In this document: piece by piece, positions 1 through 64,000 of the stretch
Layout: every line of letters begins with the position of its first letter
How positions within the stretch are numbered: position 1 is the first letter of the stretch
Position numbers and translations under genes: made by a program
The notes under the pieces: model-generated
Database searches by the model: none
What the model saw: only the letters and a program-made list of their open reading frames with translations
Told to the model about the DNA's origin: nothing
NCBI RefSeq assembly: GCF_026210795.1
Contig: NC_089429.1
Location: forward strand, 1,922,001 to 1,986,000
Direction of reading: 5' to 3'
DNA from: Rhizophagus irregularis
Taxonomy: Eukaryota
DNA: 64,000 nucleotides

Positions 1-427
1 CGTAATGGTCAAAAGTGGTCTATTTGACCTTAAAAGTGGTCAAACTTGACCTTATTGATGGTTAAAAGTGGTCAAATGACTCAGTTGCCTTAATTGATGG
101 TCAAAAGTAGTCTATTTGGTGGTCAAATGTAACCATCAGCTACCTTAATTGATGGTTAAAAGTGGTCAAACGTGGCCATCAGCTGCCTTAATTGATGGTC
201 AAAAGTGGTCAAATATGCCCTCGCCTTTAACTACCAATTATTAGTATAACCAAACAGAAATTTTCGAAAAATTTCTATGTGCTATATGACCACTTTTTAG
301 GGTCAAATAGACCACTTTTGACCATCAATTAAGGTAGCTGATGGTCACGTTTGCCACTTTTAAGGTCAAATAGACCACTTTTGACCATTACGAAATAGAT
401 TTCTTAAGTAAAGTGATTTATTCAGTG
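1..427. mobile_element. Palindromic MITE-like element, left end outside window; probable CACTG-type terminus
   Basis: Bases 1-39 are the exact reverse complement of 354-392; many internal ATGGTCAAAAGTGGTC / GACCACTTTTGACCAT motifs; ends in CAGTG at 423-427 like the other CACTG elements here. Confidence 0.6.
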
Positions 428-2345
428 AGGATACACAAAATTTAACTGCATATTTACTTATAAACGGGTATCTTCCGGATCTATTAGTGCAATATTTATA
501 CCACATTGTAACTAAAAAAAATCAAAAACTTTTTTATTAGGTTACACAATTGAATTTGGCTGGAATTATAATTTGACCGGTGAAATCACCTGCGGTGAGA
601 TTTAGCAGATCTGCTAATGAATAAAAATGATCGTCAGAGCTAATAATAAAAAATATAAATCTGTCTGGTAAAGAAAAAAGATCTGCTAATAAAAAAAGGG
701 GATAATAAAAAATATAAATCTGTCTATTGAAGAAAAAAAGATCTGCCAATTTTAAAATTACACGAGTTGGTAATATTTAATTAGAGAAAGTTCGTAATAA
801 ATAAATATGAATCTGTCTAATAATGCAAAAAGAAATTGCCATTTTAGACAAAAATCTGCCACTTGCAGTAATATTAAAATACATGAGCTGGTATTATTTA
901 AATAGTGGAAGTTGGTATTAAAAAAATACCAATCTGTCCACGTCGGCGCGCCATAGTTTTAAATGCATTTCCCATTAAACTTATGTACAGTATATAACAC
1001 ATGTCATTCTTTATACCATCTTTTCATATTTGCGTTGCTATAGAAAAGAGATCATAAATAATGTAATTAAATACGCAGTATTAAACACAATTAAATCAAA
1101 ATTTCTTTATTATACAGGTGAACTAAATAAATTGTTAATTAATGGAGCTTATATGATTTCTGGTATAACCATACTTTGAATTTTAATATGTAAATACTGT
1201 AATATATTATAAATCATGATATTTTATTTCTTTTTATAATTTCATATAAAGTTGATTTGAGAATACATAACCAAAAGGTTAAAATCATGTTATTATAAAA
1301 TATAGTCTAAACCTGTGAAAGTTAATTTTTAAGAAGTGTGAAAATTTTATAATTATAAATAGATATAAAGTTAGCAATCAACTTTTTAACCGGAGAATAT
1401 TAAATTATTAATTCGAAATGACCTAAAATTCCAGCCCGCATATTCAAAAAAAATTTATATTTAAACTACTAATATGAAGAATGATAAAGTAAATTTTGTT
1501 TCTAATTCGAAAAATGATGTCACTTGCTTGATAAAGTTATTTATGTTGCTAAATTCATTTGTCCTCTATATAATGATAAGATATAAATAATAAGCAGAGT
1601 GAGTAGTAGACTAAAATTAACAAGCATACAGTACGGGAGTATTGACATAGTGTACGTTATAAGATAAAAATTTTAAAATTTTTAAAACCTTTGGAACTAA
1701 ATATTTTTTACGAATTCGTATTTGGAAGCTATTATTATTTTTTTCTTTTTTGAAAATAGTTTATATATTTATTATACATGTTAAAATATCTAGATTTAAT
1801 CCAGTATCGCTTTACACTTCAAGCATATTCCAAGAATTATCAATGTTTGTCGGCCAAAATTAAAAATTTCGATAAATACATTATATATAAAGAAATGTGT
1901 GAGCTATAAATTTTTTTTTTTTTTAAACACTAAACATTATGACATGACATCACTATGACATGACATCACAAAAAGATAAAAATATTTATTTTTATTTTAT
2001 TAATAAACGTTTGCAGTATAAGGCAACTTAAGGTCGCAGTATGCATGTGACCCACAATTTCATAAGAGTAATTCAGGGGTTCAAAAAGGAATGTGGAGAT
2101 GATTTAAAAATGTGATTTTTGTGGACGTTTTGCAATGAGATAAACTAATTTTACATTTTCGTCTCCAGAGAGTAAGATCCGGACAACAATAGTATAACTG
2201 TATGTTACACAAATCAAAGCCACATTGTTCGAGTCACGAACTCATGATGTTATGATCAGCTGATCTGTTGTGCTCAAATAAACTTTTATAAATTTACTTG
2301 TTTTGAAAATTTTAATACGTAAATACTCTTTCCCCTTTTAACAAC

Positions 2346-4043
2346 ATGGCATGTTCAAAAATATTTTCGGGAGCTTTACCTGAATTAATAAATGAAATTC
2401 TACCGTATCTTAGGAATGATTATAAAACCTTATATTCATGTATTTTAGTTAATAGATTATGGTGTCGTTTGGCAATTCCATTATTGTGGGAGGATCCATT
2501 TTCAAAGAAATTTCCTAAAAATTATCGATTTATTGAAATTTATTTGCATTATTTGAATGATAATGATAAAGCAAAATTAAACGAATATGGAATTATTACT
2601 GATTCATTTCCTACAAATACATTATTTAATTATCCTAGTTTTATTAAATGTTTAAAAATACATGAAATTTGTCTTTCTATTAAATTATGGAATGAAAATA
2701 TTAGTTTTTTGACAATTGAAGAACAACATGGTAACTTTAGAAAACTTACTAAAGACTATAACCAAGATATGACATTGGCAAGGTTTATTTTCTTGTTATT
2801 AACCAAAATATTTATCGAATATGAAGCTAATTTACACACTTTTGAATTCAAAGTTTTAAATACTTATTGGAATAAAGATATTAATGATTACATCAAATCT
2901 ACATTTGAAATAATCCTACAAAATCCAAATTTCATTTCTAATATTAAAAATCTTAAATTTCTTTCTGATGGATTAGCTAATAATTTGTCAGTATTTATAT
3001 TTCTAAAATTTATTTATTCAAATTGTAATTCAATTTCATCACTTTATATTCATGCTTTAGAGTATAATAATGCTGATGAAGATTTATCCAAATTAATTAA
3101 TTCACAACAAAATCTCCAAAAAATTTATTTTGATAACAGTGATTATTATTATCTAAAAAGTTTAAAAAATTCCAATTGTTTAAATACTTTAAGAATTATT
3201 ATATTTCATAATATCTATCTATATAATTTGGAAGTTAATTTATTCAGTGAAGTATTTGAGCAATTAAATGTTTTGGAGTCTGTTCATATCCTTTATTGTT
3301 ATCCTTTAGATTATACCATTATTCAACTTTTTAACCTAACTAAACCATTTAAATTGAAATCTTTACTTATGGATCAAAGATCTATATTACAAATTGAACC
3401 ATTAAAATTATTATTACAAAAGTCTGGTGATTACTTAGAAAATATTGGATTTGAAACATCAATGAATAACGAATTGAAACTACAATTATTAAATTTAATT
3501 AAAATTTATTGTTTTAATATCAAGTTTATAGATTTAAATGGATTTGATAATCAAAATATTCTTCCAGTATTTTATTTAATTAAAAATATTCAACGAAATC
3601 TTAATTATATTTCTATTAATTTCGCTAAATTTAATTATCAAAATTTTGATCGTCACGTTGAACTTAGTTCATTTATATTACGAAATTTAGGACAAATTCT
3701 TCCTAATAGATTAGAATATTTAAGTTTAGCTCTTAAATTTAATATAAATGATTTGGAAGTATTTATTAATAATTCTCAAAATATTTTCATTAGAAAATTA
3801 TTAATCAAAAATATATTTTATCACACATGTGAAAATCTTTTACCATGTATTAAAAACTCTATTATGAGAGAAAAAAGGGTCACATATTTAGCCATAGAAA
3901 ATAATCATGTTTTTTCTAATAGTGAAAGAAATGATCTGTTTGATTTAAAAAATGTAGAAGAGTTTAAATTATATGGTATTCAAGTCACAGATTATAATAA
4001 TCTATATATTAAACTTCATGATTTTATAAACGAATTGTATTAG
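2346..4043 (+). CDS. Glomeromycota-expanded F-box-like/LRR (RNI-like) protein, 565 aa
   Basis: Intact ORF; N-terminal LPELINEIL..L..DYKTLYSCILVNRLWCRLAIPLLWEDPF F-box-like motif followed by degenerate LRR-like repeats; paralogue at 12050-13750. Confidence 0.85.
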   Translation: MACSKIFSGALPELINEILPYLRNDYKTLYSCILVNRLWCRLAIPLLWEDPFSKKFPKNYRFIEIYLHYLNDNDKAKLNEYGIITDSFPTNTLFNYPSFIKCLKIHEICLSIKLWNENISFLTIEEQHGNFRKLTKDYNQDMTLARFIFLLLTKIFIEYEANLHTFEFKVLNTYWNKDINDYIKSTFEIILQNPNFISNIKNLKFLSDGLANNLSVFIFLKFIYSNCNSISSLYIHALEYNNADEDLSKLINSQQNLQKIYFDNSDYYYLKSLKNSNCLNTLRIIIFHNIYLYNLEVNLFSEVFEQLNVLESVHILYCYPLDYTIIQLFNLTKPFKLKSLLMDQRSILQIEPLKLLLQKSGDYLENIGFETSMNNELKLQLLNLIKIYCFNIKFIDLNGFDNQNILPVFYLIKNIQRNLNYISINFAKFNYQNFDRHVELSSFILRNLGQILPNRLEYLSLALKFNINDLEVFINNSQNIFIRKLLIKNIFYHTCENLLPCIKNSIMREKRVTYLAIENNHVFSNSERNDLFDLKNVEEFKLYGIQVTDYNNLYIKLHDFINELY

Positions 4044-5636
4044 CTATGTAGTAATTCATATCGATATGATTTGAAAATTACAAATACTTATTATTGCATG
4101 GGATTGATAATAAAATGAGTAAATGGAAGTGTTTGAAATGAAATTTAAAAAGTAAAAGATAGCATAATCAAATATGTCAGGATGACAACAATTTATTAAA
4201 TATAGGCCGCGAAAGTCTTTCATAATTAGCACTTTTATTAATGAAATTATTTTTTATTCTGTAAACCTTATATATCACAATAAATTATATATTTTATGAA
4301 AATTTTATAAAAATTTATCAAGGCTGATGTTAATTATACCTTATGTTATGTGACAAATGATGCAAATTGACATCTGAAGCACAAAATAATTATCTTTTTT
4401 TAAAAAAAATATGCGTATTTTTTAATATAAAAAATTTTATTTTTAAATGAAAACGTATTTTAATTAAGAGATTAATATTTTAGAAGATAAAGAAATAATT
4501 ATAAAAATATTAAATCAAGTTTATAATAAATAGGTTAATAAAAAAAAAATTTTAAACCACTTTTCTTTTTATGAATAACTAATAATGACATTTTTTTTTA
4601 AAGAACATAAAAAAAATTATATTAAATTGTGGTACGTTAATGTATGATAAAATCATTTATAAATTAAAATGACCAGTTGAAATAGTCATGGTCGATAAAA
4701 TAGGATTGATTTAATCAAATATAAATTTTTTTTTATGGACAAACCAACCCGATACTGAATTAGCTTCTAAACAGTTATAGCAAAATGATCAATTTCGATT
4801 TTTGTTAAATCGATTAAGAACAAGTCAATTTGAGACTTTATTAATTAGTAAAAAATGTATAATGAGTAATTAGAACAAACCTATTGTGACTTCTCACTTA
4901 CTTGGTCATTTAATATCACATTATGCTTCATCATTATTTTTTCTTATTAGTACAATTTCATTAAGAAATAATTTTTTATTATTTGTGGCAAGGAAAACAT
5001 AAAGAATATCATGTTTCAACACTTTGAAATCGCTCTAGTTGCTGAAACTGGATAAGGAGCTCAAGGGATAGATCAGGCGATGATAAGAAATATATTGTTC
5101 AGACTTCAGAGTCACATGAAATCTTAATATATGACGTACTAGCAAGAGGAATAGTGATGCAAGTCTTGGAACTCTAGGAAGTATACGAAGAAGCAATATA
5201 AGTATCAGTAAAGCCAAAATCCAGTTCAAGCTAGAAAGTTAAAGAGTTTGACAGCGTTTTAGTTTCTCAAGTCAACGGTAATGTCTCTATACTTCGTTGT
5301 TATTAGAAGCGGTTGCAAAAGGTTTAGAGCGATTCGATCTAAGTGAGAATCTAAGTAAGACGTGGATAATTCCTATGAAAAAGATACAGGTTGTATACAA
5401 AAAAAAATATAATGATAAAAAACGAATCATACTATGATTTTTTCTTTATATACTTTATATAGTAATCTCTGTACATACTAATACATACATAGATCATTTT
5501 AACCGTAAATTCTCAATCGTACTACATAACTTTCGCATTAAATCATTATTCGAAATCATGTAACCCGTAAAATTAGATCCAGCTACCATGTGACGCGGTT
5601 AGTAAAAGACGAAAATTTTTTGAATAATCGTACAAA

Positions 5637-8137
5637 ATGTCCTCAAAAATTACTCAGGTCTTTCGTAGGACCGTTTTCCCAACTCACTTCGTTTCTCCTC
5701 AAGTTCAATGCCTTCAATCACCGAGACCTTATTTGCCACTTTCAAGAACTCTAAAGTATTGGAAGTAGGGATGGCAACGGTCACGGTCATTAACCGGTTA
5801 TGACCGGTCATGACCGTGACCGATATCGGTCGGTCAAAGACCTCTGACCGACCGTTTGACCGACCGTTTAACCGATCCTGAAAACGTTTGCGAAACGTAA
5901 TTTAATAAAAAAAATGTTTCGCAAACGTTTTTTTAATTATTTTAATAGAAAACGTTGCGAAAACGTTTTTTATTAAGTATTTCAATTAAATTACGTTTCG
6001 CAAACGTTTTCAGGATCGGTTAACCAGTCGGTCAAACGGTCGGTCGGTCGGTCAAAGGTTCTTGACCGGTTATGGCCGACCGATGACCGACCATGACCGA
6101 CCGTTGCCATCCCTAATTGGAAGTCTTGGGAGGATTTAAACCAGAAATATAAGGATTTAAGCCAGGAATATAAGGATTTAAGCCAGGAAAATAAGGATTT
6201 AGTCCAGAAAAATAAACTTTTGAGAAACAAATTAGAATTTTATAAATATCGGTATCCTAATGATAAAAGAAGATGGGTGGTTAATGGTAACATTGAGAAT
6301 GAATCCCGTAATAATGTATATTTTGTTGATCTAGAGGAGACGAATGTTCCACTCCTTGATATGATTCTGAAAGGAGAATTTGTGACTTTATATGGTGCAA
6401 GGGCCTCCGGAAAATCTACACGTGTGGATCAAGTTATGGAAAAGTTGAAAAGCCAGGGCATTATTTGCATTTAGTAAGTTCTATTTAGTAAGTTCTGACT
6501 TTCTGATCACGTTGCTTTCAGTATAAACTGTTGTTTTTTCCCTCGAAACAGTGTAACTTTGGAGCAGATTAACATGGAAACCAAAGATAGTTTCTGGTCG
6601 TCAATGGGTTTTGCACTTCACATTAGTGCTCCTAAATACTTTGGAAAAGCTGATGTCAAATCTTCTGGTGATTTTCGGCTAAAGTTTCTGAAAGAACAAT
6701 GGAATGATAATCGTGTTGTTCTCTTCATTGATGAGTTCGATATATTGTTTGAAGCACATGATGATATTAAATCCTCATTTTTTGAGGTAATTCATGCTAT
6801 TAAAAACACAAAGGAAAATTATGCTCTCTTGTCTTCGGTAGCCATCGGTCTCTTTAGTATTTTACGTTTGAGTTCAGACAGAATAACCACGTCTCCATTC
6901 AACATTAACAATCCATTTAGGAACCCAAATTTCACGCTGGAACAAGTGCAGTCAGTATATAAGGAGTTTGAGGATGACTTCAAATTGACAATTGACCCGG
7001 AGATCATTGAGGATATCTACAATCGGACAAATGGGTATGTGAAGCTGATAGAGAGTTGCGTGAAATCAAAATCTGAAATTTAATTCATGATTTGGTTATT
7101 TTGACAGGCATGCTGCCCTTGTCTGCCTTTGCGGAAAAGCTATCAATTCAGATTTAATGTCAAAACTTGATGAAAATAGAAGGCTCACCTCCTTAACCTG
7201 GTTAAACTTTGTTATCAATTCTATGCAAGATACGATATTTGATTATAACACCTTCAGATGGATGATTATTATACTTCAAAAGAAAAAAGTCAGGCCTGCT
7301 ATAGAACTTCTTCGATCTGTTTTCTTAGGATCTTTCAAATTTGTGCCAATCTATGACTCTGAAGAAAAAAAACTAGCAGAATTTTTGACAGCCGAGGGGG
7401 TGCTAATGAGGGATGAAACGAAAAAGAATAATTTCAGAATGTCATCTATTTTTGTAGATGATCTGATTCAGCGACGACTTATTCCTGCATTATACAAGTC
7501 TGCCCCGACATGTGCAGTCCCCTTAAAAAAAAATGATACCCTGGATATTCTCAAGATTTTGCAGACGGCTATCCGGTTCTTTGATAAAGACATCATTTCT
7601 AATGCATTCATTAAGTCATTTAAAGTTGCATCTACGTTGTATGTAGATGGTCAAAAAGAAACTCAAGTCCCTCAAGAAAATGTTTACAACACAGAGCTTA
7701 TCAGGATCCTAGTTAATTGGCTTGTCAGAAATAATGGATTTGAGGTCACTGGACAGTGGCATATGGTAGAAAGTCATGCCAAAAAACATGTTCATACGTA
7801 TAGCGATATAGTAATTACAACGCAACGTCAAAGAATTGTTCTCGAACTTTTAGCCACCGCAACAAAGGAAGACCTTGATGAACACTTTGAAAGAGTACTT
7901 GAGTATGCTGAAAAACTATCTGCGGACGATATTTGGATAGTACATTTTACATGTGAAGATCGTTATGCAACTGCAACTCATAAGAAACTTCATTGGCCAC
8001 CTGATGATAGAATTAATGTTATACACTGCTTTCACAACCGGATACTTGAAAATGTTCTAATTAATGTCCGATATGTAGATAGCTCTGGTACCATTAAATA
8101 TATTACAGATGAGGCCATACCATTAAATCTTAGTTAG
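5637..8137 (+). pseudogene. P-loop (AAA-like) NTPase + C-terminal PD-(D/E)XK nuclease gene (Crinkler-type C-terminus), exon 1 disrupted by a MITE
   Basis: ATG 5637 is in frame with 6124 onward once the MITE and one TSD are removed; GT-AG introns 6474-6551 and 7035-7107 join the ORFs in frame; Walker A GARASGKS, Walker B LFIDEFD; nuclease motifs E..Y..EL, SDIVI, IVLELL. Confidence 0.8.
5766..6115. mobile_element. hAT-type MITE (350 bp)
   Basis: TIR TAGGGATGGCAACGGTC / GACCGTTGCCATCCCTA; perfect 8-bp TSD ATTGGAAG at 5758-5765 and 6116-6123. Confidence 0.95.
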
Positions 8138-10204
8138 TTTTATACACTATAACTGAAATAATTGCTTATTAGTATTTAGTTAATATTTGTGTTAATTGTA
8201 AAAATGTAAATATAAAAGCGAGAAAATATCTTTATGTAACGTGATGCTGAATTTATTATTACGAATTTGCGATAAAAAATATATAATGCGTATAGGTAAA
8301 TAATAAATACAATAAGAGAGTGTAAGAGTAGTAAACGAAACATGTGATGCTATAAAAGAGGGAGGGAGTACGCGGATTCTAGACCATTCAATAAGTCCCA
8401 GCATCAAGTTATTTCTTACCCCATACTCTTTTTCTACAATAGAACTCCGAAACACATATTTACGGAATTTCCATCTATTTATATCACTCCCACCTATACA
8501 ATATAAAATAATATTTCTCACAAGAAAACTTCTTTGAGATTAAGTAATTTCGAGCCTAAAAGCATAAATTCGGGATTAATAAATGAGATAAAAAAAATAA
8601 TCAATGCAATATTTTTTATTTATGTTTACCTCTACGATTCATTTTCACAACATTCCATTCTGCCTTATATTTAAGAAATTAGTTGCTTAATGCGTTATAA
8701 TAATGGTATGTTGATTTTTTATTGCCAGTATGATACTGCACCAAATTTTGTTGATGCTGAAAATCGATGATACAGTGCATACAACTTAGTCACAACAACT
8801 AAAATTGATGATCAATTATCGCCATACACTATAGTATGCCGTCTAATAAGAATAACAACTCCATTAATTATTGTCATAAACCATAGTATGCTACCCGAAC
8901 CTTTCATCCGATCTAAGTTAGAGCCCGAAAGAGTATAATATTACTAGCCCAAAAAATTTAATATGGGTACCAAATCCTTTTTGATTATCCTGATTATAAT
9001 TTCACCAAAAGAGGCCAAACCTAAATTATAAATAAAATTTAATAAAAAAAAATTATTAATTGCTAATTAATAATCAAAAAACTCACTTGAAAATATCAAA
9101 TTTGCCGCAGCAGCTGATCCTATAAAAAATAAATTTATTAAATATATTAAATAAAATAAATTTAATAAAAAATAAGTATAATAAAAAAAAAGTTAGTAAA
9201 ATAAAAGAAAAATGTTGATGAATAATTAATAACAAAAAAAATAATTAATAATTAATAATCAAAAAAACCCACCTGCACATATAATTTATCGCAGTAGCTG
9301 ATTTCTAATTATCACCAGTGACTGAAATTATGACAATCGACCAGCATTAAAAAAATATAGTGCCGGTAAAAATTGATAATTCTGGCCAACGATGATGATC
9401 ACTCCAGTGATTTAAAGTAAAAACCATAAAAAAAATAAATATAATAAAAAAAGTTAATAATCAAAAAAAACCCTATTAAATTTTCCGCGGCAGCCTATCC
9501 TTTTACTAAAATCATTAAATCAACAAAAAATATAAAAGCTAAACTAATAAAATAATAAAGTAAAGTAATTTAATTATTATTTAATAATAAAAATATACTA
9601 AAATATTAAAATTCCGCTTACTAGAATTAATATAGCATGCTACTAATTTATCTTGACCATCCAATTTAATGTTGGCTAGTTTTCAATCTATTATCTAGTT
9701 TTTATAATATCACCTTAGAAATAAGAAAGTAATATTCACTATTTTTTTTACAATAAATATTTAAAAATCATTTATTAATATTGAAAAAATAGTAATTAGC
9801 CAGTTTATTTGATGGTTATTAGATGATCCATTAGATTATCCGGATAGTTTTAAATTATATTTATTTAAAATAGTTATTGTTATTTATTAACAAAGAAAGC
9901 ACTATTTTTTGTTAATAAAATATTTTTTTATTTTTATCTTTTTACCTTTATAAATAAAAATAAAAAAAAAGGCTCATTTTTTTAATTTGGATGACTAATA
10001 CAATGTAATCGAAAAATTGTCTAGGCATCAAAAATTTTAATAATTTTGTGCACAAATAATATAATACTGTCACAAAATAAAAGTTATAAGTTAGATATAT
10101 TTATAGCTAAAATTATTAAGATAACTGCCAATCCAGATCATGCCACAGATCCTGATCATCGTCAATATCTCATTCAAAACTAATATAAACTCTTTCTGTT
10201 AATA

Positions 10205-10268
10205 TTGATGTTGATGTTGATGTTGATGTTGATATATTGATATTGATATTGATATTGATATCGATATC
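10205..10268. repeat. Hexamer microsatellite (GATGTT/GATATT)n
   Basis: About 10 tandem hexamers visible. Confidence 0.8.
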
Positions 10269-12049
10269 AAATTTTTTTTATGATGCTTCCTTTTTGGGAA
10301 TGTACTATAATCAACTATAGCTAATTACGTACAACAATATAAATTGAGATCATCTGACACCAACAACTATATAGCGCAATCTGTATATGGTGTTAATAAT
10401 AATAATTAGCAAAATATTAACGTAACTAATTAATATATTTGATTATTTATCATATTTATTCTTTTTCTGTTAATTCTATTTATTAATTGTCTGAATTTAA
10501 ATGAATTCTTTCTGATCGTGAATATGCATCTTCTAATATTAAGAATTTGATAAACATCAGTTGAATTATTCTAAAAACCCCTTCTTCCGGTTGAACCTTT
10601 ATTAAATTTGATAAAAGTTATAGCAATTCCCGAGTTTCATCATGAAAATAATTAATTAATAAAATGAAAAATTCAAGAAAGAAAATAAATTCTCATCACT
10701 AATCTCACGAAAATTCTAAATTCTATATTTAATTAAAGAGCCAATTAAAATAATGGTTTCCCTTTTTTAAGATCCTAAAGAAAAAAATCAACGAAATATT
10801 TCTACATTTTCTTTTTTTTAGGCAGTTCTTGCAGTCTTCCTGGACACGACATTTTGGTACAAATCAATACTGCGATTCTAAATCAATCAGAATACTGATC
10901 TCCTTAGAGGGAAAGTAGATTAGTTTTTTCTTGTTTTTCATTTAAGTTATTTATTATTATTTTTTTTAAGCAAATTCTCATTTAAATTATTTTTTTATTT
11001 AAATTTTTTAAAAAAATTTTCATCCTTATTAAATAAACTTGTTTTAATAACTTACAACAAATATGGTTTACAATAAAATTAATTGCGGCAGTCGTAAATT
11101 TGTCTGAATTATGTTACGCTCTAATGAATCAGAACGGAATCTACACCTATACATTGATTCTGTGGCTTGGTTTGATATACTCACGAATATACCAAAGAGA
11201 TGATGCTTCGAAATTATGTTAATAATGTGAGAAAATCATATCGTCCATCACCTTCTGAATAATATTTTCACCACGCAGAATGCGTTACAAGTGAGTACTC
11301 GAGTGATAACCACATTTGAATGAATTCTTGAATAATAACAAATTTTTGTCCTAGATCAATAGAGTTGTGCTCTTTATCTCTGTACTCTAAATATCGTCTC
11401 GGGCGCCCATGCAATGAGAATTAGCGAATAGTACTATTTGATAATAATATAGATGCGACAGAATACAAGGCGAAAGGAAATTTAACTTTAAGATAAAATT
11501 GTCTTGTTTTCTCTATCAAATTTAAAATAAACAAGGAACTTGCTATTTTAGTCATTAGTATTTAAAGAAGTTGTTAATAAGTTTAATAAATTTGAAACTA
11601 AAATAAGTGTCTAGTAGACTGCTTTTCAATGAATAGGGATCTAAAGACGTTGTTGATAAATGATAAAATAAGAAAAATGGAAAAAATATAAAGCTATGAA
11701 CAGACTCTACTCATTAAGGTTTAATTGATTGTCAAGAACTTGAAACTTCTTGAGTTCGCATGAGACTGGATATAAATAAATCTTATGACATAATATTTGA
11801 AAATTAGGCAAAATAGTTATTATAAATTTATAACAATTCAGTAAATACAATACTTTTTCATTTGCTATTTTTATCAACTTAAGAATAAATAATTTTAAAT
11901 GATTTAGGTGGGTGTACAGTAAGTTTATTTATTGCACGGTCCTATAGGACAAGTTCTTTAAATCAAGATTATTATACACACTGGTAAAAGTGTAATAACA
12001 TATATACAAGCAAAATTTTAAAAAAAAAATATCATGAAAAAAGTAAACT

Positions 12050-13750
12050 TTATTCCTTAATTAGTTCTTGTACAAAATCAAATAAATGTATTGACAAATC
12101 TATTGACAAATCAAAATAATTTAAAACTTGAATACCATACAATTCAAATCCCTTCATCTCATAACACAGAGAATAAAAACGCCCAAATTTAATACTTTCT
12201 ATAATAGACAAATATTTAACCCTTTTCTTTTTCACAATATATTCCTTTATATAAAGAATAATATCATCTGTTACTTTAATATTTTTGATTAACAATTTTT
12301 TAATAAAGGTATTTTGAGAATTTTTTAAAAATGTTTCCAAATCACTTCCATTAATTGCAAGACGCAATTCCAAATATTCTAATTTAAAAGGAAGAATTTG
12401 TCCCAAATTTTGTAATATATTTGAACTTGATTCAATACAATCATCAATATTATTATCAACAATATCTTCAATACTATCAAAATAGCGAGTGGTACCATCA
12501 ATTATAAGATAATTAAGATTTTGTTTAATATTTTCAATTAAGTTGAATTCTAAATAATTATTTTGAATATATCTCAAAGAAGAAGACAAAATTTTAATTT
12601 TACTACAATATTTTATAATAAATTGTGGTAATGGTTGGGAATTATGGACAAGATTTTCTAAATAACTGCCAGACTTTTGTATTAATGGTTCTAATAATTC
12701 ATCCATTTTATTCAAAAATAAAGATTTTAATTTAAATGGTTTTGTAATATTAATAATCTGTTGAATAAATTTAGAATCTAGAGAATAACAATAAAGAATA
12801 TGAATTGATTCTAAAACATTCAATTGATTAAATACTTCACTTAAAATATCTATATTTTTAAAATCAACATAACAAAATACAATTGTATTTAATGTATTTA
12901 AGCAATTGGAGTTTTTTAATGATAGTAAGGAATGGTTTAATGAGTAACCATTACAATTAAATGAAATCTTTCTAAGATTTACTTGAGATTTAATTATTTG
13001 TGATAAACTTTTTTCAACTATTTCAATTATTGAATGATCCTTTTCATATATTGGAAATTGAAAATAAAGTGATGAGATTGAATTGCAATTAGAATAGATT
13101 AATGTTAAAAGTCTTGTTATATTATTATTCATCACATTACTGGCTAATTTAAAATTTTTGATATTAAAAATGAAATTTGGATTTTGTAAAGTTAATTCAA
13201 TAATCTTATCAACATCGCTATGTACAGAAATAACTTCAAAACTATGCAAATTGACTTCGGTTTCAATGAATAATAGAAATAATGACCTAAAAACTAGGTT
13301 TTTAAATTTTAACAATTGTGAACTATATGATAAATTTGCTTTTTTCATAGAATAATTGAAAACTGACTTTTTGGTTGGTTTGAGTATTGGATAACTAACA
13401 GCTTCAAACCATTCTTCAATAGAATTATAAACTTCATATGTATTTAAATGTTGAATGAATTTAGGATAATTAAATAATGTATTTGTAGGAAATAATTCAT
13501 TATGAATTACATATTCATTTAATTTCGTTTTATCATCATCATTTAAATAATGTAAATAAATTTCAATACAATGATAATTTTTAGTTGGACTTGAAAAAGG
13601 ATTTTCCCATAATAATGGGATTGCTAAACTACACCATAATCTATTAACCAATATACACGAATGTAATGTTTTATAATCATAATGAAAATATTGTATAATA
13701 TCGTCTATTAACTCTGGTAAATCTCCTGAAAATAACTTTGAACACGTCAT
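12050..13750 (-). CDS. Glomeromycota-expanded F-box-like/LRR protein, 566 aa
   Basis: Intact ORF, colinear paralogue of 2346-4043 (MTCSKLFSGDLPEL..., NLGQILP.KLEYL, NSQN.FIKKLLIKN). Confidence 0.85.
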   Translation of the reverse strand: MTCSKLFSGDLPELIDDIIQYFHYDYKTLHSCILVNRLWCSLAIPLLWENPFSSPTKNYHCIEIYLHYLNDDDKTKLNEYVIHNELFPTNTLFNYPKFIQHLNTYEVYNSIEEWFEAVSYPILKPTKKSVFNYSMKKANLSYSSQLLKFKNLVFRSLFLLFIETEVNLHSFEVISVHSDVDKIIELTLQNPNFIFNIKNFKLASNVMNNNITRLLTLIYSNCNSISSLYFQFPIYEKDHSIIEIVEKSLSQIIKSQVNLRKISFNCNGYSLNHSLLSLKNSNCLNTLNTIVFCYVDFKNIDILSEVFNQLNVLESIHILYCYSLDSKFIQQIINITKPFKLKSLFLNKMDELLEPLIQKSGSYLENLVHNSQPLPQFIIKYCSKIKILSSSLRYIQNNYLEFNLIENIKQNLNYLIIDGTTRYFDSIEDIVDNNIDDCIESSSNILQNLGQILPFKLEYLELRLAINGSDLETFLKNSQNTFIKKLLIKNIKVTDDIILYIKEYIVKKKRVKYLSIIESIKFGRFYSLCYEMKGFELYGIQVLNYFDLSIDLSIHLFDFVQELIKE

Positions 13751-15301
13751 ATTGTTAAACGAAAAGAAAGGAGAGAAAAGGGGGATTCCGAAATTAGAAG
13801 TTACGCCATTTTATTATTTCATTTGTCAAACAAATATATTACACATGATCGCTATATAAAAATGTTGTGCGACAAAATTTATTTTATGTGAAGTCGGTAA
13901 GACTATCTTGTTGTGCGACAAAATATCGGAACTACAAACACCGAAGTGATACGATCACGTGACGACTCCAGATGGTGGTGTCCCGAAAATTAAAACAGTC
14001 TACATAGAATTCATACAAGCTTCAATGTGCACTAGCTTAGGGTTCTTGTGTTTTATAGCTGTTTTTTTAATATTGTAAACGGGTAATTAATTTTTTAGCC
14101 TATAACCTTTTGTATTGGAGTTGGAGGTTTTGAGATTTCCGATAAAACGTTAGGTTTTAAATAAAGTTATTGCGTTGTTGTCATGAATTTTGGAAAAAAA
14201 AAAGTTATTAATCATAAACAAATAAAAGTTAATATTACATTTTAAAGTATTTGTAAATAAAAAAAAAATGTGATCTTTTTATACTTTTTTTTAATGTATA
14301 TATATATATATTTTTTTAAGCCTATTAAAGTTATTTTTTGGTAAAGATTTTTGATAAATAATAAATCTGTTAAATTATATATATATATATATATATTTTT
14401 TATGGAGTTTTTTGATTTTTTTTTTTGATATTAAGTTTGCTAAAAATTTTTTTTTTTGGTAGATTTTATACTAGAAACCAACAATCCGTCGATTTCCTTC
14501 CTCTTATGTTCCGATATCCCATATAATGACTTGTCGGACTAGCATGTATAAATAGTTTTGAATTGTATAATATATTTTCTACTTGCACCTAATCTATTCC
14601 ATGTTAACTATTGTTAGTTTGTTACCGAAATTAGATCATTTGTTGATTACTAATTTTAATAATTTTAATTATTCTTTTTGGTTAGAATCATCGATCCTGA
14701 GAAGGTCGAATCAGTTATATTTTTTATAGACTGAACCCATTTTTTTTACGTGATTTTTTTTATATAAACATTTTTTCCCATTATTGCTTTTTTTTTGAAT
14801 TATTTTTATTTAATTATTTTTTTGTTGTAACTTTTTTTGTTTTAATATAATAAAAAATTCAATAACGTTTAGATTTAGCCTATATAAATTAATTTTGAAT
14901 TGCTGAGGTTAATCAGGAATTTTTTTTTTGTCAAATATTGAAATTTTTTCCTTTCTTTCGAACCGTCTGAATTTTTTCGATTCCCTTTTTTTTAATTTTC
15001 GTTTTTTTTTCTTGAACCGATCTTTTACTTTCAGTTCTTTCTTTTCTTTCAAATTTCTTCTTTTCTCTTTCGAAACACCTTTTTCTTTTCCATTTTTTAA
15101 AATTTTCATTTTTTTTCCTATTTTTTTTCATTCTTTCCCCGTTTAGATTTACATTATTTTTTTTCGGTCTTTGTTTTTAGACCGTATTATAAATTTTTTT
15201 TTGAATTTTTTTTTTCCGGTGTTTTTGGACCGAATTATTGTCTAAATTTTTTCAAAATTTTTTTCGGTACTTTTTTTTTCGGATTCTCTTTTTTTCGAAA
15301 A

Positions 15302-15705
15302 AAACTAACTAAATTCCTTATTTGAAAAATTATTTTATAAATGGCAAGTTATTTATTTAATTCTATTATTACTTATTTATATAATATTTGCATATAATTT
15401 AAACTAACTAAATTCTTTATTTAAAAAATAATTAATAATTTTAGTTTGTAAGTTATTTATTTAATTCTATTATTATTTATTTATATAATATTTAAACTAA
15501 CTAAATTCTTTATTTAAATAATTATTTTATAGATAGCAAGTTATTTACTTAATTCTATTATTACTTTTTCATATTTTAAACAAATTAAATTTTTATTTAA
15601 AAAATTATTTTATAGATCGTAAGTTATTTATTCAATCCTATTATTGCTTATTCATATAATATTTACATATAATTTAAACTAACTAAATTTCTTTATTTAA
15701 AAAGT
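15302..15705. repeat. AT-rich tandem repeat, ~85-100 bp unit, about 4 copies
   Basis: AAACTAACTAAATT...AAGTTATTTATTTAATTCTATTATT recurs at ~15302, 15401, 15494, 15578, 15676. Confidence 0.75.
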
Positions 15706-15786
15706 ATGTGGAAGATCATATCACTGCAACGAAAATTATGAAAAAATATTTAAGAGAACGTAAATTTATTGTTTTTAACTTGACAA

Positions 15787-15962
15787 TAGAGGTGCAAACT
15801 TTACCAACGTAACTGCCGTATCAAAGTCACGTCAATAACGTCACTGCAGATGCACATAGAAATTTTATAATAATTTATATAATATCGAGCTATGTCACGA
15901 GTTACAACCTTTCATTGACTTAATGAGTAACGTAGCTAATAAAGAAAAAGTCTGCACCCCTA
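15787..15962. mobile_element. hAT-type MITE (176 bp)
   Basis: TIR TAGAGGTGCAAACTTT / AAAGTCTGCACCCCTA; 8-bp TSD CTTGACAA on both sides. Confidence 0.85.
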
Positions 15963-17009
15963 CTTGACAAGGCCTGAATCCAATAAATTAGCTGTTAGGT
16001 AAGGTGGAATACGCCATTGGACCTTACCGGTGAGAAATACCCGAGCTAAGTAGACCATTGGTCGTGTCCTGAACTAGTTTCACGAAAAATGAATTTTTTT
16101 ATTTTATAGGCATAATAAATTAATAACATAATGTATAATGATTACAAAACTTTTTATAGTAACATCATGGACGTAACTTCATACAATTTTGACGTATGAC
16201 GTAATTAAAAAATAATCAAATCATTAAAATAAATAAGAATATTAAATAAATTAGCATATTTTTTATTATTCATATATAATTAAAAATAATAACAATTACT
16301 GCTTCTTTTAATTAACAGCATTATTTAACATTTTTCTATATGCAATTTTACTATTACTATTTACTAGTATATAAACGAAGGATATAAATTCATAATGATA
16401 GCAGGTAAACAATTTACTCTAATCTAGTATTTAAAACATTATCAACTAATGTATGTCAATAGGATCAAATTCCATATTATTTTTAACTTAGTATTAGGTA
16501 TATTTAGTTCTTCACGCAATCCATTTTCTCCATCCTGAAAGATTGGATTTTGTAGATCTATAAAATCTTCTAAAATTATAGTAAATTTCGAAACTTAAAA
16601 GCAGTTTTCAAATAAAAAATAAAAATAAAAAGTTTATATTATTTATATTAAGTATATTAAATTTAACAAATGTTTATTATATGTATAAAGTAAAAAATTT
16701 AAAAGTAATTACGTCAAAAGTTTATGTAAAGTCTAAAAATCTAAAAAATCCATATGGCACATGTCATTTATGGCGTCATACGACAATGTGACGCTACTGA
16801 CGGGACACCCCATTCAGGTGATCATCAAAGGTTATAACCTTACGATTTATGTCACAAATGCATAGGTTATAACCTTATATGGGCGGCCCATGGGCCATAA
16901 TTTAATGTCACGTGACCCAATTTTTAATTCTGGCCTGACATGCGCAATTTTGGCATGTTAATTTTGGAACACGTTACATGCGCTAATTACTGTACATATT
17001 ACCCAGATG

Positions 17010-17830
17010 TAACATGCGGTGATTCAGACGCATGTTATTCATCTGTAACATGCGATAAATTGGGCGCATGTTACCTATCTGTAACATGCAGTGATTCAGA
17101 CGCATGTTACGGATGGGTAATATGCGTTAATTCTGGCGCATGTTACTCATTCATAACATGTGCTAATTTGGGCGCATGTTACGCTTCTGTAACATGCGTT
17201 AATTCTGGCGCATGTTACTCATCCGTAATATGCGTTAATTCTGGCGCATGTTACTCATCCGTAACATGCGTTAATTCTGGTGCATGTTACTCATCCATAA
17301 CATGCGTTAATTCTGGCGCATGTTACTCATCCATAACATGCATTAATTTTGTCACATGTTACACTTCTGTAACATGCGTTAATTCTGGCGCATGTTACTC
17401 ATTCGTAACATGCGCTAATTTGGGCGCATGTTACGCTTCTGTAATATGCGTTAATTCTGGTGCATGTTACTCATCTGTAACATGCGCTAATTTAGACGCA
17501 TGTTACACTTCTGTAACATGCGTTAATTCTGGCGCATGTTACTCATTCATAACATGCGCTAATTTGGGTGCATGTTACGCTTCTGTAATATGCGTTAATT
17601 CTGGTGCATGTTACTCATCTGTAACATGCGCTAATTTAGACGCATGTTACGCTTCTGTAACATGCGTTAATTCTGGTGCATGTTACTCATCCATAACATG
17701 CGTTAATTCTAGTGCATGTTACGCTTCTGTAATATACGTTAATTCTGGCGCATGTTACTCATCCGTAATATGCGCTAATTTGGGTACATATTACTGGCGC
17801 ATGTTCCCTACAGTAACATGCAGTAACTCT
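17010..17830 (+). repeat. 36-bp minisatellite (GTAACATGCGTTAATTCTGGCGCATGTTACTCATCC), ~22 copies
   Basis: Direct tandem units seen; translate as a 12-aa repeat. Confidence 0.95.
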
Positions 17831-18749
17831 AGTTTATATTCCTTACTGTAACATACAGTGATTTTAGTACATATTTTTATATCCAAAATACCTCAAAATC
17901 AATGCATATTATATTATAGAATATTGCATATTATGCATTAGAAATATATATAACTTTATTAAAGATGGCTATTTTTTTAAAATCAAAAAAATAATAAAAC
18001 AATAAAAATAACAAAAAAAAAAATAAACAAAAAAAAATAAACAAAAAAAAAATAAAAAAAAATAAACAAAAAAAAAATAAACAAAAAAAAAATAAACAAA
18101 AAAAAAAATAAACAAAAAAAAAAAATAAACAAAAAAAAAAATAAACAAAAAAAAAAAATAAACAAAAAAAAATAAAAATAACAAAAAACAAATGATTTGC
18201 ATAGTATATTTTAAAATTTATAAGTAATTAATTTTATGATCATGTAAATCACTTTACTGATGCAAATATAATAATCATTTGTTTTTTCTTATTCCTATAT
18301 ATTTAATTTTTTCTTTTTCATTTTTTATTTTTTTTATTTTTTTTTTTATTAATTTTATTTTTTTTATAATTTTATTTTTTTTTTTTGCTAGTTTTATTTT
18401 TTTTTTTGTTAATTTTTTATTGTTTTGCTATTTTTTTGCTGAAAATACTATTTCAAATAAATATAACAATTTAATATGAATTTTCTACTATAATATGTAG
18501 TAATCATGGCACATATTCCAGATGCTGTATATTATTTATTAATAAAATATGAAGTAATTTAGCATATATTCCAATGTAAATTTATAATGTATTTACAACA
18601 ATTCTTGCATATATTCCTGATGTATAATATGCAATATTCTATAATATAATGCAGTGATTCTGGTAATACTTAGTTTAAATATTTGATGTTTTAAACATAA
18701 GAACATGTGTCAGAAATCAGAATCATTGTAGTAAGGAATATGCATCAGA

Positions 18750-19460
18750 GTTACTACTAGGAAACATGCGCCAGAATTAGTGCATATTACAGATGAGTAA
18801 TATGTGCCAGAATTAACGTATATTACAGAAGCGTAACATGCGCCCAAATTAGCGCATGTTACGAATGAGTAATATGCACCAGAATTAACGCATATTACAG
18901 AAGCGTAACATGCGGTAAAATTAACGCATGTTACGGATGAGTAACATGCGCCAGAATTAACGCATGTTACGGATGAGTAACATGTGCCAGAATTAACGCA
19001 TGTTACGGATGAGTAACATGCGCCAGAATTAACGCATGTTACGGATGAGTAACATGCGCCAGAATTAACGCATGTTACGGATGAGTAACATGCACCAGAA
19101 TTAACGCATATTACAGATGAGTAACATGTGCCCAAATTAGCGCATGTTACAGAAGCGTAACATGCGTCTAAATTAGCGCATGTTACGGATGAATAATATG
19201 CACCAGAATTAATGCATATTACAGAAGCGTAACATGCGCCCAAATTAGCGCATGTTATGAATGAGTAACATGCACCAGAATTAACGCATGTTACAGAAGC
19301 GTAACATGTGGCAAAATTAACGCATGTTACGGATGAGTAACATGCGCCAGAATTACGCATGTTACGGATGAGTAACATGCGCCAGAATTAACGCATATTA
19401 TGGATGAGTAACATGCGCCAGAATTAACGCATGTTACATCTGGATAACATGTACAGTAAT
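18750..19460 (-). repeat. Inverted copy of the 36-bp minisatellite, ~19 copies
   Basis: Reverse complement of the 17010-17830 array. Confidence 0.95.
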
Positions 19461-19797
19461 TAACGTATGTAATGTGTTCCAAAATTAACATGCCAAAATT
19501 GCGCATGTTGGGCCAGAATTAAAAATCAGGTCACGTGACATTAAATTATGGCCCATGGGCCGCCCATATAAGGTTATAACCTATGCATTTGTGACATAAA
19601 TCGTAAGGTTATAACCTTTGATGATCACCCGAATGGGGTGTGATGGGATGGGAAAATTCCATTTTTATAATAAATGAATAAATCGGAATTTTTGCTGTAT
19701 TATGGAATTTTCATAAATTTTAATGATTTTATTCCAACACGTGATAATTAACCAATCATAGATGTGGATTAGCGTATTTTAAAAAATTTTTTAAGGG

Positions 19798-21975
19798 ATG
19801 AAAATGAAATTTATCAAAATGCCTCCAACTTCAACGGTTACTGTTTTTTCGCGTGCACGAGAATTTTCTGAAGACTTTTTTGCGGATAATGGAAAACTCA
19901 TGTGCCATTTTTGTGATCATAGTATTAATTTTCAAACAAAAAATACAATTACTGCTCATATAGGTTCTAAAACACATATTCGTAATAAAAATGAGAAAAA
20001 AGAACAACAAATAAAAAAAAGACAACCAACTATTCAAACTATCCTTAATGCATCTGAAATTAAAAAAACTGCTGTAAATAATTTAGTAGATGCATTTGTA
20101 ACAGCTGATATTCCATTAGAAAAAATAGATAAACTTCAAAATTGGTTGTGTGAAAATTGTAATGAAGGAGGCTTTATTCCAAAATCAGATACTTTGCGTC
20201 GTGATTATTTACCAAAATTATTTGAAGATCATGTTAATCAACTCAAAGAATATTTTCGTGGCAGACAAGTTTCAATTATTATAGATGAAACTACAGATAG
20301 TAAAGCACGAAGTGTAGTTAATATACTTTTTAGCTATAATGGTGTAACAAAATTAGTTCATGTTGATTATTTAGAAAATGTTAACAATTGTACAATTGGA
20401 CAACTTTTAATTCAAACTTTGGTTCAATGGGGAATTTCTTTTGATCTACCACAACTAATTGCATCAGATTCTGCAGCCTATATGAAGAAATGCTATCGTG
20501 ATGTATTAAAACCACTCATGCCGCAACTAGTCCATCTGCCTTGTTTAGCACACATATTAAACCTTATTGGGTTAGTATATTTTTTATTTAATATAAATTA
20601 TTAATACATTAAAAAGTAATTTAAAATATTTTTATTTTTTAGAGAGGCGTGGGTGTCAATTAATTATTTTCAAGTTGTGCATCAATTACTTGCAAATATC
20701 AAACAAACTTTCGTCTATAGTAGAAGTCGAAAAGTACGTTACATATCATATCTTCAACGTCAAGGAGTATCTAATCCAAAAAATATACCTTTATCTAATA
20801 CAACAAGATGGAATACTTGGTTTCATATAGCATTTCATGTATATCAAAATTTGGATTATATTCGTGGATTTTATAATGAAGAAGGCAAAGAAAATTCAAC
20901 TCCAATAATTGAAAAGATAAATTCAGCTTTCACAGACCAACAAATCAATGGGCGTATTGAAATATATTTAACATTTATTCAGGAAAATGCACAGCAATTT
21001 GTAGCTGATCTTGATTTTTTTTAACAAGAAAATAAACCAATGTTTCCATTTATTGAACAAAGATTACAACAGCTTGAAGCACGAATAACTATGGGAAAAA
21101 CTATGACTAATGTTGGATCAACTATGGATTTAGTATTACAAAAATTTAATTTTCCTTTAACAGCATTTTGTCCAGTATTTCAACAAGCATATCACGCAGC
21201 TTACAAAAAACTTGAAGATCATGTATTACGTTCTTTATTTAGAGCTGTTCAAGTTTTTGACCCACGATTTTTATCATTAACAACTGCTAATCGAGATATC
21301 TACTCCTATAAAATTATTAGAGAACTGGCTAATCCATCAACGTTTCTTATTCAAGAATAGAGTTTGGAATCGATTAAGGTTAATCGATTAATTAATTGAC
21401 TAAGACGGTTAATCGATTAAGGTATCTCAAAAATCGGTTAATCGATTAAAATTATCAACCCATAATTCTGGTCAAATTATCTAATGCGGCCCAGAGCTGT
21501 GAATTTTTGGTCACGTGTTCTCCGAACTTGGAAGAATTTGTATTAATTTTTTAATGATAATAATAATAAATAAGACTTTCCTATAACTAAATTTATGATC
21601 AAAAACAATTTGGTGCAATCTGCGGTCAAAAAAAAAAAAATTTTTAATATTTTAATATTAATCGATTATTAATCGATTAAGGTTTTTTGGTCGGTTCCAA
21701 CCTCTATTCAAGAATGGTCAATTTATGTCAATATAAATTTAAATCTTATAGAATTTTCTGAATTAAATGAATTTTGGGATAAAGTTTCATTACAACTTCC
21801 TCTTTTAGAAAAAATAGCACAAAATTATATATGGTTGCCAATCTCTTCCTGTGCGGTAGAAAGAAGTTTTTCTGCATATAATAAAATTTTAGATGACGAT
21901 AGACAAAACTTAAGTCCAGAATCACTTAGATTTCTTACTATGATGTATTTTAATAACCAAAATAGTGATAAATAA
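19798..21975 (+). pseudogene. hAT transposase pseudogene (BED-like Zn finger, DDE core, hATC dimerisation domain)
   Basis: CHFC..H finger; IIDETTD, SDSAAYM, CLAHILNL, TRWNTW; intron 20571-20642; premature TAA 21022-21024; after MITE removal continues FWDK..LPLLEKIA..PISSCAVERSFS to TAA 21973-21975. Confidence 0.9.
21358..21706. mobile_element. hAT-type MITE nested in the hAT transposase
   Basis: TIR TAGAGTTTGGAATCGA / TCGGTTCCAACCTCTA; perfect 8-bp TSD TTCAAGAA. Confidence 0.92.
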
Positions 21976-22771
21976 TTACTATAATTAGTAAAATTTATAT
22001 TGGAATAAAATCAGAATTTTTGCTGTTATCGTGATAAAAATTTATGATTTGATATCGGAATATTCCCGGGTCTCTGACGGGACGTTGAAAATAATGACGT
22101 AACTACCTAAGGTTAAAAGTCTGCGACTAATAACCAGGTGATGTTTAGAGTATCACGTGCCTTTCGGGAACTATAATTCGTATTCACTGAACACATTATT
22201 TGGAGAAAATCAATCCAAGAGACCGGGCCACAGCTGACTTATTTCATCATGTGTATGAAAAAATTTTACCTGTAAAAATACTGAATATAAAAAAGGCAAA
22301 AATCTCGTACGTTACATGAGGGTGCAAAATGAAATTTTTTTATTGGAACTGTAAGTAATGTTCTACCAGGAGCACAAAATATATTTATCGCAGATAATGA
22401 ACTTATTTATAACACTGTTCACAAAGAAATTTTTTATAACGAACTAATTCTGTTTCTACCTTTCTTTCCCTATAGTTAAAATTTCAGAACATTTGTTACA
22501 AACATAACTCCAACGAGTAAAAAAAAAGAAACATAAGCGTTATTTATCACCTGACATCATTGTGAAAACTGTTACTTATTCTCTTTCAACTTCAGAAGAC
22601 GGTTTGTGTCTATTTTGATTAAAACTTATACTACGATTTTACAAATTTCACGGAAACGGTTTGTGTCTATTTTGATTAAAAATTATACTACGATTTTACG
22701 AATCTCCTTTATACGTATAATAAGGCTCCATCTCTCGAAAGACTCTACCAAGAGATTCTTGCATATTTACT

Positions 22772-22958
22772 TGGAGCTGCTTGTCGAAATTAGTGAATTT
22801 CATCATGTCAAAATTGTCAAAATTATTTTTCTATTTCGTCATTTGCATTTTGGTCAATTTTACTAATAGAATAATTTCGTCATTTCGTCATATTGAAATA
22901 TCGAAATTATATTTACCATTTCGGCAATGGCCTTTTTATTTTCGGCAAGCAACTTTAG
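22772..22958. mobile_element. Probable MITE related to the 48973 family
   Basis: Ends TGGAGCTGCTTGTCGAAA / TTTCGGCAAGCAACTTTA are imperfect inverted repeats; TSD unclear. Confidence 0.5.
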
Positions 22959-24167
22959 AGCTGCATCACAAATTCCAACTCAAAAGGAAACAGGCCGATA
23001 CTGGTTCAAAAAACAAGAACGAATACAACATAGATATACTCAACTTGTAATTCATTGGTTGTAACTTATGGAATGTGTCAGGCTTTACAGAATGTATAAC
23101 TACAATACCATTTCATTGTCACCTAATATTTGCGAACAAATATCGTCACCTCTTCAAGGGCCCGTTTAACGTTTCGTTTTACAAACTGATAGGCAGCCCA
23201 TCTTGCATCAGAACTATTTTCCGGGTGATTTTCCATTTCCTTACACACCCATGCCAAAATTCACGAATGAGTACGCCATTATACACATATTCTTATACAG
23301 ATTTTTCGAAGAAATCCAGACTCCGTTTACTTTATTTTTTCGTATACTTCTTCTGGGTGAAATGAATCCATGTTTTTATCGTGATTAGCAGTTAGTGCCT
23401 AGTTACAACTGAAAAATAGTTATACGCCTGCCACATAAGAGACTGAGCAGAGAGTAAATCAGAACTGGGTAAGAATTTCGGGAACATATGATTATAAAGT
23501 TATAGCCGCAGATGTTGCTGCTAGAAGTGAATTGTGACAACGACAAATTTGTAGAACATACCAAATATCGCCTAGAGAGCTCATGTAGTATGACGCCAGC
23601 AGATTACCCTAGTAGTCAGTAGCTTTTTTAATGAAACCATCATTGGCGAAATTCTTGACCCCCGTTCTCTATTGTAACATAACTAGTCATACCATTCTCA
23701 TAGTAAATACTTTCTCTAAAGGATACGGTAGGGATGCCAAAAGATTATGGGACTCAGGCAAATAGATCCTCTACTGTAAAAGCAAGAAAAAACAAATAAT
23801 CAACAACAGTCCAGAACAAGATGCGTGAATACTTACCAAGTGCAAGTAGCAGTGACTTATTAAGGTAACGTTATGCGATTACGAAACGGGAATCTTAGTG
23901 ACTGTTTTAGACAGTTCCTATTTCTTCGGGAAAGATATATCCATACTGTCTTGTGTTACAATACCACTAACTGATATTTATATCCACCATAAGAGGCGAT
24001 GTAATATCCGAAATTTTAGCGACCAGAAGTCGTCAAAGTCATGCAGTAGTTCATGCTCAGCATTCTGAGAATAAAGAGCAGATAATGCCTATAATCTCCT
24101 GGTAAAAAGTGTCATCCCTAATTAAACAAAGAAAATACGTATATTGCATCTAATATTGATAGTTCGA

Positions 24168-25049
24168 ATGGAGTTGAAAAACATTGCAATACATGAAATG
24201 ATCTCTACTGAGATCAAAGTCAAGGTAGAAACAAAAGATGATGAAGTGAAAATTAATGAACTCATTTCGGTTCTTTCTTCTGGTGAAAAAAACAGGTATA
24301 TATCCAAAGTTAAAAAATTGACATTAGGGGTTAATTATGAGACATTTCCCGATACTGGACTATCCGATACTGGACTATACGACGATGTTATTGGCGAAGA
24401 ATGGTGGGATAATTCGTGCAATACTGTGATTAAACTATTAATCGAAAATAATCATCTGAATTTGGAATGTTTCACCCTCTACTGTTTTGAAATTGGGAGG
24501 ATTGACCTTTCAGAATTAATCTCTACTAATAGTAAAACACTTAAAGAAGTTCAAGTATTCACAATGTGCGGAAAGATCACGGATCAACATATAAACATGT
24601 TTAGCAAACACTGCAATAACTTGGAATTTTTCTCTATGACGGTTCATCCGCTTAATTGCTTTGAAGTTAATAGGTATATTACAGACAAGGCAGTAATAAG
24701 ACTCGTTTCCGCAAATCCAAAGATAAAATATTTAGATCTTGGTTCGTGTGAAAAGTTAACAAATATATCTCTAGAATGTATCGCTTTGTTTTGTGAGCAT
24801 ATCTGAGAAATAGACTGTTTTAGTACTAGCCGTATAACGGATGTGGGCCTTTACATACTTTTTGAAAAAGTAGGAAAGGAATTGCAAGGAATTTCATTGA
24901 ATAGGACCCAAATTACCAAAAATGCACTAAATCTCTTCCCTAGTAGTGAGCAATTAAAACGAGTCTCATTAGAGGGTTGTAGTCATATTTCACCCCAAGA
25001 TATAAACGCCATCAAAGGTCTTATGCCAAAGACTAACTTCATTTACTAG
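24168..25049 (+). pseudogene. Cysteine-containing LRR (AMN1/FBXL-like) protein with one in-frame stop
   Basis: LRR motifs ITDQHI, LDLGSCEKLTNISL, VSLEGCSHIS; TGA 24804-24806 is in frame with the 24843 ORF. Confidence 0.7.
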
Positions 25050-27874
25050 TAAGAAATCCTTGAACAGAATTTTGGTAAAAATGACACCGAAAATCCGATA
25101 AGATAGTTCCACAACATAGCCGTATCTTAATGGATGAAACGGGAAAAAAAGCACGACTTAGTAGAACTATAATACGTACTGTATAAACTTATACCTAGCT
25201 TTTACTGCCCTATAGACGTAACGCAGGGATTTTTTAGCAATGTTTTTACTATCCCTATGTGTGTAGATGTTTAATGCTTTGCTAGCATTGTCTATATCAA
25301 AGCTTTCATGGCTCCGCCAGGACAATACCGCATGAACCTATGGTGTTTTCAACTCATTCTGCGCTATTCATGACTACATTACTATGTGGAGTACTTTGAT
25401 ATACTCTCTGTGGCTAGAAATAACAAATAAAACTCTTAAAAATAGCACTACATACGTAGGTCTGCGGGAATTTTCATACTATTCCTCGGTAACGATGTAA
25501 AAAAACAGATAGAATATCCAGCATGACCCCGCATGAATTTACATTCTTCAGTAATGATTGTTAATTTATCTGCGGATACCACTAGACGGAGCCTACGAAG
25601 TAAATTTACATAGTCCCACTGGTTACTATTTTCCGTAAGATCATAAAATATGTAATTTTTGTGTTATTGTTTTTCGGTAACGATTGAAATTGACACGCAT
25701 ATTGCACCGTGCAGTAGATGGTTACTACTCTCTGAGTACGAAGGTAAATCATAGTATCCAATACTGTTGTACTACTCTTCGGTGATGATGGAAAAATATT
25801 GCATATGATTTCGCTGCATATTGTTTGTGTAATTTAATGAATGAGTTACCACTTTTCGGTAACGATAAATTACTACTACATAACATATTACGCAATAGAT
25901 TACACTAGTTACTATTCATTAGCACGATGGTAATTTGTAGCTATATAGCTCTCATGCAATAACTAATGTAGTCATGGCGTATTGCATTGGTGAGCATTAT
26001 TTTTCCTTCGAAAAGAGGCGAAATATGTACCCTTTGGGTGGTTATACTAGGTTATACCCTGAGCGTCTTGCCCTACCCATAAAACCAAATGTTTTATATA
26101 GGAGATCTGCTCCTATGGGTACTACGTAAATTCCATCCTTTACGCTTTTAGCCTATGAACGTAGGTTCTTAGAACCTCCTCCCTCTACGCTTTTAGCGCC
26201 CTTCAGGTAATTTCATGGAATGGGCCGAAGGCCCCTCGTTCCTTGAAAAATCATAGAGATTTTTTTGCGACCATGGATCTATTAATCATAACGTATAAAT
26301 GATGGTTATTACAAACCCATTAATGGGTACATACCTTCTAGGACTTCGTCCTAGTTACTCCAGTTCTACTTCGTACCCGGAGGGTAGATAGAATCTAGGG
26401 CAAGACGGTCAGGCTAAAGCCTCCTCGTTCCTCGAAAAATCACTTCTTTGAATGTCCTAATGGACTAAAGATTTTTTTTGTATTCATTTGTCTATTATTT
26501 ATTTATGGAATTGATAATGTATGAGAATTGTAAAAATAAATACAGGGCGCACCCTATGGGTGGTTTTACTGGTTGAGCGGCAAGAGTATAACTAGGCAAA
26601 GCCCACGCTCATGTACTCCGTAGAACTGGATTGACCTTATGAACACATTTCCTAAGACCTTTGCAGAGGAAGTTCCCTCTGGGGAGGGGGGAGAAATGTA
26701 TCCATTAATTGGTTATCGATAACAATTGTTTCTACGTTAAGAGTAATAGGCATGGTTGAGCGGCAAGACGGTCAGTTCATAGGCTCAAAGGTCTTAGGAA
26801 ATGCCTGGAGGGTATTGCGAAGCAATGTGTTCCTAATGCAATATACCGTCCAATATAGCCATTTCCCATGGACATCATTTCGAATAATTTTGCTCTTCGA
26901 GCAGGTTCTGACTGGTTACCACAGTATATACTTTTTTTACTGAAAAAAGAAACTCATATCGGCGTGTATGTCCATTAGTATTCCACGGAATTTTTAATTA
27001 CAGTACCATAAAATGTTAATACATACGGAAGAAGACATAATCTCTTCCCAAAATTATATAACGATATAATGACAGATGTTTTTTAGTCTCGATATTTTTT
27101 CATACATATGGAGAAGACATGTCGTATACGCATCGTATTTTCGGATAAGTGCTGTAACAGATTCAGCAGAAACAAATTATAATGTTATGTAAGACCAAAG
27201 GAGATAGATTATGGTAACTATATATTAAGAATAATGCCATTTATACTTTCCTTGGAATTATTGGTCAACTCCCATATTAGTTCACTTTAAACAATTAGCG
27301 ACCAGTAGTGTTTTAAATTAGCACACAGAGAGGTGCTCATAATTACCTTATCCGAAGTCAATGATGCGGTACCAGAAGTATCTGTCAGCACTTTATGAAG
27401 TGGAGAGGGTGATATAAAAAAGGATAAATGTTGTTTATTCTATGTCGCTCACAAATATCCCGTGCCATCCCTGTAATTTATGTATTATTAAAGTTTGAAA
27501 GAAATAAGAAATTTTGCTGCAGCATTGCTTTGCGTTTTCAGATCAATCATTTCACCTAATTTGTATGACACAATGATTCCTTTGCTCACATGTGTCATTA
27601 GTCTAGATACACGTTTTATTTATAAACGCAAATCCTAATCAGAATAAAAACAGCATTCACTTAGCTGCCATAGCTGTCTCAAAAAACAGTGAAACTGTGC
27701 GAAGCACAAACATTTGTATAAGGATTTCTGCGTTAATAGAATATACTGCCAAGTTTCATTCGAACGTATCAGTAATTGTTGACAAAAAAATGAACAGAAA
27801 ATTTGGGGGATATTCCTAGACTAATTATATGGGGTTTCTACTGGTTACTACAGTGATTATGCATATGGTATTGA

Positions 27875-28149
27875 TTAGGCCGTTCCAACTTGATTATTTG
27901 TTTAACGTCTACCACCCCCCTCTATTTTTTAAAAAATTTGAGATCTAATAAACACATATTATTAAATACCCCCTCTATTTTTGAAAAAATTTAAAAGCTA
28001 ATAAACATATAATGATAAATAATCCCTTCTGAAATTTTCAAATTTTCCTATGTTTATTTATTTAGTTTGTTTAACTTAAGCCCCCCTCCCCCCTTAATTT
28101 TTTCAAAAGGCCTGGACGTTAAACAAACAATTAAGTTGCAACAGCCTTA
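27875..28149. mobile_element. MITE with ~35-bp imperfect TIRs
   Basis: TTAGGCCGTTCCAACTTGATTATTTGTTTAACGTC versus GACGTTAAACAAACAATTAAGTTGCAACAGCCTTA. Confidence 0.7.
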
Positions 28150-31100
28150 CTATCTAATCTCCAAAATAACGTGTAGTCCCCAACTTTTATATTTCTGATT
28201 GGGGCTAGTTCATCATTAGGAATCAAAATCCCTCCTATTGTCTTATCGGAATAAAACCAGTTTTCTGTAGTAGATGGGGGTACAAAATACCTTCTTCATC
28301 TTTATAAGTGTTGTAATCTACATGTACAGTAGGATATCATACTAATTCATTTTATATAATATTTATGTACGATCCCATTTTCATTCGTTCCCGATGCTAC
28401 CATAATTACGTGGCACCGTCGGTTACTTAACATTAAATAACTTCCTATGTAAGGAAGGTTTTGATCAATCCCATTGTATTACCCATTGTATTATAGTAAA
28501 ACAAACAGTTACATAAATCATTATGCTATATAACAAAAAGTACATAACATAATACTGTCTCATTACACCAAAAAATGTCTGGTATTTATCGTTGGCTTCT
28601 ATTAACATTTATGTAGTATCTAGAAAAATTACGCATGAACTTAATATTCACATGTTTATCACGCATTTAAGATATTATTGATACCAGATTCATCCAAATG
28701 ATCGATAAAAATTTTCTTTGTTGACTTCATTAGTGGAAATGTTGGTATCGCTGTTTCATCACTTGGTTACTAATGATATACAAGTGGAATCTCTCTCATA
28801 CAGCTCTGAAAGAGTTCACTGTCCATTTTGTTATATCGCTTTCTTCTGCGTTTTAGTGTTCTAGAGAGTTCAGATGCTCTGTCACGAAACTACTCCACAT
28901 TACATAGATTGCAACAACCCATATTCCAGCAAATATTCTTATTCCCAAATTGAGACAAAAATCATGAATAACTAGTTGAAATAAATACCGTGGGCGACAA
29001 CTTGAGATGCATTATTGGAATTACGGTCGAATATGTCTTTAACTTTCTCATGGACATGAATTACTTCACCAGATAGTACTTAATTGATTACAACACAATT
29101 GGTAACAGTTAGGGCTAGTCTGGTAATTATTCCAATTGCTAAATAGGAGACATTGTTGTACGTAGGAACTTCCATTTTCAGTCTTTAAATGATTGAATAA
29201 TTTAATCAAGGATCAAGCTCAAAAATTTTTTTACCGTATTTCATGAGAAGTATTTCGTATAATGAGCTTGCTGGGTATATTATAGTCCGGTTAATTCAGA
29301 CCATACCTAGGAGGGATACAGAACGAAATGTTGTTGTGACGTCTGGAGTATTCGACTACTTTTAAGTTATCTTTGTCAACATTATGTGTTATTCAAACAG
29401 CTCAGACTGATGCAAAACTGCTTTAACAAGAAAAATGTAGCCTCTTTGTGTCTATAGGCTTTTATTTCTTCATATGCGATTTGTTTGTTAATCGTATACA
29501 TTAAGTCACCTCACAAATATAAACGGTAAGATGCATATTTTCGAGGAATGGGTTTTTAAAGATAAATTATCAACATAAAGTTGCTGGGGTAACGAGTTTC
29601 TTGATATATCAAAAAAATTATTGGCATCATTGAGAGTGTGCAATTACGTTGATATTACTTGCATCTCACATACCAAGTATCTATCTTCGACAGTATTTCA
29701 GTCTGTTAAGATGATACAGTTATTTCTCCAAATTCCCAGCGCTTGGAGGACTTTACTTGGTAGTATCTTATACACTGCTAAATTGTCTACGAGCAAAGTA
29801 AGATTAGCCTTCGCCTTTCCATGGGAAACTTGTGGTCACGCAAGAAGTGACTCCTTAGCTCTCTTGTTTCGAGTAATAGCTTGTAGTCTTCTACTGTCAT
29901 TCCTATGCTATGCAATAATTCCGTTAACCGTAAAATACTACTACTCTTGTCTTCCGATAAGGTCACACCCTTCTCGAGGTAATCTATCGCATACTTGGCT
30001 AACCTCCATTTTCTCTCCCTTTCTTTCTCACTATTTCGTTGTTAAAACGCATAACCTAGGGTCAGTATTTACGTAGGATATTCCTTTGAGTTCGTGCGGA
30101 CTTGATCTGTTTTAACTGTGCATTTATGTTTCTTAATTGACTAACTGTGCCTTTCATGACTGAAATGGCGTCTTCCATGATCTTCATATTTTTTTTGCAT
30201 CTTCAAGCATAATCACTACACTTTTTTGCATAATCTTTGTTTTCCCCAATACGCCTGCGAAGGTGACCAGAAAAGTGAATGGGATAATCGAGCGCACTTC
30301 TCTACCTCGTACCCTCTGGGTAGGGATGATTGTGTTATTTTTCATAGTTGATGCACCATAAAATAATCTTGTGTCTGTTCTTATCGCATCATTACCTGGT
30401 GATTCAGGCTGGTTTGAACACCTCGAATTATAACAAATGCAATCAACTACGTGGTGTAACTGACAACATTTTCCATCCCGTTTCCAGAATACTTGAGATG
30501 AAGTCATGATTGTATGATGACAAACGATTTCAATTTTACTGCGAGTAATAAAATAGTGCACAACATCGTGTAACAATATGTCTAATTATTATCGTAAGGT
30601 TTGACAACGTGAATAGCTAGAAACCATAAGTTGACACATTCCCAGAAATTCCGCATTTTGCCCATCATTTCTGTTCTTATATGTTAGCTTATCATCTTCT
30701 GCGATATATATCGTCTTACCAATTATGACATACTCCAACTAACACTATCTAGCTCATACCATGGAGCTATTCTATAGATAGTGTAACACAAACGCAGTAA
30801 CATTTTGAATAAACATAATTCGCTGGCAGGAGATGAACTAAAGGGATGACGCAATTTACCTGGCAACTCTAAGGAAGCATTGGAACAGTAAGATATCTAT
30901 TTGTTTTTTACGAGATTATTGCTCCTATGGTTTTCGTTATATGGGCTCTCTTCATGCGATCACGTAATTTACTAATCCTTCACTTGATATGAAGAATTCA
31001 TGAAAATTTCGTGCATGGTAAAAGAATCATATCTCAAGCGCAGTCGTGGTATTACTTTGATAGATGTTTTTATGTAATACATTGTACTAAAAAATACCTA

Positions 31101-32811
31101 ACTTCGAAACAGTGACCCAACTTGTTCATCAATCATCTACAGATGTACACATGAGCATTGAAATTAATTTAACTACGGGTTAAAGTTGTTCATTTCATAG
31201 ACTGGGCAAGGCTCACACCCATACTACCTATTATTACAAAATAGATTTTCCTACACTAAGTTCGCTGAGATCCCCCTATTCCCTCTGTCATCAATTTACA
31301 GAGTTGCCACATCGAACGGGCATTCTCATGGTCGAACGAACGAATGAACGAACAAACGAACAACTAAACGAACAAACAAATAATCAACAACATAATTAAC
31401 AAACAACATAATCAACGAACAACATACAACAACATTCTTGGTTCACAACATAAATAGCGTTAGTAATATAAAACATTAAACGATATAAAATAAAATTTAC
31501 TTCTCTAAATTTTCCCTAAATTATATCTACTTTTACCTTTAATTTCAAACTTCGATAGCTCTCGCTACGAATTATTACTTTTCAAAAGCATATATTTAAT
31601 TCATCTTAAATTTCCATTTTATTCAATTAAAATTAATTAAGCGAACATTAATTAAAGTTTAGGGCGAACCTATTACCTTTAATTAACATTATACTTCATT
31701 AACAAATAATTAAATTTAACTTATATTTTTATTGAGTTCTGTGGATGAGAACTGTGGAATTATTTTGAATTCCGTTCTCTCTTTATACAAATTTTATGCT
31801 ACTTTCTATTCTATCTATATACTATCTTTTATGTTCTTTTACATATTATCTTTGAACTATCTTTCTAATATACTATCTATATTTTAAATACACTATCTTT
31901 TAATATGCTATCTTTTATATATATATTATCTTTTATAATATCTTTGTATAATCTTTTTATATTATCTTTTATAATATCTTTGTATAATCTTTTTATATTA
32001 TCTTTTATAATCTTTTTATATTATTTTATGTTCTTTAATTTTTCTGACATTATTTTATATATTCTTTCAATCCGCTTTATGTGTTTTGCTTATAATCTAT
32101 CTTTTGTGGCTTATAATTATTCTTTCCAATCGTTCTTATTGTTAAAGATTGCTAAGCCGCAATTGATCGACTCTATTTATCCTATTGGTTCTTTGTCAAT
32201 CATTTAATAAATATTACATCATGTAGATCATTACTCTTCCTAAATGTTTATCCTTTTCGGCTAATTATTTATCCATCTACGCCAATTCATGATCAATTTG
32301 TTCGTTCTTAATATTTGGCAATTACATTTGGTGGTTAAATTTTATCATCTTTTCATGCTTGATATTCGACCGTTTACATTGCCAATATTATACATTCCAG
32401 TGAAAGAGGATAACGTACGTACGCTTAGCACTCTTCAGATTAACTTTTCCACTTCGTTCGTGGCTTTAGCCAGTTTCACTAAACCAATACAGGATTTTCT
32501 CGTATACTTTTTCCTACACAAATCCATTACTCTAGATTAACAATATAAGAGTATACAAAAATTTCCATTTCCTTTGGATATATTTTACGGGTGATTTCTG
32601 GTGTCGAAGGGAGAGGAACAACATAAAATTTGGAAGGGATAAAGATCATGTATCTGTTGTTCACTACCACTCCGTGCATCATAACATAATCACGTGGGTA
32701 TACTGCATTAATAAAGATATATGGAAACGATGCAGACAATATTTCGTGAAGCACTAATATGTGGAACAGCAATAGGTTTATGTTTCGACCAAAATTTTTG
32801 TACAGCAGTAT

Positions 32812-33106
32812 CACTGGTCAAAAACCAATATATCGGGTAGCAGATATGTATCAGATATGTACCCGATATGTGTAGTATTAATGCAGAAAATCGGGTACCC
32901 GATATGTGTAAGATATATGTAAATATATATATCATATACATATCGGGTACCGATATGTATATGATATGTAAATGATATGTAGACGATATATATATTTACA
33001 CATATCTTACACATATCGGGTACCCGATTTTCTGCATTAATACTACACATATCGGGTACATATCTGATACATATCTGCTACCCGATATATTAGTTTTTGA
33101 CCAGTG
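32812..33106. mobile_element. CACTG-ended (CMC/CACTA-type) palindromic MITE
   Basis: CACTGGTCAAAAA...TTTTTGACCAGTG, almost fully palindromic; 3-bp TSD TAT. Confidence 0.92.
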
Positions 33107-35399
33107 TATGATTCTTAGTAACTAATTCTGTAGTCAATGTTCGCTGTTTCTACTCCGTATGCCTATAATATTCTCACCATGTTCCCTATGTCATCATTCT
33201 CTTATTCACATTAATCTCCGGTAACCTCTTGATAAATGACAACACATACCGAGATTATTTATGAACAATGATATAAGCGAAATCATAATGTTGATTGACT
33301 TCTGATAATTCTTCCTTTGTACCCACTAACTCATAACAAGAGATAAGACCTCGGTTATATTTTTTTCTCTATAGTTGGAGACACAAATAGAGTATAAATA
33401 TAGAGTAAAAATATAGAGTCTTATCCTTCATAACACAGTTTAGCAATTAATGTTTTTCTTACACAATCGAATGAAAGATTTCACCATGTCATTTACTGCA
33501 TGAAGTAGGTGTTTATCTTTCATGTAATGCTAAAGCAAGTGCTATTTCCAAAGAATACACTATTGACGTTTGCAATCAGTTGTTATGCAGTATTAGAACT
33601 TGCTTAATAAAACGTGTCTTTATTGCATGGGGAATAACGTAAAAAAAGTAAAGCTTACGTACTACTTACGATGTGCTGTACTAATTGACGAGCCATACCC
33701 CAAAAATTAGTATAATATTTCAATGTCCACATAGAAAGCGCACAATATAAAAAACTGATGATGTTATACGTGTTCGATTAACGCCGAACAACGGTTGACC
33801 AGATAGCACGTGATGCTGATCTAGTAATTATTACTGCGCCAAGTATTACTATTCCACGTGATACTCTAAACTGACCGTCTTGCCCGCTTTTAACAGAGAA
33901 GGCCTAGGTTCCTGGGGTGTAGAGTGTCATGTGATAATTACTGCGTCCAATTACCAGTTCTTGTCTCGAAAGAGTAATTCCTTTAGAGTGGATTGTTTGT
34001 TCTACCTGAGAAGAAATTTAGTGTAGTTGTAGAAAAAAGAACAAAATGAAATATTATTTGTTATTCACTTACTTTTCCACTAGAGATGATCTGTGAAATG
34101 TGTATTATTGAAATTCTCATTGCTTTCGGTATAAGATTGTTCCAGTCCACAAGAAGTACTCGAATTTCGGGACTATGTCAATCCCGTAAACAATATCCCA
34201 GTTGCTCATAGGAATTTTTTTGTATATAGATTTTCTTTCCAAGGAAGGCTAAAGCCAAATATGGAACCTAATAATCGTGGATGAAAGGAATAGTCTCCTG
34301 CACATGTTAAAAAAATCTTGAGTGTTATAGCTAATTTAATTTACAACAAGATGGCACTACCTGAAAGGTACGAAGTAGAAACTCATGAACTAAATACTAA
34401 TGGAATAGTTTACTCTGTTTAAGGATGAGGATCTTAGCAATGTAAATAGTCCGTTTACATTATGAAGGAATGCCCTTCAGGTATTTAATCATGAAAGCGA
34501 GGTGGATAAATGAGATTAGTAAAACTGTCCTAATTCGTGATGATAAATTGATGGAAACTATCCAAAGAGTACGAAGTAGATAATTTATATCTCTTTTTTA
34601 AGTAATCTTCTTTTATTCGATTAATCCACGAATCCTCTAAATAGAATCCTTCATCTGATAAAGCCGTAACTGCTTCTGAACTCAGTAAAACTAGGCTTTC
34701 TCAAGAGTCAGTCTATGAAAAAAAACGAAAACAAAGAAACGATGAGTGCGGTACAACTTAACACCAGGACTCTATAAATTTTGTTCTAATATCAAAACAT
34801 AGGCAGAGTCTACGAAGTAAAATTTCCATTCTGATATTGACTTAGTACTATTAAATATTCTCTCTCCTCACTTTAGTTGAAAAGGATTCATTTAAATAAA
34901 AACCAGAACAACCACTCATACGGTTTATTATTTTTTCATTATCGTTGTGTAACAATCATGTCAAATAAGCACCTATATACATTGCGCTCATATGAGGAAT
35001 AATTGTTGTTCATAATACGTTACCAGAAATGAAATCACTATAACTAAAATAAAAATGATTGATACGTGATCAGTATTATCACATCAGTCCTTCATAATTT
35101 TCCTCGTTCCTCGAAAAATCACTTCTTTGAAGGTCCTAATGGACTAAAGATTTTTTTGTATACATTTCCTAATAATCTTCTACAGTAAAGACCACGCAGG
35201 TCTTAGGAATTACCTAGAGGATAGTATGAAGTAATGTGTTCCAGAGGAGGCTCTAGGATTAGGAACACATTTCCTAAGACCTTTGCGGGGTAGAGCGACA
35301 AGATGCTCTATTCATAGGCTCGAAGAGCAAAATCTATTTCGTAAATATTATGCTTAAAAGATATTTATAAAATATATTATACAACAAACGTAGGCAGAT

Positions 35400-36110
35400 A
35401 AATATTACGTCATTTATTATGCAGAAAACATTCCGTAACAAACTACTGATTAGGCTATTCAAGCTATCTTTTTATCCTTGTTCTCAACTATCATTGTTCC
35501 AATAGATCATTTCGTTATACTAACCCTCGTTGTCAAAGTGATTGTAATTATACAATGTAACGCCAGAAATTCTCTAATAGGTTCTCGTCGTAATTATATA
35601 GTATAATTGTCCATAGAAAGCTCTTAAACAGTAAGCCTCGAATAAAAATAGTAATCCCCCCTTGCATATAAAATCGGGATGGCTAAATTCTGCAGAGAGA
35701 ATATTGGGTAATCTTAGAGTCACAAAATGGTAACCTATTGAGACACAGTATCTTGGGAAACAAAACACTTACCACAATGGGATTTATTATGAGAAAGATT
35801 TTCATTGTATAGAATGAATATCTATCTTTTCCAATATATTCGTATTCTGTTACAAATAGTCCATCATCTTCAGGTAAGATTCATATCTGTGTGGTAGTAA
35901 CATATTCTCTTGATATCCAACGGCTTCATACAACAGAGGACATGTCTGGGCCGTGCCCACGAAGTGAAACTAAGTTCGTCAAATTCAACTTCTAAACCAA
36001 ATGCCTATGTTATTTGTTTGAACATCAACTGCCGATAAAGAAATATAGAGACCTCTGCAAGATTTAGATGTTTCCGCTCCTATTATATTTCGTTGTCATT
36101 TATTCCAAAT
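35400..36110 (-). pseudogene. Heavily decayed paralogue of the 39717-40913 gene
   Basis: Colinear similarity (EFSHPDFICKG vs EFDHPEFICKG; CCATCTTCAGGTAA segment) and the same ~260-bp downstream repeat. Confidence 0.7.
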
Positions 36111-37325
36111 AAAAAAAATTTAAAGACGCAATTCCATGCTTATAATTGATCATTTCTGTTATGTAACATACTCGCCCAATGAAATTCAAATGGTCACATG
36201 ACATGCTGAACAAATATTTAGAGTGTCATGTGGGCTTTTCTCAAAGTGTGTCACGATTGTTGCAACGAGGTCATAATTTTTTTTCTAGAAAGAATATTCA
36301 CATGACCAACGAAATAGAGTATGGAAAAATTACGTGTACAAATATCTTTATGATTAATGCATCGTAGGATGTAAATCTAAAATCTTTTGATCCTATAATC
36401 ATATTTTCTTTATTAGTTTGTTGTACTAATGCGTAGCCTACATCGGAAGAAGGGTAGACGAAAATTATCTCATCACGAAGGAACTCTGTTTTAGTAGGGA
36501 TTCTATCAGAAATGTATGTCTTGGCTAGTTTAACTTAAATATAACATATCCACGATTACCACGTATCTGTTAAATTAGTGTAAGACGAAATAGCTTTGGG
36601 ACTATAAAAATTATTGCTAAACATTGCCCTGTGAAATTATCTCGTTGTCGAAATAAGATATTTTATTTATCATTAGAGCGTACGTGTGTACATTAATTAG
36701 AACGACCAGTTAGAGCTTGCTGTTGTCGACAAATAGTGCACTATTCTTATTTCTGTGTTTGTACTCTATACTAGAAATAGTCTTTGATATTGTTCTCGTA
36801 TTTGTTATTTGTCCTGATTCTGAGAGAAGTTTCAAAAAAATAAAATGCACGCAAAATATTTGTTCCTGACGAACAAGTTATACTGCTAATGTCTTTCCCT
36901 TAAATTCAGAGATTAAGTTACATGGCCATATACATGACTACGTTTCTCTACACAAAGTAATGAAATAATAACCCATATTTAGTTTCGACAGTTGTACTGA
37001 CTATTCAACATCCATTATTTGTTTTATATTATTCATGACTGATTTTGTTTCTTTTTTGGTAATCTTTAAATAAGGTAACACTATGACCAATTAACTTAGT
37101 ATACGAAACACCTTCTAAGAACAGAAAGGACGATATTATTAGATTGATTTGTTATCGAAGGTTGCCAAATTTTTCATTGCCTAATATGTACACTGTCACA
37201 ACACTGGAATAAAATATAGATATTGACCTTAATGGAACCAATTTGTCATCAAAAACTTTGGTTCCGAAAGAACCACCCAGATGATATCCTAAACAATGAA
37301 AACATGAATTTGTTAGTTAAATATA

Positions 37326-37467
37326 CAGTGGTGAGCATAATTTTTTGGAAAAAGAAAGAGGCAAAATAGTAAAAAACGTATAAAAAACTGTCTAATATGA
37401 CCATTTTCTTACATTCGTTATTCCAAATAATTTTGCTCTTCGAGCAGTCTCTGACTGATCACCACTG
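37326..37467. mobile_element. Tc1/mariner-type MITE (142 bp)
   Basis: TIR CAGTGGTGAGCA / TGATCACCACTG flanked by TA on both sides. Confidence 0.75.
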
Positions 37468-38239
37468 TAGATAGGGTAATGAAGTAGTAATGATAATCGA
37501 AAATCTTGGTATAAAATTTTTTTTAACTATTTTCGATTCCATATTCGCAGTGGACTATTAATTCTTTTTAGTTCATGTTCGAGGAGTCATTTTTCTTTCG
37601 CTATACAGAGTCTATGTCACTGGACTAAAACCAACTAAAGCCGAAATAAGAAACCCACGCTTGGAATTTTTTGTTACGTAGAATAGTTGGGTGAGATTCA
37701 TTGTTAGTAATATGTCGAACACTAACGAAAAAATGATCCCATATTGTACGACCAAAGATGGACCTATCGTATAAACATATTTGGGTGCCCTGATGGTGGT
37801 GATTGGAACCTTATAGTGATAATTGATAGACAGTTACACACGCTACTTATATTTGTATTATGAATTTATTTCACATAGGTCGTTCTACCATAATAAAAAG
37901 TGTAATAATATTGATATCCGACTATTTTTCGTGAATTGCTAAACATGTCGTCAGTCCTATGTATAAAAGGGATAAAAATGAAATCTTATCATAGAAATTC
38001 ATCAGTATCATTTTTTGTTTAATGCAAAAACGAATTTTACAGTTATAAACAGTTTTATTATTAAAAATATATATAGATACTCGTTCAGTCGTAGACTATC
38101 CAACGGCACAGTTACATGTTAAACATCCAACAATATTCTTTATTACATAGCCACTCTATTAATTATAGTCAAAATGATAATCCCGATGGGTTATTTTATT
38201 AAAAATTTTATAACAGATTACATAAAGGTTAAAAAAACA

Positions 38240-38888
38240 TTACAACTCTTCCATATTATATTTCTCTTGATCACTACCATCCTTATCACCGGATGAATAA
38301 ATCAAATAATCATCAACAATTTCGGTGAGTTCGTTTTCATCATACTGGACTGGTTTAATCCTCTGGCCATCTACAATTTTGTGAAAATCAGAAGCTTCAT
38401 GCTCATATGATTCGACTTTGTTCTTAAATTCTTTGTCACACGCAGCACACCAATTTTCTTTTCCTGAAGTAGAATTTGTCATGTTAATGAAAACATTATG
38501 TTCGATGCACTCGAGGTGTTATCACATATTGTATACCTAGAACAACCATATGGATATCATCTTCGTTTAGATTGCTAAAATGCTCCTTAATTTTTGATAT
38601 AGCATATCGTATATGTTCTCCGCCAAGTAAGTTCTCAACAGTTTCATCATCATTCTTGAGTCTCTCGAATCTCGTATCATTTTTGGGGATTCGCACAGTC
38701 CATATTTGAATGCCAATAGCTGCAATATCTTGATACATCGGTCTTAACTCCCACAGGATTGCTTTTTTAAGATCGTAAATGCTTTCATTCTTATTTATGA
38801 CAGTCTTGAAAAGACTACCAATACCTAGGTCCTTAACAATACCGTTGAGAGTAATCGTGTCCATTTCTTCGTACATAGGAAGACCCAT
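38240..38888 (-). CDS. Crinkler N-terminal (ubiquitin-like) domain + C2H2 (JAZ/matrin-type) zinc finger, 2 exons, ~191 aa
   Basis: Exon 1 38888-38537 (SIYDLKKAI, IQIWTV, DDIHMVV); GT..CAG intron 38536-38464 joins in frame to exon 2 (WCAACDKEF...HEASDFHK). Confidence 0.75.
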
Positions 38889-39716
38889 GTTTAATAAACT
38901 TTTTATTTATATCCATTTTATTCAATTTAACTTTTCTCACGAAAAACTGGTTATACGCCAAATTATTTGTTGATTACTGTGTCTAATAAGATAACGATCC
39001 TAATTATAGACTAGCATTTAGGCAAGGGTAGTGATCTTCATGATATGATGCGTAGTAGGATCAACTGCGGAGGAGAATATAAGTCAAACTATAAGACTGT
39101 GACCCATGGGTCACGATTGCCTTACTTCATTGAAACAGAAAAGAAAGTATGCGGATATCAACTGTGGAAAAGAATACCTGAAGGCGTAAATGAACAAACA
39201 GAATTACATTGTAATTGAGTATTTTTGTAAACAAGATGTATCGTGTAGAAACTTTAAATCGAGTTAAAATATATTCTTATTAATAGTGGTTTACTCGTGG
39301 CTGAAGGAGACAATAAGTGTAATATAAATGCATTTTTAATGATTAATCCGCTATCAGCACATCAGTCCTTCATAATTTTCCTCGTTCCTCGAAAAATCAT
39401 AAAGATTTTTTTTTATACATTTCCTAATAATCTTCTACAGTAAAGACCACGCAGGTCTTAGGAATTACCTAGAGGATAGTACGAAGTAATGTGTTCCAGA
39501 GGAGGCTTTAGGATTAGGAACACATTTCCTAAGACCTTTGCAGGGTAGAGCGATAAGACGCTCTGTTCATAGGCTTGAAGAGCAAAATCTATTATGTAAA
39601 AAAGTCTCAAATGAGAATGGGATTATTTGTACTTAAATGATTCTCCTAAAAAATATATTATACAACAAATGTCAAAATATGTCGTTTATTATACATGAAA
39701 ACCGTTTCGTAAATAA

Positions 39717-40913
39717 CTACTGATTATAATACTCTTTTTTATCCTTGTCCTCAACTAGTCTATTAAGTGAATTGATTGCAACAGTAAGTGAAGAAATGGC
39801 ATCAATGAGAGATTTATTACTATTTTCGACAGATACGGAAAGTTTGGTTATACTAGCTAGCATATATTGGTGTTCCGCTAACTGTAAACGTTGTTGTTCT
39901 AGTTCTGTGCAATCCTTAAGCAGGTAGTTTGGTCCAGGATAGTTTCTGGTGTTTAGCTTTGATAACGTGATTTTATTCGTAACTATTCCCTTCACACCTT
40001 CCCAAGCTTCTCTGTCAAACAGTAAATGAACATGTGCATGGCATGCTTGTGCATACTTATCCCGAGATTGACCTGTCTCCCATCGGCCATAATTGACTGC
40101 TATAGAATGAAAATTCAAGCGTTGCCGTTGTTCTATCAGGTCCCTCCAGAACTCGCTTCGTTGTACTAACCCCTCGTTGTCAGTGATTATAGTTAGCTTT
40201 ATTTCTATTAGGACGGGGCAGTAACAGCAATTCTCTGATGGGTTCTCGTCACAACAATATGATATAATTGTCTATCAAAAGTTCTCGAACGATAAGCTTT
40301 GAAGCAAAATAGTAATCGCAAGTTGTTTTCCGGCCGTCATGAGTCGTTACGTTCCCCTTGCATATAAACTCTGGATGGTCAAATTCTGTAGGGAGACCAT
40401 TGGATGGATGAATATTATGGGATAAAGAGTAAGAGGGATAAACCCTAGAACCACAAAACCGTAGCCTATGGACATCTTGCCCTTCGGACGAAACAGAAAC
40501 AAAACACTCACCACATTGGGATTTATTATGAGATATATTTTGTTGCATGGGATGAATGCCTTATCTTTCTCAATTTCGTCGTATTCTACTACAAACGGCC
40601 CATCTTCTTCAGGTAAAATTTGGGTCCGAATGGAAGTAACGTACTCTCTTGCTATCCTAACTGCTTCATCAAGTCTTGGATTGACCCGAAGATAGACATC
40701 ATACCACAGCACAGGATCGAGACATATCTGAAACTGAGCATTCTCTTGCAAAAATTTAACTTCCAAGCGGAACGCTTGTGTTAATTTTGGTCGGGCCTCA
40801 ACTGCTGATAAGAGAAGTGTAGAAGCCTTTGCAAGGTCATCAGGGTCAAGAGTGGTAATTAGTGTAAAATAAGGTGTGTTAGATGTCTCTGGTCCTACTA
40901 TAGTCGCCATCAA
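39717..40913 (-). pseudogene. Frameshifted gene with C-terminal HIT-like HxHxH motif and coiled coil
   Basis: Three colinear ORF pieces linked by frameshifts (~40545, ~40185) and TGA 40249-40251; motif CHAHVHLL. Confidence 0.55.
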
Positions 40914-43634
40914 AGTCGGTTAATACAAAAAATAAGAATTCAATAATGATAAATGAAGTTTGCGAAACGAGTCCAACAATACCATACTTATAATTTATTA
41001 ATCATGAAAGTCTTTTCCAAAAATAAAGAGGAACATCTAGTATGTGAAAAAAACTGTGTTGCACATGTTTGTCATGTGAATAACACATTGTAGATAGTAA
41101 TTAAACTTTGATCACATCTCTTAAGTTAGTTTTGCGTACACATATGTGCATCAATTTTTTACCTGGAAGGATTCTTCAGAGATTCTCTCCATACAAGTTT
41201 GTCTTCTCCGGAATCCAGAATTTTTACGCATGGTCAGCAGACTTCCTCATAAAGAGGATTAATATCTTATACTTTCCAAATAGTAGATCCCAGAAAACAA
41301 AAAAAATAATAATTGTATTCATCAAGACCAAATGTATATCTTCATAATTGCCTAGAGGGTATTCCTTCGGAATGTGGTATAGTAAGTGTATTATTTTAGT
41401 TTTTCAGTAGACTCTAAAATGAAGAAAAGGTTACTTGATGATTTTTGAATAACTGCATTCTTTAATATAATAAAAATAAAATCTGGACTTCTTTTACCAT
41501 CACGAAATAAAGACAAATATTTATATATCGTAAAAATTCAATAAATGTCGTGATTAACAGGAGTGTCAGCTATCTTATTCGTTCACAAAAATTAGTGTAA
41601 CAACAAAAATAGTAGGGTATACTGTATAACACATGTAGTACAAATTATTTTTTCAGTATTGTGAAACTTCCCGTGAAATCTACATAGATAAAACAATAAA
41701 ACATGTAATGATAATCCGAATATTTATAGTCAAAAAAAAATTGATATTTATTTCGATCAGTCGGAGACTACCCAAAGGGCACAAAAATACCTAGGTATAA
41801 ACTATCACAAAATTCGTTTATTTTAACATAAATATAAGCTTTTTAACAAGGCGCCTTTGCCAAGAAGCTGACCGTAACTTTGCCAATACTAAACTGTAAG
41901 TGACCGGTATAACAGTTATAGAATTGACTAAACTATGGACAACGAATTGTATGACGAAAATATTATAATGAAATGTATAACGAAAACGATATATGCGAAA
42001 TGTAAAACGAAAACGATATATGCGAAATGTATAACTAAAATAACTACTAAAATTTTACCAACTAGTCCCGATATCCAATGATCTTGAAATTGTCCGATCT
42101 TTACAGTAATAACTAGGCGAAATATACCCATCTACCTCGACCAGTTAAACTGCCTTGAGTTCCTCAAGTCCAATGTGGTAAACCCCATCTTTGAGACTAT
42201 GAACCTAGGTTCCTAGAACCTCCTCTAGAAACACATTACGAAGTATACCCTCTAGGCATTTCCTAAGACTATTGCGTGGTTGAGCAGTAAGGCTCTCATG
42301 TTATTACTGTGGTCTTTACTGTAGAAGATTATTAGGAAATGTATACAAAAAAAATCTTTATGATTTTTCGAGGAACGAGGAAAATTATGAAGGACAAACT
42401 TCTATGACAAGAAACATCAAACATACGAGAAGAAATCAGTCCAAAGGACACGCTGCGCAGCTTGATTTCATACTAAGGATTTTTTTTTGTTTAATTTTAT
42501 TTTTTTTCGTCATTAAAAAAACTACTAACTGATGGTTACATAAATTATGCATACTGGCAATCATAACACCAGATGAAAAAATATGCTTGGAATGTTACAT
42601 AGCTGCAATCCGAGCGAAATCATCATTTGAGATGGGAAATTGTTTTAATGTTAGTCTATTTTTCATTTTCACCTATAGTCATTATCAGAGATAAGATAAT
42701 ATGATTCAGGTAACTGGGCCACAACCTATTGTATCTCGTGACTTACTAATATAATAACAATAATTTCGCTCATATGTGAAACAAGTTTAATCGTTATACT
42801 AAATATCACTAGTTATAATAATAAGAATACGATACCGTCATATTTTAATTCTTACTTCAACGTACATACAATATAAAATAAGCAAGAAAACAGTTCAAGA
42901 AAGGAATGACATGCAATAACTTTGTATATAATGTTAGCATCAGCCTTTCTCTGGATTACAACACAGGATAAGAACAATAAATACTGCTACTAGTAATAAA
43001 AAATACTTGTGTGGCATTTGCGGACAGATATCTTCATACATAACATCATTAATATTGGACCTATTAACAGAAACAATTACAAGTTGAAATGCTATTACGT
43101 GATTGTAAATATAGATGCAAAGTTAATGACATACCTTCGAAGAGAATGTACGATATTATTTAGCAATTAAGCACAGTATACACTGCATTCATTAGCTGAT
43201 AAAAATAGTCCCTCTGTAATTATTATTGTCTGCTATTGCTGATGTCCCTTCAGAATATAATAAATAATAGCTACATCGTATACCACATAATTGCTTCGTT
43301 ACAATCAATTTCTTTAGGGAACTCCGTTCTAATGTCGACTTAAACCTAATATTCGAAAGGTGTACGAGTTTTGTCACAATATAATTAAATAAATGTTAGA
43401 GTAAAATACTTACATGTGTATTTTTTCGCAATAACATGATCTTCATTGTTAATTCAACTTACTACTTATTGATCCTGAGTTTAAACTATAATTATGTTCT
43501 CCAAACAATTAAAACATTACATGGATAAAAAATGTGCTCCTTTCTCTGGAAGTATTTATTGCACAGATCAAAGATATAAATCCCAAAAGGGATTCGCTTC
43601 ATGAACATCATTCAACGTAAAAAACACTTCATGG

Positions 43635-44491
43635 CAGTGTTCGGAAATGACCTGGTCATTTGACCATTTTTCAGATTAGGAGTCATTTGGTCAAATGACA
43701 CCCCATCATTTGGCATTTGGCATTTGAATTATTCGCGAAATGACAAATGCCAAATGATTGGGTATCATTTGACTGTCATTTGCGTCCTTTGTCATTTGGT
43801 CATTTGTCATTAAAATATTTAAAGATTATTGGACAATTTATAATCACGTGATGTACAAAAAAGGAAGGACGTAATCGAAATAATCACAAACAGAATCAAT
43901 TTCACCAAATTATTTATTTTTTACTGTAATCTGAAAATAATAAATAACACAACCATAATTATTAAAGTGATAATATCTGATATGTTATTTATTATATATA
44001 ATTTTATTATATAATTATATGCATAAATAAATATTATGGCCATCTTATGATTAAATAAAGACAACAATTATATATAAAAATGGTGAAAAATGGGATCCAC
44101 TACATGTGTTACAATTAAATATTTTATTGCAAAATCAATTAACTTTTATCTGTGTGGATAAAATGATCATTAGTGAAATAATTATAAGTGAAATAATCCT
44201 GTCTATAATAATATTATTAACAAATAATAACCTGTAAAATAATAACAAAATCACGTGATTAAAAAATCTTTACTACTATTGGAACTTTTTTGATTATATA
44301 TATTAAACCAATTTTGTTTTAATATTTTTGTTTTCTTAATTAAAATAAACAAAATAATTAATAAAAATTCTCAGAATATTTAATATTTTTCAAATGAATT
44401 AAATGACAGGTCATTTGAGTTGCAAATGACAAATGACAAATGACTTGTCATTTGAGTCATTTGTTCATTTCAAGTCATTTGCCGAACACTG
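43635..44491. mobile_element. hAT-type non-autonomous element (857 bp)
   Basis: TIR CAGTGTTCGGAAATGAC / GTCATTTGCCGAACACTG; TSD CTTCATGG / CTTCGTGG; subterminal GTCATTTG/CAAATGAC repeats. Confidence 0.88.
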
Positions 44492-47400
44492 CTTCGTGGA
44501 CCACATACTACAATCTGTTATCCATAATACCGTTTTACAATAAATATTGCGGAAAAGTTATTCTTTTTAGTTGACTCCTGAGTTATGAAATAACAATAAT
44601 CTGCTTCAGCTACATATGATCATTCTACCTACTTCCTCCAAAAAAATCGACCACTTATATTATTCAAATTCTTTTACAACTCAGCTTCATTTTTTTAACA
44701 TCATCTGGTAAGGTTAACTGATTCAGTTTGGTTCTCACACAAATTTTTCAAATTGAATTATTTTTACGCCATGTCTTGTAATACAAAAATTGCCCAGTTG
44801 TGAGATCGTGACCCAGGGGTCACAGTTGCCTTATTTCGAACTCGTATAACATGTAGTACAAGAATGCAGTATAACTGGGGTAACTCTATGACACAAAAAC
44901 TTGTATTACGAATTTTTTAAATTTTGAATTATGTTACTACGCCATCGGTGATAGCAATAATCGAAAGTAAGTCTCTTATGTTGATGGAGAAGATTAAGGA
45001 AAACAATACATCTCATTGAGTTTTTACGTAAGGAATACGACTTCAGGACTAACATTTTCTGAGGGATTTCAAGATGACAGGAGGAGTATATGCTTGATAC
45101 AAAACCGTGAAATTTTTTGGTAACTACGGAGAACTTAATTGGAATAAAATATGATTTTCACACGTTAATGTATCTGAACATGATCGGTAAGTTGTTATCT
45201 CATATCAATAGATGGACACGACATATATTCTAAAATGTGGCTTTGGCCAGTATCACTAATTTATTATTAATAATTGGAATACACTGAGTAGTTTTGATAA
45301 TGATTGCTATGAGCTATATATATAAGCAATCCAACTTGTATGAATTGTATAGTAGACAGATCAGAAGGATAATGCCAATCTTTACTAACAGACAGTACTA
45401 CGTATAGTCGTATTTAGTATCCCGGTGTATTTGATAATAGAATACTCAAAAAACATGTCACGTTGCTTCGCAATGCCCTAAACATTTTTAAAATCCTACA
45501 TATAGTAGAGAAGCTCCGTTAAATAAAGATCAATAGTTCCAGATTTGAAATACTTGTAGAGTTTTTTGATTTTATCACATGTATACATCTTTCTTGATAT
45601 GAATAGCTAACAAGAAAATTGTTTAGTTGACGATGAGGACTTGATCTCAGAAATTAGTATGAAATTAAAGGTAACACAAGTATTATAATTGTATCTGCCG
45701 TAATTTCATCAGCCATGATTCATCGAAAAAACTAACACATTGTAGATTGTAAATCCAAATCTTTGATCACGTCTCTTAAGTTAGTTTGCGTACACATATG
45801 TGCATTTTTTACCTGGAAGGAATTCTTTCAGAAATTAACGGCATCAGTTAGTGTTACTTAGATATACCATAACACGCTCATCATGTTTCTACCGATTGAT
45901 GTGAGACAGAAGCAGTAAAATTATAGCTAAACTGTTTCCTCAGATATGCTTGATGTTGTCGAAAATAAGGATATTTCATTTAACATCACTAGTGAATAGT
46001 GATACACGGTATGTGAAGTCCACAAAGTTCTTCAGAAGGACTAGTATAACAGGCAGAACCATATAGGCATGTGTGCTGATTACTGTTACCGATAAACTGG
46101 CGCCTTTCCTATTTCTGTGTTGTAATGTATCATATGGAGGATAAATAACAGTATGTGAGATAATATTTTGCATAACAACAGACTAGTGATCTTTATGCAA
46201 ATCCAATCTTCTGATATATACATTAAAAATACTCTAGGCATGCCTACGAAGTAGATGATTTCAAACAAAAAATGCACGAATGTATTTCTGTCGATTATTA
46301 GAAAGCTTCGTTACATTATGTGAAATATTTCTTTCCATATATTATCTATTAACGAACAAGTAGCTTAACATACCTGATCACGTTTCTATACCAGAGAGTT
46401 TAGAGAAAAAATAATTATGTTTGTTTCGACAGATATACTACTCTGGTGATCTCGGTAATCTATACGTGAGATACACAGTGTCTAATTTCATTCGAACATG
46501 AATCAACTTCTAAGAATAGAGAGGAAGACATTATTATTGATTTCGTATTCATTCTTGAAAGCGATATTTTTCAATTTTTAATATCGCATAGTATCTTATA
46601 TTGAACATAAACACACTACCCCTCCATAATTTTCCTCATTCCTCGAAAAATCATGGAGAATTTTTTGTAGCATTAGTCTATTATTCATCTACGTAATTAA
46701 TAATGTATGTGAATAGTAAAAACGTTACCCAGTATTAGGAACACATTACGAAGTAATGCCCTCCAGACATTTCCTAAAACATTTGAGCGTGGTTGAGCGG
46801 CAAGACGCTCAGGTACGAGGTAGAGTAAAATGCGATATTAACCTGAAAGGAAAACCAATATAATTTGATGCTGCTTTCCCTCTCTAATACAAATTAATTA
46901 GTCAAGAACCTTGGTTACGTGATCAACAGAGCTCGTCTCTATTCCAACAATAGTATGGATATTTCTCGATATTTTTGTTTTCGTTCTCATTTGAGATATA
47001 ATTTGAATGTTTACATAGAGTATTACCCAAAAACACATCGAACGACTAATAACTGTTCTCAATCATTAGCTCGAGTTGCATATCTTCGATGCAGTATTAT
47101 CCTTCTCAATGTGATTTTCTTCGATTCAGTAAGAATGATCCAAATAATATCACTAAATAACTAGATATTGTATTTGTTAGTTAAATATCGATAGGGTAAT
47201 GACAAACGAAAAAATCTTGATATAAAAATTACCCATATGTTATTTAGACATTTCGTATTTTCAGTGGAAATACTATATATATTTTTGGCTCCTATTTGAG
47301 AAGACGTGTTCTTTCACTCTTTACGAAGTCTTCGTCACTAGACTTGAATTCATTTATAGGAGAAATAATTATTCCATGCGTGATTTTTTTTTACGTGGAA

Positions 47401-48079
47401 TATGGGTAAATATGTCGAATGCTCTTATTGTGATTCGATTTTGTACGACCAAAGATAGTTGATGATTGGATATCTATTATTATACTAGTTTGGCTAAAGT
47501 GTAGGTTACACATAACTTATTGCTACGGTATTTTTACATGAATGAGTGGTTAAATGAATTGACGAGTCTTGGTTTTATATTTACGAAATGTTATTCCACA
47601 AAGTTATGCAATGTTCAGTTCGGATAGAACCAAAGGAAGAATATTACTTGCTATCCTGTAGCATTTATAGGCGTACTTGAACTGTGTTGCATCTACACTC
47701 AAATCTTTCAGCATAAAAAGCGTAGACGTAATATATTTCGAGATCATCTACAATAAACATCAGTAATAGAGTAAGTAAAAGTCCACATATATTATTCGTA
47801 AAAGGAAAAAAATTTGCTACTTCATCTCTTTATACTGTCAAAAATACATTTCCTGTGAGATAGGAATAAGTTTGTTTTTGTTAACATTCTTTTAATATAT
47901 TGCAAGGACGGATAATCGCATACTGTTTATCATCGAAGTCAATAAATATCAGACCTCCTGACGAAGATAATATCCTAGGATCATTCTAGCCGAAGTAAAT
48001 ATTCTATTTCCTTTCAGGTTAACTATCGTTACTATTCATTATAATATTTTTTGTATTTACCGATTATCTTTAAAATATT

Positions 48080-48928
48080 AGAAATCAGTTCAATACAAGA
48101 TGATGAATTTTGTACGGCTCTTGTTGAAGAAGAAACTGATATTTTGTTTTCTGATGTTTGTACCAATGAAGAGGAAAAACTATGGGAATGTGGAATCATT
48201 CCGTATATTTTCAATGATAATGTATCTGAAGAACTTAAAGACATTATAAAGGAAGCAATGAAAAGGATCGCCAAAGTATCTATCATAAGATTCATAGAGA
48301 TAACAGACAAAAGTGATTACATCAAAATTATTGATGGAGGGAGATTTGCTTCCTACGTGGGTAGGAAGGAAGGCAAACAGGTTCAGATTTATTAATTTTA
48401 TATTCTGTCAATATACCATTTGTTGTCTCCCATTTTTATTTCATTTCGCAATTATACAGGAATTATATGTTTCTATGGATAAAAGAAGTGGCCATATCTT
48501 ATAGGCAGTTCTATGCATGAACTGATGCATGTGCTCGGATTTCATCATGAGCACTGTCGTCCAGATCGGGATCAATTTTTGAAAGTTAGAAGCAATACCA
48601 AAAATTATAAGAAACGGCCAGCATCGGATACTGTCTGTTATGGTCCGTATGATCCCAAATCTATTATGCATTACCCTCTAGGTCCAGATATGACTTCAAA
48701 ACAAAAAATAAATGCTAAAATAGGTTTGCATATGACTCTTTCTATTTATTTATACTACTTCGCATAATAACATTTTCTTACAACTCAGGTCAACGGGATA
48801 GTTTAAGTGCTGGTGATATAAATGCGCTCAGTAATCTTTATTCTTACACAACTAAGTTACGTTTAATACTAAACAAGGATACATCCTATAGGCAATGCTA
48901 CAATAAACAAAATATATACAAAAAGTAA
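48080..48928 (+). pseudogene. Astacin-family (M12A) zinc metalloprotease with one frameshift; 5' end uncertain
   Basis: HELMHVLGFHHEHCRPDRD, Met-turn SIMHY, C-terminal IGQRDSLSAGDI; introns 48381-48459 and 48724-48788; 1-nt frameshift between 48460 and 48512. Confidence 0.85.
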
Positions 48929-48972
48929 GGAGGTCTTAGAACGCACCTTTGGTGGTCTCACTTGTTCCTAAC

Positions 48973-49214
48973 TAAGGTTGCTTGTCTAAACCTCTTCAAA
49001 ATCCTACGATTAGTTTCATCAAAATTTTACTATAGATTTATTATAGTTTCGGCAGAGTTTCAGCAGTTTCGGCATTTATAATAAGTTTCGGCAGTTTCGC
49101 CTTTCTCCAAAGTTTCGCCAATTTTAATATAACTTTAATATAGTTTCGGCAGAATTTCGCTTTTCGGCGAAACGCCATCTTGCCTAAACACCTAGGTTTC
49201 GGCAAGCAACCTTA
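48973..49214. mobile_element. hAT-type MITE (242 bp)
   Basis: TIR TAAGGTTGCTTG / CAAGCAACCTTA; perfect 8-bp TSD TTCCTAAC. Confidence 0.92.
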
Positions 49215-49923
49215 TTCCTAACAGTATATACGAAACGTAAAAAAGTCTCTACAACCTGTTACGCAATATTAGGTATCTGTAGATTCCATTTTTCTACACA
49301 TCATTGCGAAGTACCACTTAAGAAAACCATAGTTTTTATATAGAATTTATCAAAATGTACCAGGATGTGGCACGACTTTTTTTTTTATATTTTTTACTCA
49401 AGATAATTATCTCAGCTTTAATAAAAGGTGCATTATTACAGATATCCAACTATTTTTTGTATTAATTAGATATTTTGTGAGTCCATAATCACATAACTAT
49501 AAAGACATATGCCATAATAGCGATATATCGTATAAAAAGAGGAAAAACAAAACCAAAACTATGTCATCATTTTTTTCGTTTAATAGGAGAAGCCCTTTGG
49601 ATATTTAGGCGAAACCAGAGATGTGCTTTATTACTTGCCAATTTGTGAGATGCTATAGCTAATATAATAATAAAAAAATACTAGACACTCTGCACACGAG
49701 ATTAATAATACACTTCTCAGTGGATCGACTGCGGAGAAGAATACTAGTGGACGACGGATATCCACTGCGGATAAGAATATAAATGGAAACAACAAGACCG
49801 TGACCCGTAGGTCACGATTGCCTTACTTCAAGTAATCTAATTGAAACAGATATGGTGATAACGTTGACAAACAGGATTAAATCGAATGTATAATTTTCTA
49901 TTCAGTCGTAGACTGCCCAAAGG

Positions 49924-50220
49924 CAGGGTTGGGAATTGTACTAGTACAGTACTAGTACAGTATAGTACAGTACTAAGTACTGTACTTGTACTTGAAAATT
50001 TAGTACAAATACAATTTTAGTACATACTATTAATAAATTTTATTGGTTAATTTTATAAATATAAACAATATTAATCACATGATATCTACCTAAAATGGTT
50101 AAATTATATCCTAAAAAGTAATAATTGTATTAGTACAGTATACTTAGTACTTGTACGAAATTTTTGCTAGTACAGTACGTACTAGAATTTTGCTAGTACA
50201 GGTGTACTACCACAACCCTG
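49924..50220. mobile_element. hAT-type MITE (297 bp) with AGTAC repeats
   Basis: TIR CAGGGTTG / CAACCCTG; perfect 8-bp TSD CCCAAAGG. Confidence 0.9.
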
Positions 50221-50620
50221 CCCAAAGGGCACATGTTCAGTCACTTGATGGTATAACTAATAATAAAAGTACATATCAAAACTTTAAAATCGTGTTAAAA
50301 CATATTCTTTATTGATAGTGGGTTTACTTGCGACTGAAGGATATGAATGCATTTTTACTAGTACTAATGATCAAAAAATAATATGCAATAACTCTCCCAA
50401 TTTTTTAAAAAAGACTAGCTATAATAATTTTTCGAATACCATATCCGCCGATCTGCAGAATGGAAGGAATGCACCATATATATGGTCATCTAATGACGAT
50501 CAGTACCAGGTTTATAATTTGGGAAATTAAACACGTAAACCATATAAATAAACCCGTGAACCATATAAATAAACACGTGAAGATTATCACTAATAATTGA
50601 AAAAAATCTTATTTTCAACA

Positions 50621-53006
50621 ATGGAAATAATATCCGATAGAGAAAATATTACTGACCAAGAAAATATTGACGAATTTCAAATTGAAGAAGTTTCCACTTA
50701 TCCAATAAACAATAATATTTTGTATCGTGAACGTGTAAATAAAGTCACTAAACGTAGCTTCAACTATGTAATTATAAAAGAAGGTGTTTATCCTAATGGA
50801 ACTCAAACTGGACCAAAGAGTCTACAAGATTCAGTAATTTGTAGTAGTACCAGCAACAACAAATGAAAAAAAAGACCAGTTCAACAATATAAGATTCCAC
50901 ATGGTTATATTGTAGAAACAACTTGGGGACGTGCATCCAAAAAGAAGACTATTCGTTGTGAAATTGATTATATTAATGAAATACCACAATTTCGTATTAA
51001 ATATGGCTCCAACTTTCAATATGTTGTTTTTTTGAGCAAATCTCCATCTGATGCAGCATATAATTATGAGAGAGTATGTACTATATAAATTTTTTACTAT
51101 ATAATACTAATTATTAATTAATTGCAGGTATTATTCCTTGCATTTTTCAGGCTTTAAAACCAGAAACAAAAGCTACTCTTTCAGGTCCTCTTGTGTTTGG
51201 ATTACAATTAAAAAGTGTAAAAAAAGCACGTGAATCCAGGAAAAGAGGCAATTTAATTAAACCAGCCATCAATTGTACTTCATCAACGCTTGAAAAACGT
51301 GCAAAAAAAATTGCATCAAAAGTGCGGGCTAGTTTTAATAATGATATCAAAGGAGTTTATCACCAATCTGACGAAATTGTATTAAAATCAGTTGAATTTT
51401 CAGTTAATAAACTGGATTTTCAATTAGATTATGAAGAAGGTGAAAATCAAATGGAAAAAGGTCATCAACTTCAATCTATAGTGAAAGCTATAGATCAAGG
51501 ACAAATACCAAGAGATTCTTATCGAGATTTAGCTGCTGCAAGCATCATTTACCACGTGAAAATACTGTTTCTAATGAGCAAATTGCAATTACCAAACATA
51601 TGAATAAAATAATTAAATTTTCGTTGGTGAATATGAAAGATAAAAATGAATTAAATAATATTACATCTCAAGAACCAGATATTACGAACCCTGAGATTGT
51701 ACAAGAAGTTATTAATACTATGGGATTAGGAATTCGTCGTAGTGCAAAAGATATTTTGGTCTATCTAATTCCTCAATTGCAAAAACAGCAGATCTTAAAA
51801 TCATCAGATCCAATTATACATCTGCGTGTTTCTGGAGATGGTAGAAACGTTGGACGGAAGATCAAACATGTCATGGTGACATTTATGATTTTAAACCATG
51901 AAAATCGACATCACCATGCAGATTATCATTACACTGTGGCGTTATATCCTGGTACTGAAAAATATGATACGCTTAAATTTATGTTAAGTCTCTTTATTAA
52001 TGAACTAAAATCATTCAAAGAAAATGGGTTAGAAGTCTCAGGAATTTTGTGGAAATTTGAACTATACTTCAGTTCCGATTGGAAATTTTTGGCTATTTGT
52101 CTTGGATTAAATGGCCCTACTGCAAACTATTTTTGCCCCTGGTGCTGTTGTTCAAAGAATCAAATTGGAGATTTGAATAAAAATTGGTGTATTGAAAAAA
52201 GTATAGATCAACTTATAACAAACTATAATGAAATCAACGGACATATTAATCCTCCTCTCTTTAGTATGATTCCAATAGAAAACATAATCTTTGATGAATT
52301 ACATGCTCTCTTACGAATTACTGATAGACTCTGGGAATTGATGCTTGCAGAAATCCAAGAAAATGGTTTGTTTAATGATCTGACACGAAGTGTTATTTTG
52401 GGTGAAATGCAAAGATTAAAAGTGTCTTTTCACTTCTGGGAAGATGAAAAATCTCACATTTGGAAATATACATCTCTTATGGGAGATGACAAAAAAACTG
52501 TTTTGCAGTTTTTTAATTTAAAATTACTCTTCAAACCTTCTCGTGCAGAATTAATTCGTAAGCTTTGGGATGGATTTTATGAATTGTATTGTGCCCTCCG
52601 AAATAAAAATACAGATCCAGCACAATTAAAGCAGCAATCTCTTGAGTGGTTATCTCTGTTTCTCACTCCATCACAAGGAAATCCTTCTCGTCCAAAAATA
52701 TATGTTCGAGGATTATATATGCCAAATCAGATAACCCCTTATATGCATGCATTGGTTTATCACGGGTGGGAACTTTTAGAAAAGCATAAAAGATGGGGTT
52801 TTAAAGCATTTTCTTGTTCTGCTGTTGAGAAAAAGAACCATAATCAAGTCTCTACTTTTTTTCGTAAAACACTCAAAAATGGTGGTGATTTGCTTAAACG
52901 AAAATCCGCAATACAGGAGATAATAGAATATGAAAATAGATCACTTTATTTTAATTACAATGTATTATCCAAATCTCCAAAAGTTAAGAGAATTCGCATT
53001 AAATAA
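50621..53006 (+). pseudogene. FYR-like domain + RAG1/Transib/Chapaev-like DDE transposase
   Basis: SGDGR, SSDWKFL, FCPWC, DELHALLR, TPYMH..VYH, SAVEKKNH; intron 51074-51150; premature TGA 50864-50866; frameshift ~51541. Confidence 0.75.
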
Positions 53007-53204
53007 AAAGAACAATTATATTTTATTAATTAATTTTATTTAATAAATACTTTTATTTATTTAGGCGCATTTTTGTATTTGGTTAGTTATTGTAGTTAAT
53101 TAATATATTGCAATAAATTTTTATTAACGTGTTTTACCAATTTCAATTTTTTTTTTTTTTTTTTTACTCTAATAAGTGATAGAGTAAATACTATATGTCT
53201 ATAA

Positions 53205-53885
53205 CTATAATACAAAGGATTGTGAAATATAAAAATTGAAATATATATACCCTGCTGTACATAAATTTCCGTTAATTTCTCTTGATACACGTTTTTTCCA
53301 TTCCACTAAAATTTCTCCACGCGAAAATTTTGGCCGCCTAGTTTTCTTGTAATTTTTAGATTGTTGATGAATCAATTGCTCAAGAGGATCTATTTCTTCT
53401 GATTGATCATGTGAATTAGAATTCCACGGAGTAGGATTCAAACATACAATATACGTTTCTTGTTTTTGCGAATAACCTTTTTTTCCCCATTGATCAGAAT
53501 TCAAAATTTCACTTAAAATTTGATATGCACTATCACCATGAAAGATACATTTGTAATTTCCTTTTGCTTTAGAATAATAATGAATATGCCCGGAAAAAAT
53601 GGAAAAAAAAATACTTTCAGGACATGGTATAGATACCAACTTCTTTCCCATAGACCTAAAATTTAAAACCAATTTTTTGTGTATCTCCATCACCAAAATT
53701 TCTTTAAATTCGGAAATTGTATTAGCAGGCACATCATCAAGACCTTGGCGTTGATTATATTTTTTAATTACCCTAGTGTGTTGTGTTAAGCCTCGCGAAC
53801 TTTTGAATTGTCTTCCACAAGTGGAACACAGAAAGAAGTTACTTGGTGGAGGAGTATGGGGAGGAGTATGAGGAACCGTTATCAT
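53205..53885 (-). CDS. C2H2 zinc-finger protein, second gene of the TIR element
   Basis: FLCSTCGRQFKSSRGLTQH; intact 226-aa ORF, convergent with the transposase and inside the TIRs. Confidence 0.7.
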   Translation of the reverse strand: MITVPHTPPHTPPPSNFFLCSTCGRQFKSSRGLTQHTRVIKKYNQRQGLDDVPANTISEFKEILVMEIHKKLVLNFRSMGKKLVSIPCPESIFFSIFSGHIHYYSKAKGNYKCIFHGDSAYQILSEILNSDQWGKKGYSQKQETYIVCLNPTPWNSNSHDQSEEIDPLEQLIHQQSKNYKKTRRPKFSRGEILVEWKKRVSREINGNLCTAGYIYFNFYISQSFVL

Positions 53886-55173
53886 GCTGATGGGTAAAAG
53901 AGTGAACGGCTGTTGATGAATAAAAAGTTAATAAATTTGACTATATAATTAATTAGTTTCATATTTACTATTAGAAAAAGCTGGTTTTTAAATACTAGTA
54001 CCGTAACTATATAAAACTTTACAAACAAAACGCGTCCAGCTCTTATAAAATGTATAAATGCAGTTCTTCTTCGTTAAACTCTATGAAAAGAGATATTTGT
54101 AAGTTATTTTCAATAAAAGTTTTGACTTATAATCACACAGCTTTATCATTTTCTTCACCTTCAGAATCCAATGGGTTTTTGCCAAATCTAATGGGTATTT
54201 TTTTTTTATTAGGGTGTTTTGAGGTGTTTACGAGGTATTCTTAGGTATTTAGACGAGGATCAACACGTTTATTGACCAATAAAATTTGAAAATTTGTCGC
54301 ACATGAATTCCTAAATAGGGTCCAAAATCTGCAGATCGGCGGATATGCACAATATGATAGGATCAGCGGATAATAATAAAAACTTAACTATGAGACCGTG
54401 ACCCAAAGGTCACACTTGGCTTATATCAATAAGTAAAATAGCTGGGAACAAACCACTTCGCTAACTACGTTCAGTTTATTTGCAATGTTCATTTGGGATG
54501 TTCATTTGAAATCGTTGGTATTCATTCTGACCTGGGACGCCACATATTCGATATTCTCCAAAGTCGTCGGGCTGGTAGTGTGTCTCGCTAGCGCTCACCC
54601 CACCTCAGCCACGGCCTCGCAGTACCTACATCCCCCTTCCGTGGGGGTATGACTCCCCATATATCTGTCCATATCTGTCCCCATATCTGTCCCATAAATA
54701 TATAACCAAAAACCAGAAAACAATAGAAAAGGAAGCAAAAGAAGAGAGAATAAGAGGGGGGGGGCAGATGGGACAAATGGGACAGATATTTCAGAAATAT
54801 AGGAAAGGACATCCCCCAGAAAAAGTTTTATTTTTACCCCCCAAAATGCGTCCCATCGGTCCCGTCTGTCCCAAAAAATCTGTCCCACATTTCTTAGCCT
54901 CCAATCGGCTTTTCGAACTGATAACAGGTAGGTCAGCGGGTAGGTTTATATCTTCGGTTAGCGGGTTGATTACTTTTATGTAAAGCGAACGCAGTGAGCA
55001 AGTAAGCGGGTAATCTGCACTTCTAACATACTCAGGTAAACATATTACTCTGACATGCAAGTATAATCCCTAGAAGGTCTGTAGAACCGCAGGAGGATAA
55101 CCGGGTAGGAGCGCGGATCTTTGGAAAAAATACATTCGGCAATTGAAGATTAGGTAACTATAAGTAACATACA

Positions 55174-55689
55174 ATGATAAACTTACACGCCGCCACTTCT
55201 CTTGCCGAAGACCTCGGACTTGATCTTGTAGACATCTATGGAATCCGTAAATGGATCCAAATGCGGGCATCGCCTCTCAACGACCCAGACATAGTAAGAG
55301 AAATGGTCAGAAACCTTCCGATCAAAGAATTCGGAAAACATCTCAAGATAAACAGACTCTGGTATAACTGTTGTAAAGCCGAGTTGTGGAAGCGGCATAA
55401 AGAAGCCGAAGAGGTATACAAACAGGCAGTAGACTACTACAAGGAAGCCATTGACAATTTCAATGAAGCCGATCAGAAAAAATACACCAGGTTTGCAGGG
55501 ATGGTAGTAATAGAAAGAGCACTCCTCAGATGCGGCTTTATAACGCAAGAGTCCGACTGGGAGAAATGGACTCAAATAACGTACAACATCCAATTGCTTA
55601 AGGAAGGTCGCACTCTTGATGACTCGGATGATGAATCAGATGATGGAGAGATATCTCTCGATGACTCAGATGATGAAGAATACTTTTAG
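55174..55689 (+). CDS. Hypothetical protein with acidic tail (element gene)
   Basis: Intact 171-aa ATG ORF; stop lies 9 bp from the convergent neighbour. Confidence 0.6.
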   Translation: MINLHAATSLAEDLGLDLVDIYGIRKWIQMRASPLNDPDIVREMVRNLPIKEFGKHLKINRLWYNCCKAELWKRHKEAEEVYKQAVDYYKEAIDNFNEADQKKYTRFAGMVVIERALLRCGFITQESDWEKWTQITYNIQLLKEGRTLDDSDDESDDGEISLDDSDDEEYF

Positions 55690-55698
55690 AAGGCAGTA

Positions 55699-56019
55699 CT
55701 AATCCGTCTTCCTCTTTTTTGCCTCCTTAAGGCATTTATCAATACACTGTTTACACGCATCATCGGCCTCTAAAATTTTCTGCTTAAGTTTTTTGCATTG
55801 CCGATTGTACGCCGTCTGATGTCTTTTAGCCGCGGTTTCTTTTTTCTTCTCCTTAGTTTTCTTTTTGATAACCCAGTCTATCCCAGTAAAAGTATTCTTG
55901 TGCATACCACAAACTGTGCAATCACCATGCAGCCGGTAACGCCCATTTGTGGTTATATCTTGTATTTCACTAGCAGTCTCGGTTTCTTTCTTACACTTTA
56001 GGCAGTAAAATCGTGTCAT
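55699..56019 (-). CDS. Small basic zinc-ribbon protein (DUF5679-like)
   Basis: ATG 56019; FYCLKCKKET...NGRYRLHGDCTVCGMHKNTF followed by a Lys-rich tail. Confidence 0.7.
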   Translation of the reverse strand: MTRFYCLKCKKETETASEIQDITTNGRYRLHGDCTVCGMHKNTFTGIDWVIKKKTKEKKKETAAKRHQTAYNRQCKKLKQKILEADDACKQCIDKCLKEAKKRKTD

Positions 56020-56063
56020 CTTAAGATTTGAAGTCCGAAATCTTTCCTTTAATTTGTCATAAT

Positions 56064-57435
56064 ATGTCGCATTTAGAGAATTATTACAAATACTACAATC
56101 TCTCCGGAGTACCAGCACGAATTCTAAAAGGTGAGGAGCACTACAATCTATACAAAAAGCCCCTAAAGGAAAAGTCATCAGAGCGTCCACGAGTAGTTGT
56201 ATGGAAACCAAATGCGACGCATCAGGCAGATCTCGCAGAGATGCCAGTCGACCCCAAAGGATTCCACTATTTCCTCGTAGTGGTAGAAGTCGCGAGTAAA
56301 CGAGTTGACGCAGAACTCCTAAAGGATAAAACCGCAAATAGGGTTCTCAATGGATTTGTCAAAATCTACAGAAGAAATCGCATTAAGCCACCAACACATC
56401 GAATAGAGACAGACTCTGGATCAGAATTCACCAATGATCAGGTACGTGATTTTTTCCTGAACAGCCTAGGGGTGATGATGAGGTTCGGAGAACCAGGAAG
56501 ACATAAACAGCAATCATACGCTGAACGAGCTATCCAAGCTATTCAAGAACCTCTTCTCAAACGAATGGTGGCACAGGAGTTGAAGACCGGGGTGACATCC
56601 GTGGAATGGTCAGAAGATTTCCATGATGTAGTTAATAAAATAGATAAACTCTGGCAAAGAAATCCCCCAGACATTCTGACTGGGTCACCCAAAGTGTCAA
56701 AAAAGACGGAACTTCTTTCTGAAGGAACGCGTGTCCAAGTAAAGTTAGATGAACCTATCTCAGTACTCGGTAATAAACTTCATGGAAAATTTCATACAGG
56801 AGACATAAGATGGAATCCCAATATCCGTGTCATCAAAAAAATGATCCTCTCACCCGACACTGGTAAAAAAATGGTCTATCCTACACATCCTACACATATC
56901 TTACATATATCGGGTACTCAAAATGTAGAAAATCATACACAAATAATACACATATCATACACATATCGGGTACTTATATATATAGTATACCTATCAGGTA
57001 CCTGATATATGTATGATATATATATTAGTACCTGATATGTGTATGATATGTGTATTATTTGTGTATGATTTTCTACATTTTGAGTACCCAATATGTGTAA
57101 GATATGTGTAGGATAAATCATTTTTTTACCAGTGCGAACAGCCTCCTACGTATCTTCTTGATGGGCCACACGGGCGTCTAGGTGTATCCAGATGTGCGTA
57201 CACCCGAAAAGAGTTGCAGATTGTTCCAGAAAATGAATATCCCCCACCTGACTTTGTGATAAGAGGGCAACCCGAAAGATTTGTACCTGAGCGGATACTC
57301 CGGCATCGCATCAGGAAGGGTCAAGACCAGTATCTAGTCAAGTGGGAATGATACCCAGATACCAAAGCCACTTGGGAACCCGCTGACTGGTTGGAGGAGG
57401 ATGTTCCCGATTTAATTTGCAAATTTTGGGAATAA
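56064..57435 (+). pseudogene. rve-family DDE integrase with C-terminal chromodomain, disrupted by a MITE
   Basis: HQADL, ETDSGSEF, AERAIQAI; frame restored after MITE removal (SPEQPPTYLL..YTRKELQIV); chromodomain FVPERIL..YLVKWE*YP..ATWEP; TAA 57433-57435. Confidence 0.9.
56858..57134. mobile_element. CACTG-ended palindromic MITE inside the integrase
   Basis: CACTGGTAAAAAAATG / CATTTTTTTACCAGTG; 3-bp TSD CGA; related to 32812-33106. Confidence 0.92.
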
Positions 57436-57449
57436 AAAATAAATATTCC

Positions 57450-58181
57450 CTATTTTTTGTCTCCTCGATTCACGTCAGAAACTATCGGGATAAAAACATT
57501 CTTCTCATTACAAGTAAGGGCGATATGTTTACGTGATTCATGGACATCATAATTGTAACGTTTCAGACACGTTCGGCTCAATCCAATCTCCCTATGCTTG
57601 TAATCGCTTAAAACCGCGAGATTCTCAGTGATTACACAATCAGGGGTTAGTTTGATTAACACACCTTTTACCATGCCGAATGTCCTACCAGAACCCGGAG
57701 CGCTGGATATGTTATGTGTAATACTCTTGTCGATATCCAACCCTAATTCCTCAGCGGCTTCTCTCTGAATAAAAGACGCGTTAGCACAGGTGTCTGCTAA
57801 ACACTGAATTGCTATCCCATTGACCTCCCCATCCAGCGCTAAAAGATCTTTAGTATTCTCCAAACGAGCTATGTCAATATCCATCGGGTCATCTTCCCTG
57901 ATATCCTCTTCTTGTTTTTCCTCAACTAGGTCTTCCGGAATCTCTGTACTTTTACGAACAGACTTTAATTCTTCCCGAAGAATCTCGCGGAGTAATTTCC
58001 TAAAATCTGCAGACCTTAATAAACTTAATGAATCATTTTTGGTGACAGCTTTTATAAGTGTGGACTTACTACTAGTAACCTTCACAGGAATCTTAATAGG
58101 AGTCATTTTAACTGATTTTTTTGGAACAGATTTAAGAAGTTTCGAGATACTTACACCCTTATCCGAGTTTACTTTTTTTTT
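57450..58181 (-). CDS. Retropepsin-like aspartic protease in the -1 frame downstream of gag
   Basis: GEVNGIAIQCLADTCANASFI and EIGLSRTCL motifs; ends at TAG 57450 with no RT domain following. Confidence 0.85.
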   Translation of the reverse strand, partial: KKKVNSDKGVSISKLLKSVPKKSVKMTPIKIPVKVTSSKSTLIKAVTKNDSLSLLRSADFRKLLREILREELKSVRKSTEIPEDLVEEKQEEDIREDDPMDIDIARLENTKDLLALDGEVNGIAIQCLADTCANASFIQREAAEELGLDIDKSITHNISSAPGSGRTFGMVKGVLIKLTPDCVITENLAVLSDYKHREIGLSRTCLKRYNYDVHESRKHIALTCNEKNVFIPIVSDVNRGDKK

Positions 58182-59647
58182 GTACTTCGAACCGCACAAA
58201 TCCGAAAACCACCTTCCTCATCGGGAACAAATTTCAAGTCATCAAAACTTGCGGTATTAGTATCAATATCCATAGCATCATCATTAAGATCGAGGTTTCT
58301 CATTGCTCAGGCTAATTCCAGATCATCGCGTCTATCTTTAGCCTTCTGAAGTCGCTTTGGAAATCTTTTAGACGTCTCATATCCCATAATAAGATCAATA
58401 ACATGTTGATCATCCTCACTAGTCCATTCAGGAGCATCAGGGTCATCACCAACATCATGATTTACATAACCATCATCCCAATCAGGATCCTGATGATCCT
58501 GAACAACACGTCTCTGTGGTTTTGGTCGAACAGGTTTAATCTGTTGTCTATAGACCGGTGGTGGTTTAAATGCTTGTAATTGTTTAAATTGCGCCTGGAA
58601 ATTCTTGGTAAGTTCCTCGGCCTGTGTCTTAAGCAATTCTTGTAATCGTTCTTAAGTAATAACGTCTGTCGACCTTTGCATTACAGCACCTTCGTGTGGA
58701 GTCACAGGATGAGTATAGCCAGCCAATTCCTCTTTTTTAGCCTTTTCAATACCCTGGCGCCTTTGTAATCCATAGAACATTTCGCCCTTTCATCGCTCAA
58801 GATCACTCAATCTATCGATTAATATATTAAGAGGTGCCGCCCCGATTCTGGAAGCTTCAATAACGTTTTCCGGCAAAAGTCCTCTATAGAACTGGTCAGT
58901 AACCATAATTCGATTATATCTTACAATATCCCCAGCCCTCTCAACTCGCTTATAGTAAGATCGAACAGGTTCGCCTTATTCCTGGTAAAGGTTACTAAAT
59001 CGTATCTGAAGTCTTTCTTCCACGACGGTTGGAAAATTTGTGCGCATAGGCATAAATGCTTGATCCAGGAGAATCCCCTGTAAGACTATCGGTTGATTCT
59101 GAACAGCAGCATTAAATGGACCTCCATGATTTCCCAACCCATTAACGGGTTGATGAGTAGGACGTCCGCCCGCACGCCTCCACTGCTCTTCAACTTTAAA
59201 ATTTGATCTAACGATATCAGCGCGTGATGAGAAAAATGCATCTCCAACAGTTACCGCCGCATTACCTGCAATCCTTGAATATACATCAGCATCAGACCCG
59301 GGTAAGTAAGTACCAACATGTAATCCATTAGCAACCTCAGGAACAGCCAAAGCTCTGAATGCTCGGCGAGTGGCACCGGCTCCACCATTTGCAGCAGCCA
59401 CTAACCGAATATTCGAGAGTTCCCAATTTTTTCCAGTAAGTTCTGCATCAAACCACCTCGCCGCTTCATCTCTCATACAGCTACGAAGAACCCCCATCGC
59501 TCTCACCCAACCAGGAGGCGCACCAGCATCGTCCAATGGATCAATACCAACGGTATTAATATACCCTAAAAAGTTATCAATAAAAAGATTAAGATCTTCA
59601 TCTTCCTGACCATGAAATATGGGGGCAGCTATACCAACGGCAGCCAT
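58169..59647 (-). pseudogene. Ty3/gypsy-type Gag (capsid) with four premature stops
   Basis: PIFHGQEDEDL..F, AARWF, MHR-like LYQE*GEPVRSYYKRV, QFYRGL; same-frame stops at 58976, 58790, 58652, 58307; natural end STKKK-TAA at 58169. Confidence 0.8.
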
Positions 59648-60333
59648 ATCGTATTTTGTGGATGGTTGAGAGGAGGTGGAGGAGGGTTCAATTGTCTAAT
59701 CCGAAACCATTGTACTTGGATACGCAGAGCGGCTATTTGTTGGAAAAGTCGATTCCTAAGACATCCCAATGTCCGAATTCCAAAAAGAACCCGATTATTG
59801 GCATATACAAGCTGATTTCGTATTGCATCACGCTCGCCTATAGCTCTATTACGTTCACCTATAGCTCTATTACGTTCTCCTCTCATAAGATTATATTGCT
59901 GCTGAAGACGACGATTAGTCATCCGCATACCACCAAACTCACGTTCCAATTCAGCCAAATTAGCTTCCAAACCAGTAATAGTATCTTGTACGATATTTAG
60001 CTCATCTTGTGTAAGACCTAACAAACCTGTTTGAACCTCGAGTTCATCTTGTAATTCATCGCGTTCTTTTCGAGATCGATCACGTTCTGCTTTTAATATA
60101 TCGCGTTCTTCGTATGTTTCACTACAGCGATGAATTAATAAATTAAGAGCATGTTTAAGACGATGGTTTGCATTTTGTACATCTCGATTAACAACCATGC
60201 GATCACTAACAGTTAAAAAATCTGTTAGATCCTTAATTACCGCAACTAATGGTATATTATTCATATCACGCAAATCCCTAAAAGGCGGTCCAGTAGGCTC
60301 TGAAGGAGTATAAATTGCAATTGGTGTCGACAT
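59629..60333 (-). CDS. Coiled-coil protein overlapping the gag start (possibly the gag N-terminus separated by an indel)
   Basis: 234-aa ORF with heptad repeats (GERNRAI) and a poly-Pro tail; overlaps the gag ATG by 19 bp. Confidence 0.65.
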   Translation of the reverse strand: MSTPIAIYTPSEPTGPPFRDLRDMNNIPLVAVIKDLTDFLTVSDRMVVNRDVQNANHRLKHALNLLIHRCSETYEERDILKAERDRSRKERDELQDELEVQTGLLGLTQDELNIVQDTITGLEANLAELEREFGGMRMTNRRLQQQYNLMRGERNRAIGERNRAIGERDAIRNQLVYANNRVLFGIRTLGCLRNRLFQQIAALRIQVQWFRIRQLNPPPPPLNHPQNTIWLPLV

Positions 60334-60364
60334 CGTATTTAAACTAAGTTAGAATAAAATTCAA

Positions 60365-61587
60365 ATGGATCTTTATGTATACAATTTGGACGAGTACACA
60401 ACCGACTCGAGACAGGTAATGAGTTTGCTCCATCATGGCCTTTCCGTCTTGCCGTAGCAGGAAGTTCTGACTCGGGTAAGACAACTATGATCATTAATTT
60501 GTTAATGGGAGACAAGAAGGCAAAGGAGGATGGCGAAAGGTACATATTATGTGATGCGGTAATTCTAGTTGGCAGATACCTCGATGAACCAAAGTGGGCA
60601 GTCGTACGTGAATTTTTCAAAGAAGAAGAAATTCTGTTTACCGCAGTATCCCATAGTGAGATTCCAAATGTTAAGGACTTCAACTCCACCCAGGCTACTG
60701 TGGTAATCTTCGAGGATTTGATGGATGCGCCTAAAAAAACCCAGGATCTCATCACTGGATTTTTTACACACGGACGACACAAAAATATTTCATGTATTTA
60801 TGTGGCCCAAAGATTCTTTACCATTCCCAAGGCTATTCGTGAAAATGTGAATTATATTTCCCTACATGGAGGTCACAGAAGTTTGACCGATACTAAGAGG
60901 ATTATCCGCCAGTATACAGAAGAATCGGAGTCACTAGCTCCAGTAATCGATGACCTTACTCTACAACGCGAATTTATAGTATTTGATCTTAGAAGATCCA
61001 AGAGCGATCCGTTATCTATTCGGGTTAGATGGGATACTAGTCTCAGTTCAATCACTGATCAATCCCCGTTCGATCCGAGTTTGAACCTAGTTCAATCCCT
61101 GTTCGATCCAAGTTTGAACCCAGTTCGATCCCCGTTCGATCCGAGTTTGAACCCAGTTCGATCGAAGTTTAGTCCCTATGGCCAGAAAGCCGTAGCTGAA
61201 GCAAAAAAGTCCTCCCAGCTAATCGAGTTTGCTCGGGAATATCCATCACCTAAAGAGAGAAAACACCTCCTCGTATCCGGTGTTATAGCTAAGAATACAG
61301 ATACCTGGATTAAGTACGTCTTTCGGGAAGCCTACAGACTATCTGGTAAGACCCTGGGATCAGACTTCCAAAACTTCTTAGCAAAAGTACGGGATAGGAC
61401 CACAAAGGCTGAAATTCCAAAACCTGAGACCGTAAAGGAGTTATTCTCCCGATATGAAGTCCTGAAGTCTAGTTACCCTTTGGATAATAAAAAATTAATA
61501 GAAGGCATCGGGGTCCTTTTACAGATCTTTTCTAAGGGTCATATGGACCGTCGAGCATTACGAGTAGGGATCAATAGTATTTTGTAA
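60365..61587 (+). CDS. A32/FtsK-HerA-like DNA packaging ATPase with C-terminal extension; probable indel near the 5' end
   Basis: Walker A AVAGSSDSGKTT (60451-60486, in frame upstream of the tracked ORF), Walker B VVIFEDL, GRHKNISCIYVAQ and IRENVNY; ATG 60365 is in another frame up to ~60415. Confidence 0.85.
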
Positions 61588-62131
61588 GAATCTCGCGAAG
61601 TTCTTCCTCAGAAGCCCTAAGAATCATGGCGCTTTTTTTACGTCCTTCGAAGTCAATCCGTAGCATCATAGCTTTTAACCCAATAGCTCCTAAGGCTCGA
61701 GAAGCAAAGTTCTTAGTCATCGGATTTCTTACATGACTTACATAGTTCTCATAGAATGTAGTAAAGGGTTCGTCAATACCATCTGGGTATGTATTCTGTA
61801 AGAACTGATATAAGGCAATTTCCCCACTGTCACATCCAATGGCTATAAGCTGTTCAAGAAGCCACTTCCTAGTATCCTCGTATGAATCTCTGTCCATAAT
61901 TTTCATATCAAGTCTTTGTGTGAATAATTGTGTAAAATCCGCATTACTTGCCCGACGAATAATCTGGACCAACTTATCCCTGGCAAGTCCCAAGGCTTGT
62001 AAAGGTTCACTCTCGTCGCCAATCTTCTTTATAATCTGTCTATACAACACGCTGGATAATCCTCTATATGCCGCTTTTGCAGAGAATACTCCACAGTTCT
62101 GACACTGGTTTATTACGATTGATGTTGACAT
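61571..62131 (-). CDS. Hypothetical protein, possible C-terminal winged-helix DNA-binding domain
   Basis: Intact 186-aa ORF; FTTFYENY..NPMTKNFASRAL resembles D5/RFX-type wHTH; overlaps the ATPase stop. Confidence 0.55.
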   Translation of the reverse strand: MSTSIVINQCQNCGVFSAKAAYRGLSSVLYRQIIKKIGDESEPLQALGLARDKLVQIIRRASNADFTQLFTQRLDMKIMDRDSYEDTRKWLLEQLIAIGCDSGEIALYQFLQNTYPDGIDEPFTTFYENYVSHVRNPMTKNFASRALGAIGLKAMMLRIDFEGRKKSAMILRASEEELREILTKYY

Positions 62132-62283
62132 GGCTATCTTTCTTTGATTATTCGCTCACTTAGTATCGTTCACAATCTTTTTTATATATTGTTATCTTTA
62201 AATACCTGTCATTTGTAGAAAAAAAAATAACTGGCATTAAGGGATCAATCGTTGGAAAGACCGGAAGACCGGAGGACTGACCA

Positions 62284-62868
62284 TTAGGAAGCGCAGTCCT
62301 TGCACAACTTGTCCGTTAAGTCACTCGGGCTTACAGGCATGAGACATTCCCTACACAACTCAATATTAAGCTCTGCAAGTCTCGGGGCATGGTCCTCCAA
62401 AGTTCGTGGACGACCGGAAGGACCGGAGGAAGGTGTCCCATTAGTCGTATCCTGCTGTAAGATAAAATCATCATATTCATCTTGGTCAGCCTGAATAGCG
62501 GCCCTGATTTGTTGTATATCATTGAAAGTTAACCGCTGGCCATCAAGATTTTCCTCATTATAGCGTGTTTCATTGATGATTTCCTCTATAAGCTCCTCCT
62601 CTTCAGAATGAACAAGGTAGTAGTCCTCGACTACCTCGTAGTCACTCTCAACCAGTCTATGATACGTTCTAGTACCGTGTTGAATATAGCGTCCTGTATC
62701 TGTATTTAAATATACAGGTTGTTCCTGGGGTGGAGGCAGTGCAGTTTGTCTACGGATAAGCCTTCCATTGATATAATCATGGGATTCCATAACTATTCGA
62801 TTAAAGGTATCTCCACCAACACGGATTGGACGTCCGGTTATAGGATTAGTTATATAAGGGTATGACAT
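62284..62868 (-). CDS. Protein with two NPxTGRxI repeats (viral 2-cysteine-adaptor-like) and a C-terminal CxxC..CxxC
   Basis: ITNPITGRPIRVGGDTFNRI and YLNTDTGRYIQHGTRTYHRL; CRECL..LCKDC. Confidence 0.65.
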   Translation of the reverse strand: MSYPYITNPITGRPIRVGGDTFNRIVMESHDYINGRLIRRQTALPPPQEQPVYLNTDTGRYIQHGTRTYHRLVESDYEVVEDYYLVHSEEEELIEEIINETRYNEENLDGQRLTFNDIQQIRAAIQADQDEYDDFILQQDTTNGTPSSGPSGRPRTLEDHAPRLAELNIELCRECLMPVSPSDLTDKLCKDCAS

Positions 62869-62975
62869 GTCTTTTTTCTGTACGTGTCTACATACCTAAT
62901 TGTTATCTTCAATTTACAATAACCAAGTGACATCGTCATCAGTCCTTGTCAAGGCAAACATGGCATAGTAGCCTT

Positions 62976-64000
62976 TATCTTTATTAAATTTATTTATCGA
63001 ACTTACAAAAATAAAACAAAATTTTCAAAGTACAAAAAGAAAAATAAAATTAACTAAAAACAAAACTATATAGTCTCCAAAACAGTAATAAAGCTATAAA
63101 ATTAATTCAAAAAGGAAAAAATCGCATAACACTAAAACTATCCTGATCTTCCGCCTAGATATATTCCAACCTAAGAAGAAGCAACTATGCAAACAAACCA
63201 ACGAACAATGCGCCCATTATTAAAATCGACACACCACCCTGCTAAAGCTGTTAGTAAGTTGCACCGTTAGACGACCCATAAAACCCGAATAGTGATTAAA
63301 CCAAGGCAAACCATATTTCAACGAGTTCTTTAAATAATCAACGTCGGAGTCACGTGTGGCGTCGGAAAGGGTCGGAGGAGGTAAAGTTGAGAAAGGTAAG
63401 TACGTAGACTTTGGCAAATTTGAAGGCCGAGAAAGTTTGAGTTTATGAGTAATATTCATCGCGTCTTCCCATTTAGATTTATCATAGGAGCGCGGTAGCC
63501 AAATTCGTTTTCTAATCTTTTGGATAAAGTGATTGTGGATAGCAGAGATAATCTTCATCGCAGAGTTACGTGGAATAGAAAGTTCTTCAAAAAATTCTAC
63601 AAAGGATTTTGGAAGGCAGCCACGGACGAGGCTATATGAAGTCCAATTTGAAGAAGAAAAGGACCAACAAGGAAGAGATTTAAAGTTGTTAATAATTAAA
63701 GAGGGATCTTTCTTAACGAGATCACCAGCTTCTTGGAGTTTGTTGATAAAGTGATGTTGGTACGAGAGGAGAATCTGTTCCATAGCGATTCGTCTACATT
63801 TGCACATAAACAAGTGCATGAAATCTTCCTTGGAGTCGAGGCACGAACGACACAATAAAATGTCGATATACAAGTCCGGGCGAATTCTTTTAAGATGTTC
63901 CAAGGTAGGCAAATCTTCCAAAAAGAGTTTGAATTTAAAGGTGCGATGAAAGGAAGCATGAGCATGAGTAAATGAAGCATCATGCTGAGGTTCAGAATTT
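62976..64000 (-). mobile_element. 3' end of a non-LTR retrotransposon (LINE): ORF2 C-terminus ending at 63220 plus 3' UTR
   Basis: zf-RVT-like LPTLEHL..CRSC...EDFMHLFMC and RIWLPR; T-rich 3' UTR ending in AATAAA-rich sequence; ORF is open to the window edge. Confidence 0.8.

Follow-up and report, generated by a model that had tools for sequence, protein, structure and literature searches.

Positions 54562 to approximately 62950 of the window, the whole 64-kb stretch of DNA analyzed here, are a Polinton/Maverick-type element that is repeated in Glomeromycotina; this copy is decayed and truncated on the right. Our main reading, to which we assign a probability of roughly 0.55, is that it represents a Polinton family of arbuscular mycorrhizal fungi in which a Gag shell replaces the jelly-roll genes and an A32 ATPase fills that shell with linear DNA. 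All genes named in the original prediction were found in the window, based on profile matches, motifs, and intact relatives. The features are as follows.

54562 to 55173, no strand: left terminus, likely the left terminal inverted repeat (TIR); depth step and unlike flanks at 54558 to 54563 in runs X1, X10, and X11
55174 to 55689, plus strand: 171-aa ORF with an acidic tail; no Pfam match above the cutoff
55699 to 56019, minus strand: zinc-ribbon protein DUF5679 (E 3e-17); position conserved in relatives L010, L024, L031, and L044
56064 to 57435, plus strand: rve integrase (E 2e-10) with a C-terminal chromodomain and no N-terminal HHCC
56858 to 57134, no strand: 277-bp foldback miniature element, CACTG...CAGTG, with a 3-bp target duplication; secondary insertion in the integrase
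57450 to 58181, minus strand: retropepsin frame (Asp_protease_2, E 2e-7), -1 relative to gag, ending without a reverse transcriptase (RT)
58173 to 58181, minus strand: conserved A9 run, likely the slippage site from Gag to protease
58169 to 59647, minus strand: Gag with a two-lobed CA fold and a beta-rich insertion, no CCHC knuckle; four internal in-frame stops in this copy
59629 to 60333, minus strand: 234-aa coiled-coil ORF (293 to 441 aa in relatives), overlapping the gag start by 19 nt
60365 to 61587, plus strand: A32-like packaging ATPase with an extra C-terminal domain; Pox_A32 above the cutoff
61571 to 62131, minus strand: small protein, likely winged helix and D5 C-terminal-like (Atlas lead, 0.87), conserved in relatives
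62284 to 62868, minus strand: NPxTGR-repeat protein with two motif copies and C-terminal Cys pairs
62950 to 64000, minus strand: 3' end of a LINE, outside the element and cutting it off; six-frame reading, approximate boundary

The zinc-ribbon, rve-chromodomain integrase, protease, Gag, coiled-coil, A32 ATPase, and winged-helix genes recur in this order in soil metagenome contigs at 30 to 60% identity. GC content is 0.416 in the element versus 0.314 in the left flank. The left end lies at 54561 to 54563, rather than at 54580 as originally placed, based on the depth step in the three runs. The terminus begins AGTCGTCG; the first ~85 nt are highly conserved among copies, and variable short repeats follow. 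The letters at the left end of this copy are AGTC, and the hallmarks of Polintons/Mavericks are TIRs starting with AG and a 6-bp target site duplication, along with a protein-primed PolB, an rve integrase that often bears a chromodomain, and an A32-like ATPase. The right TIR is missing from the window copy; a TIR is seen in relatives L031/L042. The copy carries two secondary insertions, the LINE and the miniature element; the latter has arms of 108 nt (94%), and its site is empty in runs X1, X10, and X11. Decay was absent from the original prediction and consists of stops in gag and the integrase, the insertion in the integrase, and a frameshift in the ATPase.

The window integrase is broken by the 277-bp insertion and by a stop at 57349, and its chromodomain is the piece at 57136 to 57435 (Chromo E 6e-17 in intact relative L010). 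Intact integrases in relatives are 363 to 364 aa long, with the first 50 aa free of Cys in 4/4. The gene is separate and on the opposite strand, as had been proposed, with 14 nt between its stop and the protease end at 57450. Another integrase-like piece, spotted by eye in P0497, gained no support from our checks. The predicted zinc-ribbon ORF proved to be DUF5679, and the NPxTGR motif is present in two copies. For the wHTH-like ORF, the assignment stands as an Atlas lead only (Pox_D5-like), obtained on relative L010; the Atlas offered no lead for Gag or the ATPase tail.

No PolB or helicase match was found anywhere in the 64-kb window, where the copy is truncated; the full layout was read from relatives. 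Contig L010 spans the zinc ribbon to PolB, and L042 spans gag to the helicase and TIR. L031 and L042 are 99% identical in their overlap and together cover the element, leaving no unassigned stretch of >229 nt inside the repeats. The left 123 nt of L031 are the exact reverse complement of L042 sequence beyond the helicase; where the TIR ends on its outer side in L042 is a guess, which would make the repeat about 800 nt long. Protein-primed PolB is found in L010, L019, L032, L042, and L059 (PF03175 in 35/51), and relatives also encode a D5/SF3 helicase. The polymerase has an N-terminal domain, a vOTU, and a palm, with an OTU fold at 106 to 207 (Cys in 50/50, His in 51/51) and no recognizable exonuclease motifs. 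Its model aligns to phi29 over 340 residues (Z 20.9, rmsd 4.4). Sequence searches of solved structures returned nothing useful for PolB or the ATPase. Reading further right in relatives, as the original prediction had advised, thus yielded pPolB and helicase, and neither RT nor a capsid set.

We found no major capsid protein (MCP) of the double jelly-roll type in L010 and the L031/L042 tile, where every ORF of at least 250 aa has another assignment and no inner gap exceeds 229 nt; the tiled copies contain no MCP-sized gene. No penton was matched by Pfam, PHROG, or NCBIfam, nor adenain/Ulp1 by Pfam among 24 element proteins, with small ORFs examined by sequence profile alone. The only Cys protease seen in the element is the vOTU within PolB.

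What the element does have is a Gag, an assignment confirmed through intact relatives, as the window Gag (first 223 aa) gave no Pfam match. The predicted structure (pLDDT 71) has the two-lobed retroviral/Ty3 capsid fold, and its best 35 VIA rows consist solely of capsids from retroviruses, Ty/Copia, Arc, or PNMA. The model aligns to PEG10 over 85 residues (Z 9.1, rmsd 2.4) and to HERV-K Gag over 177 (rmsd 6.6), with Z-scores in the range that the comparison tool calls common for helical proteins; we assign the fold because the matches are uniform in kind, not because of score height. Foldseek gave no match to Gag at E 0.001 or better, and scans of viral contigs with ATPase, PolB, and Gag queries gave none. 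The RNA-binding CCHC knuckle is missing in 109/111 closer Gag homologues.

The protease has no RT or RNase H behind it, as noticed at the outset. No RT family was detected in 111 Gag homologues of 240 to 863 aa or in 23 long representatives scanned, and the longest Gag homologue among the best 150 is 893 aa. In each of six gags examined, the A9 run is the sole run of at least eight A and lies within the last 15 nt. The -1 frame is open from this run in 11/12 loci, a count in which L062, with its decayed gag, was entered with a premature stop as the gag end. No stimulatory RNA structure was found 3' of the run in 6/6 (z -0.9 to 0.6). In L018, L037, and L044 an ATG overlaps the gag stop, making reinitiation an alternative to slippage.

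The arrangement of these genes bears on whether a truncated gypsy element inserted by chance into an ordinary Polinton. The window copy does contain two secondary insertions. However, order and orientation are the same in 10 lineages at 31 to 79% Gag identity, with gag-pro kept between the ATPase and integrase, and spacing is tight in 9/10 loci (integrase-protease gap of 14 to 49 nt, coil-gag overlap of 16 to 19 nt). In the window, gag-pro is not bordered by any direct repeat longer than 19 nt, no LTR-like repeat is present, and no Gag homologue scanned carries an RT. The original prediction had argued against nested insertion; we consider it extremely improbable, and the conserved order rules it out. 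Since the order recurs, RT and LTR are lacking, and no space is left for a capsid gene of the double jelly-roll type, we conclude that gag-pro is a stable module. The proposal of a DNA element that stably recruited a Gag/retropepsin module thus holds, and no jelly-roll module was recognized in the relatives that were tiled.

Gag adjoins the ATPase in 18/19 loci and 10/11 lineages, counting loci with at least 1.6 kb upstream; one ATPase relative, L050, lacks a gag within 1955 nt. The pairing is retained with two different polymerases (L023/L025 versus L010/L042). Gag and ATPase distances correlate (r 0.49 to 0.58, p 0.004), and their trees have 1/7 splits in common, so strict co-divergence is not supported. 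For gag and integrase, r is -0.31 across only four lineages.

The A32-like ATPase diverges from the gag unit, as predicted. In the window copy a single-base frameshift lies close to the start, and Walker A falls upstream of the Met given in the ORF list. Among the ATPases compared, the motifs are preserved: the Walker A Lys in 44/44, the Walker B ED in 45/45, and the Arg in 44/45. Loss of the ATPase mostly accompanies loss of the capsid in known Polintons, as described in PMC4028283, in contrast to the intact ATPase of this Gag-bearing family.

The ATPase may nevertheless work elsewhere, for example in DNA translocation during replication, with Gag co-assembling around nucleoprotein (DNA together with terminal protein and integrase, or element RNA). 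Ortervirales shells assemble in this way around their own nucleic acid, a sister Gag group retains the CCHC knuckle (2/111 in one homologue set, 10/141 in another), and the ATPase bears an extra C-terminal domain. It belongs, however, to the A32 packaging family, keeps every motif intact, and persists beside coil-gag while polymerases change, which makes this reading unlikely.

Slightly less likely still is a capsid-less self-synthesizing transposon, or one for which a jelly-roll helper provides packaging in trans, with Gag-Pro as long-held nonstructural cargo acting, for example, against LTR retrotransposons. Family members do carry F-box genes and similar cargo, Glomus Polintons have been interpreted as having lost their capsid (PMC7805220), and gag in the recent pair L031/L049 is under little purifying selection (dN 0.042, dS 0.049). 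Yet six lineages retain the two CA lobes, the protease, and the junction from Gag to Pro, and cargo genes differ among copies while coil-gag-pro is constant.

We regard as most likely that gag-pro replaces the jelly-roll module and that an intact ATPase packages DNA, a step we infer. Packing into a Gag shell would explain the apparent lack of a capsid in these fungal elements. Excised linear DNA of 11 to 14 kb would be copied from its ends by protein-primed PolB and the SF3 helicase, as proposed for mavirus. Gag would be made in excess, with a minor Gag-Pro fusion produced by slippage at the A9 run, and retropepsin would mature the shell in the role of the apparently lost adenain. The ATPase, encoded divergently from the coil-gag-pro unit, would load the DNA, and the chromodomain integrase would insert it. 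Particles might move within the shared hyphal cytoplasm or between fused hyphae.

More tentatively, at somewhat below even odds, the family may be a virus that genuinely crosses realms, in which the A32 motor of a dsDNA Polinton replicon packs protein-primed linear DNA into a retropepsin-matured Gag capsid. Virus realms are defined by capsid modules; if true, a jelly-roll shell and adenain were swapped for Gag and retropepsin, joining DNA-virus and retroelement lineages in one genome. We know of no CA-type shell filled by a packaging motor, and this would be the first. The capsid missing from Glomeromycotina Polintons would then be Gag. Such a virus would offer a possible way for DNA to move through fungi whose cytoplasm is shared and in which such elements are expanded, and a CA shell holding 11 to 14 kb of dsDNA together with an integrase of its own would interest capsid engineers.

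The suggestion of an undescribed class did not hold: the element is of Polinton type and likely belongs to the Glomus/Rhizophagus Polintons (Polinton-1_GI, P_Gi1.1, P_Gi1.2), matched by description rather than sequence. These come from the same host group, measure 11 to 12 kb versus ~11 to 14 kb here, and are tabulated without MCP, penton, or cysteine protease (PMC4028283, Table S1). In that table the ATPase is absent from 2/3 Glomus rows and present in P_Gi1.2; P_Pd1.1 is another ATPase-only element. Other sources report that Mavericks are expanded in Glomerales (PMC11952901), that Rhizophagus A32 ATPases cluster with Maverick-Polintons (10.64898/2026.06.19.733378), and that an MCP was "not yet" found in G. 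intraradices (PMC7805220), a gap to which a Gag shell is a testable answer. Unlike our description, the passages on Glomus Polintons in these accounts do not mention Gag or retropepsin. In Starrett 2021, the legend of Fig. 5, on "MELD viruses (and related elements)," marks Gag/retropepsin genes on one element, and the Fig. 3 legend names a Rhizophagus PolB (PMC8502044). The Gag-bearing element is probably a member of the present family, a link we draw ourselves; the NC knuckle, missing in most members here, sets them apart from it. Section 3.4 of that paper is silent on the Gag element, on replacement of the capsid, and on the frameshift (PMC8502044). In the literature searched, we found no text on capsid replacement.

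Mavirus-type virophages resemble the family in their TP-vOTU-palm pPolB with reduced exonuclease, separate SF3 helicase, rve integrase, packaging ATPase, and zinc ribbon (PMC11161782; PMC3671162). Mavirus itself has a jelly-roll MCP, mCP, and cysteine protease and depends on a giant virus. Bidnaviridae are a precedent for a polinton pPolB with an unrelated capsid (PMC11161782), but they are ssDNA, parvovirus derived, and without a Gag shell. The gag-pro of Ty3/gypsy (Metaviridae), PEG10, and Arc share the CA fold, retropepsin, and -1 frame junction. In contrast to Ty3/gypsy, the family lacks RT, RNase H, LTRs, and an HHCC integrase; its integrase is a separate opposite-strand gene, and its CA carries a beta-rich insertion, usually without CCHC.

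We compared the element, a Polinton/Maverick-type block, with 62 loci that were found by searching metagenomes with aligned ATPases (L numbers denote such soil metagenome relatives). Gag lay upstream of the ATPase in the same orientation in 18 of 19 loci with at least 1.6 kb upstream, and was kept in all 14 with at least 2 kb. By lineage, 10 of 11 had gag beside the ATPase, the exception being L050. The recurring order was Zn-ribbon(-), integrase(+), protease(-), gag(-), coiled-coil ORF(-), ATPase(+), and wHTH(-). Integrase-protease spacing was 24 to 49 nt in 6/6 loci (14 nt in the window), the coiled-coil ORF overlapped the gag start by 16 to 19 nt in 9/10 loci, and no LTR-like repeat was found bordering gag-pro. 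Thus, because order, gaps, and overlaps are conserved across lineages and no such repeat is present, a chance nested insertion of gag-pro is ruled out. The original prediction had argued against such an insertion and had proposed gene order in independent copies as a check; the order recurs among loci whose Gags are 31 to 79% identical. One result speaks against a simple history: although Gag and ATPase distances correlate (r 0.49 to 0.58, p 0.004), their trees (10 lineages) have just 1/7 splits in common, which points to recombination or poor resolution. Between lineages, dS in the CA region (0.86 to 1.39, near saturation) exceeds dN (0.46 to 0.67); among recent pairs, L044/L018 has five synonymous and no non-synonymous CA changes, and L031/L049 is near neutral.

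Individual loci varied. L026:106-1079 runs from the left ORF to the protease with integrase and Zn-ribbon both missing, and F-box genes are variable cargo of many copies (L010:6266-6790, L032:2125-2841). In L050:693-2690, the ATPase is more distant (41%), the ORF upstream of it is unrelated, and no gag lies within 1955 nt; this locus is perhaps another Polinton family.

All genes of the original prediction (Gag, protease, integrase, ATPase, and small ORFs) were found in the window. We place the left end at ~54562, because at 54558-54563 contigs part from the window and continue in unlike flanks (three of four sequencing runs, among the matches listed). GC is 0.416 in the block versus 0.314 in the left flank, and contig depth, which is not equivalent to copy number, is more than tenfold higher in the block than in that flank in four DNA-like runs. 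The window copy is decayed: gag has four stops, the integrase is interrupted by one stop and a 277-bp foldback element (its empty site was found in 3/4 runs), and the ATPase has a one-base frameshift close to its start. The 3' end of a LINE truncates the element at ~62950, and PolB and helicase had no match across the whole 64-kb window. Many Rhizophagus irregularis proteins match the window ATPase across its length at up to 93 to 94% identity, and named Gag homologues all come from Rhizophagus, Entrophospora, or Diversispora, which identifies an arbuscular mycorrhizal fungus as host. Other features of the window were as follows.
61059-61163: 33-nt tandem repeat within the ATPase linker, differing between copies
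51600-53006: intact 468-aa ORF left of the element, without a Pfam match
16928-17851 and 18710-19387: opposite-strand long frames of Cys-rich 10-residue tandem repeats
19795-20604: ORF resembling a hAT/BED-finger transposase fragment, judged by eye

Beyond the position of the LINE, where the original prediction proposed looking further, relatives carry PolB and a helicase. A polymerase of 624 to 641 aa is encoded in L010, L019, L032, L042, and L059; its model (pLDDT 86) matches phi29 polymerase (E 1e-11, Z 20.9), and residues 106-207 form an OTU fold with invariant Cys and His. A D5/SF3 helicase is present in L032, L042, and L030. In L010:10513-11021 and L019:5584-6459, PolB is followed by just a helicase remnant, and we read these loci as deletion derivatives. 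In L023 and L025:2151-5681, the same coil-gag-ATPase core instead adjoins a polymerase of 1176 aa that contains an endonuclease VII insert and takes the place of the short PolB and helicase; this polymerase was identified by motifs, as Pfam matched just the insert. Over their shared stretch, L031 and L042 have 99% identity. The opening 123 nt of L031 recur, exactly and in reverse complement, right after the L042 helicase, and therefore belong to a terminal inverted repeat. Inside the repeats, gaps are at most 229 nt and all ORFs of at least 250 aa are assigned, so these copies have no room for a major capsid protein (MCP) of the double jelly-roll type; a penton may still be encoded among the small ORFs.

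The Gag model, built from 44 sequences (pLDDT 71), had no Foldseek match at E 0.001 or better; the best was the PEG10 CA domain (E 6e-3, TM 0.77 of target), and the best viral match was a fungal metavirus ORF1 (E 0.03). In a wide VIA search, the best 35 matches were without exception capsids of retroviruses, retrotransposons, Arc, or PNMA, and several of them spanned both lobes. The model places a beta-rich insertion at residues ~70-170. A CCHC knuckle is absent in 109 of 111 Gag homologues and present in a more distant group (10 of 141 new representatives). Sister Gags (P0226, P0231, P0384, P0390, and others) combine the same insertion with one knuckle, some having a similar coiled coil upstream; this group is possibly the donor or a sister element. 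RT was absent from all Gag homologues scanned, in keeping with the predicted RT-less Gag-protease.

The protease frame is -1 relative to gag. It is open from a run of A that lies at the end of gag, both in the window and in 11 of 12 loci (from 5 lineages); for the remaining locus, a premature stop was used. This A9 is the sole run of at least 8 A in 6/6 gags examined. No RNA structure was found downstream in 6/6, which fits structure-free slippage by the ribosome or RNA polymerase, the mechanism we infer. Reinitiation is possible instead, as an ATG overlaps the gag stop in one lineage. A D-x-M-D-I/T motif, possibly a cleavage signal, occurs in the window and in relatives near the Gag end and just ahead of the protease domain (57874-57893 and 58263-58282).

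We favor, at a rough probability of 0.55, a life cycle of the Polinton type in which the shell is a borrowed Gag and DNA loading is putatively driven by the ATPase. Element DNA would be copied by protein-primed replication, Gag would be made with a minor Gag-Pro fusion, and the protease would mature the shell; the ATPase, as a putative Gag partner, would load the DNA, which the integrase would later insert. This reading draws mainly on the ATPase, whose motifs are all retained and which remains next to coil-gag while polymerases are swapped; Polintons elsewhere tend to lose the ATPase along with the capsid (PMC4028283). By rough estimate, 13 kb of dsDNA at phage-like density would fill a ~40 nm cavity. 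The Ty3 shell is near that size, so the fit would be tight but possible. It is unlikely that Gag particles co-assemble with the motor not involved. Less probable still is that Gag is cargo and the element is capsid-less or packaged by a helper.

With a borrowed shell as the preferred reading, the element shows the Polinton features examined, apparently without the jelly-roll capsid set, and does not qualify as an LTR retrotransposon. The suggestion of an undescribed class is not supported, given these features and two earlier records. In Table S1 of PMC4028283, Glomus Polintons with lengths of 11,954 and 11,019 bp are entered as lacking an MCP, a penton, and a protease, and the Fig. 5 legend of PMC8502044 (preprint 10.1101/697771) carries Gag, retropepsin, and S3H labels; we infer that the element so labeled belongs to this family. 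A gag-bearing Polinton was probably glimpsed earlier, without analysis. In their accessible portions, PMC7805220 describes the Glomus Polinton MCP as not yet found, PMC11952901 reports a Maverick expansion in Glomerales without using the word "gag," and a 2026 preprint (10.64898/2026.06.19.733378) places Rhizophagus A32 ATPases with Maverick-Polintons. The portions seen of PMC11296320, PMC10120064, PMC3671162, PMC6431247, 10.1101/2025.06.16.659975, and 10.64898/2026.10.13.758929 contain nothing on a Gag-bearing Polinton. Among matches listed from the full-text literature outside subscription journals and Repbase, no title or abstract opening described capsid replacement by Gag.

The polymerase of the relatives shares with that of mavirus the TP-vOTU-palm layout, described for mavirus in PMC11161782; by its position, the N-terminal domain would be the terminal protein. 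Overall, the element resembles a mavirus/Polinton replicon that carries a retrotransposon morphogenesis module.

Follow-up and report, generated by a model that had tools for sequence, protein, structure and literature searches.

Gene content of the window copy and its family

We examined a 64,000-nt stretch of Rhizophagus irregularis DNA (NC_089429.1, positions 1,922,001 to 1,986,000), hereafter the window. Around 55141..62914 lies a Polinton-type element that exists in Rhizophagus in multiple copies; this one is broken, right-truncated and dead. Its left part carries ORF A (171 aa, 55174..55689, plus strand), which has no Pfam match at the cutoff, a DUF5679 protein (106 aa, 55699..56019, minus strand; E 1e-17), and an rve integrase with a chromodomain (56064..57435, plus strand; rve 2e-10, Chromo 1.5e-6). 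The integrase, 363-364 aa long in relatives, is broken here and contains a MITE-like palindromic insertion with inverted arms (56858..57134) that is absent from other copies (joint 56854-57135). The minus strand then holds a retropepsin-type aspartic protease frame (57450..58217; Asp_protease_2 2e-7), a Gag-like protein recognized by alignment and broken by stops and frameshifts (58169..59647), and a coiled-coil protein that overlaps the Gag-like start (59629..60333). Relative to the Gag-like protein, the protease frame is shifted by -1, with the shift at an A-run. An A32-like ATPase follows on the plus strand (60365..61587; Pox_A32 1e-10), with a frameshift near its start in the window copy; the ATG at 60365 is the true start, and intact homologues open with MDLYVYNLDEY. 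Two minus-strand genes complete the copy: ORF E (186 aa, 61571..62131), conserved in the family (14 loci), and ORF F (194 aa, 62284..62868), with a weak 2C_adapt match under the cutoff (E 9e-4).

Related loci add further Polinton features. A protein-primed PolB of 624-628 aa is present in L015, L036, and L046, and its PF03175 homologues are named R. irregularis, R. clarus, and Diversispora. PolB is missing from the window copy, where both the rve integrase and the A32-like ATPase, also Polinton features, are present. In one lineage, terminal inverted repeats are visible as a 100% inverted match of L006:1-123 to L046:9718-9840. Measured from one innermost repeat edge to the other, the family is ~12 kb long, and none of the ORFs inside the inverted ends encodes an RNA polymerase. 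This chromosomal, multi-copy arrangement with an integrase and ~12 kb of genes differs from a transpoviron, a ~7 kb episome that travels in giant-virus particles.

No jelly-roll capsid or cysteine protease was seen in the family. Within the inverted ends of L006+L046, each ORF of at least 90 aa either falls into another family or is small, at 106-197 aa, which leaves none of capsid size; this reading is by ORF assignment and length, with fold prediction applied to the Gag-like protein. The Gag-like protein of an intact relative (L014 model, pLDDT 64) is predicted to have a capsid C-terminal fold, with a best Foldseek E of 4.5e-3 and a TM(target) of 0.75 to PEG10. VIA gave this model a Z of 9.1 (rmsd 3.2, 82 aligned), and its top 34 rows were all Gag/Arc capsid-type. 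A Gag capsid fold and a retropepsin are features shared with LTR retrotransposons. The scanned ORFs gave no RT or RNase H match, however, and the gag-pol order and LTRs of such elements are lacking: the integrase is on the strand opposite Gag-Pro, and the element ends are inverted repeats.

Upstream motif and T-run ends

The initial annotation reported A[AT]TT[GA]AA heptamers upstream of every gene start. Re-reading the sequence bore out the coordinates, strands and ATG distances of all seven listed sites, as well as the 44- and 31-bp spacers of the divergent pairs. AATTGAA lies 26 nt upstream of ORF A (55141..55147, plus; held-out PWM rank 4 of 17038 positions, asfar-trained score 7.2), and ATTTGAA 31 nt upstream of the integrase (56026..56032, plus; asfar-trained score 6.1, outside the top 30 of the element-trained PWM). 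DUF5679 is preceded at 28 nt by AATTAAA (56048..56054, minus; PWM rank 15), the ATPase at 21 nt by ATTTAAA (60337..60343, plus; rank 7), and the coiled-coil ORF at 26 nt by ATTTGAA, which overlaps the ATPase ATG (60360..60366, minus; rank 9, asfar-trained score 7.0). The AATTGAA 39 nt upstream of ORF F (62908..62914, minus) ranks first and has an asfar-trained score of 8.5; the element ends abruptly ~15 nt beyond it. The ATTTAAA of ORF E (62197..62203, minus) shares the extension GATAACAAT with the ORF F site and is a positional outlier at 65 nt. Other copies have a shorter ORF E spacer, with TTTGAA 30 nt upstream of the same ATG (read by eye from the alignment table). The word "every" needs amending: the protease start has no motif, and an AATTGAA absent from the first list lies 39 nt upstream of the Gag-like ATG, within the coiled-coil ORF (59687..59693, minus).

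In the window, 6/7 starts have the motif at a gap of 18-45 nt (shuffle mean 0.41; 0/20000 shuffles reach 6), a circular count given that the motif was built from these same seven. The whole element has 15 matches, 7 of them extra ones away from gene starts. The real test is a held-out set of 70 gene starts from soil-metagenome relatives. There the motif occurs 18-45 nt before the ATG in 31/70, against 6.9±2.5 in shuffled sequence; 0/1000 dinucleotide shuffles reach this count and the reverse strand gives 13. The signal is thus specific to the coding strand, with its maximum between -25 and -40. The range of 21-39 nt from the initial annotation gives 30/70 vs 4.6, and when each gene family contributes a single start from every cluster at 80% identity, the mean is 21.7/50 vs 5.2. 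Non-divergent genes, at 16/24 vs 3.4 (reverse strand 3), are also enriched. De novo EM on element starts recovered WWTTRRA.A (log-likelihood 74 vs 19-26 on shuffles), 20-48 nt from the ATG (median 30) and at 20-23 nt in 10/53 anchored sites. A relaxed motif is found in 10/13 gene families. Gag starts clear of the coiled-coil ORF have AATTGAA at 25-31 nt in 3/3 cases, and those overlapped by it show a relaxed match in 2/10. We consider it very probable that the heptamer is a real cis-element.

One heptamer pattern is indeed enriched, as first proposed, but it splits into two classes. TTGAA precedes tandem genes (10/24 vs 1.2), while divergent genes are preceded by TTAAA (21/46 vs 7.3) or TTAGA (8/46 vs 2.3); WTTAAA is the commonest variant in the element (29/70). 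Divergent spacers, 31-78 nt across the family, are near-palindromic and kin by descent, so these counts are partly non-independent. Reading TTAAA as the ATTAAA of an upstream gene, a minor host poly(A) signal, was rejected: TTAAA is at chance before tandem genes (8/24 vs 5.5), and its enrichment lies at divergent pairs, which have no gene ending on the same strand. ATTAAA past stops is found at 11/59 ends (vs 8.2).

Gene ends carry a second signal. A run of at least six T lies within 100 nt past the stop in 44/59 unit ends (A6+ in 13; shuffles 8.1), with none at the 18 coiled-coil/Gag ends. Such runs are depleted in element coding strands (11 vs 34.0±3.8), whereas A6+ is not (148 vs 138), and ten other window ORFs show no T6+ depletion (10 vs 10.6). 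Predicted terminators in the window are a T6 run past the ORF A stop (55715..55720, plus) and back-to-back T6 runs (57434..57458) between the convergent integrase (plus, 57453-57458) and protease (minus, 57439-57434). Further runs are a T6 past the ORF E stop within the ATPase gene (61489..61494, minus), a T7 past the ATPase stop within ORF E (61633..61639, plus), and a T9 past the ORF F stop (62219..62227, minus); DUF5679 has no T6 within 100 nt past its stop. AATAAA, the main host poly(A) signal (56.7%; PMC10234402), is not enriched past unit ends (5/59 vs 7.7).

Candidate polymerases

We compared these signals with 16 asfar-like viral loci. Their contigs show the motif (63/181 vs 21.5), T6+ ends (93/177 vs 47 for A6+), and coding strands low in T6+ (61 vs 135) with A6+ unchanged; this pattern was not found in 23 other RNAP-bearing viral loci. 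The asfar-like promoter motif obtained de novo, AWAWTTGAA (PWM consensus AWAWTTGAAT), predicts element sites. With the asfar-only PWM, 12/24 non-divergent element starts exceed the host 90th percentile (shuffles 15%, p 7e-7). Above threshold are 4/7 window starts and 2/10 other window ORFs, the latter a host control of 10 ORFs only, part of them transposon-like. The PWM came from EM with per-sequence backgrounds; EM with a pooled background caught GC-rich composition and had zero predictive value. Divergent genes score weakly and symmetrically (11/46; reverse strand 10), and WTTAAA is not enriched in asfar-like contigs (48/181 vs 40.7). Sharing of a promoter with giant viruses is seen at the sequence level, for the TTGAA class and with asfar-like viruses in general.

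The initial annotation had proposed a cytoplasmic-virus polymerase, with two models. Neither fits well: the mimivirus early promoter AAAATTGA occurs in strict form at 0/70 held-out starts, and the yeast plasmid UCS ATNTGA at 6/70 vs 3.8, a count that 178/1000 shuffles reach. The broader proposal stands on the held-out enrichment, the T-run ends and the asfar cross-prediction. We regard a promoter read by a viral-type polymerase as likely, and an asfar-like helper as somewhat favoured. Taken together, the motifs and T-runs probably serve an asfar-like giant virus acting as helper, whose RNA polymerase would use them as promoters and terminators, a reading to which we give a probability of roughly 60%.

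Relatives of the element ATPase, PolB, and D5 protein were not found among the viral contigs, nor were ATPase relatives among the genome contigs; in an RPB1 search aimed at the endogenous virus of the fungus, Rhizophagus did not appear by name in the 120 matches listed of 278. R. irregularis strain 4401 is described as carrying an endogenous virus related to Asfarviridae, which has a capping enzyme and RNAP subunits; it was found in 1/5 strains, lacks a major capsid gene, and is a silenced relic (PMC10640383). Mavericks are reported among the recently expanded R. irregularis transposons (PMC8647823); set beside an endogenous virus found in 1/5 strains and lacking a capsid gene, this expansion could mean helper-free spread.

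The strongest alternative, though an unlikely one, is that the motif is a compact host nuclear Pol II promoter (a TATA-like or factor site) of a nucleus-replicating Maverick, with the T-runs as fungal 3'-end elements. The element does integrate and is multi-copy, AT-rich motifs are generic (relaxed WTTRRA matches in 4/10 other window ORFs), and TATAWAW is mildly enriched (17/70 vs 10.0), but without strand specificity (reverse 16). The 20-23 nt gaps are too short for a TATA-to-start spacing of ~24 bp (PMC7163114), and the 31-78 nt spacers contrast with the host, whose UTRs average 116 nt (the 5'UTR) and 250 nt (PMC10234402). The unenriched AATAAA and the one-sided avoidance of coding T-runs also speak against host signals. 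Poly(A) RNA depth over the genes is at most 2.5 per strand (three runs, same species label), which host silencing would explain too and which does not discriminate helper dependence.

Rather improbable is that the signals are relics of a helper-dependent ancestor, with present copies moving as nuclear transposons. The window copy is broken, many database homologues are truncated, and no dsDNA virus infecting fungi is known, according to PMC10640383. Against this, both signals are kept across lineages ~50-60% identical in the ATPase, on contigs with uninterrupted ORFs, and they persist in differing spacers and before non-homologous genes; such persistence requires selection during recent activity.

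We give still less credence to a helper of another kind, a yeast VLE-type cytoplasmic linear plasmid or other non-asfar virus with its own polymerase. The UCS lies 20-40 nt before the ATG, the same distance as here, but VLE termination is tied to stem-loops (PMC6211774). The TTAAA/TTAGA class is unmatched in the asfar-like set, yet ATNTGA is unenriched and the tandem-gene sites are predicted by the asfar-trained motif. Least credible of all is that the T-runs serve host RNA polymerase III, whose transcripts are uncapped and poorly translated, or that AT-rich spacers give rise to both motifs incidentally: T6 runs occur in 19% of 100-nt host tiles (102/529), but symmetrically with A6 (106 tiles), unlike the element ends, and composition-preserving shuffles never attain the observed counts, which refutes the composition-only part. 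Pol III does likewise terminate at poly(U) (PMC7163114).

Meaning and closest known systems

If an asfar-like helper transcribes the element, the element would be silent in the nucleus until infection; transcription would then begin ~10 nt past the motif, so that leaders are short, and stop at the T-runs. The TTGAA class would be early-type, serving the polymerase, helicase-side, and accessory genes, and the TTAAA/TTAGA class with ATATA a second, possibly late type for the ATPase and the coiled-coil/Gag/protease unit. The protease would be made by -1 frameshifting from the Gag-like frame, which would account for its lack of a promoter.

If an abundant fungal Maverick keeps promoters and terminators of an asfar-like virus, repeated infection of these fungi by that virus or its kin must have taken place, with the element as a possible inducible parasite of the virus or defence against it. 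The fullest picture is tentative and on balance doubtful: a family of endogenous virophage-like elements widespread in arbuscular mycorrhizal fungi, woken by an asfar-like giant virus, their DNA packaged in a retropepsin-matured retroviral-type Gag capsid instead of a jelly-roll one. If true, it would point indirectly to a hybrid particle of Polinton and retroelement, and to giant dsDNA viruses that still infect fungi. Element transcripts could mark infected field isolates, and the combination of motif, T-run ends, and one-sided avoidance of T-runs in coding strands could sort Polintons into nuclear and helper-dependent ones.

In the yeast plasmids pGKL1/2, one element depends on the polymerase of the other. 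They resemble the fungal element in a conserved motif 20-40 nt before each ATG (PMC6211774), whereas the element lacks ATNTGA enrichment, has an integrase, and ends genes at T-runs, not stem-loops. Polintons/Mavericks of Glomus/Rhizophagus are mentioned in PMC11296320, PMC8647823, and bioRxiv 2026.06.19.733378. A PolB element bearing Gag and retropepsin was already drawn, as the legend shows, in Fig. 5 of PMC8502044; one text supplement of that paper does not mention Rhizophagus, Glomus, or retropepsin. These Polintons and the "Matrix/Capsid/NC/Pro + S3H" element of Fig. 5, as far as legend and passages go, are probably the same family as the one here, with PolB, integrase, and A32-like ATPase in Rhizophagus; those passages contain no analysis of promoters, terminators, or helper dependence. 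A literature search, covering few subscription papers, found nothing published on how mycorrhizal Polintons are transcribed from their promoters or depend on a helper.

Virophages and PLVs (mavirus/EMALEs, PMC8547959; PgVV, bioRxiv 2022.07.28.501842) are likewise integrating, with rve integrase, protein-primed PolB, D5-like helicase, and A32-like ATPase, and a shared motif upstream of their genes has been read as a sign of helper dependence. The element differs in its fungal host, in a motif that is neither TCTA nor AAAATTGA, and in having a Gag-fold protein and retropepsin where jelly-roll capsid and cysteine protease were not found. Asfuvirales (ASFV EPM, Inr, and poly(T), PMC7163114; pacmanvirus, PMC11788076) share with it an AT-rich TTGAA-core motif ~20-35 nt upstream of the ATG, T-runs past genes, coding-strand T-run avoidance, and short leaders (predicted for the element); unlike them, it has TTAAA/TTAGA as its commonest variant, no strict AAAATTGA in the 70 starts, and no RNA polymerase. 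The pacmanvirus transpoviron pltv (PMC11788076) is, like the element, linear with TIRs, and it carries promoters of its asfar-like helper, as the element probably does; it is a 7 kb episome, whereas the fungal family is ~12 kb and integrating, with its own polymerase and putative particle genes.

Gene content of the element

The Polinton-type element at approximately 54.4-62.9 kb has a GC content of about 40%; most of the window lies at 20-37%. The whole stretch belongs to a family that is highly repeated in DNA runs, and its ATPase matches many R. irregularis proteins with up to 94% identity over nearly the full length. Pfam matches in the element are DUF5679, rve, chromodomain, aspartic protease, and Pox_A32. 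A metagenome scan yielded 58 loci, of which the longer ones keep the gene order of the window and also carry an F-box-like gene, a protein-primed PolB, and a D5-like helicase. In one lineage the element ends are inverted repeats, and the ORFs between them include neither an RNA polymerase nor an unassigned ORF of capsid size. The window copy is broken, with its right side cut off by a repeat (62930-64000) that has high coverage in poly(A) RNA. The ORF of this repeat has no Pfam match at the cutoff; we take its end to resemble the C-terminus of a non-LTR retrotransposon.

Other repeats were seen in and around the element. A MITE-like palindrome lies inside the integrase (56858-57134), with a second member of this family of related repeats near 32850-33080, and an 11-nt tandem repeat within the ATPase gene (61034-61174) encodes a variable linker. 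A GTGACCC...GGTCAC hairpin is part of a 44-nt repeat that occurs four times (39086, 44795, 49787, and 54385), the last at the left edge of the element. At 16800-19640, a 36-nt unit forms two inverted arrays around a low-complexity core, and both arrays contain a Cys-rich repeat ORF (16940-17851, plus strand; 18710-19378, minus strand). One lineage (L025:2151-5681 and L021) encodes, near the ATPase, a different PolB-like protein of 1176 aa that matches Endonuclease_7, which suggests polymerase exchange.

A coiled-coil/Gag-fold/retropepsin unit occupies 57450-60333 on the minus strand and is also found in L014 (501-3930), L006, L010, L024, L035, and L055. The predicted fold of the ORF preceding the protease resembles a Gag capsid domain (Foldseek E >0.001; pLDDT of the model, 64). 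Behind an A-run, the protease occupies the -1 frame in the window and in 8/8 relatives checked. No jelly-roll capsid was seen in the element, which has this unit beside PolB, the D5 helicase, and an A32-like ATPase; the unit may exceed the promoter in novelty. The Fig. 5 legend of PMC8502044 names a Gag/retropepsin/S3H element that may represent the same family.

Motifs upstream of gene starts

The initial annotation described seven A[AT]TT[GA]AA heptamers before gene starts between 55141 and 62914. All seven are present as written. The distances to the start codons, the short spacers of the two divergent gene pairs, and the extension GATAACAAT common to two sites likewise match that description. 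The outlying 65-nt gap before ORF E is peculiar to the window copy; judged by eye, the spacer is shorter in other copies, where TTTGAA stands 30 nt away from the ATG.

N-terminal homology served to curate a set of 165 starts that contained no fragments or internal starts; for coiled-coil starts the procedure was automatic. After dereplication at 70%, 92 remained, and 70 held-out starts were kept once 13 Gag starts and the 9 belonging to the window's own cluster had been taken out. The proposed enrichment holds in these relatives: at a gap of 18-45 nt, a range picked after data inspection, the motif precedes 31/70 starts versus 6.9±2.5 in dinucleotide shuffles (0/1000), and at the 21-39 nt of the annotation itself, 30/70 versus 4.6. 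When each family contributes a single start per 80% cluster, the average is 21.7/50 versus 5.2. Among the non-divergent genes of the 70 starts, the count is 16/24 versus 3.4 (reverse strand, 3). The sites are also restricted in position, peaking at -25 to -40. Matches occur in 75 of 1766 host tiles and before one of ten other window ORFs. De novo EM recovered WWTTRRA.A, and of the seven annotated sites, six rank 15th or better out of 17038 positions when scored with a PWM built from the relatives; several internal sites rank there too. Free-standing Gag starts carry AATTGAA in 3/3 cases, and overlapped Gag starts a relaxed match in 2/10.

The single motif first proposed combines two classes, TTGAA at tandem genes and TTAAA/TTAGA at divergent genes. 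Tandem genes prefer WTTGAA (10/24 versus 1.2; WTTAAA 8 versus 5.5), and divergent genes WTTAAA (21/46 versus 7.3) and WTTAGA (8/46 versus 2.3). In ATPase and coiled-coil starts, ATATA comes after WTTAAA/WTTAGA.

T-runs at gene ends

After five internal nonsense stops were dropped, 59 unit ends were left, 44 of which have a run of at least six T within 100 nt of the stop (equivalent A-runs, 13; shuffles, 8.1). Six of the seven unit ends within the window have such a run, and none of 18 coiled-coil or Gag ends does within 100 nt. Inside 76 coding sequences we counted 11 T-runs versus 34.0±3.8 expected under synonymous shuffling, with A-runs at 148 versus 138; ten other window ORFs served as a control, with 10 T-runs versus 10.6. 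We conclude that the upstream motif is a genuine signal, which forms a virus-type promoter/terminator pair together with the T-runs. In L009, L015, and L024, the T-run of ORF F sits between the ORF E motif and the ORF E ATG, so that the terminator is interleaved with the next promoter.

Transcription from a host Pol II promoter is the leading alternative, and an unlikely one. AATAAA, present at 56.7% of host poly(A) sites, is not enriched after element ends (5/59 versus 7.7), and the mean lengths of host UTRs are 116 and 250 nt (PMC10234402).

Comparison with asfar-like viruses

A scan for an RNA-polymerase motif gave 67 viral loci, including a clade of 23 with RPB1 mostly of 1410-1470 aa that contains ASFV; for its remaining members, the label asfar-like is taken solely from their place in the tree. 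We compared 39 of the 67, namely 16 asfar-like loci, each from a different tip cluster, and 23 unclassified loci that are AT-rich. The asfar-like set has the motif at 63/181 starts versus 21.5, T-runs at 93/177 ends versus 47 for A-runs, and a one-sided avoidance of coding T-runs (61 versus 135). The other 23 loci show a weak motif count (30/328 versus 19.5; shuffle maximum 32) and no T bias at ends, and their coding T- and A-runs are both depleted. EM on asfar-like upstream regions with a per-sequence background returned AWAWTTGAAT, which exceeds the host 90th percentile at 12/24 non-divergent and 11/46 divergent element starts (reverse strand, 10), at 4/7 window starts, and at 2/10 other ORFs. 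In ASFV itself, according to PMC7163114, the EPM precedes the start site by 9-10 bp, median 5'UTR lengths are 14 and 9 nt, and ends are poly(T).

Dependence on an asfar-like virus as helper is the best explanation, with a probability of roughly 60%. In three poly(A) RNA runs, which represent at most two samples and are matched by species label only, so that the strain may differ, depth over element genes is 0-2.5 per strand versus 40-220 on the flanking repeat. This low depth fits equally well with no helper, host silencing, or non-polyadenylated RNA; that the motifs and T-runs are relic signals is improbable. Another helper is less probable still. WTTAAA is not enriched in the asfar-like set (48 versus 40.7), which leaves the TTAAA/TTAGA class unexplained by asfar-like viruses. 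The two models named in the initial annotation fit poorly, with the mimivirus early promoter AAAATTGA at 0/70 held-out starts and the yeast linear-plasmid UCS ATNTGA at 6/70 versus 3.8. Pol III or composition is a very improbable source of the motifs and T-runs.

Also cited here, in part, are works on pacmanvirus (PMC11788076), yeast plasmids (PMC6211774), an R. irregularis endogenous virus (PMC10640383), EMALEs (PMC8547959), PgVV (bioRxiv 2022.07.28.501842), and Rhizophagus Mavericks/Polintons (PMC8647823, PMC11296320, bioRxiv 2026.06.19.733378), with further excerpts from PMC4028283, PMC5294985, PMC10328495, and bioRxiv 697771. In the literature searched, we found no report of a helper-dependent lifestyle for a fungal Polinton that carries a Gag-type structural module. 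Such a lifestyle is already known from virophages and transpovirons.
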